A stretch of 64,000 nt of DNA from Octopus sinensis (lineage: Eukaryota): contig NC_043005.1 in the NCBI RefSeq assembly GCF_006345805.1, positions 74,090,001 through 74,154,000 on the forward strand, given 5' to 3'. The position numbers and the translations under genes were made by a program. A model generated the notes under the pieces. The model searched no databases, had not been told where the DNA came from, and saw only the letters and a program-made list of their open reading frames with translations. Below, piece after piece: positions 1 to 64,000 of the stretch. The number at the start of each line of letters is the position of its first letter. Within the stretch, counting starts at the first letter, position 1.

Positions 1-283
1 GATACACAACAACAACTGTTGATTTTGATGCTCAAATAATACATAGATATTTTTAATGCAAATGAAAATGCTTAAATAGATAACAATTAAGCAAACAAAA
101 CAAAAGGAAGCATCACTACAGAAATGTAACTTCCTAGAAATGCATTTATTGGATTCATTCAGCCTTTATAAATACCAAAAAGCATTTTTTTCTTTTCTCT
201 TAAATTCACTCTTACTCAGTATCTATTGTAAGAAAATAGAGGAAAAATATTTTTAAAATTCAAGAAATATTGTGATATCTTAC

Positions 284-331
284 GTAATGTTGGTGTTGTT
301 TCAGTTGAAGTTAAAGTTGTTGTCTTTATTG
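284..331 (-). CDS. Exon 30 (phase 1-1): Thr-rich mini-exon [15 protein letters not shown]
   Basis: Acceptor actttcag, donor gtaaga; 48 nt. Confidence 0.85.
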
Positions 332-1054
332 CTGAAAGTCACAAAGTTTTAAATGTGATTAGAACTGGATTTCAATATTTATAGAAATGAAATCAAATTA
401 ATAAACATTTTACTTACTAAGGTTAAATTTTGACTAATTAAAACAACAGTTTAATGGCATAGCATGATAGCTAATTAAACTAATAAATCTGAAGAAGCAT
501 TAATATTAAAAACAAAAATTAATATTCTTGTACACCTCTACGTTTAAATATTTTTCAACACTTAAAAAATAATAAATATCCACATACAAGTTTTAAACTT
601 ATAATTCAAGGCAAGAGACTTTTTAAAATAGACTGAGTTTCATTCGTTGGAATTGTTAAATACTTAAATATGAATAAAACAACAAATATATTGCAATTTA
701 TTATTAATTTTTTATAATATCATCTCCTTAGACAAAAGTCTAAGGAATGTTATTGTCAAAATTTCTAAATATCATTCCTTCTAATACCAAAATTAAATTT
801 ATCTCATGGTGATACAGTTTATAGTATGAATAAATATTCTAATTACATTATATAATATTACATAATCATTTGACAGCAGTGATGCTTTAGCCAAACAAAT
901 CAACCCCAGGACTTATTTTTTATTAAAGCCTGATACATATTTACCAGTCTCTTTTGCTGAACTGCTAAGATATAAGCACACCAAGATCAGTTGTTGAGTG
1001 GTGGTGAGGAAGAAACACAGACTGAAACACACACATACACACACAAACACACAC

Positions 1055-1130
<76 letters not shown>

Positions 1131-4100
1131 GCACATATAGATCAACAAAATTCTAAGTAGTGTTTTGTTGAATCCCTTTGCATTCTGCTTTTAAATCCAG
1201 CCAATGTCAACTTTTATTCTTCCTGACAAACATAAGACGAACACCAGACAACGAAATACCTAAATATCTGAGATTAGTGGTTAATAATACGATTATAATT
1301 TACAGTTACATGACAATTTGGTTAGTTTGATCTCTGGTCATTATATGTCATCAGAAATAAGACACAACACGAAATGAAAATCCGAGATCAGTCTGATTGA
1401 AATGTCTTGTATGAGTAAAACGGTAAAAATAGATCATTTCAAGACAAGAATAATAGTATATGTATATATTTATCATGTGTATCCCCAGTTAGAAGTCAAT
1501 ATCACATAATTCTAGTTTCAAATTTTGGCAGCAATTTTAGTGAAGGAGAAAGACAATTACATTGGTACTAGTGGTCAACTGGTACTTATTCTAATGACTC
1601 TAAAATGATGAAAAGCAAAGTCAATCTTGACGGAATTTGAATTCAAAATCTAATGAACCAGAAGAAATGCCACAAAGCATTTTGTCCAACGGAGGACCAA
1701 ATCCACCAGCTCAATGCCTTTTAATATAATATAACATTAGAAGTTAATAATATAAGTTTTATCCGTACTAAAGAGAGATGTTTACGTTCATTGATATTAA
1801 AATTTGAAAACAGCATTAACTCACTTGTACAGTGTGGAGGTTTTCTAATACAAGCACCATTCTGGAATGTATATCCTTCATTACAACTACAGACCTTGTT
1901 ACATTCCAAAGATACAGAACAGTCACTGTCACAAGTTTCCAAGTCACAGTAACACTTGCTAGGACATTCTGAAAAGCATATGAATTCACAAATTAGATTT
2001 AGATTATATAAAACACACACAAGAAAATAGGATACACAAAGGAGAGAGAGAGAGAGAGAGAGAGACTGACAGACATACAGAGACAGACAGACAGACAGTC
2101 AGACAGACAGACTGTCAGACAGACAGACAGACAGACAGACACAGAGTTGGGGTAATAAGACAGCTCAGTGAATAATATATTACATTGTCTACTCAGGAGC
2201 TTTGGCAGTTCTACAGGTTCCTTTTACTATCACTTAATCAAGATTAAGAGCAGTGCCCATGACCCTTTTCAGATCATTTGCAATTGATGGGAAGTATCCT
2301 CATACAGGAGTCTTTGCCCATGTATTTTCAACAAAGCACCAACCAATCGTGGCTGCTGCCAGCCTCCCCTGGCACCTGTGCCAGTGGCACGTAAAATGCA
2401 CCCACTACACTCACGGAGTGGTTGGTGTTAGGAAGGGCATCCAGCTGTAGAAAAACCTGCCAGATCAGACTGGAGCCTGGTGCAACTTCCTGGCTTCCCA
2501 GACCCCAGTTGAACCATCCAACCCATGCTAGCACGGAAAACGGACATTAAACGATGATGATGATGATGATGATGGGCTCTTCAAAAAGCACCCAAGGTAC
2601 CAGATGATGCTGTAATGGATTAAGTCTGCTCTGGCTGGTCATTCATTGCTTTTTGCAAGCAGAAAAAAAAAACATTAACAGTTTGTATTAGTAGGTTTTA
2701 GAAGATGCTAAAAACCAATTGGGAAATATGTAACCTTTTGCCAATAGATATCTCAAAGAGGTATAGTTAGTTTCTAAAAGCATTGACAGCAGTGTAAAAT
2801 TAATGAATGTCTTCTAATGTGTTCAAATTTCCTTAGAGTGCTGTATACAAATTTCCTCAGGAAGAAAATGGAGCCAATGAGCCAGTGTGTCTCCATCACC
2901 ATTGCAATGTTTTAATGCCCGTCCCCCATGCTGACATAGACTGGCCAGTTTGACAGGATCCACCAGATCAGTGGTCTGTGCTATATTTCAATGTTTACTT
3001 TGGCACGGTCTCTGTGTCTGAGTTCCCTTCTTAATGCCAAACACATTACAGAGTGTACTGGATGCTCTTTTCATTGCACCAGCAGTAGTGGGGTTGCTAT
3101 GTAACTTGCAAGAATAAGATACCTTCAAGTGAGAGAGAGAGAGAGACAAAAGTAGAGAGAAAGGCAGCTTTATACTACATGGTGTAAGGTTAAAGTGTTT
3201 ATAAGAACAAAATTGGGAACAGAATTAGTAGAGACACCAATTAAGAAAGGTTTTAAGGCCCTTACCTCCGATTGTTGTAGTTAAGGGGAATTCAGTTGAA
3301 CCTGCAAAAATGAAAACATAATTCAATTTATAAAAGAATGTATAAAATAATTACCACCAATTAGTATGTATGTATCTTATTTCTTTATTGCTCACAAGGG
3401 GCTAAACATCGAGGTGACAAACAAGGACAGACAAATGGATTAAGTCGATTACATCGACCCAGTGTGTAACTGGTACTTATTTAATCAACCCCGAAAGGAT
3501 GAAAGGCAAAGTCGACCTCAGCGGAATTTGAACTCAGAATGTAGCGGCCAATGAAATATCGCTAAGCATTTCACCCAGCGTGCTAACGATACTGCCAGCT
3601 CGCTGCCTTATGTATAAAATAATTACCACTGATTAGTATGTATGTATCTCTCCATCTATCTATCTGTCTATAAACACACACACACACACACAATCAGGAA
3701 CAGGCATGGTTACATAGATACAAAATTTGTTTCATAACCATATAGTACTGAGTTCTATCTCATCCTGTCAAGTGTCTTCTGCTGTAGCCTGGATTAAGCA
3801 ATGCCTTGCGAGTAGAATTAGGGAACTAATTGACAGAAGCTATATAGAAGCTTGTAGTGTGTGTATATGCACACACACAGAGGTAACACAATATTTCATT
3901 CATAAGTATTCATCTAACTCATGTTAGGGTGGAAAAACAGACATAAAACGAAGAATGAATGAACAAACAAATAAATACATTCAAGAATAGTATAAGAAAA
4001 GAAACAGTCTCTAAATGAAGTGGAAAGTTGTTATAGGCAAATGAATAACAAGAGAAATCATCAAAGGAAAAACTCCTGTCAAGCAAATATTTCGGGCTGT

Positions 4101-7100
4101 TAGTTGCTGACATTCCAAGTAAACAAGGCCTTTAGAGTGCTATGACTTCTAGGTGTCCTCCTGCAGTTTTTGAAATGTCATCTTTAGTAGGGATTGAACA
4201 AAAAGCTTCAGGTGGTCTTACATCCCTGAACAGTGATGTATATCACTTAGTCACAAAGGCCACTGCAAGAACTTGCATTACTCTTTACTCTTTACTTGTT
4301 TCAGTCATTTGACTGTGGCCATGCTGGAGCACCGCCTTTAGTTGAACAAATCAACCCCAGGACTTATTCTTTGTAAACCTAGTACTTATTCTATCAATAT
4401 CTTTTGCCAAACCACTAAGTTACAGGGATGTAAACACAGCAGCATCAGTGATGATGATGACACACACATATACATACATATATACGATGGGCTTCTTTCA
4501 GTTTCCGTCAACCAAATCAACTCACAAGGCTTTGGTCGGCCCGAGTCTATAGAAGTGCCATGCAGTGGGACTGAACCCGGAACCATGTGGTTGGTAAGGA
4601 AACTACTTACCACACAGCCACTCCTATGCGCTCATAAAATTAATGTGCAAGTGGCTGATCACTCCACAGACACACATAACCTTAACGTTGTTCTTTAGAA
4701 GATTCAGCATGACACAGAATGTGATAAGGCTGGCTCTTTGAAATACAGTTAATTACTCATTTCTACAGCTGAGTGGACTGGAGCAACATGAAATAAAGTG
4801 TCTTGCTCAAGGACACAACACGCTACCAGAAATTGAACTCATGATCTTTTGATCCTCAGCTAAATACCCTAACCACTAAATCATGTCTCTTCACAATTGG
4901 TTGAATATAGAAAACCTGAAAGGTAAGTTTTATGAAACCATGGAGTACTCCTGTCATTCTAATCAGGGCCAGCCCTAGGGTTGCTGGTGCCCTGGGTAAG
5001 CTGAATTTCTGCATGTACAAGCTGACAGTCATGGAAATTTCCTTGTCTTTGTCATGCCCTCCTTGGTGCCCCCTAGCACATGGTGCCTTGGGTGACTGCC
5101 CGAGTTGTCGGTACCTTAAGCCAACCCTGACTAATTAACTATCATATAAAGTAGATTACAAAATACTTTAAAAATTTAAATAATTACTTAATTGCTAAAT
5201 ACCTCAGAGGCAAATTTCATTAAAACCAAGCCAAATTAAATTAATTGTACTAAAATACCATACTATATCATATTTTTCAAAGTGCCTGACTTAAAAGATA
5301 ACTCAAAATTCAAAACTATTATAAATTAAATGAAACAAACCTGTAGCAGCGACACATGTCTCACAACAATCACCTTCAACTTTTTGAAGAGTAAAACCCT
5401 GAATTATTGAAGAAATAAAATAGTTACACAGTTTTAATATAATTTAAATTTAAAGAAAAATATTAGTACACAAACAAAACAATTTGTTTTTATCAAGATA
5501 GAAGGGCAAGTTCTTAAAAAGAAAGAATATACTAGGTTGCTTTGATGAAATATATTACAGTAAAGATTATTTGCCAATATAATGTGGCAGTCCTGGTTAG
5601 GACAAATGTTACTGTTTTTTAGCCCCAGGAAACATTGTCTCTGGCTGGCTATTAACACACTGTCTGTGTCCTTATATTTTTGAACACAAGCGTTTAGTGC
5701 CCCCACTAACTCCCTTGATCAAAAATGTAAGGACGCAGATAGTCTGTAGATAGCCAGCTGAAAATAATGCTTCCTAGGGCTAAATAACAATAACATTCAT
5801 CCTAACCAGGACTGCCACATTATGTTGGCAAATAATCTTTACTCTAGAGTACTGTTACTGAATGTTTCCCGTTCAGAGATTTAAAGATAATAATTTCTCT
5901 ATTTATGAAATACATTACATTTTTTCTAAATTTTTGTGGAGCCCTAAGACTCAAAAATGCCAATTATTCAGTTTCCATGGCATATAAGTGACTGAAATCA
6001 CAACATTATCCCTGAGCAAGGTGCCAGTTTGTTGCAGTGGGAGAGAATTACATTGACCCCTGTTTCTTGAATGATACTTTCTTTTATTGACCACATAGCC
6101 ATCACTCACTAGCTGAAAGAATGAAAAGCAAAGCTGACCGTGGCAGGATTTGAACTCAGAACATAAAGAACGAGAAGAAGACGCTACTAAATATTTTGTT
6201 TGACATGCTAACAATTCTGCCAGCTCACTAATTAGTCATTCGCTGTTATTTATCTTGGCAGTTGTTGAACATTTAGCTGTTTTGCCATAATATTTTTGAT
6301 GAAATATTTTGTTTGTTTAAGGTGGTGAGCTGGCAGAATTGTTAGCACATTGGTCAAATTGCTTTGCAGCATTTCATCTGTCTTTACGTCCTGAGTTCAA
6401 ATTCTTCCCTGGTCAACTTTGCTTTTCATCATTTTTGGGTCGATAAAAGAAGTACCAGTTGAGTACTGGGGTCAATGTCATCAACTTACTCCCTCTCCTG
6501 AAATTTCTGGCCTTGCGCCAAAATTTGAAACCAATATTTTGTGTTTGCTCAATTCATTTGTCTAAGAGAGAAGGTGGCTTAATACCAGGTGTTGAAAGGC
6601 TAAAGTATGATTGAAGGATAAAATAACTTGGTCATAATTAAGCTGGTCTTCAGAACATAAATTAACATAAACTTTTGAGAGAAGGTTTAAATTTAGATCC
6701 CTTTAAAACATGAAGGTTGCAACATAGAACCAGTAAAAGTGTTAAATAAGGCTATTGAAACTAAATAGGGTTAAGAATGTAGTTTGGCATTTTACATAAA
6801 GTCTTCACGGAGTCACATGTAAAAAAGCATGATTAGTTCCAAGACAATTAGAACTCATTATCCAAATGCAAAATGTATAAATAAACACACAAAATATAGG
6901 TTTATACTCACAGGTTTACAAATCAATTCTTTACAATTGTCTGAATGGTTGGTCTTCTGGATTTTGTTTCCAATACAGGCATACTGAACACAGAGTGGAT
7001 CACTGGTATCATTCCAAGATTCATATGGCTAACAAAAAAATATAGGGGTCATCATCACTACATTATCACAAACATCATTATCATTGCCACCCACAATCTT

Positions 7101-7318
7101 AGCACCATCATCACATTTATTATTATTATTTTTATTATTATTATTATTATTTCTTATTTGTGTGCCTTTCCTTACTACCGATCAGTCATATTGTGTGACA
7201 AAAGAACTCTGGCTGAAATACGATTAATGTAAAAAATAAAATAAAACTGAAGCAAATTAACACCAAATATATAGTGCATGTATTTTATTGGCTAAACTGG
7301 CAACATGACCAAATACAA

Positions 7319-7352
<34 letters not shown>

Positions 7353-7970
7353 GTTATTATTATTATTATTATTATATAGTAAACAATCTGACATGCATTT
7401 ATATAATTTAATTCTTTAATATTTAGATTACTCTGTCAAACGTATTCATATTGCTTTAAATTAATCATACATTATCTCATAGCTTCAGGATTTCAATGAT
7501 GTGACTGCTTAATTTTAGAATAACATAGTAGGGTAGGTGTGAGAGGCAAGATCTGGCCAGTTTCAACATAAGACAGGTCAAATATTTGGTCCAGATAGGT
7601 CAGTTTAAATGCTAAACGGTTAATGCAAGTTTTGTTTTGCTAGTTCGATAACCCTTTCATAACCATATTTCATTTACTTAAATGTGTGTTGTATGCATGT
7701 GTGTATGTATAGACAGAGAGATAAACAGATAGATACATATACAAATAGATAAGCATATATATATATATACAGAGTCAAGACCTATTGAAATGGTTGCAAG
7801 ATGCAATGAAAATTTTAGGAAAATAAAAATAAGAAATAAGTGGAAATTTTACCGGTGAGTGTGTTAAATTATAAGGTGCAAAAAGAAAAAGACTCTCCCC
7901 AGACACAACAGAATATGCTTCAATACACGAACTCATATAAAGAATCTTGCAAACCAAATCCCAAAACGAA

Positions 7971-8027
<57 letters not shown>

Positions 8028-9068
8028 TAATCTATATTCATTATTCAATGCTATCATAATGTGAATTAAATTATTTTATAGCTAGATCACCTGCAACCTC
8101 AAACTGTGGTCATTTCAGAATACTGTAGCAACAATAATTTATATGTTGCTCTAGTAAGTTTTCAACTCATAACCATATATTCCAGCTTCTTAATTTCATA
8201 GTCATCTTGCCTCATAAAAATAGTCAATTCCATGACACCATAAACAAGTGTCAGTTCAACAAATTGTGGCAACAAAACGTAAGTTTTGCTCTTGTAAATT
8301 TTGAACTCTTAACCATGTGACCTTATACTCAAGGCTCTTAACATTACAGTTATCTTGTTTCATCTATTCTTCCCTACCAGGGCCAGATTAAGAATCACAG
8401 AGGCCCCAAGTACTTAAAAGATTTTGGTACACCAGCATATAAACTATAATAAACCATGAAATAAATTTTCATTTTTCAAAATGAAACGAAACTAACAAAG
8501 ATGGGAAATAATATTTATTTTTGTATACTTCCCTTTTATTTATATTTGAAAAGTTATCTCCTACATTTTTTAATTGTAAAATCTTTGATCAGATCTTCAC
8601 TATGACACCATGACAACACTTTCAAAATTGTATTTCTGATCATATAAACCACTTCAAATATTATTTTAGTAAATTTAAAGTAATTTCTTTTGTGCTGTAA
8701 AACATTTACTATTTCTGTGGTGCCCAACTTTCCTTGATACCCGAAGCACGTGCTTATTTTGCACAATGATTAATCTAGCGTTGTTCTCTATTTACAAAGT
8801 AGTTGATGATTTACAGAACTAACCTTACGAATATTACCAAATTCATCTTGACAATTGCAGTCATTGCTGTCAATACAGACTGTGCCATTGAATGATGTCT
8901 TGTGCCCACATTCACAGCAGTTCTCCTCAGTTTTAGCATAACAGTACGTTCTGTCACTGTGGCAAACCTCTTTTTTCTACAACCGGTGCAACTTTTTGAT
9001 GGGTAGTCATAATTATCTTCATCACATACTTCTGTAAGTAATAAATGACAACATTGTATAGAGAGATG

Positions 9069-9118
<50 letters not shown>

Positions 9119-11170
9119 ATCACGTGATCACGTGACCGACCAGACCATCAGATGTTGTTACACATCGCTGGTCACAATGCGTTCGCATTGTTTTAGCCTT
9201 CGAATGACGCCACCCCGCTGGCTGAGCGAGCAGGCCATATATATATATATATATATATAAGATTAAATAAGGGTAGAAATTGACATTAATCAATTAAAAC
9301 CAGTGGCTTAGCATATTTTTAAAGATCCGAAGATTAAAAATTAAAAATTTTTTTACATTTTTTACATTTTGTTTTTTTGCTGAGATTTTTCTTGAGAACA
9401 CGTTCTTCGTGGTAATGGCAATTTGACATCTATGTTTAGCATATAGGCTGTCCACTTTTAGTGGTCAGTCCTCTAAATTTTGTATGTATATATATATATA
9501 TATATATATATTGGTTTCAAATTTTGGCACAAGGCCAGCAATTTGGGGGTAAGGGGTGTAAGTTGATTACGTCAACCCCCATCACTCAGCCAGTATATAT
9601 TTTATCAACACCAAAAGGCTGAAAAGGAAAGTCAACCTTGGCAAATTTGAACACAGAACATAAAGATAAACGAAATGCTGCTAAGCATTTTGCCTGGTAT
9701 GGTAACCATTCTGCCAGCTCACCACCCTAATATATATATATATATGTACATATATATATATATTATATATATATATGTGTATGTATGTGTATATATATTG
9801 ATGAAAATTATAAGAAATACCTTACAGAAAGTTAAGGAATCAATGCCATGTATGCTCCATTGAAATTTTGCATTACAAGTATGGTCAGCCATCCCTTGTG
9901 TCCAAGTGCTTTCCCTAATTCCTTTAAGTATCTGTATAGTCTTAAACAGAGATGGACACACTCTCAGCCCCAACTCAATTTTGATCCATTGGAATATCTA
10001 GGGTATGATAACTGGAGGGAGAGAGGGTAGAACCAACACCCAGCTCATACTCATTACAACTCGTTACAATAAACAAATACAACAGCTGTGTCACTGAGTT
10101 GAGGGTCCTAAAACTATGTCAGTAATATTAAAACAACATCCACGATTACATATTTCTATCGCATTTGAATCATTAGGCATGCAACAGTCATGTTATAGAT
10201 GTGATCAATATATATGTGTGATCATTATCTTAGTACTATATAAGGTGGTGAGCTGGCAGAATCGTTAGCATGCTGGGCAAAATGCTCAGCAGTATTTCAT
10301 CTGCCGCTACGTTCTGAGTTCAAGTTACGCCGAGGTCGACTTTGCCTTTCATCCTTTTGGGGTCGATTAAATAAGTACCAGTTACGCACTGGGGTCGATG
10401 TAATCAACTAGTCCCTTCCCCAAAAATTTTAAGGCCTTGTGCCTTCAGTAGAAAGGATTATCTGAGTACTATGTCTTGATAAAATGACAAAGTCAATAGG
10501 GGATTAGGTACAAAGCCTTGTGGTAATTTTTACAATTCTATGCAATACAGATTCAATTCCTGCCAACACCAGCTTTGCCTTTCATTTTCCTAGAATCCGT
10601 AAATACAATACCAGTCCAGGACTGATACTGGCAGAATTCATAGAATATAGAATAGATTGCTTTGCAGGAGCTGTCCTGGACCTCTGCATTCTGACAGCAG
10701 AATGGCAAGAATAATGGTACCAAGCTATATCAATCCTTGCTTTTCTCTCAGAGAACACAGGTAGAATGAATAGAAGAGACTAGTAAACATTGGCAATTGC
10801 TGGTCTTTCACAAAATAACCTTGTCTGTGTCGGCATCTTAGAGAAGGATTTTCCAAGTGTAGATCCATAATCCCATGAGATAAACAGAAACCCTGATATA
10901 TAATACAAGATAGTTGAACAGCAGTAGACTGGTAAAGATACCAATTACATACTTAGTAACGTTAAAATCAATGTAGTTTTGTTTGATATCAGAAGGATGT
11001 CAGCTTGCCACTTCCAGAATATTAGAAATATCAGGAAAAAGATAAAGATAAGTTATACTTACGAAATTAGATGATAATAATATAATCAAGCTGATACTTA
11101 CTAGTAGCTGAAATAAAATGAAAATAAAGTTTTATAATGGATTCATTATAATGTGTTTGTTAACAAGGCT

Positions 11171-11228
<58 letters not shown>

Positions 11229-14200
11229 TGCATTTACTTGACAATTGGTGAAATAGCTTTGTCTCTACATGAAGAAGCTAGATGTATGAAAGCTTTGAAG
11301 GTATTGCTTTAGAAGAGTAGCTACTGTTATTTAATTACTTACTGTGTTGAGCTACACCATGAGATATTATCTATGAGTTAGTTAAAGAGTCCATATGGAG
11401 TTTTGTGACCTACTAGAAATAGCAGCCAAATTTCTTTGAAATCACATCCTACTATCCTAAAAGTACAGGGAATAGATGGAATAACATGATCCTTTGAAAT
11501 ACACTTCTGCCTAAAAAAAGACTGGAAAGTCTCATCTGAAAAAACCTTTGATCATAGGTCTGTTGAAGTAGAACTCCTAGGAACTCCTTCTACATGAAAA
11601 CATACAGTTTAGCATCTAGCATACCTAATGCAATGAGTCAAAACATGTTTACCCAATGGAAATTACACCCACAATGAAGAGAAGAATCATCAGAGTTGAT
11701 GATAATTCTTGTTACAAAATGCAAAGGTAATAACTCTGAAATCTTAATTATCCAGAAACTTACTTCATTGACCACATAAATATCACTATTTTATATCAGT
11801 CCTGAGAATGACTTTAAACTGCATCCAGATGTGGGGAACTTAGTTTGGGAGTTCCAGGGATTGAGAAGTGTAAACCACCCTTTAGCCAACATTGTTCCCA
11901 GGTCTAATCTGACATGGTGTAGTAGCACATTTCAGATGCTCTCGGTTTATTAGTACATCACAATATTGACCCTGAAAGAAAGTCGCTCACAGAAAACCCA
12001 ATGGACCCAGAGCAGATAAGTCCCTTCAGCTCTTTAGCTGTTCATCTAAGAAAAGGTAACTCTATACAAATCCTGATTCTTGTTAACTACTAAACTCATG
12101 GCACTTTTTGTGCCAGACTAATATATGTTTAAAGGACAACTGAATGAGATTGGCTCTCCACAAGCCATGCCCAATATAATAATATTCATCACATTAATTG
12201 TTCAGGCACAGGCATGGATGTGTGGTAAGAAGCTTGCTTCCCAACCACATGGTTCTGGGTTCAATCCCACTGGGTGGTATCTTGACCAATTGTTTTTTGC
12301 TATAACCTCAGCCAGACCAAAGCCTTGTGAGTGAATTTCATCGACAGAACCTGAAAGAAGCCTGTAATGTGTGTGTGTGTCTGTGTGTCTATGTTTGTCC
12401 CTCACCACCAGTTAGCAACCAGTATTGGTATGATTATGTCCCTATAACTTAGTACTTCAGCAAAGAGACCAACAGAATAAATACTAGGTTTTGTTCAACT
12501 AGAACTCTTCAAGGTAGTGCCCCAGCATGGTCACAGTCAAATGACTGAAACAAGTAGTATATTGTTGTGATTTTAGTTTTGATCACGTGATTCTGATTGT
12601 CTCGATTGCAGTTATATGCCTGCAGTGTGACTGCACAGTTCCGTTCTGTTTGGGCACGATGTGTTCAGTGTTGATTTTAGTCGAGAATGTAGCAGCTTAC
12701 TGCATAAAAATGTTATTGTGTTGAAGTTTGATTTTGCTTACAATTTAGCAGTCTTTGTTTGTATTGTATATTGCTGTATTTTTAGTCGGTTAAATTGTTA
12801 TAAACCCAAACTTGAATATCAAAGTTTAAAAGGTAACAATTAGAATATAAAATATAAAACCAAAACACCAGCACCAACACCATCACACTTTCTGTATAAG
12901 AAATCTCAGTGGCTGTCTTTTGTTGAAACATCTTTCACAAAGTGATGACAAGTCAACATGGGTCATAGCTTATACCAATGCTAGCAGCCTGCCATTCTAT
13001 TATCTCAGAAACCTGTTTGTTTCAATATACAGTTGTGTTCTACAATAGTTAGATAATCATAATGATATCTTACATAGCCATAAGGCCTGAAATTTGGTGA
13101 GAGGGGAGAACAATCAATGATATCAACTCTTGCACTTTACTGGTACTACTTTTATCAACTCTGGAAGAATGAGAGGCAAAGCTGATCAAAAAAGGTTTTG
13201 AACTCAGAATGTAAAGGGCTTATCACTGAGAAAAAGACAAGATGGTTACAAGTGAATACCTTTGCTCAAAGGTCAGCTTGATCAGGACTGATATGGAGTT
13301 AAACATAAACAGCAGTTTTACAAGAGGGCATTGTAAAGTTCCAGGTTTCAAGTAAAGGAAAATACAAGAGGATCAGCTAATTATTATTTTATTTAACATG
13401 TTCCCCTCTCAGATTCACACACTAGTTGCAGCAGTCCTACAGCTTTTCTAAGCCCTGTAAAAGAACTTGTGAGGTTGAGCTTCCAACCAGGCCTTTCACA
13501 AAACCCTTAACCCTTTCGCTACTGTATTTATTTTGAGATGCTCTGTGTTTCTTTCAATTACTTTAAATATAACAAAGAATTTAGTAAAATAACTTAGTTA
13601 TCATTAAGCTAGTGTTAGGAATGTAAATTGTGACTAAGGCTTGGTGGAAGATTTTAACTCAAAACTTATGAAAACAAGACATTTTACCACATAACCAGAG
13701 CCGGTTTTGGCCAGATTAGTAACAAAAGGGTTAAAGCCTGAAACTTTTCAACACTTCCTTGTATATCTGGCTTTTGAGAATTTAATGTCAGCCATAAATA
13801 CAATGCAATATAAATATTCAAAAGCATTTCGTCCAATACTCTACTGAGCTGCCAATTAAAGATTTGATCATGGAATATACCTATGCTTTTATTTGATGTC
13901 TATGTGACAGCTAAATGCCAGTTGACAGGCAAAAGACAGCAGAAATATATTTATGCAGCAGGTCTTTACTTTCCTTTGAACATGGAACTTGTCATTTCCA
14001 ATGAGAAATGTCTTTTAAACTAAAACCAGAATTTTGGCAAAATGCGGAATAACATCACCAAAAAGCTGGCCAATAAAATTATATATAAACATTTCTAAGA
14101 TTTTCAAGTGAGAACATCAACACAGATCTATCCAGTTAGATTTGTTGTGGATCACACATTATAAAAGAGTAGATTAACAAAGATAGACAGTGTAAAACTC

Positions 14201-16167
14201 AGGAACTTAACAATGTGAGCAGTGAAGCATAACAATGTGCAAATGCTTATATTTGGCAGGGTCTCCACAATTATGACTGTCGAAAGACTTTTTGACATTC
14301 CATTGCTATTTCTTTTCATTGGGCTTTTTGGTCCAACACAAGCTTTTAGTAACAAATATATTGTAGTGGCACAAGCAGTCAGCGCCATATTGGATGAGAT
14401 CTCGCAGCAGCCATTGCCATTTCCAAGACTGGAGCGAGACCTCACTTGCATCCATTTGCGATGGGAAAATGTATATAAGGACAAAACAGATTGAGATTCT
14501 TCCTTCACCTCTTCTTTCCACCTCTTAGCAGCAGCGCTTGCTGAGCACACTCCACTGGCTGAGCCTATCTATATGTTGTACCTCCAAAGGCAATCTGCCC
14601 ACACTAACGGAGCTACTACACAATGCACACAGCTTAAGATGGTTGCTGAGAGCAGCACACTTCACCTATCCTGTGAAATTTGTAAATAAACCAATTGTAA
14701 ATTGCATTTGTACTAGAAGTCTTCTCTTTTCGCCTGCCGGAGCCTGAACTACACGAAGAACAAAATGAGATAATGGAGGAAGGCGATATTCTCCTGATAT
14801 CGTAAACCTTGCCTTCCATTATAATATAATGAAGTGAAAATCAATGATTACTTTTCTCATTCATTCAACATTCTGTTTATCTAATTGTCAAACATCATAA
14901 GATTGTTAGCAACAAAGTTGGTGCTTATCACTTGGTCAACCTTGACTGTACTACTCAATAATCAAAGACATTCCAGCCATAGCCATCTCATTGTCTTTTT
15001 TTCCCTGCCGGAGCCTCCTGAAGTTTTTAAGTGTTTTCGTTCAATAAACACACACAACACCCGGTCTGGGAACCAAAACTGTGATCCTCCGACTGCAAGT
15101 CCGCTTTCCTAACCACTGGGCCATTGCGCCTTCAAGGGAGATTTAAGGGAGGTGTGATTTAAGGGAGATTTAACTGCTATTTTTAGTGGATCAATAAATT
15201 GCATAGATGCTTCCAATTTGGATGGTGGTAGAACAAGGATGCCATTTTACAACTTGCATAATATTTGAAAGATCAGGAAAGGATATAACGAATTTATACT
15301 TACATAGCACATAAGTTAATATTTACACCAAAAGTGATACTTACTGTTATCTGAAATGAAAGAAAGAGGAAAATGCAAGAAATCTTGATAATGTACACCT
15401 CATCATTAATTCATAAAGAAAAATATTGTACACACACACACACGGTTTATAGATAAATCTATTGTTTTATGAATATTATTATTCACAATAGATATTAGGT
15501 ATTGAACCAGTAATTCATTGGATGATACCATCCCTCAATGAGGCTAATTTAACCTCTAATTGAATTTATATATATATGTATATATACATGTGAATAAATA
15601 CACACATACATACACTCAAGCATATAACAAGTTTCTTTCAATTTTGATCCACCAAATCCAGTGTCACGTCTTCTGTCAGCTCAGGACTCTAGTAGAAGAC
15701 ATTTAAGACACTTGCCCAAAGTGCCATGCAGTAAGGCTGAACCTGAAGTCTTGTAGTTACTCTTTTTCTCAGCAAGGAGAAAAAGGCCATTCAGTATCAC
15801 TGATGTTATGCGTCTCCAGTATTTACATTCAAAGGTTCAATTGTACAGCTTGTGGATCAATACAAGTATTGTAAATACCTCACATCAAAATAGCATTTGA
15901 TGTTTGAGGAAATGTAGATATTAAAGAAATATGAAAGAGTCAGTCAATGATAATTCTTAAAAATTTCAGGAATGAGAGAATAAAATTAAGATTTTTAAAT
16001 CATTAATAAAATACAAAATGTATCAGAGTAACAAAATAATAAGAAATACTAACCGCAGTTTTCTAATTCATCAATGCAGTCTGGACAGTCACATCTGTTA
16101 TCACAATTAAATACCTCTGTACATGGCCTTCCTGTAATCATAACATATAATCCATATATATTCACAT

Positions 16168-16213
<46 letters not shown>

Positions 16214-16504
16214 TAATTAACAGAAAACAGGTAAGGTATTCAATACTTTACAAAACATATATGTGTTTTGTCAAAAGGCTGTAATAATTACACAACACTG
16301 GACAAACATGCAATCTTGCACCTCACTTCATCAGTATTCCATAATAAATACTGCATACTAAAATGAAGTGTGATACCCACTACTGAGTGGGTATCACTAG
16401 CCCTAACCCTACTGAGTTCAATCTTTGGTTATGTGTCACAGTTCACAGTGTCTGTGTTTTATATACATATATACATACCTATATCTTTATACAATGTGTA
16501 TGAG

Positions 16505-16559
<55 letters not shown>

Positions 16560-18177
16560 TAGACGGTTTGGAGGATGTAATACATATTATTATATATACA
16601 TCATTTCTGTTTGGTCCATATTCCTTACACTTTTAAATATCATACAAATGTATGCTCTAGTAACTGGGCTGATACTATGATGCTTTCTCATAGTGAATTA
16701 ATGTGTAAAAATGCTCAATTATTAAACAAAACAGTGCAATACAACCAGCCATATGACCACCCATTTGGTTTATTAATTTGCATAATCTTGGTACAGTCTT
16801 AAACTTATTTTGCCAACAATTTTTCATCATTTGAATTAATTGTGCATTAAAATTTTTCGAATTGCAGAAAGATATGTAACACCTATATCATTTGAAAGAG
16901 GAAAATTCTTCATAAACTGTAAAAAATAAAATAATTTTATACAGTTTTGTTAAAAATATATTAATGAAGGAACAGAACTGTCATCATTGGTCTTAAACTT
17001 ATTTTGGCCAGTGTGTGTGTATATACACATATATATATATATATATATAATCGCCATGATAGATCGTTAGCCACTACACACATTCTTTTTCTCTCCTTGT
17101 TTTTTTCTGTGTCCCTTTCTATAGAAGAGCATAGGCTTGAAATGTAAAAGACTTTTTCTATTCCTGAGCGTTAAACTAATACATCTGTTTGTTTTGTACA
17201 CCACCTGTCTTCGTCTTTTGTTTTTTTCCGTAAACTCTCCCTATATATATATATATATATATTACATAAATGAAAATTGCTGGTAATATAATTTTCATAA
17301 GGCAGACAGAAGAAAATTCTCACAGTTTCTAATTTTATCTTTGTTTTCTGTTTAGCAATTTGTTTCCCATTTCACTATTTCATCTGAGCCACATTGCAGG
17401 CTGCTTAATTATCTTACACAGTTTTATGAATGAAAATTCTACATCTAGTGCTAGAATCACCATTTTTCTACCTAAATTCTATCTCTTTCTTTCATCAACA
17501 TGTTAATATTTATATGTGAATGACAGTATGTGAAAGATGGTATATGAAAGGCATTATGTGAAAGACATTATGTGAATGGCCAACAATGCCTTCAGTTAAC
17601 AAAACTGAATTGCACCATTATTTTATTTTATTTATTCATTTATTCCATACATAAATATTCACATATGCATAATAGACATACAATATTATATACATTAACA
17701 GAAACATCACCCTTCTAGCAGTTCCCTGCTACTATATGCCATCTTCATTTGTATGAAACTGCTGCAATGTGTGTGTATCTGCCAAAATACATACATAATT
17801 CCTGCATTTGCGAACATTAACAGTGTGGAAATCCTCAAAACGGAAAAACTAAAGCTGAACCTATCACTTAAGGATATTCCACTACCAGGTAAGGATGAAT
17901 ACATAAGTCTACTAATTCACAGCACTAATGAATTGATCCACTGTATACAGTTTACTCTTTTACTTGTTTCAGTCATTTGACTGTGGCCATGCTGGAGCAC
18001 CACCTTTAGTCAAGCAAATCAACACCAGGACTTATTCTTTGTAAGCCTAGTGCTTATTCTATTGGTCTCTTTTGCCGAACCGCTAAGGTACGGGGACGTA
18101 AACACACCAGCATTGGTTGTCAAGCGATGTTGGGGGGACAAACACAGACACACAAACATATACACACACATACATAT

Positions 18178-18229
<52 letters not shown>

Positions 18230-21200
18230 TACGACGGGCTTCTTTCAGTTTCTGTCTACCAAATCCACTCACAAGGCTTTGGTCAGCCTGAGGCTATAGT
18301 AGAAGACACTTGCCCAGGTTGCCATGCAGTAGGACCGAACCCAGGACCATGTGGTTGGTAAGCAAGCTACTTACCACACAGCCACTCCTACACCTATAAG
18401 ATAGAAAGTTTACTTCTTTGTAAATAACTCATGTGTCAATTCCTCACTCTCTTCATCTTTCACTGTAGCTCTACAGAAATTGTAGTCAATTATACTGACC
18501 CAGTGTTTTTGTAAGGTACTTCGTGTATATATTTGTTTGTCTCTTTACATTTTCACTTATTTCTAAATATTCTTGTACTCCATTATTCATATAAATTGAC
18601 ATTACACATCCTCTGCTTCTCAAAGCTAGCTAGTCTCATCCACCACTCAGATATTACTTACCCACTCATCTCTCCATCATCCTTTGTTCATCGAAACTCA
18701 CCTTTCCAGGTACTAACCCCTATCCCAATCTTTCCTCCCCAGAACATTGTCCCACTGAAAGCTCCTTCCAGCTCATGTCTTTCTTATAACTACTCACTTG
18801 CAACAATTTAAACCAGACATTAACAGCATCACTCTTAGCAGTGTCACAGGGCCTGCAAGGACCATGGGGTTTGCCCCTTCCTCCAAACTCACCGAATAAA
18901 AATAAAAAAAATTTTTTAAGTATATTTACCACAGTAAGGACAGCATTTTCCGAACATATAATATTTTTTATACGGTGGGAAGCACTCAATGTCACAAACT
19001 GTTGTATCACAATCAATGCTATTCACTCCAACACAAGTACAAGTTTTGCAGTTGTTTACACTCCAGGTATCATTGATCTAAAACAAAAACAATTATTCAA
19101 CATAACACTATATATATATATTCTGTTAAAGTATTTTTTTTTTGAGATGCTCTGTAATTCCTTCAGTTATTTTAAATATAATAAAGAATTTAGAAAAAAT
19201 AACTTAGTTATCATTAAGCTAGTGTTAGAAACATATATTGTGACTAAGTTTTGGTGGAAGATTCTAATTCAAAACTTATGAAAACAAGACATTTGTACTA
19301 CAGAGTCAGAGCTGGTTTCAGCTGGGTTGGTAGCGAAAGGGTTAAAACTGTTTTGAAAAAGAAGAAAAACTTAATATAACTTATATGTTATGAAAGAAAT
19401 AAAGATAAAGAATATAGAGATTATAAATCTGTTGTTACTTACTGCAACACAGTCGTCAAGGCTTTTAGCAAAACAGCCACCATTACAGACAACAGGTGTA
19501 GTACTCTCAGTAGCTCCAAAAGTGGTCATAAATGATGGAGATGAGGTTACTGGAGCAGTGGTGCTGTAAAGAATGATGAATATAGAAAAGAATGAACAGT
19601 TCATCTTTAACAAGAGACCTTCCATGAATAAACACTTTAACCCTTTAGCATTCAGATTACTTTGTCAAATGTAAGGATCATTTATTCACACTGCCTTTGA
19701 ATTAATCTTGCATGATCTTGTAGCTTTGAGATTTCAGTGATATGATTGTTTATTTTTAGAATGATATTGTAGGGTATGTAGGAGAGGCTGGATCTGGCCA
19801 GTTTGAACATAAAAGAGGTAGAATATTTGGGCCTGATATGGCCGATTTAAATGCTAATGGGTTAAGGAATAATCACATAAGCATAAAAAAATGGTAAATT
19901 TCACAAACGGTGTACATAAAAGAAAAAATTGAATTTGGTACCAAAACACAATTTCAAAGGGAATAAAGATTAACCAACTAATAAACAAATTTTGGAACAT
20001 GAATATTCAAAAATACTAAAACAAAATGCAAATATGTAGAAAAGCCTCTACAAACATATGCCCTCGTTAGCACTCAGCCATAAAAGTTTATTGAATAAAA
20101 TAAATTTTTAATATTTAGAAATTATTATTTTGTAAATGTTATTATTTTGTAAATGTGAACACTGGATAGATGTGGATATATATATATATATATGTGTATA
20201 TATATATATATACACACACACATATATATACATACACATGCACACACACACACTCAATAACTGTGTTCAAAAGTAGACAAGAGTTGACAGGAAGAGCATC
20301 CAGTTGTAAAATAATGCTGATGAAGACTTTGCCTTCATCCTTTCAGGGCCAATAAAATAAAGTACCTGTTTAGCACTGGGGTTGGTAAAATGAGCACCAG
20401 TTGAGCATTGGGGGATGGGGTCAATAAAATAAGAACTGGTTGAGCCCTGGAGTTGAGAAAATCAGAACCACTTAAACACTGAAATCAGCGTAATTGATTT
20501 CCTGACTTCTTAAAATTGCTGGCCTTGTGCTAAAATTTGAAAGTATTGCTATGAATAACTCTTACCATTCATATTCCTTACAGGTAATATTGCCATACAA
20601 ACATGTACAGTTGGTACAGGGAATACGGTTACCATTTTCATCTTCTGGGTAAAAAACACCACCATGCTAAGAAAAATATAAATTAATGGAAAATTTTTAT
20701 ACATGACAATATGACATTACTTTAATGATTTATCTAATTATTCTACTTATTAACAAATTCACTAATTCTTCAGATTTTTAGTTTTATCCTAAATCTTGTG
20801 AATATAGGCAGACATTCTAGAACAGAGATACAACCACTTTGAATAAGATGCAGGTCTAAGTGTACGTTGGCCCAGGGAGGGGTTTGATGCTAGCCATTTG
20901 ATTTAATGAAACTACCATCAGTTATACAGTGCTCCTGCTGACATCCATCCAATTTCTCTGTCCACTGTTCTAGGAAAGGGTCATGGAGGAAAAGTCCTCA
21001 GCTACTTCCTCCACAGAGTCCTATCAGAAGCAACAGTCATTACACTTTCTAGCTGGATTCCCAAGTGTGACTCAACTTAGACTATGGATATTATCGAACG
21101 ATCTCGTTTTTGATCTACCCCTAGGTTTCCTACTGGTTGGCTCAGCTTGAAGAATCTGTCTTGTGATACTTTTCTGCAACATTCTAATCATATGTCCATA

Positions 21201-22409
21201 GTACCAGAGTTGTAACTGCTCAGTGCAGAGTAGTAGCTCAACCTGGGGAGATTCTCTCAGCTCCAAGCTTTACACTCTGTTGAGTAACATTACTCCAGAG
21301 ATCCTTTGAAGGAACGTTTATGATTGTAGGTAAGGATAGGCACAAAAACTGAATCAAAGATTATGTGTTTGGCCCCTATGTCTCCTGCTGGCTATTTTGG
21401 CTTGAAGAACCACTCTTATGATTCTTTCCTGCAACATTCTAATCAAATATCCATAGCACCAGAGCTGTGGGCCCTCAATGCAGAGAAGAAGTGGCTCACC
21501 CTAGGAGACACTTTGATCTCTGAGCTACCGTTCAGAGGAACTGCATTTTGGTTACTTGTATTCACAGTCATGATCTTTTGGTCCTTACCCAATATTCACG
21601 AACATAGGTGAGGATAGGCACAAAAACTGAATTAAAGATAGTGAGTTTGGCTTTTTAACCATCTTCTCCTCTTCTGAAGATCAAATGCTGTACCAGCACC
21701 TGAAACTCTCACATCCAATTCAGCTTCCTGCCTCCCATGAATACAGACCTGGGATACTTAAATTTTTCCACTGGTGCTTAAACTTAAGTAAGTTTAAGTA
21801 CAAATCCCAATTGTTTACATTTCAAAGCTACAAGGGGGCACTGAAAAGTTCCTGGCTTTGGATAAATGAAAACAGAGGAGGATCAGTTAATTATGATTTT
21901 ATTCAATATATTCCCCTTCTCAGATTCATACACTTATTGCAGTGGTCCTCCAGCCTTGTAAAAGAAGGTCAAAAGGTTGGGTCTCAGACCAGACTTTCAT
22001 GACTCCTTAAAAGCCAGGAACTTTTTGGCACCCCTCATATGTGGGTAGTAGCTCTGTAATAGTTAAATTATGTTGCCGTGGCAATGCAGTGCTTGAGACA
22101 GGATATGAACTGAGGATCTGTTAGTACTGATGACCAATACATTGCTAACAAAAGAACTGCTTTCAGATCAGCCACAAGAAGAAGAAGAAGAAGAAGAAGA
22201 AGAAGAAGAAGAAGAAGAAGAAGAAGAAGAAGAAAAGAAGAAGAAGAAGAAGAAAGAGAAGAAGAAGAAGAAGAAGAAGAAGAAGAAGAATAAAAGAAGA
22301 AGAAGAAGAAGAAGAAGAAGAAGAAGAAGAAGAAGAAGAAGAAGAAGAAGAAGAAGAAGAAGAAGAAGAAGAAGAAGAAGAAGAAGAAGAAGAAGAAGAA
22401 GAAGAAGAA

Positions 22410-22453
<44 letters not shown>

Positions 22454-23298
22454 TGGAAACAAATTTAAAAAGGTAAGGTAGACATTTATCCATTTTAGCC
22501 ACCTACAGATAATTCCTTGTGTAACCATTTTGCAAGTTTTGAAATGTTTCAAGAAGTTATAAGCGATGATTGATCATTTAGCTAAGAAGTTCTATGGAAA
22601 GAGATTGTTTTTTTTTTTGTTTGTTTTTTTTTATGTGCATATGTGCACAGATAAAACATGGATAAACCATTTGATATCCTGGAAGAAGAAAATGGGCATC
22701 CTTTACAGGATTCCGTTATATATGAAGACGATAAAGTAAGAGACAAATGTGTAATTAGAAGAGATTTTATGGTTTCCCTTGAAATTAAAGAAGACACACT
22801 TTTTCTTTATTTTATTTTTTTTTTTGCTTATACATTTACTTTCGTTTTTATTCATAAATTACACAGCAAGTATTTCAGCAGAGTCTTTCTTTCTCATCTA
22901 TTCAGCCATGGAATCATTATATATATTATATATATATATATATACTTCTATATTACATATATATATATATACACACTTCTATATTACATACATATATATA
23001 TATATATATATATACATATATACTTCTATAATATATGTGTGTATATATATATATATATAATATATACATACATATATACTTCTATATTATATATATATAT
23101 GTGTGTATATATATTATATATATATATATATATATAGGTGTGTGTATATATATATATATATGTACATATATACTTCTATATTATATATATGTGTGTGTAT
23201 ATATATATATATATATATTGTGTGTGTGTGTGTGTATATATATATATTGTGTGTGTGTGTGTATATATGTGTGTGTATATAATATATATATATATATT

Positions 23299-23347
<49 letters not shown>

Positions 23348-23660
23348 GTATGTGTGTATAACATAACTATATACTTACAGGATATCTCTGGCCATTCAAG
23401 AAACAGTCATCACACTCCTCGTTCTTGACACATATAAGAAGGTGTTGTTTTATGCTTTCTTTTGTATAACCTTCGGGGCATTCGCAGCCATGACTCATCT
23501 GCACAAGGCTCTTATTCAAATACGAACTCAATATGTAGTCTTCACACGTTATTGGCCGTATTTTACAGGGAATTATGCAAGAAGCAATATCATATTCATA
23601 ACAGGTGGCTGTAAAAGGAAAACATAAACAACATCACTTCCAGTCTGACATTTCAGATTT

Positions 23661-23694
<34 letters not shown>

Positions 23695-24664
23695 GTTTAA
23701 CGTCTGTTTTCCATGCTAGCATGGGTTGGATGGTTTGACCAGGGTCTGGGAAGCCAGGAGGCTGCACCAGGCACCAGTCTGATCTGGCAGTGTTTCTACA
23801 GCTGGGAGCCCTTCCTAACGCCAACCACTCTGTGAGTATAGTGGGTGATTTTTATATGCCACTGGCACAGGTGCCAGGGGAGGCTGGCAACGGCCATGAT
23901 CAGTTGGTGCTTTTTACATGCCATCGGCATGGAAGCCAGTCAAGGGTGGCGCTGGCATCAACCACATATGGATGGTGCTTTTTACATGCCACTGCCACAG
24001 GTGCCAGGGGAGGCTGGCAACGGCCATGATCAGTTGGTGCTTTTTACATGCCACCGGCACAGAAGCCAGTCAAGGGTGGCGCTGGCATCAACCACGTACG
24101 GACGGTGCTTTTTATGTGCCACTGACTCAGGTGCCAGGGTAGGCTGGCAACAGCCATGATCGGTTGGTGCTTTTTATGTTCCACATTTATTTATTTACAG
24201 TTTCCTATTTCTTTATTACCCTCAAGGGGCTAAACATAGAGGGGACAAACAAGGACAGACAAACTGATGAAGTCGATTACATCGGACCCCAGTGCATAAA
24301 TGGTACTTAATTTATCGACCCCGAAAGGATGAAAGCCAAAGTCGATCTTGGCAGAATTTGAACTCAGAATGCAGCGGCGGACGAAATATCACAAAGCATT
24401 TCGCCCGGTGTGCTAACGTTTCTGCTAGCTGGCCGCCTTATTTATTTACAGTTTCCATGAATCTTTTATCTTCCACTTGCTTCTGATATTAGACTGTGGC
24501 CATGCTGGGACACCACCTTGAAGAATCAACCCCACTACTTAATTTCCCTTTTTCTTTTCAAGCCTGGTACTTATTATATCAGTATCTTTTGCCAAACTGC
24601 TAAGTTATGAGGAGGTTAAAACATAAACACTACTTGTTAAGCAGTGGTGGAAGACAAAGAGACG

Positions 24665-24713
<49 letters not shown>

Positions 24714-24801
24714 GATACATACACACATATATATATATATATATGTGTATGTATCTATATATATATATGTGTATATATATATATACATGTGTGTGTGTGT
24801 A

Positions 24802-24864
<63 letters not shown>

Positions 24865-24890
24865 ACACACACACACACACATATATATAT

Positions 24891-24921
<31 letters not shown>

Positions 24922-25841
24922 ATATATATATGACAGGCGTTTTTCAGTTTAGCACCTACTAAATCCACTCACAAGGCTCGGTAAGTCCAAGGCTATAGCA
25001 GAAGACACTTGCCCAAGGTGCCACATAGTAAAACTGAACCTGGAACCATGTGGTTGGAAAGCAAACTTCTTATCACATAGCTATACCTGCACCTGAATCA
25101 TAATTTGTTTTTTTAAACTCTTATTGGCACAATATTTTGTACTAATGAATCCCTTTTCCTTAATTAAATACTCAACCTAAAAGTTAGTCTAAAATCCATT
25201 ATGATAATCTTATAGACTGAAGTGAACTGATTGATGTGTCATAAGTAAATAGATAACTACTGTCTTGAATCCCTGGATTAATCGGGAAAGTTATCAGGTT
25301 TCCATGGTATGTAAGTGACCGAGATTACAGTTCCCCTCAACAGAATGCCAGTCAATGGCAGGATTTCACATTTATATCTGAGTGGAGGGGAGCGGTGTGA
25401 AATGAAGTACTTTGTGCAAGAACACAATGCACTGACCGATTCCGGAATAGAAACCACAATCTTGTGATCATGAGTGGAACATCTTACCACTAGTGTTGGA
25501 TGAAATATATTGTGGTATCTTTTCCACTACCTTATATTCTAAGATCAAATTGTACAGAAGTCAACTCTGCCTTTCATCTTTCATCACTTGTTCAGGACAA
25601 CTCAGTTGTGAACCCTGATACACTTATCACAGTTTGAACATAGGTCATAGGTCATGGATGATATTTTCAGTTACTTTTTTTTATAATTTACTGTTCATAG
25701 GTGCAGGTATAGCTGTGTGGTTAAGAAGCTTGGTTCTCAACCATGTGTGCAGGTTCAGTCCCACTGTGTAGCACTTTACCCAAGTGTCTTCTCCTATAGC
25801 ATCGGGAGTAGATTTGATAGATGGAAGCTGAAAGAAGCCCA

Positions 25842-25873
<32 letters not shown>

Positions 25874-27216
25874 ACGCGCTTATACAACCACAAAAGCATA
25901 GGAACTCCTAGAACAAAATAGAACATTTTCTAATATGGGATGATATTCCACAAAGTTGACTGATTAATAACCAGGACAACAATGCTTGACCTAAATGTAG
26001 CCTGGACCTAGTTACAGAAGCTGTAGACCTTGCTATATTATCACCCTCTTATTAAAACTGTCTTTTACCTAACTCAAAGAAATCAATACTTACTTGTGGT
26101 AGTTACATTTTGACAAGAACAACAGCCATCTTCTCGGAGAAAAGGTGTGGTACCCTAAATGTAAAAAAAAAAAGTAAAAAAGAAAAAGAAATGTGATGTG
26201 AATTTTCTAACAGAGTACATGATTGATAACTTTAATTAAAAACATTTCAGCTCTGATCAAACTATCTTTATTCTTGGGCATAGTATATCCAGGAATACAT
26301 TATCCAATGTATCTTTCGATCCCACAAGATGATGAAGTGCAATGTAAAGTAGATTTGATCGCTTTTCCCAGCAAGTTACTATGTAAGGATTTCTATGTTG
26401 ACTTCATCTATTGATGAAAAAATGGTTTCAAATTTTGGCGCAAGGCCAGCAGTTTTTGAGGAGAAGTATAAGTCAATTACCTCAACCCCAGTACAGGACT
26501 GGTACTTATTTTAACAACCCCAAAAAGATGAAAGGCCTCAACAGTATTTGAACTCAGAACATAAATTCAGGAGAAATGCTACAAGCATTTTACCTGACAT
26601 GCTAATGATTCTTCCAGCTTGGAATTATCTAAAAGTACCATAAAGTTAACTGTCTAAACAGTTCCAAGAGAAATCAATGAAGATTGCAATGATGATTCCA
26701 GAGAAATCATTACCATGCCAGTTATCTTACAATTTATCACAAGCCAACAAGGACACTGCTACATGGCAAGTTAACTTGTAAGAAACAGCAGCTGAATTAT
26801 CTTCAAAATACATCCTATCAAATTAAAGGGGAAGGATATATTTAAAAAAGGACATGCTGCATAATGTAATCAAGGTTCTCAATGCTGACATACCTAGGAA
26901 GACTTGATCTCTTCAATCACAACTGATGCGAGGCAAACAAAAACAACAATCATAATTCATTGCACAAATTCAGCAGCAGCAGCAGTGGCAGCACTGCCGC
27001 CACCACCACCACCATCATCACTTTAATATTCATTTTTCCATGTTTGCATCTATCAGATGGAATTCATTGATGCAGATTTTCTATGGCCAGATTCTTTTCC
27101 TGTGGCTTTTCAAACAGGATAATATTTTTCATGACCAGACATGTTTCCCAAAGAAAACTGGAAATGATTAACATTGCAGACAAGGCGACACACACACACA
27201 CACACACATGCACGCA

Positions 27217-27249
<33 letters not shown>

Positions 27250-30185
27250 CAGGCTTCTTTCACTTTCCTTCTGCCAAAATCCACTCATAAATCTTCGGAC
27301 AGCCTGCCTGTTACCATAACAGAAGACAGCTGCCCAAGGTTCCACATAGTGGAACTGAACCTACAATCATTTGGGTGAGGAACAAGTTTCTTAACCACAC
27401 ACTCATGATACTAAAAGAAAACGATTAATATGGAGACAATGAGTTTAGGAAAAAAATATGCTAATACTTACATTTTTACATAATGAACAAGGGTCAGGGT
27501 TACTTGATATACATGTTTCAAGACCATGTAAACAAATACAGATAAGAGTGGCATTATTACAGCCAAGCTTTGTGAAAACATTGCCATTTTTACATGTACC
27601 CATTGTAGTTGTTTCATTGCAAGTTGGTCTCACTTGTAAAATTGAATTATTGAAGCAGGTGTATTCATAGCAATCTTTGATCCACACCTCACCAGGCTGT
27701 AAAGATCGATTATTAAAATTATTGATAACAACTGAAAAAAAAATTTTTTAAGTAAATTAAAAGAAAATAATTGATTCATCAAAACTATCAGATGGAATTC
27801 ATTGATGCAGATTTTCTATGGCCAGATTCTTTTCCTGTGGCTTTTCAAACAAGATAACATTTCTTCATGACCAGATATCTTTCCCAAAGAAGATCATCTA
27901 TATGTCTCTCATCAAGTAAACTACCACTGCTCCTTTCCTGTGCTATGCGATTACTCTTATTAGTATGAACTGTATTTTCATTGTCATCTCTGCAGCTATA
28001 AACTTAAGATAGTTGCCACCACTCAATTTTAATAAGATAACCTTATATAGCCACACAATAGTTAAGTGGGTAGTTCAGTTGTGTTAACATTTAATGTAGG
28101 GAGTATAAGAAAGCTAATTGCAAATACAAAAGAATTAGACAATTACTGCTTTTGTTTATGAATATTTTCAGTTAACATTTTGATGCTATTGCATTAAATA
28201 TTTTAACTTTATCTGAACTGTTGTTATTCTTGAGTGTGGCACCTGTCTATAACTTGAATGTATTTAACAGATGTTATTATGAGGAATAGTGAAGACGCGT
28301 GGCTTAGTGGTTAAGGCATTCAGCTTATGATTGTAAGGTCGTAAGTTCAATTTCTGGCGGCACATTGTGTCCTTGAGCAAGACACTTTATTTCACATTGC
28401 TCCAGTCTACTCAGCTGGCAAAAATGTGTTGTACCTGTATTTCAAAGGGCCGGCCTTGTCACACTTTGTGTCATGCTGAATCTCCCTAAGAACTACATTA
28501 GTGGTACACATGTCTGTGGATTGCTCAGTCACTTGCACGTTAATTTCATGAGCAAGCTGTTTCATTGATTGTATCAGCTGGGACCCTCGTTGTCATAACC
28601 AACGGAGTGCTCCTTTATTATGAGGAATATGCAGTGCAGGCCAGATGTGGGGGCATGCACCATTACAGTGCATTTCTGCATTCAACATTTGTTAGTATAT
28701 TCCCAAGTCAGCCTGGGTGGCCTATCAGGCAGAGTCCCAGTCGGTCCTCATTTCTGCAAGATAATTCCTCATCTGTCATGACCATGTGGCATGTGGTCAA
28801 CCAGTACATGCCATCAACCCAGCCAGGTCCCCAGTGAAGAGTACATGATGAGCAGAGTCTAACTTGGAAAAATCAAGCAACACGGCCAGATAGTTTGAGC
28901 TGGTATTCTTGAATCCTACAAATAACATGATGCATCCCAGTTTCTGAGTAGAATCATTGGTTGGATACAATATTCAACCAATGGTAAACCATAATCCTGT
29001 GAAGCGTCCTGATACCAAAGAAGTTCAGGTGGCTCCTAAGGCCCTCAGACAGTGTCCAAGTCTCACAACTATAAAATAGGACAGGGAAGACCAGTAACCC
29101 AGAGACCTGAACAATATCTGAGCAATATACAGTGTAACTGAATTCAAAGTCCCAGAGTCCCAGATGTGTTATAGAGTATATTTATATGCTTGACACATAT
29201 AAATATATGTAAAATCATCACTATCATCATCATCATTGTCGTCATCATCCTCATTATCATCACATCCGTGTTTCATGCTGGCATGAGTTGGATGGTTTGA
29301 CAGGATCCAATGGGCCCAAGGACTACACCATGCTCCAGTGTCTGTTTTGTCACGGTTTCCAAATGCTAACGCTTTTACAGTGCATACTGGGTGCATTTCT
29401 CATCCCAACAGCACTAGTGATATCAGCACACAGCTAGCAAGACTACAAGACCAGGAACGAGGAAACAGTTTTATGCTAGAGTACAAGGGGCTGAAGTGTA
29501 AGAAGAGGAGAGAGCAGGTTTCTTGTAGAGGACCTACATGGCTACTCACATTTTAGAAGAGAAGATGAGAATGATCAGTTGGAACCGATACATACATCTG
29601 GGATGAAGGAAAGAAGGAAGGAAGGAATGGGGACGGAGGGAAGAAGGGAAAGAGAAGGAACAAATGAATAAACAAAAGCACATGCACATACACACACATA
29701 CATATATATACACACATATATACATATATATACATATATAGATATATAGATATATATATTATATATACATATATATATCATATATATATCATATATATAC
29801 ATATACATATATATACATAACATATATATACATAACTATATATACATATACATATAGATACATATATATACATATACATATATACATATACATATACATA
29901 CATATACATATATATACATATACATATATATACATATACATATTATACTATATATATACATAACATACATATATACATATACATACTATATACATATACA
30001 TACATATATCATATACATATATATCATATACATATTATACATATCATATATAACTACATATAATACATATACATATATATTACATATACATACATATATA
30101 CATATACATAATATATACTATACATACATATTACATATACATACATATATACATATACATACAATATACATATTACATATATATA

Positions 30186-30234
<49 letters not shown>

Positions 30235-31992
30235 CAATATGTATATATATATATATGCGAATACATCCTAGCTGAGGTAAATCTCTAAGGAGGTTTTAAT
30301 TTTCTTCAAAGACATTTTCAAACTTAATAAATACACTAATAAATATCCTTGATAAATGCGTAACTGACACAATTCTGTTTTCCTTCTCTCTGAAATACAG
30401 TCTTTCAACATAATGAAATGAAACAAATACATATTATTTTCAGCTTATTAGTATTTCCAAACTAGTCGGATTCTTCAATGAAGGATTCAATAGGCCATGG
30501 TGATTTTTTACTAAGAATTGATTCTGTGTACTATAAGTTCATCAGAATTGATGTTATTTGTACAAATTAAGCTGAAGGTTTATTAGGTGAACAAATGTTA
30601 AGTGTCTTGACCGTGAATTACTTAATGAAACATAAACAATTGGTATTTCATTTAGTAGGCTGCAACATTTTGAATGAAAGATACAAGGATTTATAGATTA
30701 ATAAGTGAAGATTTGCAAATGAATAAATAGCTACTTTTCTAAGGATTCCGTCATCATCAAGGCATATACAAGAACCAGGATAAACACAGTGTGTTCCATT
30801 GAAAACTAAATTGACAGGGCAGTCACATCCAGTTTCACAGATGAAGGGGCCTGTCATAGTACAATTTGGTTCGAGTAGATGACACTTGGTACATTCTTTC
30901 ATACAGTCCGTACGTTCAAGAGGTTCTTCACAAACTGAAATTATAAATGGAAATAACAAAAGCATGTAATCATATTTATAAATTTTTACGTTGCAAAATC
31001 AAGAATCTGAAACAATTTTAACAATTTGAAACAGTTGATTCTACAGAGAGAAAAGTACGGTTACAGTGACCCTGAAGCTTCACCACACTGTCTGAGAAAA
31101 TGCTTTTTTGCTCTGCTCTCTTGTACTTGTGACGGTGTTCACCAAGGATGGGTTGAGCCGGCTTCTTCTCTGGCATCACGAACTATGGCGGCCCACGCTC
31201 AACAGTCCTGTGTGAGGTCACTGGAGATAGCGAGCCATTCACAGTTCCATCTGCGCAGACTGACCACCTGCCGACCTGAGAGTTCGGAGAGGTCCTCCTT
31301 TATCATCGTTGCCCAGGTCTTCAGCTGCCTGCCTATGCGTTTGCGCCAGTTGGGAAGTGGAGGTGGGAGGAGGACATCGCGAATCAGGTCACCCTCAGGA
31401 CACCGGTGTCCAGATGCTAACAATGAAGGCTTTGCACAAGTACTGCTCTGCTCTCAGGTTGACTAAAGCCTTGTGAATGAAAATTGTTAAACTGAAACTC
31501 TGTGTGTAGAAGATTATTGTGAATACACAACACACACACACACACACACAAATATATATATATATATAAATAAATGAAAGAATGGAGTTGAACGAAGATG
31601 TTAACAAATTCCTTTACTCTCGACACATGTTTTGAAGACAGCATGTTTTCATTCCAAAGGAATAAAGGGTGCATTATGTTTGTCTTGTTGTCGAGAGAGG
31701 GTCCCTTTCTTTCCTGATGAGAAGATTGCATAATGCACCCTTTATTCCTTTGGAATGAAAACATGCTGTCTTCGAAACATGTGTCGAGAGTAAAGGAATT
31801 TTGTTAACATCTTCGTTCGACTCCATTCTTTCATTTATTCATATACAACACACAAATTTCTACACAAGAACCCGGAGTTTCTACCCTTGACAGGTCGCTT
31901 CAACCATGTTTTCTCACGTGAATTTGCTACCCAGGTTTCAGTTAAATGAATTTTCCATGCTGACGATAAACATAGGATAATTCATTCACCTA

Positions 31993-32030
<38 letters not shown>

Positions 32031-32061
32031 TATCATCATTTAGCGTCCGCTTTCCATGCTA

Positions 32062-32099
<38 letters not shown>

Positions 32100-33351
32100 A
32101 GGTGTAATGGCCCAGTGGTTAGGGCAGCGGACTCGCGGTCGTAGGATCGTGTTTTCGATTCCCAGACCGGGCGTTGTAAGTGTTTTTTGAGCAAAAACAC
32201 CTAAAGCTCCATGAGGCTCCAGCAGGGTGTGGTGGCAATCTCTGCTGTACTCTTTTACCACAACTTTCTCTCACTCTTTTTTCTGTTGGCCTGCTCGCTT
32301 AGCCAGCAGGGTGGCTCATTTGAAGGCTAAAACAATGTGAAGGGCATTGTGACCAGCAATGTGTAGCATCATCTGATAGCCTGGTCGGTCACGATGATAT
32401 AAAGCAAAATAGCTAGTTCTAAAATCTCAAGAAGAGATCAAAGTAGTAACTATACTAACAAGTAAAGTTAATTGCCAATATCGACATTTTTTCAGCCATC
32501 TTGGAAACGTCTGAATAACTTGTACACTTGTGTGTGGCTCATACACTCCTCCCCATACACTTTCTGCAACTTTGTGGAGGCCTCTGAGCAGGTAATGCCA
32601 TGAGAACTTTCTCTGTCATGGTCAATGCAATGATCACACATTACACACCTTCCTTCCAAGCAGCAGAAGTGAGCTAGAATGTTAAAACTTATTGCACATG
32701 CACAGCAGAGATCAAGAGCAATCTCTGCCAAGTGCCTTCACTCTGCATGTTTTAGCTTCGTGACTATGGCAACAATCCAGATACTTATTGATCAGACCAT
32801 GTATATATATATATATAAATGTTGTAGTTCACTTGAAGCTTTGTAATATCAAAGAATTTAAAAAGGGAGAAAATAGACAGCTTCTGACAATGCGGAAAGT
32901 TTAAAACCTTTATATTTCAGGCACAAAAATCCATCTTCCAAAGAAAAGAACAGTCTAAGAAAAATTCAGTTATGTAGGTTCTGTTAACCATTAAAATTCC
33001 CTAGCATTTATGTCATATATATATATATATGAGATGAGAAAATAGAGAACTAATTAATAAATTATTATTTATTAATTAAAGGATGGACAAACATTCCTTA
33101 CATCTGTTTAAATCCCAGACCTTCAGGAAATTAATTAATTAAATTAAAAATTATTTGAAAGTCGAATTTCTTCAGAGGTAGTTAAAGATATACAAAATAG
33201 GTGTTCAATTCCTGCATGTTGAGTATTAATTGTAATGTTCAATATTCTTTGTATAGGTAACTAACCAGTATTTTTCATAGGATTTTGCTATCTCTGAATG
33301 AAGTTTGTAACGTTTTTTTGTGCTTCTCTCTCTCTCTCTCTCTCTCTCTCG

Positions 33352-33390
<39 letters not shown>

Positions 33391-33768
33391 GTAAAGCTAT
33401 CGAATATAACGCCGATGACGGAAATCAAACTACTTTTCTATGTTTGTGATCCAGAAACATGTGTTCGTTATTAACGGTAAGTGACTGTTTGCGTCTATTT
33501 GCTACTCCGGTTTTGTGTATGTGAGCCGCACGGGCCTTCATTTTTGGAATCTCCACTTACAGAAAATGGATAAAACAGTCTTTGACTGCCATTTCTAATT
33601 CCTTCGGTATGAGGCGAAACAGCCTGCTGCTAGCCCTCTTATTTACTTTACTATATACTGAACCTTACAAAGTTCCTGACGATAAATTTGTCGTATTTAC
33701 ATACCGAAATTTACCGGTAAATAATTGTTGGTTACATGAAAAACCACAGAAAAATTATTTACCATTTT

Positions 33769-33799
<31 letters not shown>

Positions 33800-34200
33800 A
33801 TGTAACAATCTACCTGTATACAAGATACTTCCCCACCCTCAATCTACAAATTTTCACTGACAAGGCACTGATAAATCCAAGATTATTGTAAAAGAATCTC
33901 AAGGAAACAGGTTGACTTCTTTAACACCTGCAGTTTTATTAAGTTTTCTTCATCAAATGTTACATCAAGATTACATGAAAACAACTTACCACTGTAGTTG
34001 CTTGGGTTGGAAAAAGTGTAGTCGCCCATTGAGTTCCTGAGGAATATCCTGAAAAATTTATTGTTATATTTAGTTTAATTACATTTTTTTCTCTAGATAA
34101 AAAAAAAAAGTAATCAGAAAACATATCTAATATCATATCACAAAAATATCAACAACTAACACATTAGAGTCTTATATTTAATTCTCTTTTAAATTAAGCA

Positions 34201-34257
<57 letters not shown>

Positions 34258-37200
34258 TCATCATTTAACGGCCGTTTTCCATGCTAACATGGGTTGGACG
34301 ATTTGACTGAGGTCTGGCGAACCAGATGGCTGCACCAGATCCAATCTGATCTGGCACAGTTTCTACAGATGGATGTTGTAGAAACATTTGAATTGGTCTT
34401 ATGTTTGTATTCATTATCTTATATTCTACTGAATCTGCCACCCATCTCTCGCAAGAGCTTCAACATAGCTACTTGATCTGCTCAAAATATCAGCTAATTT
34501 GTCTGTCTTAAACAAAACAGAAGCAATATAGTCCTAAAAACTAATATATATAAAGATGGATTGGTCATGGATAAACTATATTTTATCATATGCCTGCTTG
34601 ATCATGGTTATCCTGAGACTAAAGAGCAATAATAAAAATAATATAATTCAGTAGATCATTTAGTGAAAATATGTAATTATCTAGAAATTTATTTGCCAAA
34701 TGGTAGACTGAAGAAATGGGTCATCCTTGGAATATCATCTTTTAAACAAAGACTGTACTTTCGGTGATGTAGAATTCAGTATGTAATTACAGAATTATGG
34801 TGAAAGTGTCAACCATGAATCAAAATTAAAACCAAGCTTCAACTGATGAAAAAGATTTGTGAGAAGCATAAAACAGACTTGTAAAAGATAGTGACTGCAG
34901 AGTTCAATACGGAGGCACCTCTACTTTTACTACTGTTGTTGTTGCTGTTTAACTGCAAACATTTCTGATGGAGCTACACCTACGGTTTATGACATTCCAG
35001 ACAAGACCATTCTATTAAAATTTTCAAACAGAGTCAACCTAGGATTACATCATCCAGTTTAATCCTCCCATTTTTTTTGTCCAGACAATGGAAAGGTTTT
35101 GCTGTCTCTGGTCAGTCAAACACACAGAGGTACCCATGTTGGCTGGAGTACACTAAGTTTTTCAGCCTGCTGGTTAACTGTAACACCAGTGATTCTTCAC
35201 TCACAGTTTTACTATATTAGTGACACTGGATTTTGTCTTACCATTCAGCTACCAATGAATGCTTGCTACTGATGAGGCTCAAAGAGGCAGAAATATGCAT
35301 TTAGCAATGTCACCAACACTGCTGGATGAATTTCAGCTCTTACTGATATATTTGTGTGTTTTCTTTAATACTGTATGTCTATAAGAGAGACTATCTTCAG
35401 AGAAATACTATTGTTCATTGGGCTTTCAAGACTATGCCTGCTTTAAGTATGATATACAGATGGCTATTTTAAACTATTGTTGCTTCTGTCATACATAACA
35501 AATTTTCACACATAAAGTTTTAGTGTAACATATTTGAAAAGCATTAAAATTTTTACACTGAAAACAAGTCACAAACATTGTTTAACAAACGGATAAAAAA
35601 AAACGAGAAATACTTACTGATAGTGGTATAGACATTTGTACGGGTAACTGGTGTAGCTATAATATAAATATAACAATTAAATCAATTAATATTGTCATCA
35701 GAAGCTCATTATTATCATCATTATTATAAGTATCATACAAGTGAGGGCTTATACCTTTTGGTGATCAGGGTGATTGGGAATCCGCAAGGTTCCTCAGTTG
35801 GCACCAGCTAGTGGCTCTCATGCATTAGGACTACATCATCCATTTACACACATATTTTGTATACTATGTATGTGGAGGTGCAATGGCCCAGTGGTTAGGG
35901 CAGCAACTTGCAATCGTAGGATTGTGGTTTCGATTCCCAGACCGGGCATTGTGAGTGTTTATTGAGCGAAATCACCTAAAGCTCTATGAAGCTCCAGCTG
36001 TATTCTTTCACCACAACTTTCTCCCACTCTTTCTTCCTGTTTCTTTTGTACCTGTATTTCATAGGGCTACCCTTGTCACACTCTGTGTCATGCTGAACCT
36101 CCCCGAGAACTACATCAAGGGTATACGTGTCAGTGGAGTGCTCAGCCACTTGCACGTTAATTTCACGAGCAGGCCGTTCCGTTGATCGGATCAACTGGAG
36201 CCCTTGTCTTCATAACCGACAGAGTGCCACGTTATGCTATATATGCTTTTTATCTCATTTCCCCTTTCTTTCCTGTCATCTTTTATGTAACCTCACACAT
36301 ATTGTAAACCAGCAGAATCAGTAGCATGCCAGACAAAATGCTTTCTGAAATTTCTTCTGGTTTTATTCTGAGTTCAATTTCTGCCAAGGCCAACTTTACC
36401 TTCCATCCTTTTGGGGGGTCAATGAAATAAGTACAACTAGAGTATAGGGATTTATATAATTGATTATCCCCCTCCCACAAAATTTCAGGCCCTTTGCCTA
36501 TAGTAGAAAGGATCATCTGGCAGGATAATCACCAGGTCTTCATCCTTTCTGCTTTGATAAAATAAATACCAGTTGTGCACTGGGGTTGATGTAATCAACT
36601 TAGCCCATCCCCCAAAATTGCTGGCAGTGTGCCAAAATTTGAAACTATTGTTATTGTCATTATTGGGATGAGGGGTTATTTGTTACTACCAACCCCAGTA
36701 CTTGACTAGTAGTTTATTTTATTGACCCCAAAAGGATGAAAGGTGAAATTGAGCTCAAAAGGGTTTGAGCTTAGAACATAGAGAGATGGAACAAATACTA
36801 ACAGGTCAGATGCTCTACCGATTTTGCTAATCTACCACCAGAGTGCATGTTAGTCATAAAATTTTATTCTAAATATCACAGATTATGAGAAGCATATTAG
36901 TCAATTTTTATGTACTAACCAAGTCAAGACCATCACGATCAAATTTTAAGAATCTAGAAAAATTTCATCATAGTGTATTTTATTGGGGGTGAGGAATGCA
37001 AGAACCAGTTTTCTCTTGAATTTGTTCAAATATCAGCTCATTAACTCTTTTAGCACCAACCAACCTGAGACCACCCTTAGTGGATTGTACGTAATTACAT
37101 TAAAATTTTAATTAAAACATCTATCAAAATATATAATTACAGCATGAATTATACCACAAGATTTCCATTTGTCAACACCAGTATAATATGCACAGATATA

Positions 37201-40200
37201 TAAAGTTACTGATATTTTACTAAACCCCTTGTTTATGCTTTGAAGATTTTGGGAAATTTAAAATACATAGGCCGTCTAATCATGAGAAATAATGTCATAA
37301 AAGACATCTGTACATATATAAAATGCACACATACACACTTATGCAGATGCATGCATACACACTTACACAGATGCACACATACACACTTAGACGGATGCAC
37401 ACATACACACACATGCGCATATAAACGTTACAGGCATTCTATTAATCACTTTGAAAACCCTTATTTTGAAAACTTTTTAAGATGCACATAGTCAAATTTC
37501 ATTAAATGTATGTGCCAAGAAAGTACAGAGACTCTTCTAAGGAAACAAATGCTACTTAATCAACAGAATGGAATCCTGAACTCATTAATTGCTATATACT
37601 CTTACTTTTTTACTTGTTTCAGTCATTTTACTGTGGCCATGCTGGAGTACAGCTTTTAGTCGAGCAAATCGACCCCAGGACTTATTCTTTGTAAGCCTAG
37701 TACTTATTCTACCAGTCTCTTTTGCTGAGCCACTAAGTTACAGGGACGTAAACACACCACCATCGGTTGTCAAGCAATGGTGGGGGTGCAAACACAGACA
37801 CACAAACATATACACACATATATATACATAAGTACGGCGGGCTTCTTTCAGTTTCCATCAACTAATTCCACTCACAAGGCTTTGGTTGGCCTGAGGCTAT
37901 AGTAGAAGACACTTGACTAAGGTGCCACGCAGTGGGAATGAACCCGGAACCATGTGATAGGTAAGCAAGTTACTTACCACACAGCCACTCCTACGCCTAT
38001 GAAATATATCTAATAATTAAAACTGATCTATATTGCACGAGATGATAAAGTATTTTTATCCAATAATAGCAATAAGATACATGACCTTTTAGCAACCGCA
38101 ATAAAATGAATGTGAAAAATTCAAGAATTACTCACTTAAAGCCACGCATTGGCAACATTCCTTGTCACGGATCACAAGAGTTTCATTCTGTTAAAAATAA
38201 ATAGTATATATTATAAAGAGATATCCAATTGCAGCTTTCAAACTTCTTAACTGCTGAATAACTTTTCTTCAGTATCAGTTTCTAGTAGAAGGATGTATAT
38301 GAAATAAACAAGTGTATAAAGGCATTGGATCAAGATTTTTAAGGTTGTTTCTACAGATATTCAACAGAAACTATAACCAGCACTGATTTTTGCTACAACA
38401 TTTCGTATCAAAACATCAGATGTAAACAAGCAATGAGATCAGAGACAAAAGTGGGTAATGAGTGTATAAACTTAGATAAACTTAGATATGTTTCGACCAA
38501 TGATTGGTCCAGGCCATGTCTAACTTAATAGCACCACCTGATAGGATTATCTAAATCCTGTTTAAGTCAAGTTTTGTTTATGGTCCATTCATGTAGTGAG
38601 GTCTTGTTGGGTGAGTTGTATCCAATTATGGGTGGCTTATCCAGTATTCCTTGAAGAAATCTATCCAGACTCCATTTAAAGTTAATGGGATCCTTTTCCT
38701 CTTTGATCGCTTTCGGGACAATGTTAAACAGGGCAGGGCCTTTTGAGGAAAAGAAATTATGTTGCAGTGTACCTATATGCTGTGATCCTGAATTGGGCAG
38801 GGGACATATGGCATGGATATGCCATATTTCGAGGGTTGTTGCCCCTTCCTCAACACCCATCTAACCCATTCTTGTCTCTGAGTATATTGCTTATATAGCC
38901 ACCGCATACAGCAGTGTTAAGTTATTGGATATACCAATTTACATAAAAGATGCATTCCTGGAACTGGTATGTAAACATTAAAGGTTTGTAAGTATGTGGC
39001 ACTTTGTTATGCAAACACAAAAATACTATGAAGTATACTAAATGTTTTTTATAAGTCAGTACCACGTCCTACTGCATCAGTAGTGCATGTTACAAAACTT
39101 TAATTGGATCAAGAATTCAAATATATAAGACAAATATGGTAACATAAGCATTAATCATAGGCAGCGAGCTGGCAGAAGTTTTAGCCTGCTATGAAATGCT
39201 TAGTGGTATTTCATCCATCCTTATGTTCTGAGTTCAAATTCTGCCAAGGCTGTCTTTGCCGTTCATCCTTTCAGGATTGATGAAATAAGTACCAATTGAA
39301 CACTGGGGGTCAATGTAATCAACTTAATTACTCTCAAGTAAAAGTATAAAAAACTGCACCCTTTGCCAAGCCATGTTGAGCCAGTATGGCAGAGTAAGCT
39401 CATCAAACCAGAATGATCTGAAGGTCAAATTTATGGCCATCAGACTGGTTGGTGGATAGAACATACTGAGGCTTTCATTCTGCAGTGGACTGAACATAGG
39501 CAATCCAGTCCAATCCAAAGCATTAATCATATGTCTGTTTGATCAGAATTGACTTGGAACTATACAACAAGGGTCTAATGATGGTGAGGTGAAGACAGAT
39601 GAGAAAAATTATTAAAACTTTAATCAGACAATGCTTGACAATTCACTTCTTTAAACCTTTAGAATATAAACCAGCCATATCTGGTCAAAATATTCTGCCT
39701 GTTTTTTGTTAAGACCAGCCAGATCTGGCCTCTCACACTGACCTGAAAATGTCATCATAAAAACCTAACATTTACATCATTAAATTTTCAAAGTTACGTG
39801 AATTATCACATAGCTTTGAATAATAGGAATTACATTTCACACAATAATCTGAATGTTAAAGAGTTATGTTGTAAATAATACTTCTTTAAGAATAATACTT
39901 CTGAAAGAAGAATTATTGATAGACTTTAACTCTTTAACACTTAAACTAGCCATATCAGGCCCAAATATTCTACCTGTTTTATGTTTAAACTGACCAGATC
40001 TGGCATTTCACACCTATCCTACAATGTCATTCTAAAAATAAACAGTCACATTATCAACATTTGACAGCTTCAAGCTAACTCATGATTAATTCAAAACAAG
40101 GTGAATAAATAAGCATTACTTTTGACAGTGCACTCTGAATGCTGAAGGGTTAAGCAACAGTGATATCAATTTTGTAACAGTGAACTAGACCACAATTCAT

Positions 40201-41435
40201 GTAACACTAAATATAACATTTGACAAAATCACTCTTTACATTGCTGTTATTTGCTTTACCAGTTCCAATCAAGAAAAATGAAAGGCCAACTTAACCCTTT
40301 CATTACCGTATTTATTTTGAGATGTTCTGTGTTTTGTTTAATTAATTTCAAATGTAACAAAGAAGTTAGTAAAATAACTTTGTTATCATTAAGCGGCGAG
40401 TGTTAGGAACATAAATTGTGACTAAGGTTTAGTGGAAGACTTTAATTCAAAACTTATGAAAACAAGACATTTGTACTACAGAGTCAGAGCCGGTTTCAGT
40501 CGGGTTGGTATTGAAAGGGTTAATTCAGGCAACATTTGAGCTCATAAATATTACTTACATCTGCACACTTCTTGTTACAAGCAGGTACTCTTTGAAATTC
40601 TCCATCAATGCATACTTCATTGAAGCACTCATTCAATATGCGAGTTTCATTCTCAATACAACGGAGTGGGGTAGTTGTTCTGGGAATTGGTGTGGTGGTT
40701 TCTATTGAAAGAAAATAATATTATAAACAAATACATGAGCGCAAGTATGTGTGTGTATGCATCATTATTGTCATTTTAACATCCAATTTTCAATGTTCGA
40801 GAAAACCTACCCACATAGCAGAATTGTTATCCTAAAATCAAGATGTCATGTAAAAGGCATTGGTGTGGGTGCTGGTGCCACATGAAAAGCACTTTGTAAA
40901 GTGGTTGGCATTAGGAAAGGCATCCAGCTGTAGAAATCAAGCCAAAACAGACTATGGAACCTGCTGCGGCCTCTGGCCTTGCCAGTTCCTGTGAAGCTGT
41001 CCAACTCATGCCAGCATGGAAAACAGATGTAAGTATTGAAGATGATGATGTTAGTTCAAATAAAATTCTACAGCCAAATATATATATATATATATATGTA
41101 AATACATTGTACATTTAAACACATAAGAGATGGCCATAACAGGACATCTGGCTCGCTGGAAAGAGTAGTTAAACCACAAACCACTATCAGGGGTAATTTT
41201 GAAAGGGAATGAAAAATAAAAACATCCCTTTCAAAATTACCCCTAATAGCGGTTTGTGGTTTAACTACTCTTTCTAGCGAGTCAGATGTTCTGTTATGGA
41301 CATCTCTTATGTGTTTAAATGTACACTGTATTTTTATATGAATAATACATAGTCTATTGACTAGTTTTTTTTCTTCTCACTAGACCACTGGTAGCAAAGA
41401 ATTCTTCTAAATTTTTTAGCTACCCTAAGATTTAT

Positions 41436-41496
<61 letters not shown>

Positions 41497-43024
41497 TACA
41501 TTGTCTAGTCCACTTCATTGACTTCCTTGGTTGCCTCTCTCCAGTTAACACCCCTGCCACTCCTCTGTATCTAACGCTTGCCTCTCGCCCTCTCACCGCA
41601 CATCCCTTAATCATTTACCTATGTCCCTATGTCACTCATATCTTTCTCTCACATGCCTCTCTCACACGTCCCTCTGTTGCTCACCTCCCAGATATTCCCT
41701 CCCTATACTACGGTACCAGTGGCACCAAACTTGGCAGTGGATCTCTTCTATTTGCTATACATTGCTTCCAGTGTTAGTAGGGATGTTACAGCATCTCTCT
41801 GATCGTCAGACTCTCTCCAGACTCATTTGTGTTATTTACTGGTACTGAACCTAACTTATACCACTTACCGATATAAGAATCACCATCTTTCAATTTTCCC
41901 AAACATCACCCTTTGTCTATCCAGACATCTCAGAGCCTACCTTAACTCTAACCCCTCCTGTATATCCTTTCTTTACTATCTCCAGTCAATCTGCCATTAT
42001 ACCCTGCTCCTCAATCTCCAAGGCCATGCTGCCTTCCATAATCACCTTATCCTCTTGGTTGTGCCATCTGTAATATACATATCTCAAAACATGGATTACT
42101 TCTATCACACATTCTTCTTAACGTTATTCAAGGCTCTCCCTCAATAAAGAAGTTGGTGAATGAGCAGAGATGTCAGGGACATGAGGTATTTTAGTCATGT
42201 CAAAGAGATTCTTAGTTCTCTAGCACTGGCACCTTGGAAAATACACCCGGTACATGCTGTAAAGTGTAAAGTTGTAAGGACCATTTAGGCCTTTCTTGTG
42301 CTGGTGCTATGAGAAAACTACACAGTACACTTTGTAAAGTAGCTAGTGTTAGAAAAGGCAAATAAACTGAGGTCTTTCCAATTTGTCTACTAAGCATTAA
42401 ACACAAATATGAATTAATTTCCAACCATAGTGACCCATCCAACACAATAAGTGGCAGTAAAAACAATGAATGCGTGTGTGTGTGTGTGTGTGTTTGTGAA
42501 AATAATAACAACACAAAATATTTTAAATTTTTGAATAAAAGGAAAGTCTATACACACCATGTACACTACAGATATAGGGTTCAACAGCTGTGAGTTTAGA
42601 TGGTTCATCTGAGTTCATTGGAATTATCGTAATTTTCATTCGGCGAGCAACAACACCATTCCCATTATTAAATGTAATTGTTGTGGTTAATCTGCCATCC
42701 ACTGGTTCTGTAATGACCTGAAATAGTAATTGTTCTAAGATTATAATTTTTATCATTCTATTTTTTCCATCCACATATTGATACTTGTATGAGTCAAGCA
42801 CAGCTTACTGAGGAAAATTTTCTATGGTCAGATTCCCCTCCTGTTGCCAACCCTTCCAAGCACCGTAGTATTTCTCACAGCAAGACATGTTTGTTCAGGA
42901 TATTGGAAAGGACTAATACTGCTTGTATGACTGTGACACTCATTTACAACTATCATGCAATGTCAAGAAGAGGAGAGATGAACGAACAAACAAACATACA
43001 TACATACATGCATACATATATATA

Positions 43025-43067
<43 letters not shown>

Positions 43068-43711
43068 TATATACATATATATATATGCATATATATACAT
43101 ATATGCACACTCATATATATATACAAATATATATATATATATGTATATATATACATAAATATATATATGCACACACTCATATATATACAAATATATATAT
43201 ATATGCATACATATATATACATATATATATAAATACATATACACATATATATATACATATATATAAATACATATATATGTGGAGGCGCAATGGCCCAGTG
43301 GTTAGGGCAGCGGACTCGCAGTCGTAGGATCGCGGTTTTGATTCCCAGACCGGGCGTTGTGAGTGTTTATTGAGCGAAAACACCTAAAGCTCCACGAGGC
43401 TCCGGCAGGGGATGGTGGTGATCCCTGCTGTACTCTTTCACCACAACTTTCTCTCACTCTTACTTCCTGTTTCTGTTGTACCTGTATTTCAAGGGGCCGG
43501 TCTTGTCACTCTCTGTGTCACGCTGAATATCCCCGAGAACTGCGTTAAGGGTACACGTGTCTGTGGAGTGCTCAGCCACTTACACGTTAATTTCACGAGC
43601 AGGCTGTTCCGTTGATCGGATCAATCGGAACCCTCGTCGTCGTAACCGACGGAGTGCTTCCACATATATATATATATACATATATATAAATACATATACA
43701 TATATATATAC

Positions 43712-43760
<49 letters not shown>

Positions 43761-43889
43761 CATATATATAAATACATATACATATATATAAATACATATA
43801 TATAAATACATATATATAAATACATATATATAAATACATATACATAAATACATATACATAAATACATATACATAAATACATATACATAA

Positions 43890-43942
<53 letters not shown>

Positions 43943-46900
43943 CAAACAAACAAACAATGGGGACTTAGTTCACAAGTGATAAGTAGAAGATATCTACTTT
44001 GTTAAAGTGTCATCTATAGGGTAGAGAGTAGTAAGAATGGCAGCTTTATAGACTTGTACTTTGGTGTCAAGTTTGATGTGTCTTTCATTCTATAGGTGAT
44101 GACAGAATTTGCCAAATGCGTTGGTTGCCTTTGCAAGACAGTTAATGATTTCATCATAAAAGGAAGCACTCAAATTCACTTTACTACCAAGATATGTAAA
44201 TGACTTCACATAATTTAGGCTTTTCCCATCAACCTGTATAGAAGTGTCAGGAAAATTGTGAACCAGTGGCCTCTGCTTGACACCTCGAATTTGTGTAGGA
44301 GTAGGGCAAAGTTGGTTAAATAAGAATTTAATTTGGTGAGACTACAGGCCTAAGGATTCTATGTATAGACAGAGTACTTGATGCAGGTCAATATTAGTAA
44401 ACGTGGTAAATCAGGTGTTATAGATATCATATGTGTTGATTTTCTTTGTATTTGAACCAATGCAAGAACTTAAAGGACTTGAAGAATTTGTGTTTGCAAA
44501 CACAAATTCTTCAAGTCCTGTAAGTTCTTCCAAAGACATTCAGCTACAACAATTTGAACTTATTTTTCATACCTGATAACATTAGTAGTCAAATAAATCA
44601 TATAAAAAGAATATTTAACATATGTGCAATGAAATACTTACAACTTGTCTTGCAGCATAAAATTTTTCATCACCAAATGTTACTTTGATTTGTCTTATAC
44701 GTGAGGCACTGTACTTTAGTTTGACCCAAGTAACATCCTCTTTGGCAGATATTTCAATCGTCTGGTCTTCATTCGTGCTTCCAATGACCCAAGATTTATT
44801 GCTATAAAATGCATCTATTGCATCTTCATTTGAAGATTTCATAATAAATTCTGTTCCAAAGTCTTTTAATGATATCAGTTTTTCAGTACATGAGATGCTG
44901 TCACACTCACTCGTTTCAATGATGCATTCATTTGGACACAAGGGATCTTCGTAAGTTCCATTAATTACCGTACAGTTTCTCTTGTAGGGAACATTTGGAG
45001 TTGTTGACTCTAAAAGTAAAAACAAAATAAAATACAAATTTAATGAGAATAAAATTGTTTTATCAACACCATCATCATCATTTAATGTCTGTTTTCCCTG
45101 CTGGCATGGATTGGACAATTTGACAAGAGCTAGCTAGAGGGCAGTACCAAGCTCAATTGTCTATTTTGTCATGGTTTCAACAGCTGGATGCCCTTCTCAA
45201 TACCAACCACTTTACAGAGTGTACAGGGTGCTTTTTTTGTGGCACCAGTACCAGTGGGGATCACAAAATATATTGTGAATTTGCGTGTGGGGCTTGAATG
45301 CCACATCTGCTATAAGCCATGCATCTGTATTTGATTAATATTCATTAATTGAGATAAGTTCATGTGTTGTGAGAATAAGTAAGGTCCGATATTTTAGGCA
45401 GAGCTCTTTGAATTAAAAAGTGCAAATGCATATTTTCTTACAAATTTTATTTATTATTTTTTCTACTAATTCAAATTGTTATTTTTTTTTTTAATTATAT
45501 TTCAAACTTTAACACATTAAACTAGCACCCACATCAAGTGAACTAACTGTGATTTTTTTTTTTTTTTTTTGTCAAAACAACTAAAACAACCAAAACTTAA
45601 GTACAGTATTTTTCTGTTCTGAAATCCTCACTCTGACATTATACTTTCCTTCAGAGAACTGATAGTTCATTTTGTTGTATTCCCTTTCAAAAACAGAATT
45701 GGTTCAACAAATCAGAAGACTGTGTTGTGCTCCAATGTCTGTTTTGGTATGGTTTCTATAGTTTGATGCCCTTCCTAATACCATCCATTTTACAGAGTTT
45801 ATTGGATGCTTTTTTCATGGTACCAGTGCAAGGTAAACTAAAGAAACTTCACAACTGAATGGGAGTATAGAATAGGGAGAGATAGCTCTATGGTTGGTTT
45901 TGAGAGGTTAAAGTATAATGCAAGAGACAGGAACAGGGTTCTTGCTACACGGGAGATACACGGCCACCTCATATTATGTAAGTGTAAGAGTAATTAACAT
46001 GGAGTTGGAAAGAGAGGTAAAGATTCTGATGACAAGGTGTCAGAGTGTGCTCTCTGGATACAGGTAGGGAGTAGAAGATAGTATGAGAACAGAAAATCAG
46101 GAGGGGTAGATGAGTAGAGGTTGCAAGTGTGTGGGGGGAAGTGACAGATGGCTGGAGATGGGATTAGGAATGATTTTGGCTCAATAAGCTAGCAACCAAA
46201 TCAAGTGAACTAGCAGTGTGCTTTCTTTCATAGCAACTAAAACACTGCCAGAACGTTAATATAACATCCTTAACTTTTGAGGATATATATAACCTTTGAA
46301 ATCAACCAAATATAACATCTTTAACCTTTGAAATCAACCAACCCTGATATTGCACTATGATCTTTCCCTACTGGCAACTGACAGGGAATTTCAAGGTATT
46401 TCTTGTTGAATATTAGAAAATATTTAATGGTCCACTAAAATATATAATGGTCCATTCTGGACCACCAAAAAGGACTTGAAGACTTAGTGTTCATTTAGTA
46501 TGTTGAGGGTCAGTCAACATGGTAGAACCTTTCCATCTTCAGAATATTAATTTTTAGTTACAAATTTCAAATCCAAAGAATAGCTTAATCCTTTTATTAC
46601 TATATTCCTGTTGAAATACACTACTTTTACTTCAATTTATTTAAAATATTATGAAGAATTTATTAAAATGATTTTGCAGTAATTTAAGCTAATGTTTAAA
46701 ACATAAAACCTTCCATCAAATTTTCATGTTATTTCAATCACTTTAAAACAATAAATCTATGTCATTGAACCAAGGGCAGTTTCAGAGAGGTTGGTATGAA
46801 AAGAGTTAAGCACAATGGTACCACCAAGTATTGAACTTATGTCAAAGACTTGCCTTCAAGTAGATATTTTTCCCAAAACCTACAGCACTAACAATAGAAG

Positions 46901-49900
46901 ATATTAAAATGAACTTTCACTAAGATCTCTTGCAGTTAACAATGCAATATAAAACAAATCGGCTTTAACAAAACTTACGGATTTGTACGCATTCACAGCA
47001 CCTGTCTTCGTTCTCGTAGAGATTTAAATAATATCCCTGAAATAAATTTGTTTTAAATTTGTAGATTTATTGTGAAAGTTAATGAAGAGAGAATAGGATT
47101 ATTGAAACAATGCCATTGAAAACCTGAATCATTAACAACACTGAAATATCATCTAAATGCAACACATTTAAATTCTTTTTAAAATCAAAATCATGAACTA
47201 ACCTTTTCCAACCAAGGATAGTTATTCTAGTATCAGATATTTGAAATTACTAAATAACTAGAGGATTACAATTCTATTTTATTTTATGACAAACCAATAG
47301 TATTTATTCTTTTGCATTTTATTAATGTATTAAATATATTTTTTTCGTACATACTTCTATATTATATATAATTTATTTTAAAGTAATCTTTGACATTTGC
47401 TTCTTTTCACTTTACTAATGATTAATTAGGCAAAACACCTAAGCTCCATGCAGCTCCGGCAGAAGGTAATGGCGAACTTCTGCTGATTCCTTTGCCACAA
47501 CTTTCTCTCACTCTTTCCTCCTGCATCTTACAGCTCACCTGTGATGGACCGGCGTCCCGTCCAGGTGGGGGAACCTATATGCCAAGGAAACCAGGAAACT
47601 GGCCCTTATGAGCCAGGCATGGCTCGAGAAGGAACAAACAATGATTAATTAGAAGTGTGACAAACTATCACACCTCATCTTTTCAATCTTTCTCCTTTCA
47701 AGTTCTCTCTTTTTCTCTATTGTTCTTCAGCACTCATTTTCTCTCTCTCTCTCTCTCTTTCTCTCTCTATCTCTCTCTCTCTCTCTCTAACATACATATA
47801 TATTGAAAAGTTCCTGGCTTTAAGAATATCATGAAAGGCCTTGCTGGATGTCCCACCTTCTGAGTTCTTTTACAAGGCATGGAAAAACTGAAGGACTGCT
47901 GCAATAAGTGTGTGATTCTGAGAGGGGAATATGTTGAATAAAATCATAATTAACTCATCATCCTGTATTTTATTTTACTCAAATACCCATGCACTTTCTT
48001 CATATACACACACACACACACACACACAATGGGCTTCTTTCAGATTCCATAATCAAAATCCTTTCATAGAACGACTTTAGTGGATTCTGTGATAAAACAT
48101 TATACTCACTGGTGGACATGTTGTTATGGGACAAGTCTTCTTACATATAGCATCCTGTGATTTACATTGGCATTTTAAGCAATCATTTACTTGCCAAGTG
48201 TCACCATCCTGAAGAGATAATTGGAATATAAACAGGAAAAAAATAAATATATTTACATATCAGTGCGCAGATATAGATACATAAATCAAGAATAATTATT
48301 TTCAAGGTGTGCTTCTAATATATTATTATTTAATTACATAAAGGTGGCAAGCTGGCACAACAGTTAGTGCACTGGGTGAAATGCTAAGTGGTATACCGCC
48401 CATCACTACATTCTGAGTTCAAATTCTGCCGAGGTCAACTTTAAGTTTGCATCCTTTTGAGATCAATAAATTAAGTACCAGTGAAATACTGAGTCAATGT
48501 AATCAACTAGCACCCTCCCATAAAATTTCAGGCCTTTTGTCTATTGTAGAAAGGATTATTTAATTACATAGCATGATAATTATATTCAAGCTTATATCTA
48601 ATACTACCATATCCAGTACATTATGTTTTTGTACCAGTAATATGTAACTATGGTAGGCAATAGCAGGCAGTATTGTTAACATGCCGGGTGAAATGCTTAG
48701 CGGCATTTTGTCCAGTGGTGTATGGTCATTGTTGTATTGGGTATGCTGCCACACCCAATGCCACCAAATTTCAAGCAGAGGTATAACAAAAGTTTTCCAT
48801 TAAGATTTGTGATTAAATTAATGAATTTATACTGAATTTGCCATTTTCGATGGGTGTGCAGCACACACCTAGCACACCCGGAATATACACCCCTGGTTTT
48901 GTCCATCTTCATGTTCTGAGTTCAAATTCCACCAAGGTTGACTTTGCCTTTCATCCTTTCAGGGTCGATGAAATAAGCACCTGTTTTGTACAGGTATTGA
49001 TGTAATCAACTTATGCCTCCACTGAAATTGCTGGCCTTATGCCAAAATATATAACTATGATTGCTTTGGCAGCTTGTATTTATCTATACATATTGTCTTT
49101 TATCTATAGTCTAAAATGTATCCATACATAGTCTAAATCAACGATAGGGACCCAATTACTGGTGAGAATCATATATATATGAAACCAGACCAGCTGATCC
49201 CACTTTTGTTGTTTACAAAGCTATTGTATTAAAAAATAGTCTAAATTTATCTACAGAATATTTGTAGAGAATTTTAATTACTAGACTGGCTTAAATAAAC
49301 ACTTCAGTTTATTTTGTGGTGTGTAGGGCAACAATTTACTTTTGTAGAGATTAGGAAGTATTGGATAACACTCTGTAACAAAAGTTTTATTTTTTGTGTG
49401 TGTCTTTGGTCAATAAGAGTTATTTCCTACTTGCTTCTACCTAGAAATCAAAGTAAATGACTACTATTCCCTTCAAACTTTGCTTTTGTCACCTGGACAT
49501 GTTTTGAAACTGACCTATTTTCCATTACATTTCAGACAGATTCAGCACTGAGTTGCTGAAGCAGAAATATCATTATAGCTAATATTCATCTCAATACCAC
49601 AGATTTGTTTGTCAGTTGCTTGACCTTAACTACACTTAGTGTCTGACAATATGTGCATCTCTGATCATGAACAGGAGTAGTGGGGGAGCATCATAGCCAT
49701 GTGTTGAGAGGGATTCTTTTGGGTTTGAATAAATGTAACAAAAGCAAAGTTTGAAGGAATTATTAACCATTTTTCATACTTTCTTGGGATAAGCAAGTAG
49801 GAATAACAATTGCTACCCAAAGGACAAAAATCGTGTTACACCATGTAATTGGTGAGTATTTTAGTTTTCAGTACTAGACTCAAATCTTCTCATAGATCCT

Positions 49901-52900
49901 AATCAAATATATTGGAAAATTACTCCTGAGTATTAATCTTAATTGTAACTAATGAGGAGTAGATATAGGTTGTCAGCAAGTCGATACTGCAACATGAGTT
50001 TCATTTCAATTACTTTTTGTGTCCTTAATTTCAGAACTTAATTTTATAATGTTTTGTCTTCTGAGAAGATTCTCAAGAACTACAAGTGAGCTCCAAATTC
50101 ATAGCATTACAAAGAAAGATAAATCTTTTTACCCTGAGTAGGACACCAGTCTAATAACACTCACATATGACCATTTTTCATATTTTTCATATGGTACCAT
50201 TTTTCAATCGAAGCAATGTAAAAGGATCTTCTCAGCAAGATTAGCTTAGTTTACTACCTTACACACTCAGCCATTTTACATTTACTTTATATGGAGATAT
50301 ATGGATTATGTTGATTTTCAATGATTCCAGTTATTTGCAGTAACCCAATGACCCAATAAGTCAAAGGTCATGCTCATATTCGTTCACCTAATCTCTACAA
50401 AGTCAGTATTGTTACATTAACTAAATGTTCAACAAGATACTGTATAGGGTAGTGTTTCTCAACCATTTTTTATCAATGGACCCCTATGATTTCTATTTTA
50501 CTCAGATAGACCCTCATAGCTATTCAATGTTTAAAAAATCATTATATTAATTATAATTAAATATTATTAGGAATTATGTTTTAAAAAATGTTAAAATATT
50601 TTGTGTATTGTTGAAATATAAGCAATTTATTGCAGTTAAATTTTAACAAAATCTTATCTGGACCCCCAAGGGTATTATGCACTCCAGTTGAGAACATCAT
50701 CATCTTTTAATGTCCGTTTTCTATGCTAGCACGGGTTGGACAGTTCGACCGGGGTCTGGGAAGCCAGGAGGCTGCACCAGGCTCCAGTCTGATCTGGCAG
50801 TCTGGAGCCTGGTGCAGCCTCCTGGCTTCCCAGACCCCGGTCGAATCATCCAACCCGTGCTAACTCGGAATATAAAAAAACAGATTGGAGGTCCTTGATA
50901 TTCAATCTACTGAGAGCTGATGATAGCTGATGATGATGCATGCATTTCCCAAGGTCATTAAGAATATAAGAAAAATTAAAAAAACATGCATCAGTTGAGA
51001 ATAAAGAAAGGATTTCTACCTTCTGTTCTGCAGTAATTGTCACAGTGAACAGAAAATTAAAAGCTACAGTTGGCTATTATGCTATTTGTTAATTTTAACA
51101 AAAAAATCTTATCTGGACCCTACAGGATATTATGCACCCCAGTTGAGAACCATTGAACAAAATGAAGACATTATATAGAGCAAAAGACATAAACATAATT
51201 TGCTTACATCGTAAATGGTTCCATTGAATAGACATTTGCAATCTTTCTCATCCGACCCATCTTCACAATCGACAATTCTGTTACAGCGATGATGGTGAGG
51301 CAAACATTGGGAACAATCATGACATGGGAATGTCCCAGATGGACAATGACAATCTACACCGGTGGTAGTAGGAGCTGATGGAGCTATAGTGGTTACTGAA
51401 AACAAAGTAAAATCACAGTTAGAAAACAAACAAAAAAAAATTGGTCTCATTTTCGACAAGGCACAAAAGGTTCTGTACTTTAAAAGATGAAGAAATGGGA
51501 TGTGATGCTGATACATTTTGATCTGATTTCAAGGAAAACATTTGAAAAAAATGTCAAAAACTTGAACATCTCGGGACAAATACTGCAGTAACTGGCCTAT
51601 CAACAGTGTATATACATTCAGTATGATACATAGATGGCTATTTTAACTAAATTCAGTCTCAATTGCATTTACTGAATTACTATAGATAATATATCAATTC
51701 ATCTTAAACTTAACTGAATATGAAGACACTTGCCCAAGATGCCACTGCATAGCATTTACATTCTTAGTGGTGGGGTGGCAAATTCCTGGGAACATGGTCA
51801 GGTCACTTAGAGTAAAGGACTCAAAGTTAGAAGTGAGTATTAATAAGCTTAATCTATGAGTTCAATGATGCTGATTTATGTCAGACAAATGAGAGAGGGC
51901 TGCGTAGTACATGTTGTAGAGAATGATTCTATTGAAACTGAAAGTTTGTCTTGAGTCTCATGTTTCACATCACTGTGATTGTAATAAACATTATCAACCA
52001 CACATACACTAGCACTGCTTCTATTTCGTATTTCATTTCATTGTGACTGTATTCTGGCCTAGAGATTGAAGAGGCATGAAACTCAAGTCATAAGACAAAC
52101 TTTCTGTTTGGTAGCAGGAGGCATGAAAAAAAGCACTCATTACAGATAAAATGGTCGACATCAGGAAGGGTGTCCAGCCATAGAAACTGCACCAAATCAA
52201 ACACTGAAGAACATGCAGTCCTTAGACCCATATGGCTATTAAATGATGAGTGTGTGTGTGTGTGCATGTGTGTGTATGTATGTATACATATATGTGTGTA
52301 TACATGTATGGCTTCGTGAACAGTTCAGAAATATAACTTACTTGGAACACATGAGCAACATTCATCTGGAGGAGAAACCAGCTCAAAACCCTAAGAAAAA
52401 AAGAAACAAGGAAAAGAAAAAATAATTTGGTGTAAACAAAATTAAATGTATAATATATAATTCAATGAACAAATTTAAAAATATCCTTTATATATAATAT
52501 CTTGACTAATGACTGACATAATTCATTATTAAAAGAAATTCACTTTCAGCTGTGACCAATTATTGATGCATGCTGGTGAGGAAGCTTCTTCATGGTCACT
52601 TGATCTGCTAGAAACAGCAACGAAATTTATGTATTGGATTTTGGGGGACCCCAGATAAGACTTAGCTTTTAAATTTGTGAATTGAAGCAAGAAATACATT
52701 GGAGAGAAAGTGGAAACAAACAAGAGCAAAAAGACATGTGAGTGCATGTGTGTGTGTTTTTGCACATTTGTATATGTGTTTGTGTGCATGTTTTTGTGTG
52801 TGTGTGTGTGTATTTTGCACAAGCCCAGCCAAATATTCATATTGTGGCAGGTTTTCAAGAAATCGTGGGAGTATGGTCAAGAGGATATTTTGCTCTGTAG

Positions 52901-55900
52901 ACCTCAAAAAGACATACAACCATGTTTCATGGGACTTTTTTGAGAGTTTCTGCAGGAGTAGGGGAACAACAGACAGCTTCTTGTTGCCTTGACATCCCTA
53001 TATGAATGCCTTAGTATTTGTATTTGGATAAATGGTGCTTACTCAAAACCATTTAATGTGGGTGCTGGGCTCAGCCAAGGGTGCATACTGTCACTTCTCC
53101 TGTTCATAATCTTTATGGACAAGACTGACATGCGCAGCCAGGTTGAAGGCTCAGTCAGCTAGAATTTGCAGATGATATGTTACTATTCAACTGATCAAAA
53201 TGGGATCTCCAACATGCGCTTGATAGGTTTGCTGCAGACTGCTGCTCAGTAGGAATGAAAATGAGGGCTGTGCAAACTGAGACACTTGTCCTCTCAAGGA
53301 AATCTGCACAATTCACTCTACATGTGACTGGAGTTCCACTGAAGCAAATGGAGAAGTTCATGTATCTTGGAGCCATTTTCAAAAGTGATGGCAAGCAGGA
53401 AGCTTGATCAAGCACAAGAATTGCAGGAGTTGAGGCATAAAAATGCCAGCTTCTGCACTGAGACATCAGTAAAAAGGAGGTAGGTGTAAAAGCCAAACTC
53501 ACCCTCTTCAATTCAGTGTTTGTGCCTACCTTTACCTATGATCATGAATCTTGGATAATGACAGAAAGAATCTGATCACAAATACAAGCAGCCAAGATCA
53601 GGTTCCTCTGAAGGGTCTTTGGAGGTAATGTTACTTGATAGAGAGTGTAGCTTGGAGATCAAAGAGGTGCTACAGGGAGAGCTGCTACATCTCCGAATTG
53701 AGAGAACATAGCTCCAATATAACAGACATGTAGGAAGAATGTCTCAGGAAATAATCACTGGACAGGTTTTGCAGACAAAAACCAACCAGCAGGAGACCCA
53801 GGGGTAGGCTCTGTTTGTCAAAGTCCTTTCATCACCATTCATGACCTCATTAATGACCTCCAGATCTACTTCAGATCTGTCTTCAACATATGAATTTGCA
53901 TCAAGAATCTTACAAACCAAATACAAAAGCAAAGATTCATAACAACAGTATGGAACATTTTATGTTTAATATAACTTAATTGTTCATCTGTTTTTATGTT
54001 CTGAGTTCAAATTCTGCTGAGGTCGACTTTGCCTTTCATCCTTTTGGGGTTGATAAATTAAGTACCAGTTGTATACTGGGATCGATCTAATCGACTGGCC
54101 CCCTCCCCAAAACTTTCAGGCCTTGTGCCTAGAGTAGAAAAATTATATAACTTAATTGTGAATTTTAAACCTTCTTTAATTACTATTTATTTATCTAGTG
54201 CAGAGAAAATGTTCTGAAAACAGATAAAACTCACTTCAGCACAAGATTCCAAGTTGCAAATATGTACACACTCCAATGTACAGTTGTATTCATATACACA
54301 TTCTTTGTTGCATTCTTCACCTTTCTGAATAAATTTCTCATGAGGCTATATATAAATATATAGAAAAATAAGTAGAAATTTAGTTGGAACTAGTACGAAA
54401 TTTGAAAATATTTTTAATGTTTAGCATGAAAGATAGTTAACAGATGTTAAACAGATATTTATGGATTTTAGTTCATCTAAATGTAAGGCATTTAAAGAAT
54501 GACAAGGATAATAATTAATAAAACAATAATGACAATAATAAAGAGGTGGTTAAAGACCATGGTAATGATGAGGAAGAACAGGGAAAGGATGAGAGTCATC
54601 ATCATCATCATCATTATTATCATTCAACATTTGTTTTCCATGCTAGTGTGGGTTAGATGGTTTGACCAGAGCTGGTGAGGATAGGAGCTGCACCAGGCTC
54701 TGTTGTCTGTTCTGATATGGTTTCTATAGCTGGATGTCCTTTTTAATGCCAACCACTTTATAGTGTCCTGGGTACTTTTTACATAGCACCAGCATCAGTG
54801 CTTTTTACATGGCACATGAAAATTGTGGTACTAGTGATGGTGATGACATGATAACAATGATGACAATGGCTCTTGACATGATGACAATGGCTCTTGACAA
54901 CAGCCAAATATCAGGAATTGCTAGATGAGGGTCTTGTCAAAAGATATCACATTCCCTTATTCTTTATTTCAATAGGGAATGAGGGCACATGTTGCCATCT
55001 ACTGCTGCAACTTTCCACTGGGATTGGGGGTGCTATTTCCTGAGGAAGATTAGTTTGAGCCTAAACAACTGAAGAAGGCCATGAACAAGATAAAAACTAA
55101 CTCAAGGTGACTGTGTTTGACAAGAGTCCACAGACAGAACCCTTCTGCAGGTGAAGATTAATTCAGTCCTTACTGGTGAACTCAGGCAGAGCATACAAGC
55201 TAAGGGGTGACCCTAACATATCTGTTAAAAAAAAAAAAATAAATGCACCCTTTTAAAGCCTACCCAGGCTCATGGGCCCATTTTCCCAGTTTCTGTGGCG
55301 TATGTGTTCTCCAGCTGGACGGGACGCCAGTCCATCGCAGCATTACTCATTTTTGCTAGCTGAGTGGACTGGAGCAACATGAAATGAAGTGTTTTGCTCA
55401 AGAACACAATGCATCGCCCAGTCCAAGAATCAAAACCACAATCTTATGATCATGATGCTGAAACCCTAACCATTAAGCCACGTGCCACCACATAACATAT
55501 CTATTGATGATACGTAAAAAGTTTCCAACTTTAGAATGGATTTAATTGCTGTCAGAAGAGTTTGCATTGATTTAAGGAGCCCCTGCTGTTTCTACATGGA
55601 ACAAAGCATCCTTTATGTTTATTTCTTCACATGATGATGATAAAAGTACCAGACAATATGAAAGTACAAGACAATGATGAAAGTACAAGACAATGATGAA
55701 AGTACCAGACAATGATGAAAGTACCAGACAGAGATGACAGGTGATCATAATAATAGTATTCTGAAATAATGTTAATACTAGCTTTGGTGATAGACACAGA
55801 TGTTTAAATTTGTAAATTTATCTAACCCACATTGAAACAAAAATGTTAGCAAAATGAAAGAAGCTAAAAGTGAGAACATCTCACCTTGAATGGATGGTTT

Positions 55901-56532
55901 CTGTTATCATCAGTACATACACAGGTTTCTTCCTTTATACAAAAGCCAGTGGCATTATATATCATACCCTCAGTGCACTGACAGCAATAACCTGAAAAAT
56001 ATGATGGAATAATAAACATTCCTTCTGTTGCATCATTGTCTACACTTCCACTTCTCAATATCAATATGTATCATAAGGAGGCAAGCTGGCAGAATCATTA
56101 GGATGCAGGGCAAAATGCCTAGCAGCATTTCATCTGCCTTTACATTCTGAGTTCAAATTCCACTGGGGTCAGCTTTGCCTTTTATCCTTTCAGGGTTGAT
56201 AAAATAAGTACCAGTTGAGCAATAGAGTTGGTGTAATCAATTTACTCACAACCCTGAAATTGCTGGCCAAGTGCCAAAATTTGAAACCGATACTAATATG
56301 TTTTCCCTCTCTCACTCTCTCTCTCTCTCTCTCTCTCTCTACCTCTCCCTCAGCATAGCTGAGTTTGTTTTTGCTACCACATTGGTTTTGCATTGTATCT
56401 CAGTCCATAGAATCTTAATCAAGTGTCTTCTGCAAAGAACCTTGACCAAGTGCCTCAAGTTGACCAATGTCTTGTGAGTGGATTTGGTGGATGGAAACTG
56501 TATAGAAGCCTAGTGTGTGTGTGTGTGTGCAT

Positions 56533-56563
<31 letters not shown>

Positions 56564-57546
56564 CATGTGTGTGTGTGTGTAAAAGAGGAAAGTGTCCATT
56601 GTCTTTTTCAATGGCATAGACAGAAAAGATAAGACAGAAGCTATTACTTTTTTAATGGCACAATCAGAAGAAGGATAACATCCATTACAATTTTAATGGC
56701 ATAACCATATAAAAACGACAAATAGCAGCACATTTGGCCTTCTGTGTATGGCTTCTAGGTCTTTGATAATGAGAAACTGTAAATCATATGTTGATGCAAT
56801 AGGAAACAATGCATCAGGGTGCAGATCTAGTCTCTGAGTAGAGAGCTGGTTTGTACGCTTGCAACAAAGTAGACTCTGCTAAAGGCATCCAATTTGTTTA
56901 TCAAACTGGTGTTGAACCAGATGGAAATTCAGAGAATACAGAAACAAAACTACTGAAATGCATATATCCAGCATTGCATTCTTTCTGTCAATTCACTCTG
57001 TTTTATCTTTAGAAACAAATTATCAATAGATACAAAGTTTAAAAAAGCAAAATAAGTAAAAAACAAAACAAAAACATAATAGTATTTAGTATTGCAATAC
57101 CTGAGCTGTCAATTTGATCAGCTTTCACTTTGCATTCACGTCCAGCAAGGATATCTTCACAAGTTGGTGTACAGCGGCAGATGTCATGAATTTCATTTGG
57201 TTTGTCACAAAGAGTAGGTGTTGTTGATGACAAAGTCGATGTATGCGGTGTAGTCAATGAAGGCTGCTCACAACCATTAAGAATCAGTTGGACTGTGTAC
57301 ACCTTCTCTGTACTTACCAAAGGTTCTAATAGTACAATTTTCAAAACTCTGATGAAGGTTTTGGAGGGAAATTTATACAGTACATCTCCTGTAAAGTACT
57401 GCAAAATTCAAATACATAGTAAGTTAGATAAATTGATGAAAAAAAATTCTGAGACATGGGTTCTTGAATAATAAAATAATTATAAAATGTTCTTTTATTT
57501 ATGAGATTCTGTGGTTTAAAAATTTTTTCTTTAACCATACACATAC

Positions 57547-57596
<50 letters not shown>

Positions 57597-60500
57597 TAAT
57601 AATAATAATAATATTAGGGAGTTTAGCTCCAAACATAGAGGGAAAAATTCAATTTACTATTAAATCAAATATATTTTATTTATTTATGTCTATCACTGTT
57701 TAAGTTGCATAATAGTGGTTTTAACTCTAATTCATATTATATATATATAATCAGTAAAATTTGCAGTACTATATATTTGGAAACTAAAAACAATGATTTT
57801 TTTATGGTTATTTATGACCAAGGATTATTAAAGAAGAAAATAATAACTAACAGAAACGTGCTTTTCATTTTCATATACACACACACACATTGCTTAAGAA
57901 AATCTCAAGAGAGTTGAACAGCAGAAGGTCTTCGGAGAAGGGGCCCATTTCAGCCAAGTGTTTCAGCCCTTGACCTCTTATACACTAAGGGGGCCAGGCC
58001 GCATCCAGATCATAACCCCTGAATGCCCTTCTTCTGATACTTTCAGCCATTTGGATATCAGAGACTTGTACATTTAAACTGCTTGGAGATTTCAAAAAGT
58101 TGGAACTCCTTTCAAACTTATACTTAAATAAGAAATAACATTGGTTGTCATGGTAAATACAAACACACACAAACACACACACACACATAGTATAGAGAGG
58201 GAGCTGAATTAAGGGGCAATGCACAGCTGAATCTTTGATACATAAAATGTAGCTTGAGCCAGAAAGTAAAAGTTGTATGCATAACCATCATTGGAAATTA
58301 TCCTGGGAATGTTTGACCAAGAAATCAAGAGGTTAATAATTCTTGTACAATACAAGAAATATTTAGATTTCTTTAATGAAAGTACTACATTTATTCATGT
58401 ATACTCTTTTTACTCTTTTGCTTGTTTCAGTCATTTGACTGTGGCCATGCTGGAGTACTGCCTTTAGTCGAGCAAATCGACCCCAGGACTTATTCTTTGT
58501 AAGCCTAGTACTTATTCTATCGGTCTCTTTTGCCAAACCGCTAAGTTATGGTGATGTAAACACACCAGCATCAGTTGTCAAGCAATGATAGGGGGACAAA
58601 CACAGACACACAACCATATAGACACACATATATATACATATATACGATGGGCTTCTTTCAGTTTCCGTCTACCAAATCCACTCACAAGGCTTTGGTTGGC
58701 CCGAGGCTATAGTAGAAGACACTTGCCCAAGGTGCCACGCAGTGGGACTGAACCCAGAACCATGTGGTTCATAAGCAAGCTACTTACCATGCAGCCACTC
58801 CTACGCCTATTCATGTATATTGCACATTTTTTCCCAAATTTTTAACCCCCAAAATATGAGAAAGCCAAATTTTACTAATATTTTCACAACCATATTTGGG
58901 ATAGCATGTTACATTCATTGTACAAGTTGACAGGTGTGTAATAAAGAAATTTAAATCATTATAATAATGTTACATATTTGTATGATATTCTTAATACATT
59001 AAATATTCATTGTATTTCCTGTATCCCTGTAAGATTATATGACATTGTTTTTTTTATTATTTTTTACTGTCTTAATAACAGATTAAAACGATTCAGAGAT
59101 ATAATGTAAAACCAAAAACAGAAACAAATGATAAAATGAACTTGATTTCTGTTTATATGCCATCCTGTACATCTTCTTTATGTTTATACTCTTTTACTCT
59201 TTTATTTGTTTCAGTCATTTGACTGTGGCCATGCTGGAGCACCACCTTTAGTCGAGCAAATCGACCTCTAATACTTATTCTATCAGTCTCTTTTGCCGAA
59301 CCACTAAGTTACGGCAATGTAAACACATCAAGTGATGTTGGGGGTACAAACAGACACACATACATATATAAGACGGGCTTCTTTCAGTTTCCGTCTATCA
59401 AATCCACTCACAAGGCTTTGGTCGGCCCAAGGTTTTAGTGGAAGACACTTGCCCAAGGTGCCTCGCAGTGGGACTGAACTCGGAACCATGTGGTTGGTAA
59501 GCAAGCTACTTACCACACAGCCACTCCTACGCCTATAGCTACTTACCACACAGGCCACACACTTTGTATTTCAGTAATCTACTACACAAAAAGCATTCCA
59601 ATTATGACCACTCAATTTAATATGTCTTTAATCATTTATTTTTTATTTGTTTCAGTCATTAGTCTGCTGGGCCACTACATTGTAGAATTTTAGCTCAATG
59701 AATTGAGCCCAGAACTAATTTTTTTTTTGTGTGTGTGTGTGTGTGTAAGCCAGATGAGTTGATGGCATTTGTAATAAGACAGTTGTACCACTGTTTAGAC
59801 TTGCTATATTTTATTTGCTACTCTTTACTTGTTTCAGTCACTAGACTATGGCCATGCTGGAGCATCACCTTAAAGAATTTTTTTAGTTGAATGAATTCAC
59901 CCAGTAGTTATTTTTTAAACCTGGCACACCTTCTATTGAGGTCTTTTGCCAACCCACTAAGTTCTGGGTGACATAGATACATCACCACCACACAAACACA
60001 CACACACACACAAACACACACAGACATACACATACATAGATATCATCATCATCATCATCATCATCGTAATCATCATTTAACACCTGTTTTCCCTGCTAGC
60101 ATGGGTTAGACAGTTTGACCAGAGCTGGTAAGCCAGAGAGCTGCACCAGGCTCCAGTTGTTTATTTTGGCTTAGTTTCTATGGCAGGATGCTCTTCCTAA
60201 TGCCAACCACTTTACAGAATGCACCGAGTGTCTTATGTGTCACTAACATGGGTGCCTTTTTATCTCTATGCCTTATAGATGTATGAGTCCTCACACACAC
60301 ACACACACACATATGACGGCTTCTTTCAGTTTCTATCTACCAAATCCACCAACAGGGTTTTGGTTAGCCTGAGGCTACAGTAGAAGACACTTGCCCAAGG
60401 TGCCACACAGTGGGACTGAACTCTGAACCATGTAGTTAAAAAACAAGCGTCTTACAACACAGTCACACCTGAGCATAAATCTATATATAGATTTATCCAT

Positions 60501-62295
60501 GAACATTATTAGGTTCAATGAAGGTGCTCTCTAGCACCTTCGTCTTTATCTAATATCATTTTAGTTGCTATATTTAAAAGACATAAAACTTGTCAGCCTG
60601 CCTCCTGGTCTCTGTGGATAAAATAGAAAAGGCATTGCTCTGGAGGACTTTGTTTCCTTATGTGTTTGATAGGACTGAAAAACAGGCTCAACCTTGTCAT
60701 TTAACCTGCAAGAATTAGCAACCAAATTACCCTCAAATCACACTATGTTGTCTTTAAAAAAAGAAGCCACTTTGAAAATTTAGTTCTAGAGAGACTTTAT
60801 CTGAAAGAAAACAATGGAAAGGATAGCTAGAATATTTTTGCACAACAACAAAGTCAAATTTGAAAAATATCATAAAAATAAAACTCAATAAACAATGGAA
60901 AACAACTCACAGACTCTTCTTTATTCTGGTCCACAGCAGCCCATTCTTCATTATCTTTAGTCTTAATAAAAACTGCATATTTCTTGGCATTTGTTACAAG
61001 CTTTTGGCTAAGTACTTCAACAAGTGGTTCGTCATCTGTAGCCACAATGACAATAAGTATAGGATGCAACACTAAGTCAACTGGAACGGCCCAACCAGGT
61101 CTGTTAATTCTAGCATCAGAAGCTATGCCTACTTCAGTTGGGTAGCCTTGTATTCGCTCATCAGGTATCAAAAGTGGATCCATAGATGACATCCAATCCA
61201 CAACAATACATTCTACAATGAAAATGTAATACATTATCACAAATTTCAGAATAATAGGTACAGATAATAAATGGTAAAGTCATTTTCAGGATGTTGTTCA
61301 ATCAATTTAACGGTGATCAAATGTTCATATATTATCTCTAACATTGTATTGTGTTTTTAATAGACATTTAACCCTTTCACATTTAAACCAGCCATACCAG
61401 GCGTAGGAGTGGTTGTGTGGTAAGTAGCTTGCTTATGAACCAATCTTATGGCATCTAAACTTTTCCTACTAGTTTCATCTCAGAAAAGAAATTGAACTTG
61501 TAACTGTACACTAGCAAAATACTCATCAATTTATACAGTGCTCACACTGTCTACAGTTGCATATTACACCATCCTGTGGTACATATTTATAGTTCAACAT
61601 TGTTAGACTGGGAATTAATCTTTCAGCATTCCGATTACTCTGTCTAATGTAATGCTTATTAATTTTCATTGTTTTGAATTACTCATGAATTATCTTGCCT
61701 TAATATGTCCTATACCACTGTCACATAAAATTTTGCCGAGGTCGACTTTGCCTTTCATCGTTTTGGGGTCAATTAAATAAGTACCAGTTTCGCACTGGGG
61801 TCGATATAATCGACTTAATCCGTTTGTCTGTCCTTGTTTGTCCTCTCTGTGTTTAGCCCCTTGTGGGTAGTAAAGAAATAGGTATAGGACATATTTAACT
61901 TACTTAAATAAGCACCCACTACACTCACTGAGTGGTTGGCATTAGGAAGGGCATCCAGCTGTAGAAACACTGCCAGACCAGACTGGAGCCTGGTGCAGCC
62001 TCCTGACTTCCCAGACCCCAGTAGAACCGTCCAACCTGTGCTAGCACGGAAAACGGATGTTAAACGATGATGATGATGATGATGATGAAATAAAATCTGA
62101 ATTGAGGAAAAAAGAATTCAAACCTTCAGGTGTAGTTGATGGTACTGATGGGTATGTTTGCATGGAGGGAGATATTGTCGTTTGTGTTCCGTTTAATGTG
62201 ACAAAGGTTGTTGGTGTTGTTACATATGGTGATGTGGTAGTTATTGGTACACACTCAGGACAACATTTTCCAGCAGGAGTCATGAGTTCCAAACC
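284..62295 (-). CDS. Multi-exon gene (partial, 30 exons in window): giant Cys-rich mucin/SCO-spondin/hemolectin-like protein with TIL, vWC, LDLa, discoidin-like and PTS modules
   Basis: 30 AG/GT-bounded exons with compatible phases. They sum to 3912 nt (3913 = 1304 codons + 1 nt if the 1-nt gap in exon 8824-9031 is repaired). Recurrent CC..C vWC ends, W...C..C.C vWC starts, TIL Cys spacing and a DC.DGSDE LDLa motif. The family assignment comes from motif recognition, not a database search. Confidence 0.92.
1825..1968 (-). CDS. Exon 29 (phase 1-1): TIL/EGF-like, [12 protein letters not shown]...[14 protein letters not shown]
   Basis: Acceptor cttttcag, donor gtgagt; 144 nt. Confidence 0.92.
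2300..2573 (+). mobile_element. Retroposon 3' end with (GAT)n tail (family D)
   Basis: ...gctagcacggaaaacggacattaaacgatgatgat; other copies at about 23665-23850, 34255-34380, 45070-45260, 54598-54810, 60045-60250 and 61900-62086. Confidence 0.8.
3266..3301 (-). CDS. Exon 28 (phase 1-1): Thr-rich mini-exon [11 protein letters not shown]
   Basis: Acceptor ttttgcag, donor gtaagg; 36 nt. Confidence 0.85.
3378..3609 (-). mobile_element. tRNA-derived SINE family A with 40-bp target-site duplication
   Basis: Head ggcagcgagctggcag..., gttctgagttcaaattcc box, tail taaagaaataag; many other copies (e.g. about 6320-6535, 10242-10460, 24206-24437, 48340-48560, 56077-56290, 62975-63177). Confidence 0.88.
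4964..5129. mobile_element. hAT-like MITE
   Basis: Imperfect TIRs cagggccagccctagg / ccttaagccaaccctg; TSD unclear. Confidence 0.5.
5341..5398 (-). CDS. Exon 27 (phase 0-1): [19 protein letters not shown]
   Basis: Acceptor aattcag, donor gtttgt; 58 nt. Confidence 0.9.
6912..7028 (-). CDS. Exon 26 (phase 0-0): vWC N-terminal half, [18 protein letters not shown]...ICKP
   Basis: Acceptor tttgttag, donor gtgagt; 117 nt. Confidence 0.92.
8824..9031 (-). CDS. Exon 25 (phase 1-0): TIL domain with a 1-nt frameshift at an A6 run (8971-8976)
   Basis: Acceptor cttacag, donor gttagt. Length is 208 nt where 209 is needed. The first frame reads [19 protein letters not shown]; the -1 frame continues [11 protein letters not shown]...CCECGH...GNIRK. 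Confidence 0.85.
11102..11107 (-). CDS. Exon 24: candidate 6-nt microexon CTACTA (phase 1-1)
   Basis: actttattttcattttatttcag|CTACTA|gtaagtatc. Confidence 0.65.
13507..13734. mobile_element. piggyBac-type MITE (family F; TTAA-CCC ends) nested in a mariner-type MITE
   Basis: ttaaccctttcg...aaagggttaa; other copies at about 19125-19345 and 40291-40523. Confidence 0.85.
15345..15350 (-). CDS. Exon 23: candidate 6-nt microexon ATAACA (phase 1-1)
   Basis: ttttcctctttctttcatttcag|ATAACA|gtaagtatc: strong acceptor and consensus donor only 6 nt apart. Confidence 0.65.
16054..16131 (-). CDS. Exon 22 (phase 1-1): LDLa-like 6-Cys module, [25 protein letters not shown]
   Basis: Acceptor gattacag, donor gttagt; 78 nt. 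Confidence 0.88.
17825..17945 (+). mobile_element. Possible Penelope-like retroelement ORF N-terminal fragment
   Basis: [28 protein letters not shown] resembles the SLKNIPIP...Y...LI motif I recall from PLE ORFs; cut off by an adjacent SINE. Confidence 0.45.
18930..19077 (-). CDS. Exon 21 (phase 0-1): complete vWC domain, [15 protein letters not shown]...GKCCPYC
   Basis: Acceptor gttttag, donor gtaaat; 148 nt. Confidence 0.93.
19443..19563 (-). CDS. Exon 20 (phase 2-0): PTS linker [14 protein letters not shown]... + CNGGC...C
   Basis: Acceptor ctttacag, donor gtaagt; 121 nt. Confidence 0.9.
19637..19865. mobile_element. piggyBac-type MITE, family E
   Basis: ttaaccctttagcatt...aatgctaatgggttaa; other copies at about 7420-7622, 39650-39866 and 39926-40153. 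Confidence 0.82.
20566..20666 (-). CDS. Exon 19 (phase 0-2): truncated vWC-like, [33 protein letters not shown]
   Basis: Acceptor tttcttag, donor gtaaga; 101 nt. Confidence 0.9.
20950..21760 (-). mobile_element. RTE-type LINE 3' fragments (two diverged tandem copies of the same segment)
   Basis: [13 protein letters not shown]...[10 protein letters not shown]; segment near 21150-21250 recurs near 21400-21510, and 21330-21370 recurs near 21605-21650. Confidence 0.75.
21829..22039. mobile_element. Mariner-type MITE (TA ends, about 30-bp TIRs)
   Basis: tacaagggggcactgaaaagttcctggcttt ... aaagccaggaactttttggcacccctcata; other copies at 13319-13763 and about 47800-48005. Confidence 0.8.
22176..22453 (+). 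repeat. Compound microsatellite: (GAA)n of about 79 units with a few interruptions, then (AAT)n
   Basis: Direct reading. Confidence 0.97.
23379..23608 (-). CDS. Exon 18 (phase 1-0): TIL-like domain, [10 protein letters not shown]...GCECPEGY...CFLNGQRYP
   Basis: Acceptor cttttacag, donor gtaagt; 230 nt, open frame checked codon by codon; not in the ORF track (no ATG). Confidence 0.92.
23849..24181 (+). repeat. 130-bp tandem repeat, about 2.5 copies, extending a family D element
   Basis: aggctggcaac recurs at 23881, 24011 and 24141. Confidence 0.9.
24206..24437 (-). mobile_element. SINE family A with 19-bp TSD
   Basis: ttatttatttacagtttcc at 24187-24205 and 24438-24456. Confidence 0.9.
26094..26154 (-). 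CDS. Exon 17 (phase 0-1): [20 protein letters not shown]
   Basis: Acceptor catttag, donor gtaagt; 61 nt. Confidence 0.9.
27050..27891 (+). repeat. Direct repeat pair (27050-27155 and 27785-27891) flanking exon 16
   Basis: First 67 nt identical; the remainder differs at a few positions. Confidence 0.92.
27472..27696 (-). CDS. Exon 16 (phase 0-0): extended vWC-like N-terminal part, [14 protein letters not shown]...CSLCKN
   Basis: Acceptor ctttacag, donor gtaagt; 225 nt. Confidence 0.92.
29690..30255. repeat. Long degenerate (TA/CATA)n low-complexity tract
   Basis: Direct reading; similar tracts at 22920-23360, 24665-24930, 43000-43278 and 43660-43950. Confidence 0.95.
30735..30934 (-). CDS. 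Exon 15 (phase 1-0): TIL domain, [10 protein letters not shown]...[15 protein letters not shown]...GILRK
   Basis: Acceptor atttcag, donor gtagct (weak); 200 nt. Confidence 0.9.
31100..31412 (-). mobile_element. RTE-type LINE ORF 3' end fragment
   Basis: [15 protein letters not shown]...[20 protein letters not shown]...[13 protein letters not shown]. Confidence 0.75.
31569..31839. repeat. Inverted repeat with 110-bp arms and 50-nt spacer, carrying the hammerhead
   Basis: 31569-31678 versus reverse complement of 31729-31839: 2 substitutions and 1 indel. Confidence 0.95.
31703..31796 (+). ncRNA. Minimal type I hammerhead ribozyme (Penelope-like element type)
   Basis: CTGATGA 31714-31720; stem II GAAGA/TCTTC; GAAA 31774-31777; stem III C-ATGT-G; GTC cleavage triplet 31783-31785; stem I ccctttctttc/gagagtaaagg. 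Confidence 0.75.
32475..32803 (-). mobile_element. Mariner transposon 5' fragment (TIR + N-terminal HTH)
   Basis: TIR-like tacatggtctgatcaataagtatc ending at 32803; [25 protein letters not shown]. Confidence 0.8.
33406..33471 (+). ncRNA. Degenerate hammerhead ribozyme motif within a probable Penelope-like fragment (about 33388-33765)
   Basis: Stem I ataacg/cgttat; core CCGATGA; stem II ggaaatcaaac/gtttgtgatcc; GAAAC-ATGT-GTT. Confidence 0.55.
35618..35656 (-). CDS. Exon 14 (phase 1-1): Thr-rich mini-exon [12 protein letters not shown]
   Basis: Acceptor tattatag, donor gtaagt; 39 nt, frame-neutral. Confidence 0.8.
38136..38187 (-). CDS. Exon 13 (phase 0-1): [17 protein letters not shown]
   Basis: Acceptor tttaacag, donor gtgagt; 52 nt. 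Confidence 0.9.
38565..38880 (-). mobile_element. CR1/L2/Jockey-group LINE ORF2 3' end fragment
   Basis: [23 protein letters not shown]...FKWSLDRFL...DKP, typical of the C-terminus of this group; exact clade uncertain. Confidence 0.65.
39926..40153. mobile_element. piggyBac-type MITE, family E (reverse orientation)
   Basis: ttaactcttta...gaagggttaa; a sister copy lies immediately upstream. Confidence 0.78.
40291..40523. mobile_element. piggyBac-type MITE, family F
   Basis: ttaaccctttc...gaaagggttaa; internal sequence matches 13507-13734. Confidence 0.85.
40559..40701 (-). CDS. Exon 12 (phase 1-0): [12 protein letters not shown] + vWC-like N-terminal half
   Basis: Acceptor tttcaatag, donor gtaagt; 143 nt. 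Confidence 0.9.
41103..41330. mobile_element. Foldback/MITE-like element with 106-bp inverted arms and 16-nt spacer
   Basis: Arms 41103-41208 and 41225-41330 differ at 7 positions; the element begins and ends with TA. Confidence 0.85.
42558..42717 (-). CDS. Exon 11 (phase 0-1): end of second discoidin-like domain ([11 protein letters not shown]...YIC)
   Basis: Acceptor atttcag; donor gtgtgt is weak, so the 3' boundary is less certain; 160 nt. Confidence 0.8.
43279..43660 (+). mobile_element. tRNA-derived SINE family C, full length
   Basis: A box tggcccagtggtt, B-box-like ggttttgattccc; other copies at 35872-36230, 32099-32398, about 47429-47640 and 62390-62705. Confidence 0.9.
44642..45009 (-). 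CDS. Exon 10 (phase 1-0): Cys cluster + second, highly divergent discoidin-like domain (N-terminal part)
   Basis: Acceptor acttttag, donor gtaagt; 368 nt. Confidence 0.88.
46979..47036 (-). CDS. Exon 9 (phase 0-1): [19 protein letters not shown]
   Basis: Acceptor atttcag, donor gtaagt; 58 nt. Confidence 0.9.
48110..48208 (-). CDS. Exon 8 (phase 0-0): vWC N-terminal half, [33 protein letters not shown]
   Basis: Acceptor ctcttcag, donor gtgagt; 99 nt. Confidence 0.93.
50450..51155. mobile_element. hAT-like MITE with duplicated right end
   Basis: Left end agtgtttctcaacc; right-end sequence at 50636-50695 and again at 51088-51155 (gttgagaaccattg). Confidence 0.55.
50727..50862. repeat. Foldback hairpin (61-bp arms, 14-nt loop) made from the (GAT)n-tailed retroposon family
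   Basis: 50727-50787 versus 50802-50862: 58/61 complementary. Confidence 0.92.
51208..51395 (-). CDS. Exon 7 (phase 1-0): PTS linker + LDLa repeat (CPSGTFPC...[16 protein letters not shown])
   Basis: Acceptor gttttcag, donor gtaagc; 188 nt. Confidence 0.93.
52342..52390 (-). CDS. Exon 6 (phase 0-1): [16 protein letters not shown]
   Basis: Acceptor tttcttag, donor gtaagt; 49 nt. Confidence 0.9.
52845..53890 (+). mobile_element. Degenerate 5'-truncated RTE-clade LINE (reverse transcriptase and C-terminal region)
   Basis: Frameshifted RT motifs: [66 protein letters not shown]. Confidence 0.88.
54235..54324 (-). CDS. Exon 5 (phase 0-0): vWC-like N-terminal half, [30 protein letters not shown]
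   Basis: Acceptor tttattcag, donor gtgagt; 90 nt; absent from the ORF track (too short). Confidence 0.88.
55642..55735 (+). repeat. 19-bp minisatellite (aaagtaccagacaatgatg), about 5 copies
   Basis: Direct reading. Confidence 0.85.
55885..55991 (-). CDS. Exon 4 (phase 1-0): TIL C-terminal half, [26 protein letters not shown]...
   Basis: Acceptor ttttcag, donor gtgaga; 107 nt. Confidence 0.9.
57101..57398 (-). CDS. Exon 3 (phase 0-1): end of discoidin-like domain (YFTG...LNGC), PTS linker, start of TIL
   Basis: Acceptor ttttgcag, donor gtattg; 298 nt. Confidence 0.9.
58402..58807 (-). mobile_element. tRNA-derived SINE family B (CORE-like centre, internal TA/CA tract, agagtaaa tail) with 12-bp TSD
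   Basis: Head ggcgtaggagtggctg; ggcaccttgggcaagtgtcttct core; TSD tattcatgtata; other copies at about 4279-4632, 12205-12555, 17951-18394, 37597-37997 and 59187-59533. Confidence 0.9.
60911..61212 (-). CDS. Exon 2 (phase 1-0): discoidin/F5/8C-like domain, N-terminal part
   Basis: Acceptor cattgtag, donor gtgagt; 302 nt; ECIVVDW...[11 protein letters not shown]...EEWAAV. Confidence 0.88.
62124..62295 (-). CDS. Exon 1 in window (phase 0-1): vWC C-terminal half + PTS linker, [24 protein letters not shown]...
   Basis: Acceptor tttacag, donor gtttga; 172 nt. Confidence 0.88.
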
Positions 62296-64000
62296 CTGTA
62301 AATAAAGTAGGAAACTGCTTTTAATCCAAAGATTAAAAAACCTAAAACAATAAATATCTTGGAAAGCTATCATAACATGATAATACTTGTGAATGCTGAC
62401 CTAGATAACGTTGTTGCTGTTGAGCGAACAGTCTTCGTTCCAGAGCTTGCAAGATGGGAGAAGTCCAAAACGAGGTCCTTTGCTATTCGTAAGACCCGCA
62501 GAAGAGAAAGCAGGTCAACCCCCGACACCGAGAACATCGACGGATGGATGAATGCACATCCAGGCTCAGCGGTTGCATAAGAAGTCGGGGACAAGAAACA
62601 GGAGGAAAGAGTGAGAGAAAGTTGGGGCAAAAGAGTACAACAGGGGTCACCACCACCCCCTGCTGGGAATCGAAACCGCGATCCTCCGACCGTGAGTCCA
62701 CTGCTGTTGCAGTTTTTTTCCCGGTCAGCCCTGATTGAACAGACCCATGGTCAAAAACCTGAAAACCATAACTCATAACCATTCAAATATATTTTATGAT
62801 GTACCTAAGACTAAATTATTTTGGTTACACATGCTTTCACAAAATATAAGTTAAGGGACATTCTGCTGCTATTTTTAGCAAGTTATGCAACTATATAGTG
62901 GATCCTTCTTTAGTTACAATATTGTACTGTTCCACTTGGTAAAAGCATGCTTCTTCTTTTCTTTTCTACTCTAGGCACAAGGCCCGAAATTTTGGTGGAG
63001 GGGGGCCAGTCAATTAGATCAACCCTAGTACACAACTGGTATTTAATTTATCAACCCCAAAAGGATGAAAAGCAAAGTCGCCCATGGCAGAATTTGAACT
63101 CAGAACGTAAAGACAAATGAAATACCGCTAAGTATTTCACCCGACATGCTAACATTTCTGCTAGCTTGCCACCTTAAAAGCATGCTTCATCTGAGACAAA
63201 AATTAAAAATCTATGTCATTGCTCAATCTGTTAGAAATAACAACCAAATCTCTTGCAAGTGACACCATACCACCTTTAAAAAAAAAGGAAGGACACACAC
63301 CCGAAAAATAGGAATAATATAGTCATGGATATGTATGGAATAATGTGTACATGGATATACCAAAAATATGGAATGTTCTCAACTGGAATACCTCTGTTCA
63401 TTCCGAAGGTGCATGGTTTAGTATTTAGAATATTTGGCTTGCAGTCGTAATGTCATGAGTTACATTCCCATCAGTGTGTTCTGTCCTTGAGCATGACACT
63501 TTATTTCATGTTACTCCAGTTTACTCAGCTGGCAAAATGAGTTTTACATGTACTTCAAAGGGCCACCCTTGTCACATTCTATGTCTCACTGAATCTTCCT
63601 GAGAACTACATAAAAGGTGCACATATCTGTGGAGTGCAGCACTTTGGGCAAGTGTCTTCTACAATAGCCCCAAATTGATTAATATTTTTGAGTAAATTTG
63701 GTTGATGGAAACTGTGAAGAAGCCCATTATATATATATGTATATGGAGAGAGGCTGGCATGAGACTGCTGGCAATGGAAAGCTCTGGTAGACCTGGTCAG
63801 CTTTACACGTGGTGATGTCTTTGGGATCACTGACCTGGGATGACCCCAGTTCCATCAAGTAAGAGCATGAAGCAAGCAAACAGTGTTGGCTCATTTGCAT
63901 CATCCCTGTAACTTAGCAGTTTGACAAAAGAAACTGACAGAATAAGTACCAGACTTATAAACAAGTACTAAGCGTCAATTTATTCAACCAAACTCTTCAA

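What the first reader, a model, noticed from the sequence alone, without database searches (positions are those of the whole stretch)
11102..15350. Two 6-nt microexons, 4.2 kb apart, that together would create an N-glycosylation sequon
Between the LDLa-like exon (ends in phase 1) and the TIL exon (starts in phase 1) are two isolated sites with a long pyrimidine tract, CAG, 6 nt, then GTAAGTATC: ATAACA (15345-15350) and CTACTA (11102-11107). Both are frame-neutral. With both included the junction reads C-D-N-T-T-K-V-C, giving an N-T-T sequon. With only the first it reads D-N-K-V, with only the second A-T-K-V, and with neither E-V, so no sequon forms. Splicing could therefore act as an AND switch for one glycan in the interdomain linker. 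The first microexon has a UGC about 25 nt upstream within the pyrimidine tract, the motif used by Srrm3/4-type eMIC microexon regulation (established in other bilaterians). The splice signals are seen directly; inclusion and glycan switching are inference.
Basis: partly seen in the sequence, partly recalled or inferred. Interest (0 to 1): 0.78.

Follow-up and report, generated by a model that had tools for sequence, protein, structure and literature searches.

The report
Duplicated intronic 6-nt microexon candidates
The two 6-base "microexons" are really in the sequence with textbook splice signals, but they are two copies of one duplicated intronic segment, nothing available shows they are ever spliced into mRNA, and the proposed glycan switch is only codon arithmetic.

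Summary
Both sites exist exactly as described on the minus strand: pyrimidine tract, CAG, 6 nt, GTAAGTATC. The four junction peptides are correct (E-V, D-N-K-V, A-T-K-V, D-N-T-T-K-V). The sites are not independent. They are the cores of two homologous intronic units of about 135-210 nt (about 72% identical, E 4e-11). The units lie 4,243 nt apart in the same orientation, with no third copy in the window. Each unit also has a second perfectly conserved donor (GTAAGTATAA) about 40 nt downstream.

One such in-frame site per window is not unusual (P about 0.2). Retention of all 12 splice-signal positions in both copies is mildly unusual under neutrality (P about 0.02-0.04). That is the only positive hint of function.

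The UGC/eMIC argument fails: the motif is on the wrong side of the pyrimidine tract, absent from site 2, and present by chance at 39% of AGs. Any sequon in this layout is automatically "AND-only", and the protein already has 16 sequons.

One relative shares this intron. It joins the exons directly through a 2-residue linker and has no counterpart of the units. No RNA data or close-species genome could be reached. The downstream exon carries a 1-nt frameshift as assembled.

Verdict: plausible but unproven lineage-restricted microexon candidates (about 0.4). The glycan switch is speculation.

The parts
16054..16131 (-). Upstream LDLa-like exon (…[25 protein letters not shown] + G). It is entered with 2 nt and left in phase 1. 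Donor GCG|gttagtat.
   Evidence: It is collinear with the LDLa-like module of relatives. Pfam itself gives no hit.
15226..15429 (-). Copy 1 of the duplicated intronic unit (best-conserved core 15235-15365).
15351..15377 (-). Site 1 3' splice signal: TGC at 15377-15375, an uninterrupted pyrimidine tract, and CAG at 15353-15351.
15345..15350 (-). Candidate microexon 1, ATAACA. Alone it changes the junction from E to D-N-K.
15336..15344 (-). Donor of site 1, GTAAGTATC.
15294..15303 (-). Second, perfectly conserved donor-like motif GTAAGTATAA, 41 nt downstream of donor 1. Using it would give a 47-nt exon with an in-frame TAA.
10984..11175 (-). Copy 2 of the duplicated intronic unit (core 10993-11123), preceded by a (CA)29 microsatellite.
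11102..11107 (-). Candidate microexon 2, CTACTA. Alone it changes the junction from E to A-T-K.
11093..11101 (-). Donor of site 2, GTAAGTATC.
11053..11062 (-). Second conserved donor-like motif GTAAGTATAA in copy 2. Using it would give a 45-nt exon with an in-frame TAA.
8824..9031 (-). Downstream TIL-like exon. As assembled it is 208 nt and frameshifted at the A6 run 8976-8971. It must enter in phase 1 and leave in phase 0.

Best explanation
An old local duplication inside the 7-kb phase-1 intron produced two copies of a unit of about 135-210 nt. The intron separates the LDLa-like exon from the TIL-like exon of a large secreted VWC/LDLa/TIL repeat protein. Each copy keeps the same cassette: pyrimidine tract, CAG, 6 nt, consensus donor GTAAGTATC, about 40 nt, and a second consensus donor GTAAGTATAA.

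My best guess is that these are genuine, lineage-restricted and probably alternative 6-nt microexons. Each would add two residues to a short interdomain linker: C-EV-C becomes C-DNKV-C, C-ATKV-C or C-DNTTKV-C.

Shown: the signals, the frame, the paralogy, and the skewed mismatch pattern. Inferred: actual use by the spliceosome. Not supported: eMIC/UGC control, and a regulated glycan AND switch.
For: - Exact consensus signals at both sites. Their donors are as strong as the best real donors of this gene.
- All nine GTAAGTAT on the gene strand are either real exon donors (5) or lie in these two units (4). The opposite strand has only 2.
- They are the only strong in-frame, stop-free cassette candidates in the intron.
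- The two units are truly homologous even outside the signals (E 4e-11 and 9e-17; 31/40 matches on the diagonal against a control maximum of 27).
- Within the 28-nt core, none of the 5 mismatches hits the 12 signal positions (P=0.044) and 3 fall in the 6-nt 'exon'. Neutral retention of all 12 positions at 72% identity has P about 0.02.
- The insertion point is a linker that varies from 2 to 11 residues among relatives.
- No rival function was found: no TE proteins, tRNA, Rfam family or shared RNA fold.
Against: - No transcript, annotation or close-species DNA could be obtained.
- A single such site per window is expected by chance about 20% of the time. The finding was selected for being striking.
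- Perfect runs of at least 9 nt are expected about twice in an alignment of this identity.
- The relative that shares this intron (L005) joins the exons directly with a 2-residue linker and has no counterpart.
- Short 1-3-residue linkers are normal elsewhere in this protein.
- Six-nucleotide exons are the hardest class to define. The 3' splice-site architecture is not the SRRM3/4 type.
- The second conserved donor shows that conservation is not specific to the 6-nt exon boundaries.
Confidence: 0.4

Rival explanations
1. Inert pseudo-exons. An ancestral intronic segment (or an old low-copy interspersed repeat) happened to carry juxtaposed splice-site-like motifs and was duplicated. Neither copy contributes to mature mRNA, and the exons join directly as C-E-V-C.
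For: - One in-frame site per window is within chance (P about 0.22).
- The pair is explained by duplication.
- Perfect runs of 9-11 nt are expected at this identity.
- L005 shows that a direct 2-residue junction is the natural state for this intron.
- There is no counterpart in L005.
- Very short linkers are usual in this protein.
Against: - Both GTAAGTAT motifs and the CAG are perfectly retained in both copies, while the sequence between them is about 50% identical with indels.
- Two consensus donors within 45 nt are very unlikely in random sequence of this composition.
- No third copy and no TE hallmarks were found in the window.
Confidence: 0.35
2. A splicing-regulatory intronic element rather than a coding one. 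The conserved 3'ss plus two U1-type sites could act as decoy or poison exons: use of the second donor gives 47-nt or 45-nt exons with in-frame stops, leading to NMD. Alternatively they could act as U1-binding sites that assist or police removal of the long intron.
For: - The second donor is perfectly conserved in both copies.
- Both extended exons contain in-frame TAA.
- The 6-nt 'coding' part is the least conserved part of the core.
Against: - In-frame stops are expected anyway in 45 nt of AT-rich sequence.
- The site is not a zero-length AG|GT recursive site, and no 5'ss is regenerated after the first splice.
- There are no RNA data.
Confidence: 0.12
3. Both microexons are alternatively and independently included under Srrm3/4 (eMIC) control, so that an N-T-T sequon is created and glycosylated only when both are present. 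This would be an AND gate for one glycan.
For: - The arithmetic is right.
- A sequon arises in only 0.7% of random stop-free 6-mer pairs in this context.
Against: - The AND property is forced by geometry.
- The protein already has 16 sequons in 694 aa.
- The UGC is misplaced in site 1, absent in site 2 and uninformative, since it is present at 39% of AGs.
- The model needs four further unverified steps: inclusion of each exon, independent regulation, and glycan occupancy 2 residues from a disulfide-bonded Cys.
Confidence: 0.04

Closest known systems
Frame-preserving microexons (3-27 nt) of bilaterians, including the SRRM3/4 (eMIC)-dependent neural programme
   Same: Length of 6 nt, multiple of three, stop-free. 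Very strong 5' splice site. Conserved intronic flanks (here seen between paralogs). Insertion at a domain boundary or linker.
   Different: Inclusion is not shown. The 3'ss has an AG-proximal uninterrupted Py tract, rather than a distal Py tract and branch point with a UGC between the Py tract and the AG. Site 2 has no UGC. The host is a secreted Cys-rich matrix-type protein. The two candidates are paralogs of each other in one intron.
Intronic pseudo-exons or decoy splice-site pairs, including exonisable repeat-derived segments
   Same: Good 3' and 5' splice-site matches deep in a long intron, present in more than one homologous copy, with no transcript evidence.
   Different: The signals are at full consensus and retained in both diverged copies. 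No TE hallmarks and no further copies were found in 64 kb.
Recursive splice sites / RS-exons of long introns
   Same: Juxtaposed acceptor and donor signals inside a long intron, and strong GTAAGT.
   Different: The acceptor and donor are separated by 6 nt rather than 0. The 6-mers (ATAACA, CTACTA) would not regenerate a 5'ss after ligation to the upstream exon. The intron is only 7 kb.
Host gene: VWC / LDLa / TIL / F5-8C multidomain secreted proteins (SCO-spondin-like, a resemblance from memory only)
   Same: VWC, LDLa and TIL-like modules are detected in the window. Collinear relatives carry an F5/8 type C domain downstream. The phase-1 intron between VWC and the LDLa-like module is conserved.
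   Different: No thrombospondin type-1 repeats or VWD were seen in the window. Family membership was not established.

Membership tests
Microexon (generic) | Exon of at most about 27-30 nt bounded by a functional acceptor and donor | tested here: met
   6 nt between CAG and GTAAGTATC at both sites, with Py fractions 0.94 and 0.82. Met at the level of sequence signals only.
Microexon (generic) | Frame-preserving and stop-free in the host reading frame | tested here: met
   the junctions read ENC-DNK-VC, ENC-ATK-VC and ENC-DNTTK-VC.
Microexon (generic) | Present in mature transcripts (junction reads or cDNA) | not testable with these tools
   No protein or transcript of this gene is in the searchable collections. 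ORF look-ups over both sites found nothing.
Microexon (generic) | Exon and flanking intron conserved in related species | tested here: inconclusive
   The only relative with the same intron (L005, about 50% protein identity, organism unknown) has no counterpart. It is too distant to judge a lineage-restricted exon. The paralog comparison shows the signals retained.
SRRM3/4 (eMIC)-dependent microexon | UGC motif between the Py tract or branch point and the AG, in the bipartite order UCUC…UGC | tested here: not met
   Site 1 has its TGC at -27, upstream of the Py tract that runs to the AG. Site 2 has no TGC within 70 nt. The background rate is 39%.
SRRM3/4 (eMIC)-dependent microexon | Weak 3'ss context with the Py tract and branch point far from the AG | tested here: not met
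   Both sites have AG-proximal Py tracts. Site 2 has a yUnAy branch candidate at -18.
SRRM3/4 (eMIC)-dependent microexon | Neural or endocrine-specific inclusion that depends on the eMIC domain | not testable with these tools
   No expression data are available.
Recursive splice site (ratchet point) | Acceptor AG immediately followed by GTAAGT (zero-length exon), or an RS-exon that regenerates a 5'ss | tested here: not met
   There is a 6-nt spacer. CAGGTAAGT occurs 0 times in the window. The 6-mers do not begin with GT.
Interspersed repeat / transposable element | Multiple dispersed copies, terminal repeats or TSDs, or TE-encoded proteins | tested here: inconclusive
   Only two copies in 64 kb, in the same intron and orientation. 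No TE proteins lie between them. The edges are gradual with no TIR or TSD. Genome-wide copy number is not testable here.
N-glycosylation sequon | N-X-S/T with X not Pro, in a secretory-pathway protein | tested here: met
   N-T-T appears only in the hypothetical +12 isoform. Glycan occupancy is not testable.
Intron-hosted structured RNA (snoRNA or miRNA) | Stable fold shared by both copies, or a match to a curated family | tested here: not met
   Fold z-scores are 0.4, -0.6, 1.6, -0.6 and 0.5 for the homologous parts. Rfam gives no hit near its gathering threshold.

The most novel reading that the evidence does not exclude
The unit is a self-contained, duplicable 'microexon module': 3'ss, 6 nt, 5'ss, about 40 nt, then a second 5'ss. 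The downstream U1 site would supply exon definition for an exon too short to be defined on its own. Duplication of the module would have created two independently includable 6-nt exons, and their joint inclusion writes an N-T-T glycosylation sequon into an interdomain linker.
Probability: 0.04. Interest if true: 0.7.

Novelty: new member of a known kind. Interest (0 to 1): 0.3.

Why it matters
If either 6-mer is spliced in, this would be an example of microexons arising by duplication of an intronic splice cassette. Those microexons would tune the length, and possibly the glycosylation, of a linker between cysteine-rich modules in a secreted protein, which is outside the usual neuronal cytoplasmic targets. 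If they are not spliced in, the case is a useful caution. Two consensus-grade splice-site pairs can look like independent evidence when they are one duplicated sequence. A 'combinatorial' protein feature can also follow trivially from codon geometry.

Tried and rejected
1. LTR-retrotransposon pair: no TE protein domains in ORFs between or around the copies, and no tRNA or primer-binding-like features.
2. The real donor region of exon 16054 as a third copy of the unit: alignment scores of 12.5 and 16 sit within the null of 10 ± 4. Rejected.
3. Relics of duplicated LDLa-like or TIL exons in the intron: none.
4. A hidden Pro/Thr-rich linker exon in the intron: none. The other in-frame candidates have weak donors.
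5. Structured RNA, snoRNA or miRNA: no shared fold and no Rfam hit.
6. Annotated proteins or transcripts of the gene: two searches gave zero hits.
7. Public contigs carrying ORFs over the sites: none.
8. Metagenome scan for closer relatives: only two distant loci from one sample.
9. Tracing the relatives' organisms through accession numbers in the literature: no papers.
10. Thrombospondin repeats, to test the SCO-spondin label: none in the window.
Full report
**What is in the sequence.** The gene runs on the minus strand.
- Site 1 reads …tcttgcattttcctctttctttcatttcag|ATAACA|gtaagtatc, with the 6-mer at 15350-15345.
- Site 2 reads …ctttattttcattttatttcag|CTACTA|gtaagtatc, with the 6-mer at 11107-11102.
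- The upstream exon 16131-16054 encodes …[25 protein letters not shown] and ends with one extra G, so it leaves in phase 1.
- The downstream exon begins at 9031 with AA GTA TGT.
- A TGC lies at -27..-25 of site 1.

The literal observation therefore holds.

**The two sites are one sequence, duplicated.**
- Aligning the flanks shows homology well beyond the splice signals.
- BLAST gives 72% identity over 134 nt for 15365-15235 against 11123-10993, with E 4e-11. With permissive scoring it gives 65.5% over 206 nt, with E 9e-17.
- A profile built from the pair finds no third copy in the 64-kb window.
- The copies are 4,243 nt apart, in the same intron and the same orientation (families D7 and D8).
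- A diagonal-density test shows a core of about 210 nt (15216-15428) far above control offsets, at 31/40 matches against a control maximum of 27. Only marginal islands lie on the same diagonal out to about 16020 and about 14780. This fits an old local duplication that has mostly decayed.
- Each copy also has a second, perfectly conserved consensus donor (GTAAGTATAA) 41 or 39 nt downstream of the first.
- The edges of the homology fade gradually, with no terminal repeats or target-site duplications.

**Is it more than chance?**
- Sites of this kind (Py at least 0.75, AG, 3-30 nt, GTAAGT) are rare. There are three on the gene strand, two of which are the pair, and none on the other strand.
- Simulations that preserve local dinucleotide content give at least one in-frame site in 22% of windows and in 4% of 7-kb introns. 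Two independent sites in the intron would occur in 0.1% of cases, but these two are not independent.
- The informative question is whether a neutral paralog would have kept the signals. In the ungapped 28-nt core, none of the 5 mismatches falls in the 12 signal positions (P=0.044), and 3 fall in the 6-nt 'exon'.
- At the unit's overall identity of 0.72, keeping all 12 signal positions has P about 0.02. However, about two perfect runs of at least 9 nt are expected in such an alignment anyway.
- All nine GTAAGTAT motifs on the gene strand are either donors of real exons (5) or lie in the two units (4). The opposite strand has 2.
- Taken together this is a modest, post-hoc hint of constraint on the splice-type motifs. 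It is not proof.

**Rivals for why the unit exists.**
- ORFs between the copies have no Pfam match. There are no tRNA genes and no Rfam hit near its gathering threshold, so an LTR pair or a known RNA gene is unsupported.
- The units do not fold better than shuffled controls in any way shared by both copies.
- I suspected that the real donor region of exon 16054 was a third copy, but the alignment scores are within the null.
- No relics of the flanking exons lie in the intron.
- Among all in-frame, stop-free cassette candidates in the intron, the two 6-nt sites are much the best, and no hidden linker exon exists.
- Using the second donors would give 47-nt and 45-nt exons that both run into an in-frame TAA. 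A poison-exon or decoy role therefore cannot be excluded.

**The eMIC/UGC argument.** A preprint on SRRM3/4 sensitivity (bioRxiv 10.1101/2024.09.17.613571) describes these microexons as follows:
- a strong 5'ss;
- a Py tract and branch point located far from the AG;
- a bipartite UCUCUC…UGC enhancer, with the UGC between the Py tract and the AG.

Site 1 has the opposite order, with the UGC upstream of a Py tract that runs up to the AG. Site 2 has no UGC within 70 nt. A TGC occurs within 40 nt upstream of 39% of all AGs on this strand. The motif carries no information here.

**The glycan 'AND switch'.** In this layout the first inserted codon starts with the carried-over G, and the last ends in AA. 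Only residue 2 can therefore be Asn, and only residue 4 can be Ser or Thr. Any sequon therefore needs both inserts. In random stop-free 6-mer pairs drawn from the intron, a sequon appears in 0.7% of cases, and every such case is AND-only. The coincidence is mildly notable but was noticed after the fact. The reconstructed 694 aa already hold 16 sequons. Inclusion of each exon, independent regulation and glycan occupancy all remain untested.

**Host gene and relatives.**
- The window's minus strand carries many Cys-rich exons.
- Pfam recognises VWC (exons at about 48.2 kb and 19.0 kb), a canonical LDLa (51.3 kb) and, weakly, TIL (30.9 kb). It does not recognise the two exons flanking the finding. 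No thrombospondin repeats were seen.
- Two protein searches with the gene's own exons gave nothing.
- An exhaustive HMMER search with the in-frame part of the TIL-like exon found two relatives, and a follow-up search found two more.
- Their contigs are genomic. L002 and L001 have a VWC exon that ends …TGT G|gt in phase 1, exactly as in the window. One long exon then encodes the LDLa-like module, the linker, TIL, VWC and further modules through to F5/8 type C.
- In these relatives the linker between the last Cys of the LDLa-like module and the first Cys of TIL is 10-11 residues: KNLPPKPTPQ, SNLPPTTPTPK or SNLPPTPPTPT. The window has E-V, and its 7-kb intron sits exactly at that linker (alignment A2).
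- This first suggested a 'missing' linker. A third relative argues otherwise. L005 is an AT-rich genomic contig with the same phase-1 intron at the same place (about 840 nt). It joins the exons directly as C-T-E-C, a 2-residue linker like the window's C-E-V-C.
- L005's intron has no credible in-frame microexon-like site and no homology to the units.
- The direct junction is therefore a natural state, the linker tolerates 2-11 residues, and the units, if functional, are lineage-restricted.
- Because the two 6-mers are paralogs of each other, their faint resemblance to the relatives' x-N…T-T…K linker is best treated as coincidence.

**A defect in the downstream exon.**
- In the frame set by the upstream exon, 9031-8824 reads [20 protein letters not shown] and then non-Cys sequence. 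The rest of the domain ([23 protein letters not shown]…GNIRK) is in another frame.
- The next exon is 7028-6912 ([18 protein letters not shown]…KP) and starts in phase 0. It continues the relatives' …GDIHA|PGSTWND….
- The TIL-like exon's length must therefore be 2 mod 3. The assembled 208 nt violates this at the A6 run 8976-8971.
- The relatives' spacing C-R-x-x-V-C-H-S favours A4, and A7 would also restore the frame.
- This is either a homopolymer assembly error or a real disruption. It does not change the junction arithmetic, but it matters for any claim about the protein.

**Verdict.**
- The sequence observation is real.
- Treating the two sites as independent is wrong.
- The eMIC and glycan-switch layers are unsupported.
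- The central claim of inclusion in mRNA cannot be tested here.
- Weighing consensus signals retained in both diverged paralogs against a 20% chance baseline, selection bias and no counterpart in L005, I put 'genuine, lineage-restricted, probably alternative 6-nt microexons' at about 0.4. I put inert duplicated pseudo-exons at about 0.35, another splicing-regulatory role at about 0.12, and the full AND-switch model at about 0.04.
- The source species could not be verified.

Noticed in passing
window 8971-8976 (minus strand), within exon 9031-8824: The A6 homopolymer causes a 1-nt frameshift in the TIL-like exon as assembled. The exon must enter in phase 1 and leave in phase 0, but it is 208 nt long. 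The relatives' spacing suggests A4 or A7. This is either an assembly error or a real disruption.
   Followed up: yes
window 6912-7028 (minus strand): There is an additional coding exon ([39 protein letters not shown], the N-terminal half of a VWC domain) between the TIL-like exon and the 5398-5341 exon. It is phase 0 at both ends and collinear with the relatives.
   Followed up: yes
window 18930/16131 boundary; L002 ~693/1314; L005 ~480; L001 ~780: The phase-1 intron between the VWC exon (…C-x-x-C-G|) and the LDLa-like exon is at the same position in the window and in three unidentified relatives. The intron at the LDLa-like/TIL linker is shared only with L005.
   Followed up: partly
window ~15100-15140 (minus strand); plus-strand copies near 32109, 35885, 43292: A tRNA-like SINE head (…GGCGCAATGGCCCAGTGGTTAGG…) is repeated at least four times in the window. 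One copy lies about 90 nt downstream of unit copy 1.
   Followed up: partly
window 34000-33990 (minus strand): A third microexon-like site: ccaacccaag|CAACTACAGTG|gtaagttgt. At 11 nt it is not frame-preserving, and it is unrelated to the two units.
   Followed up: no
window 9072-9120, 16140-16200, 11173-11230, 15430-15443: Dinucleotide microsatellites sit just upstream of several acceptors: (TA)n before exons 9031 and 16131, (CA)29 before site 2 and a short (GT)n before site 1. They may simply reflect the microsatellite richness of this genome.
   Followed up: no
L001-L005 (Logan SRR27386408, ENA ERZ27241800, JGI Ga0081606, Logan ERR12380051): Unnamed eukaryotic genomic contigs in read or metagenome assemblies encode collinear VWC, LDLa-like, TIL, VWC and F5/8C proteins. 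The organisms could not be identified, and no paper cites the four accession numbers searched (SRR27386408, ERZ27241800, Ga0081606, SRR6218665); ERR12380051 (L005) was found later and not searched.
   Followed up: partly
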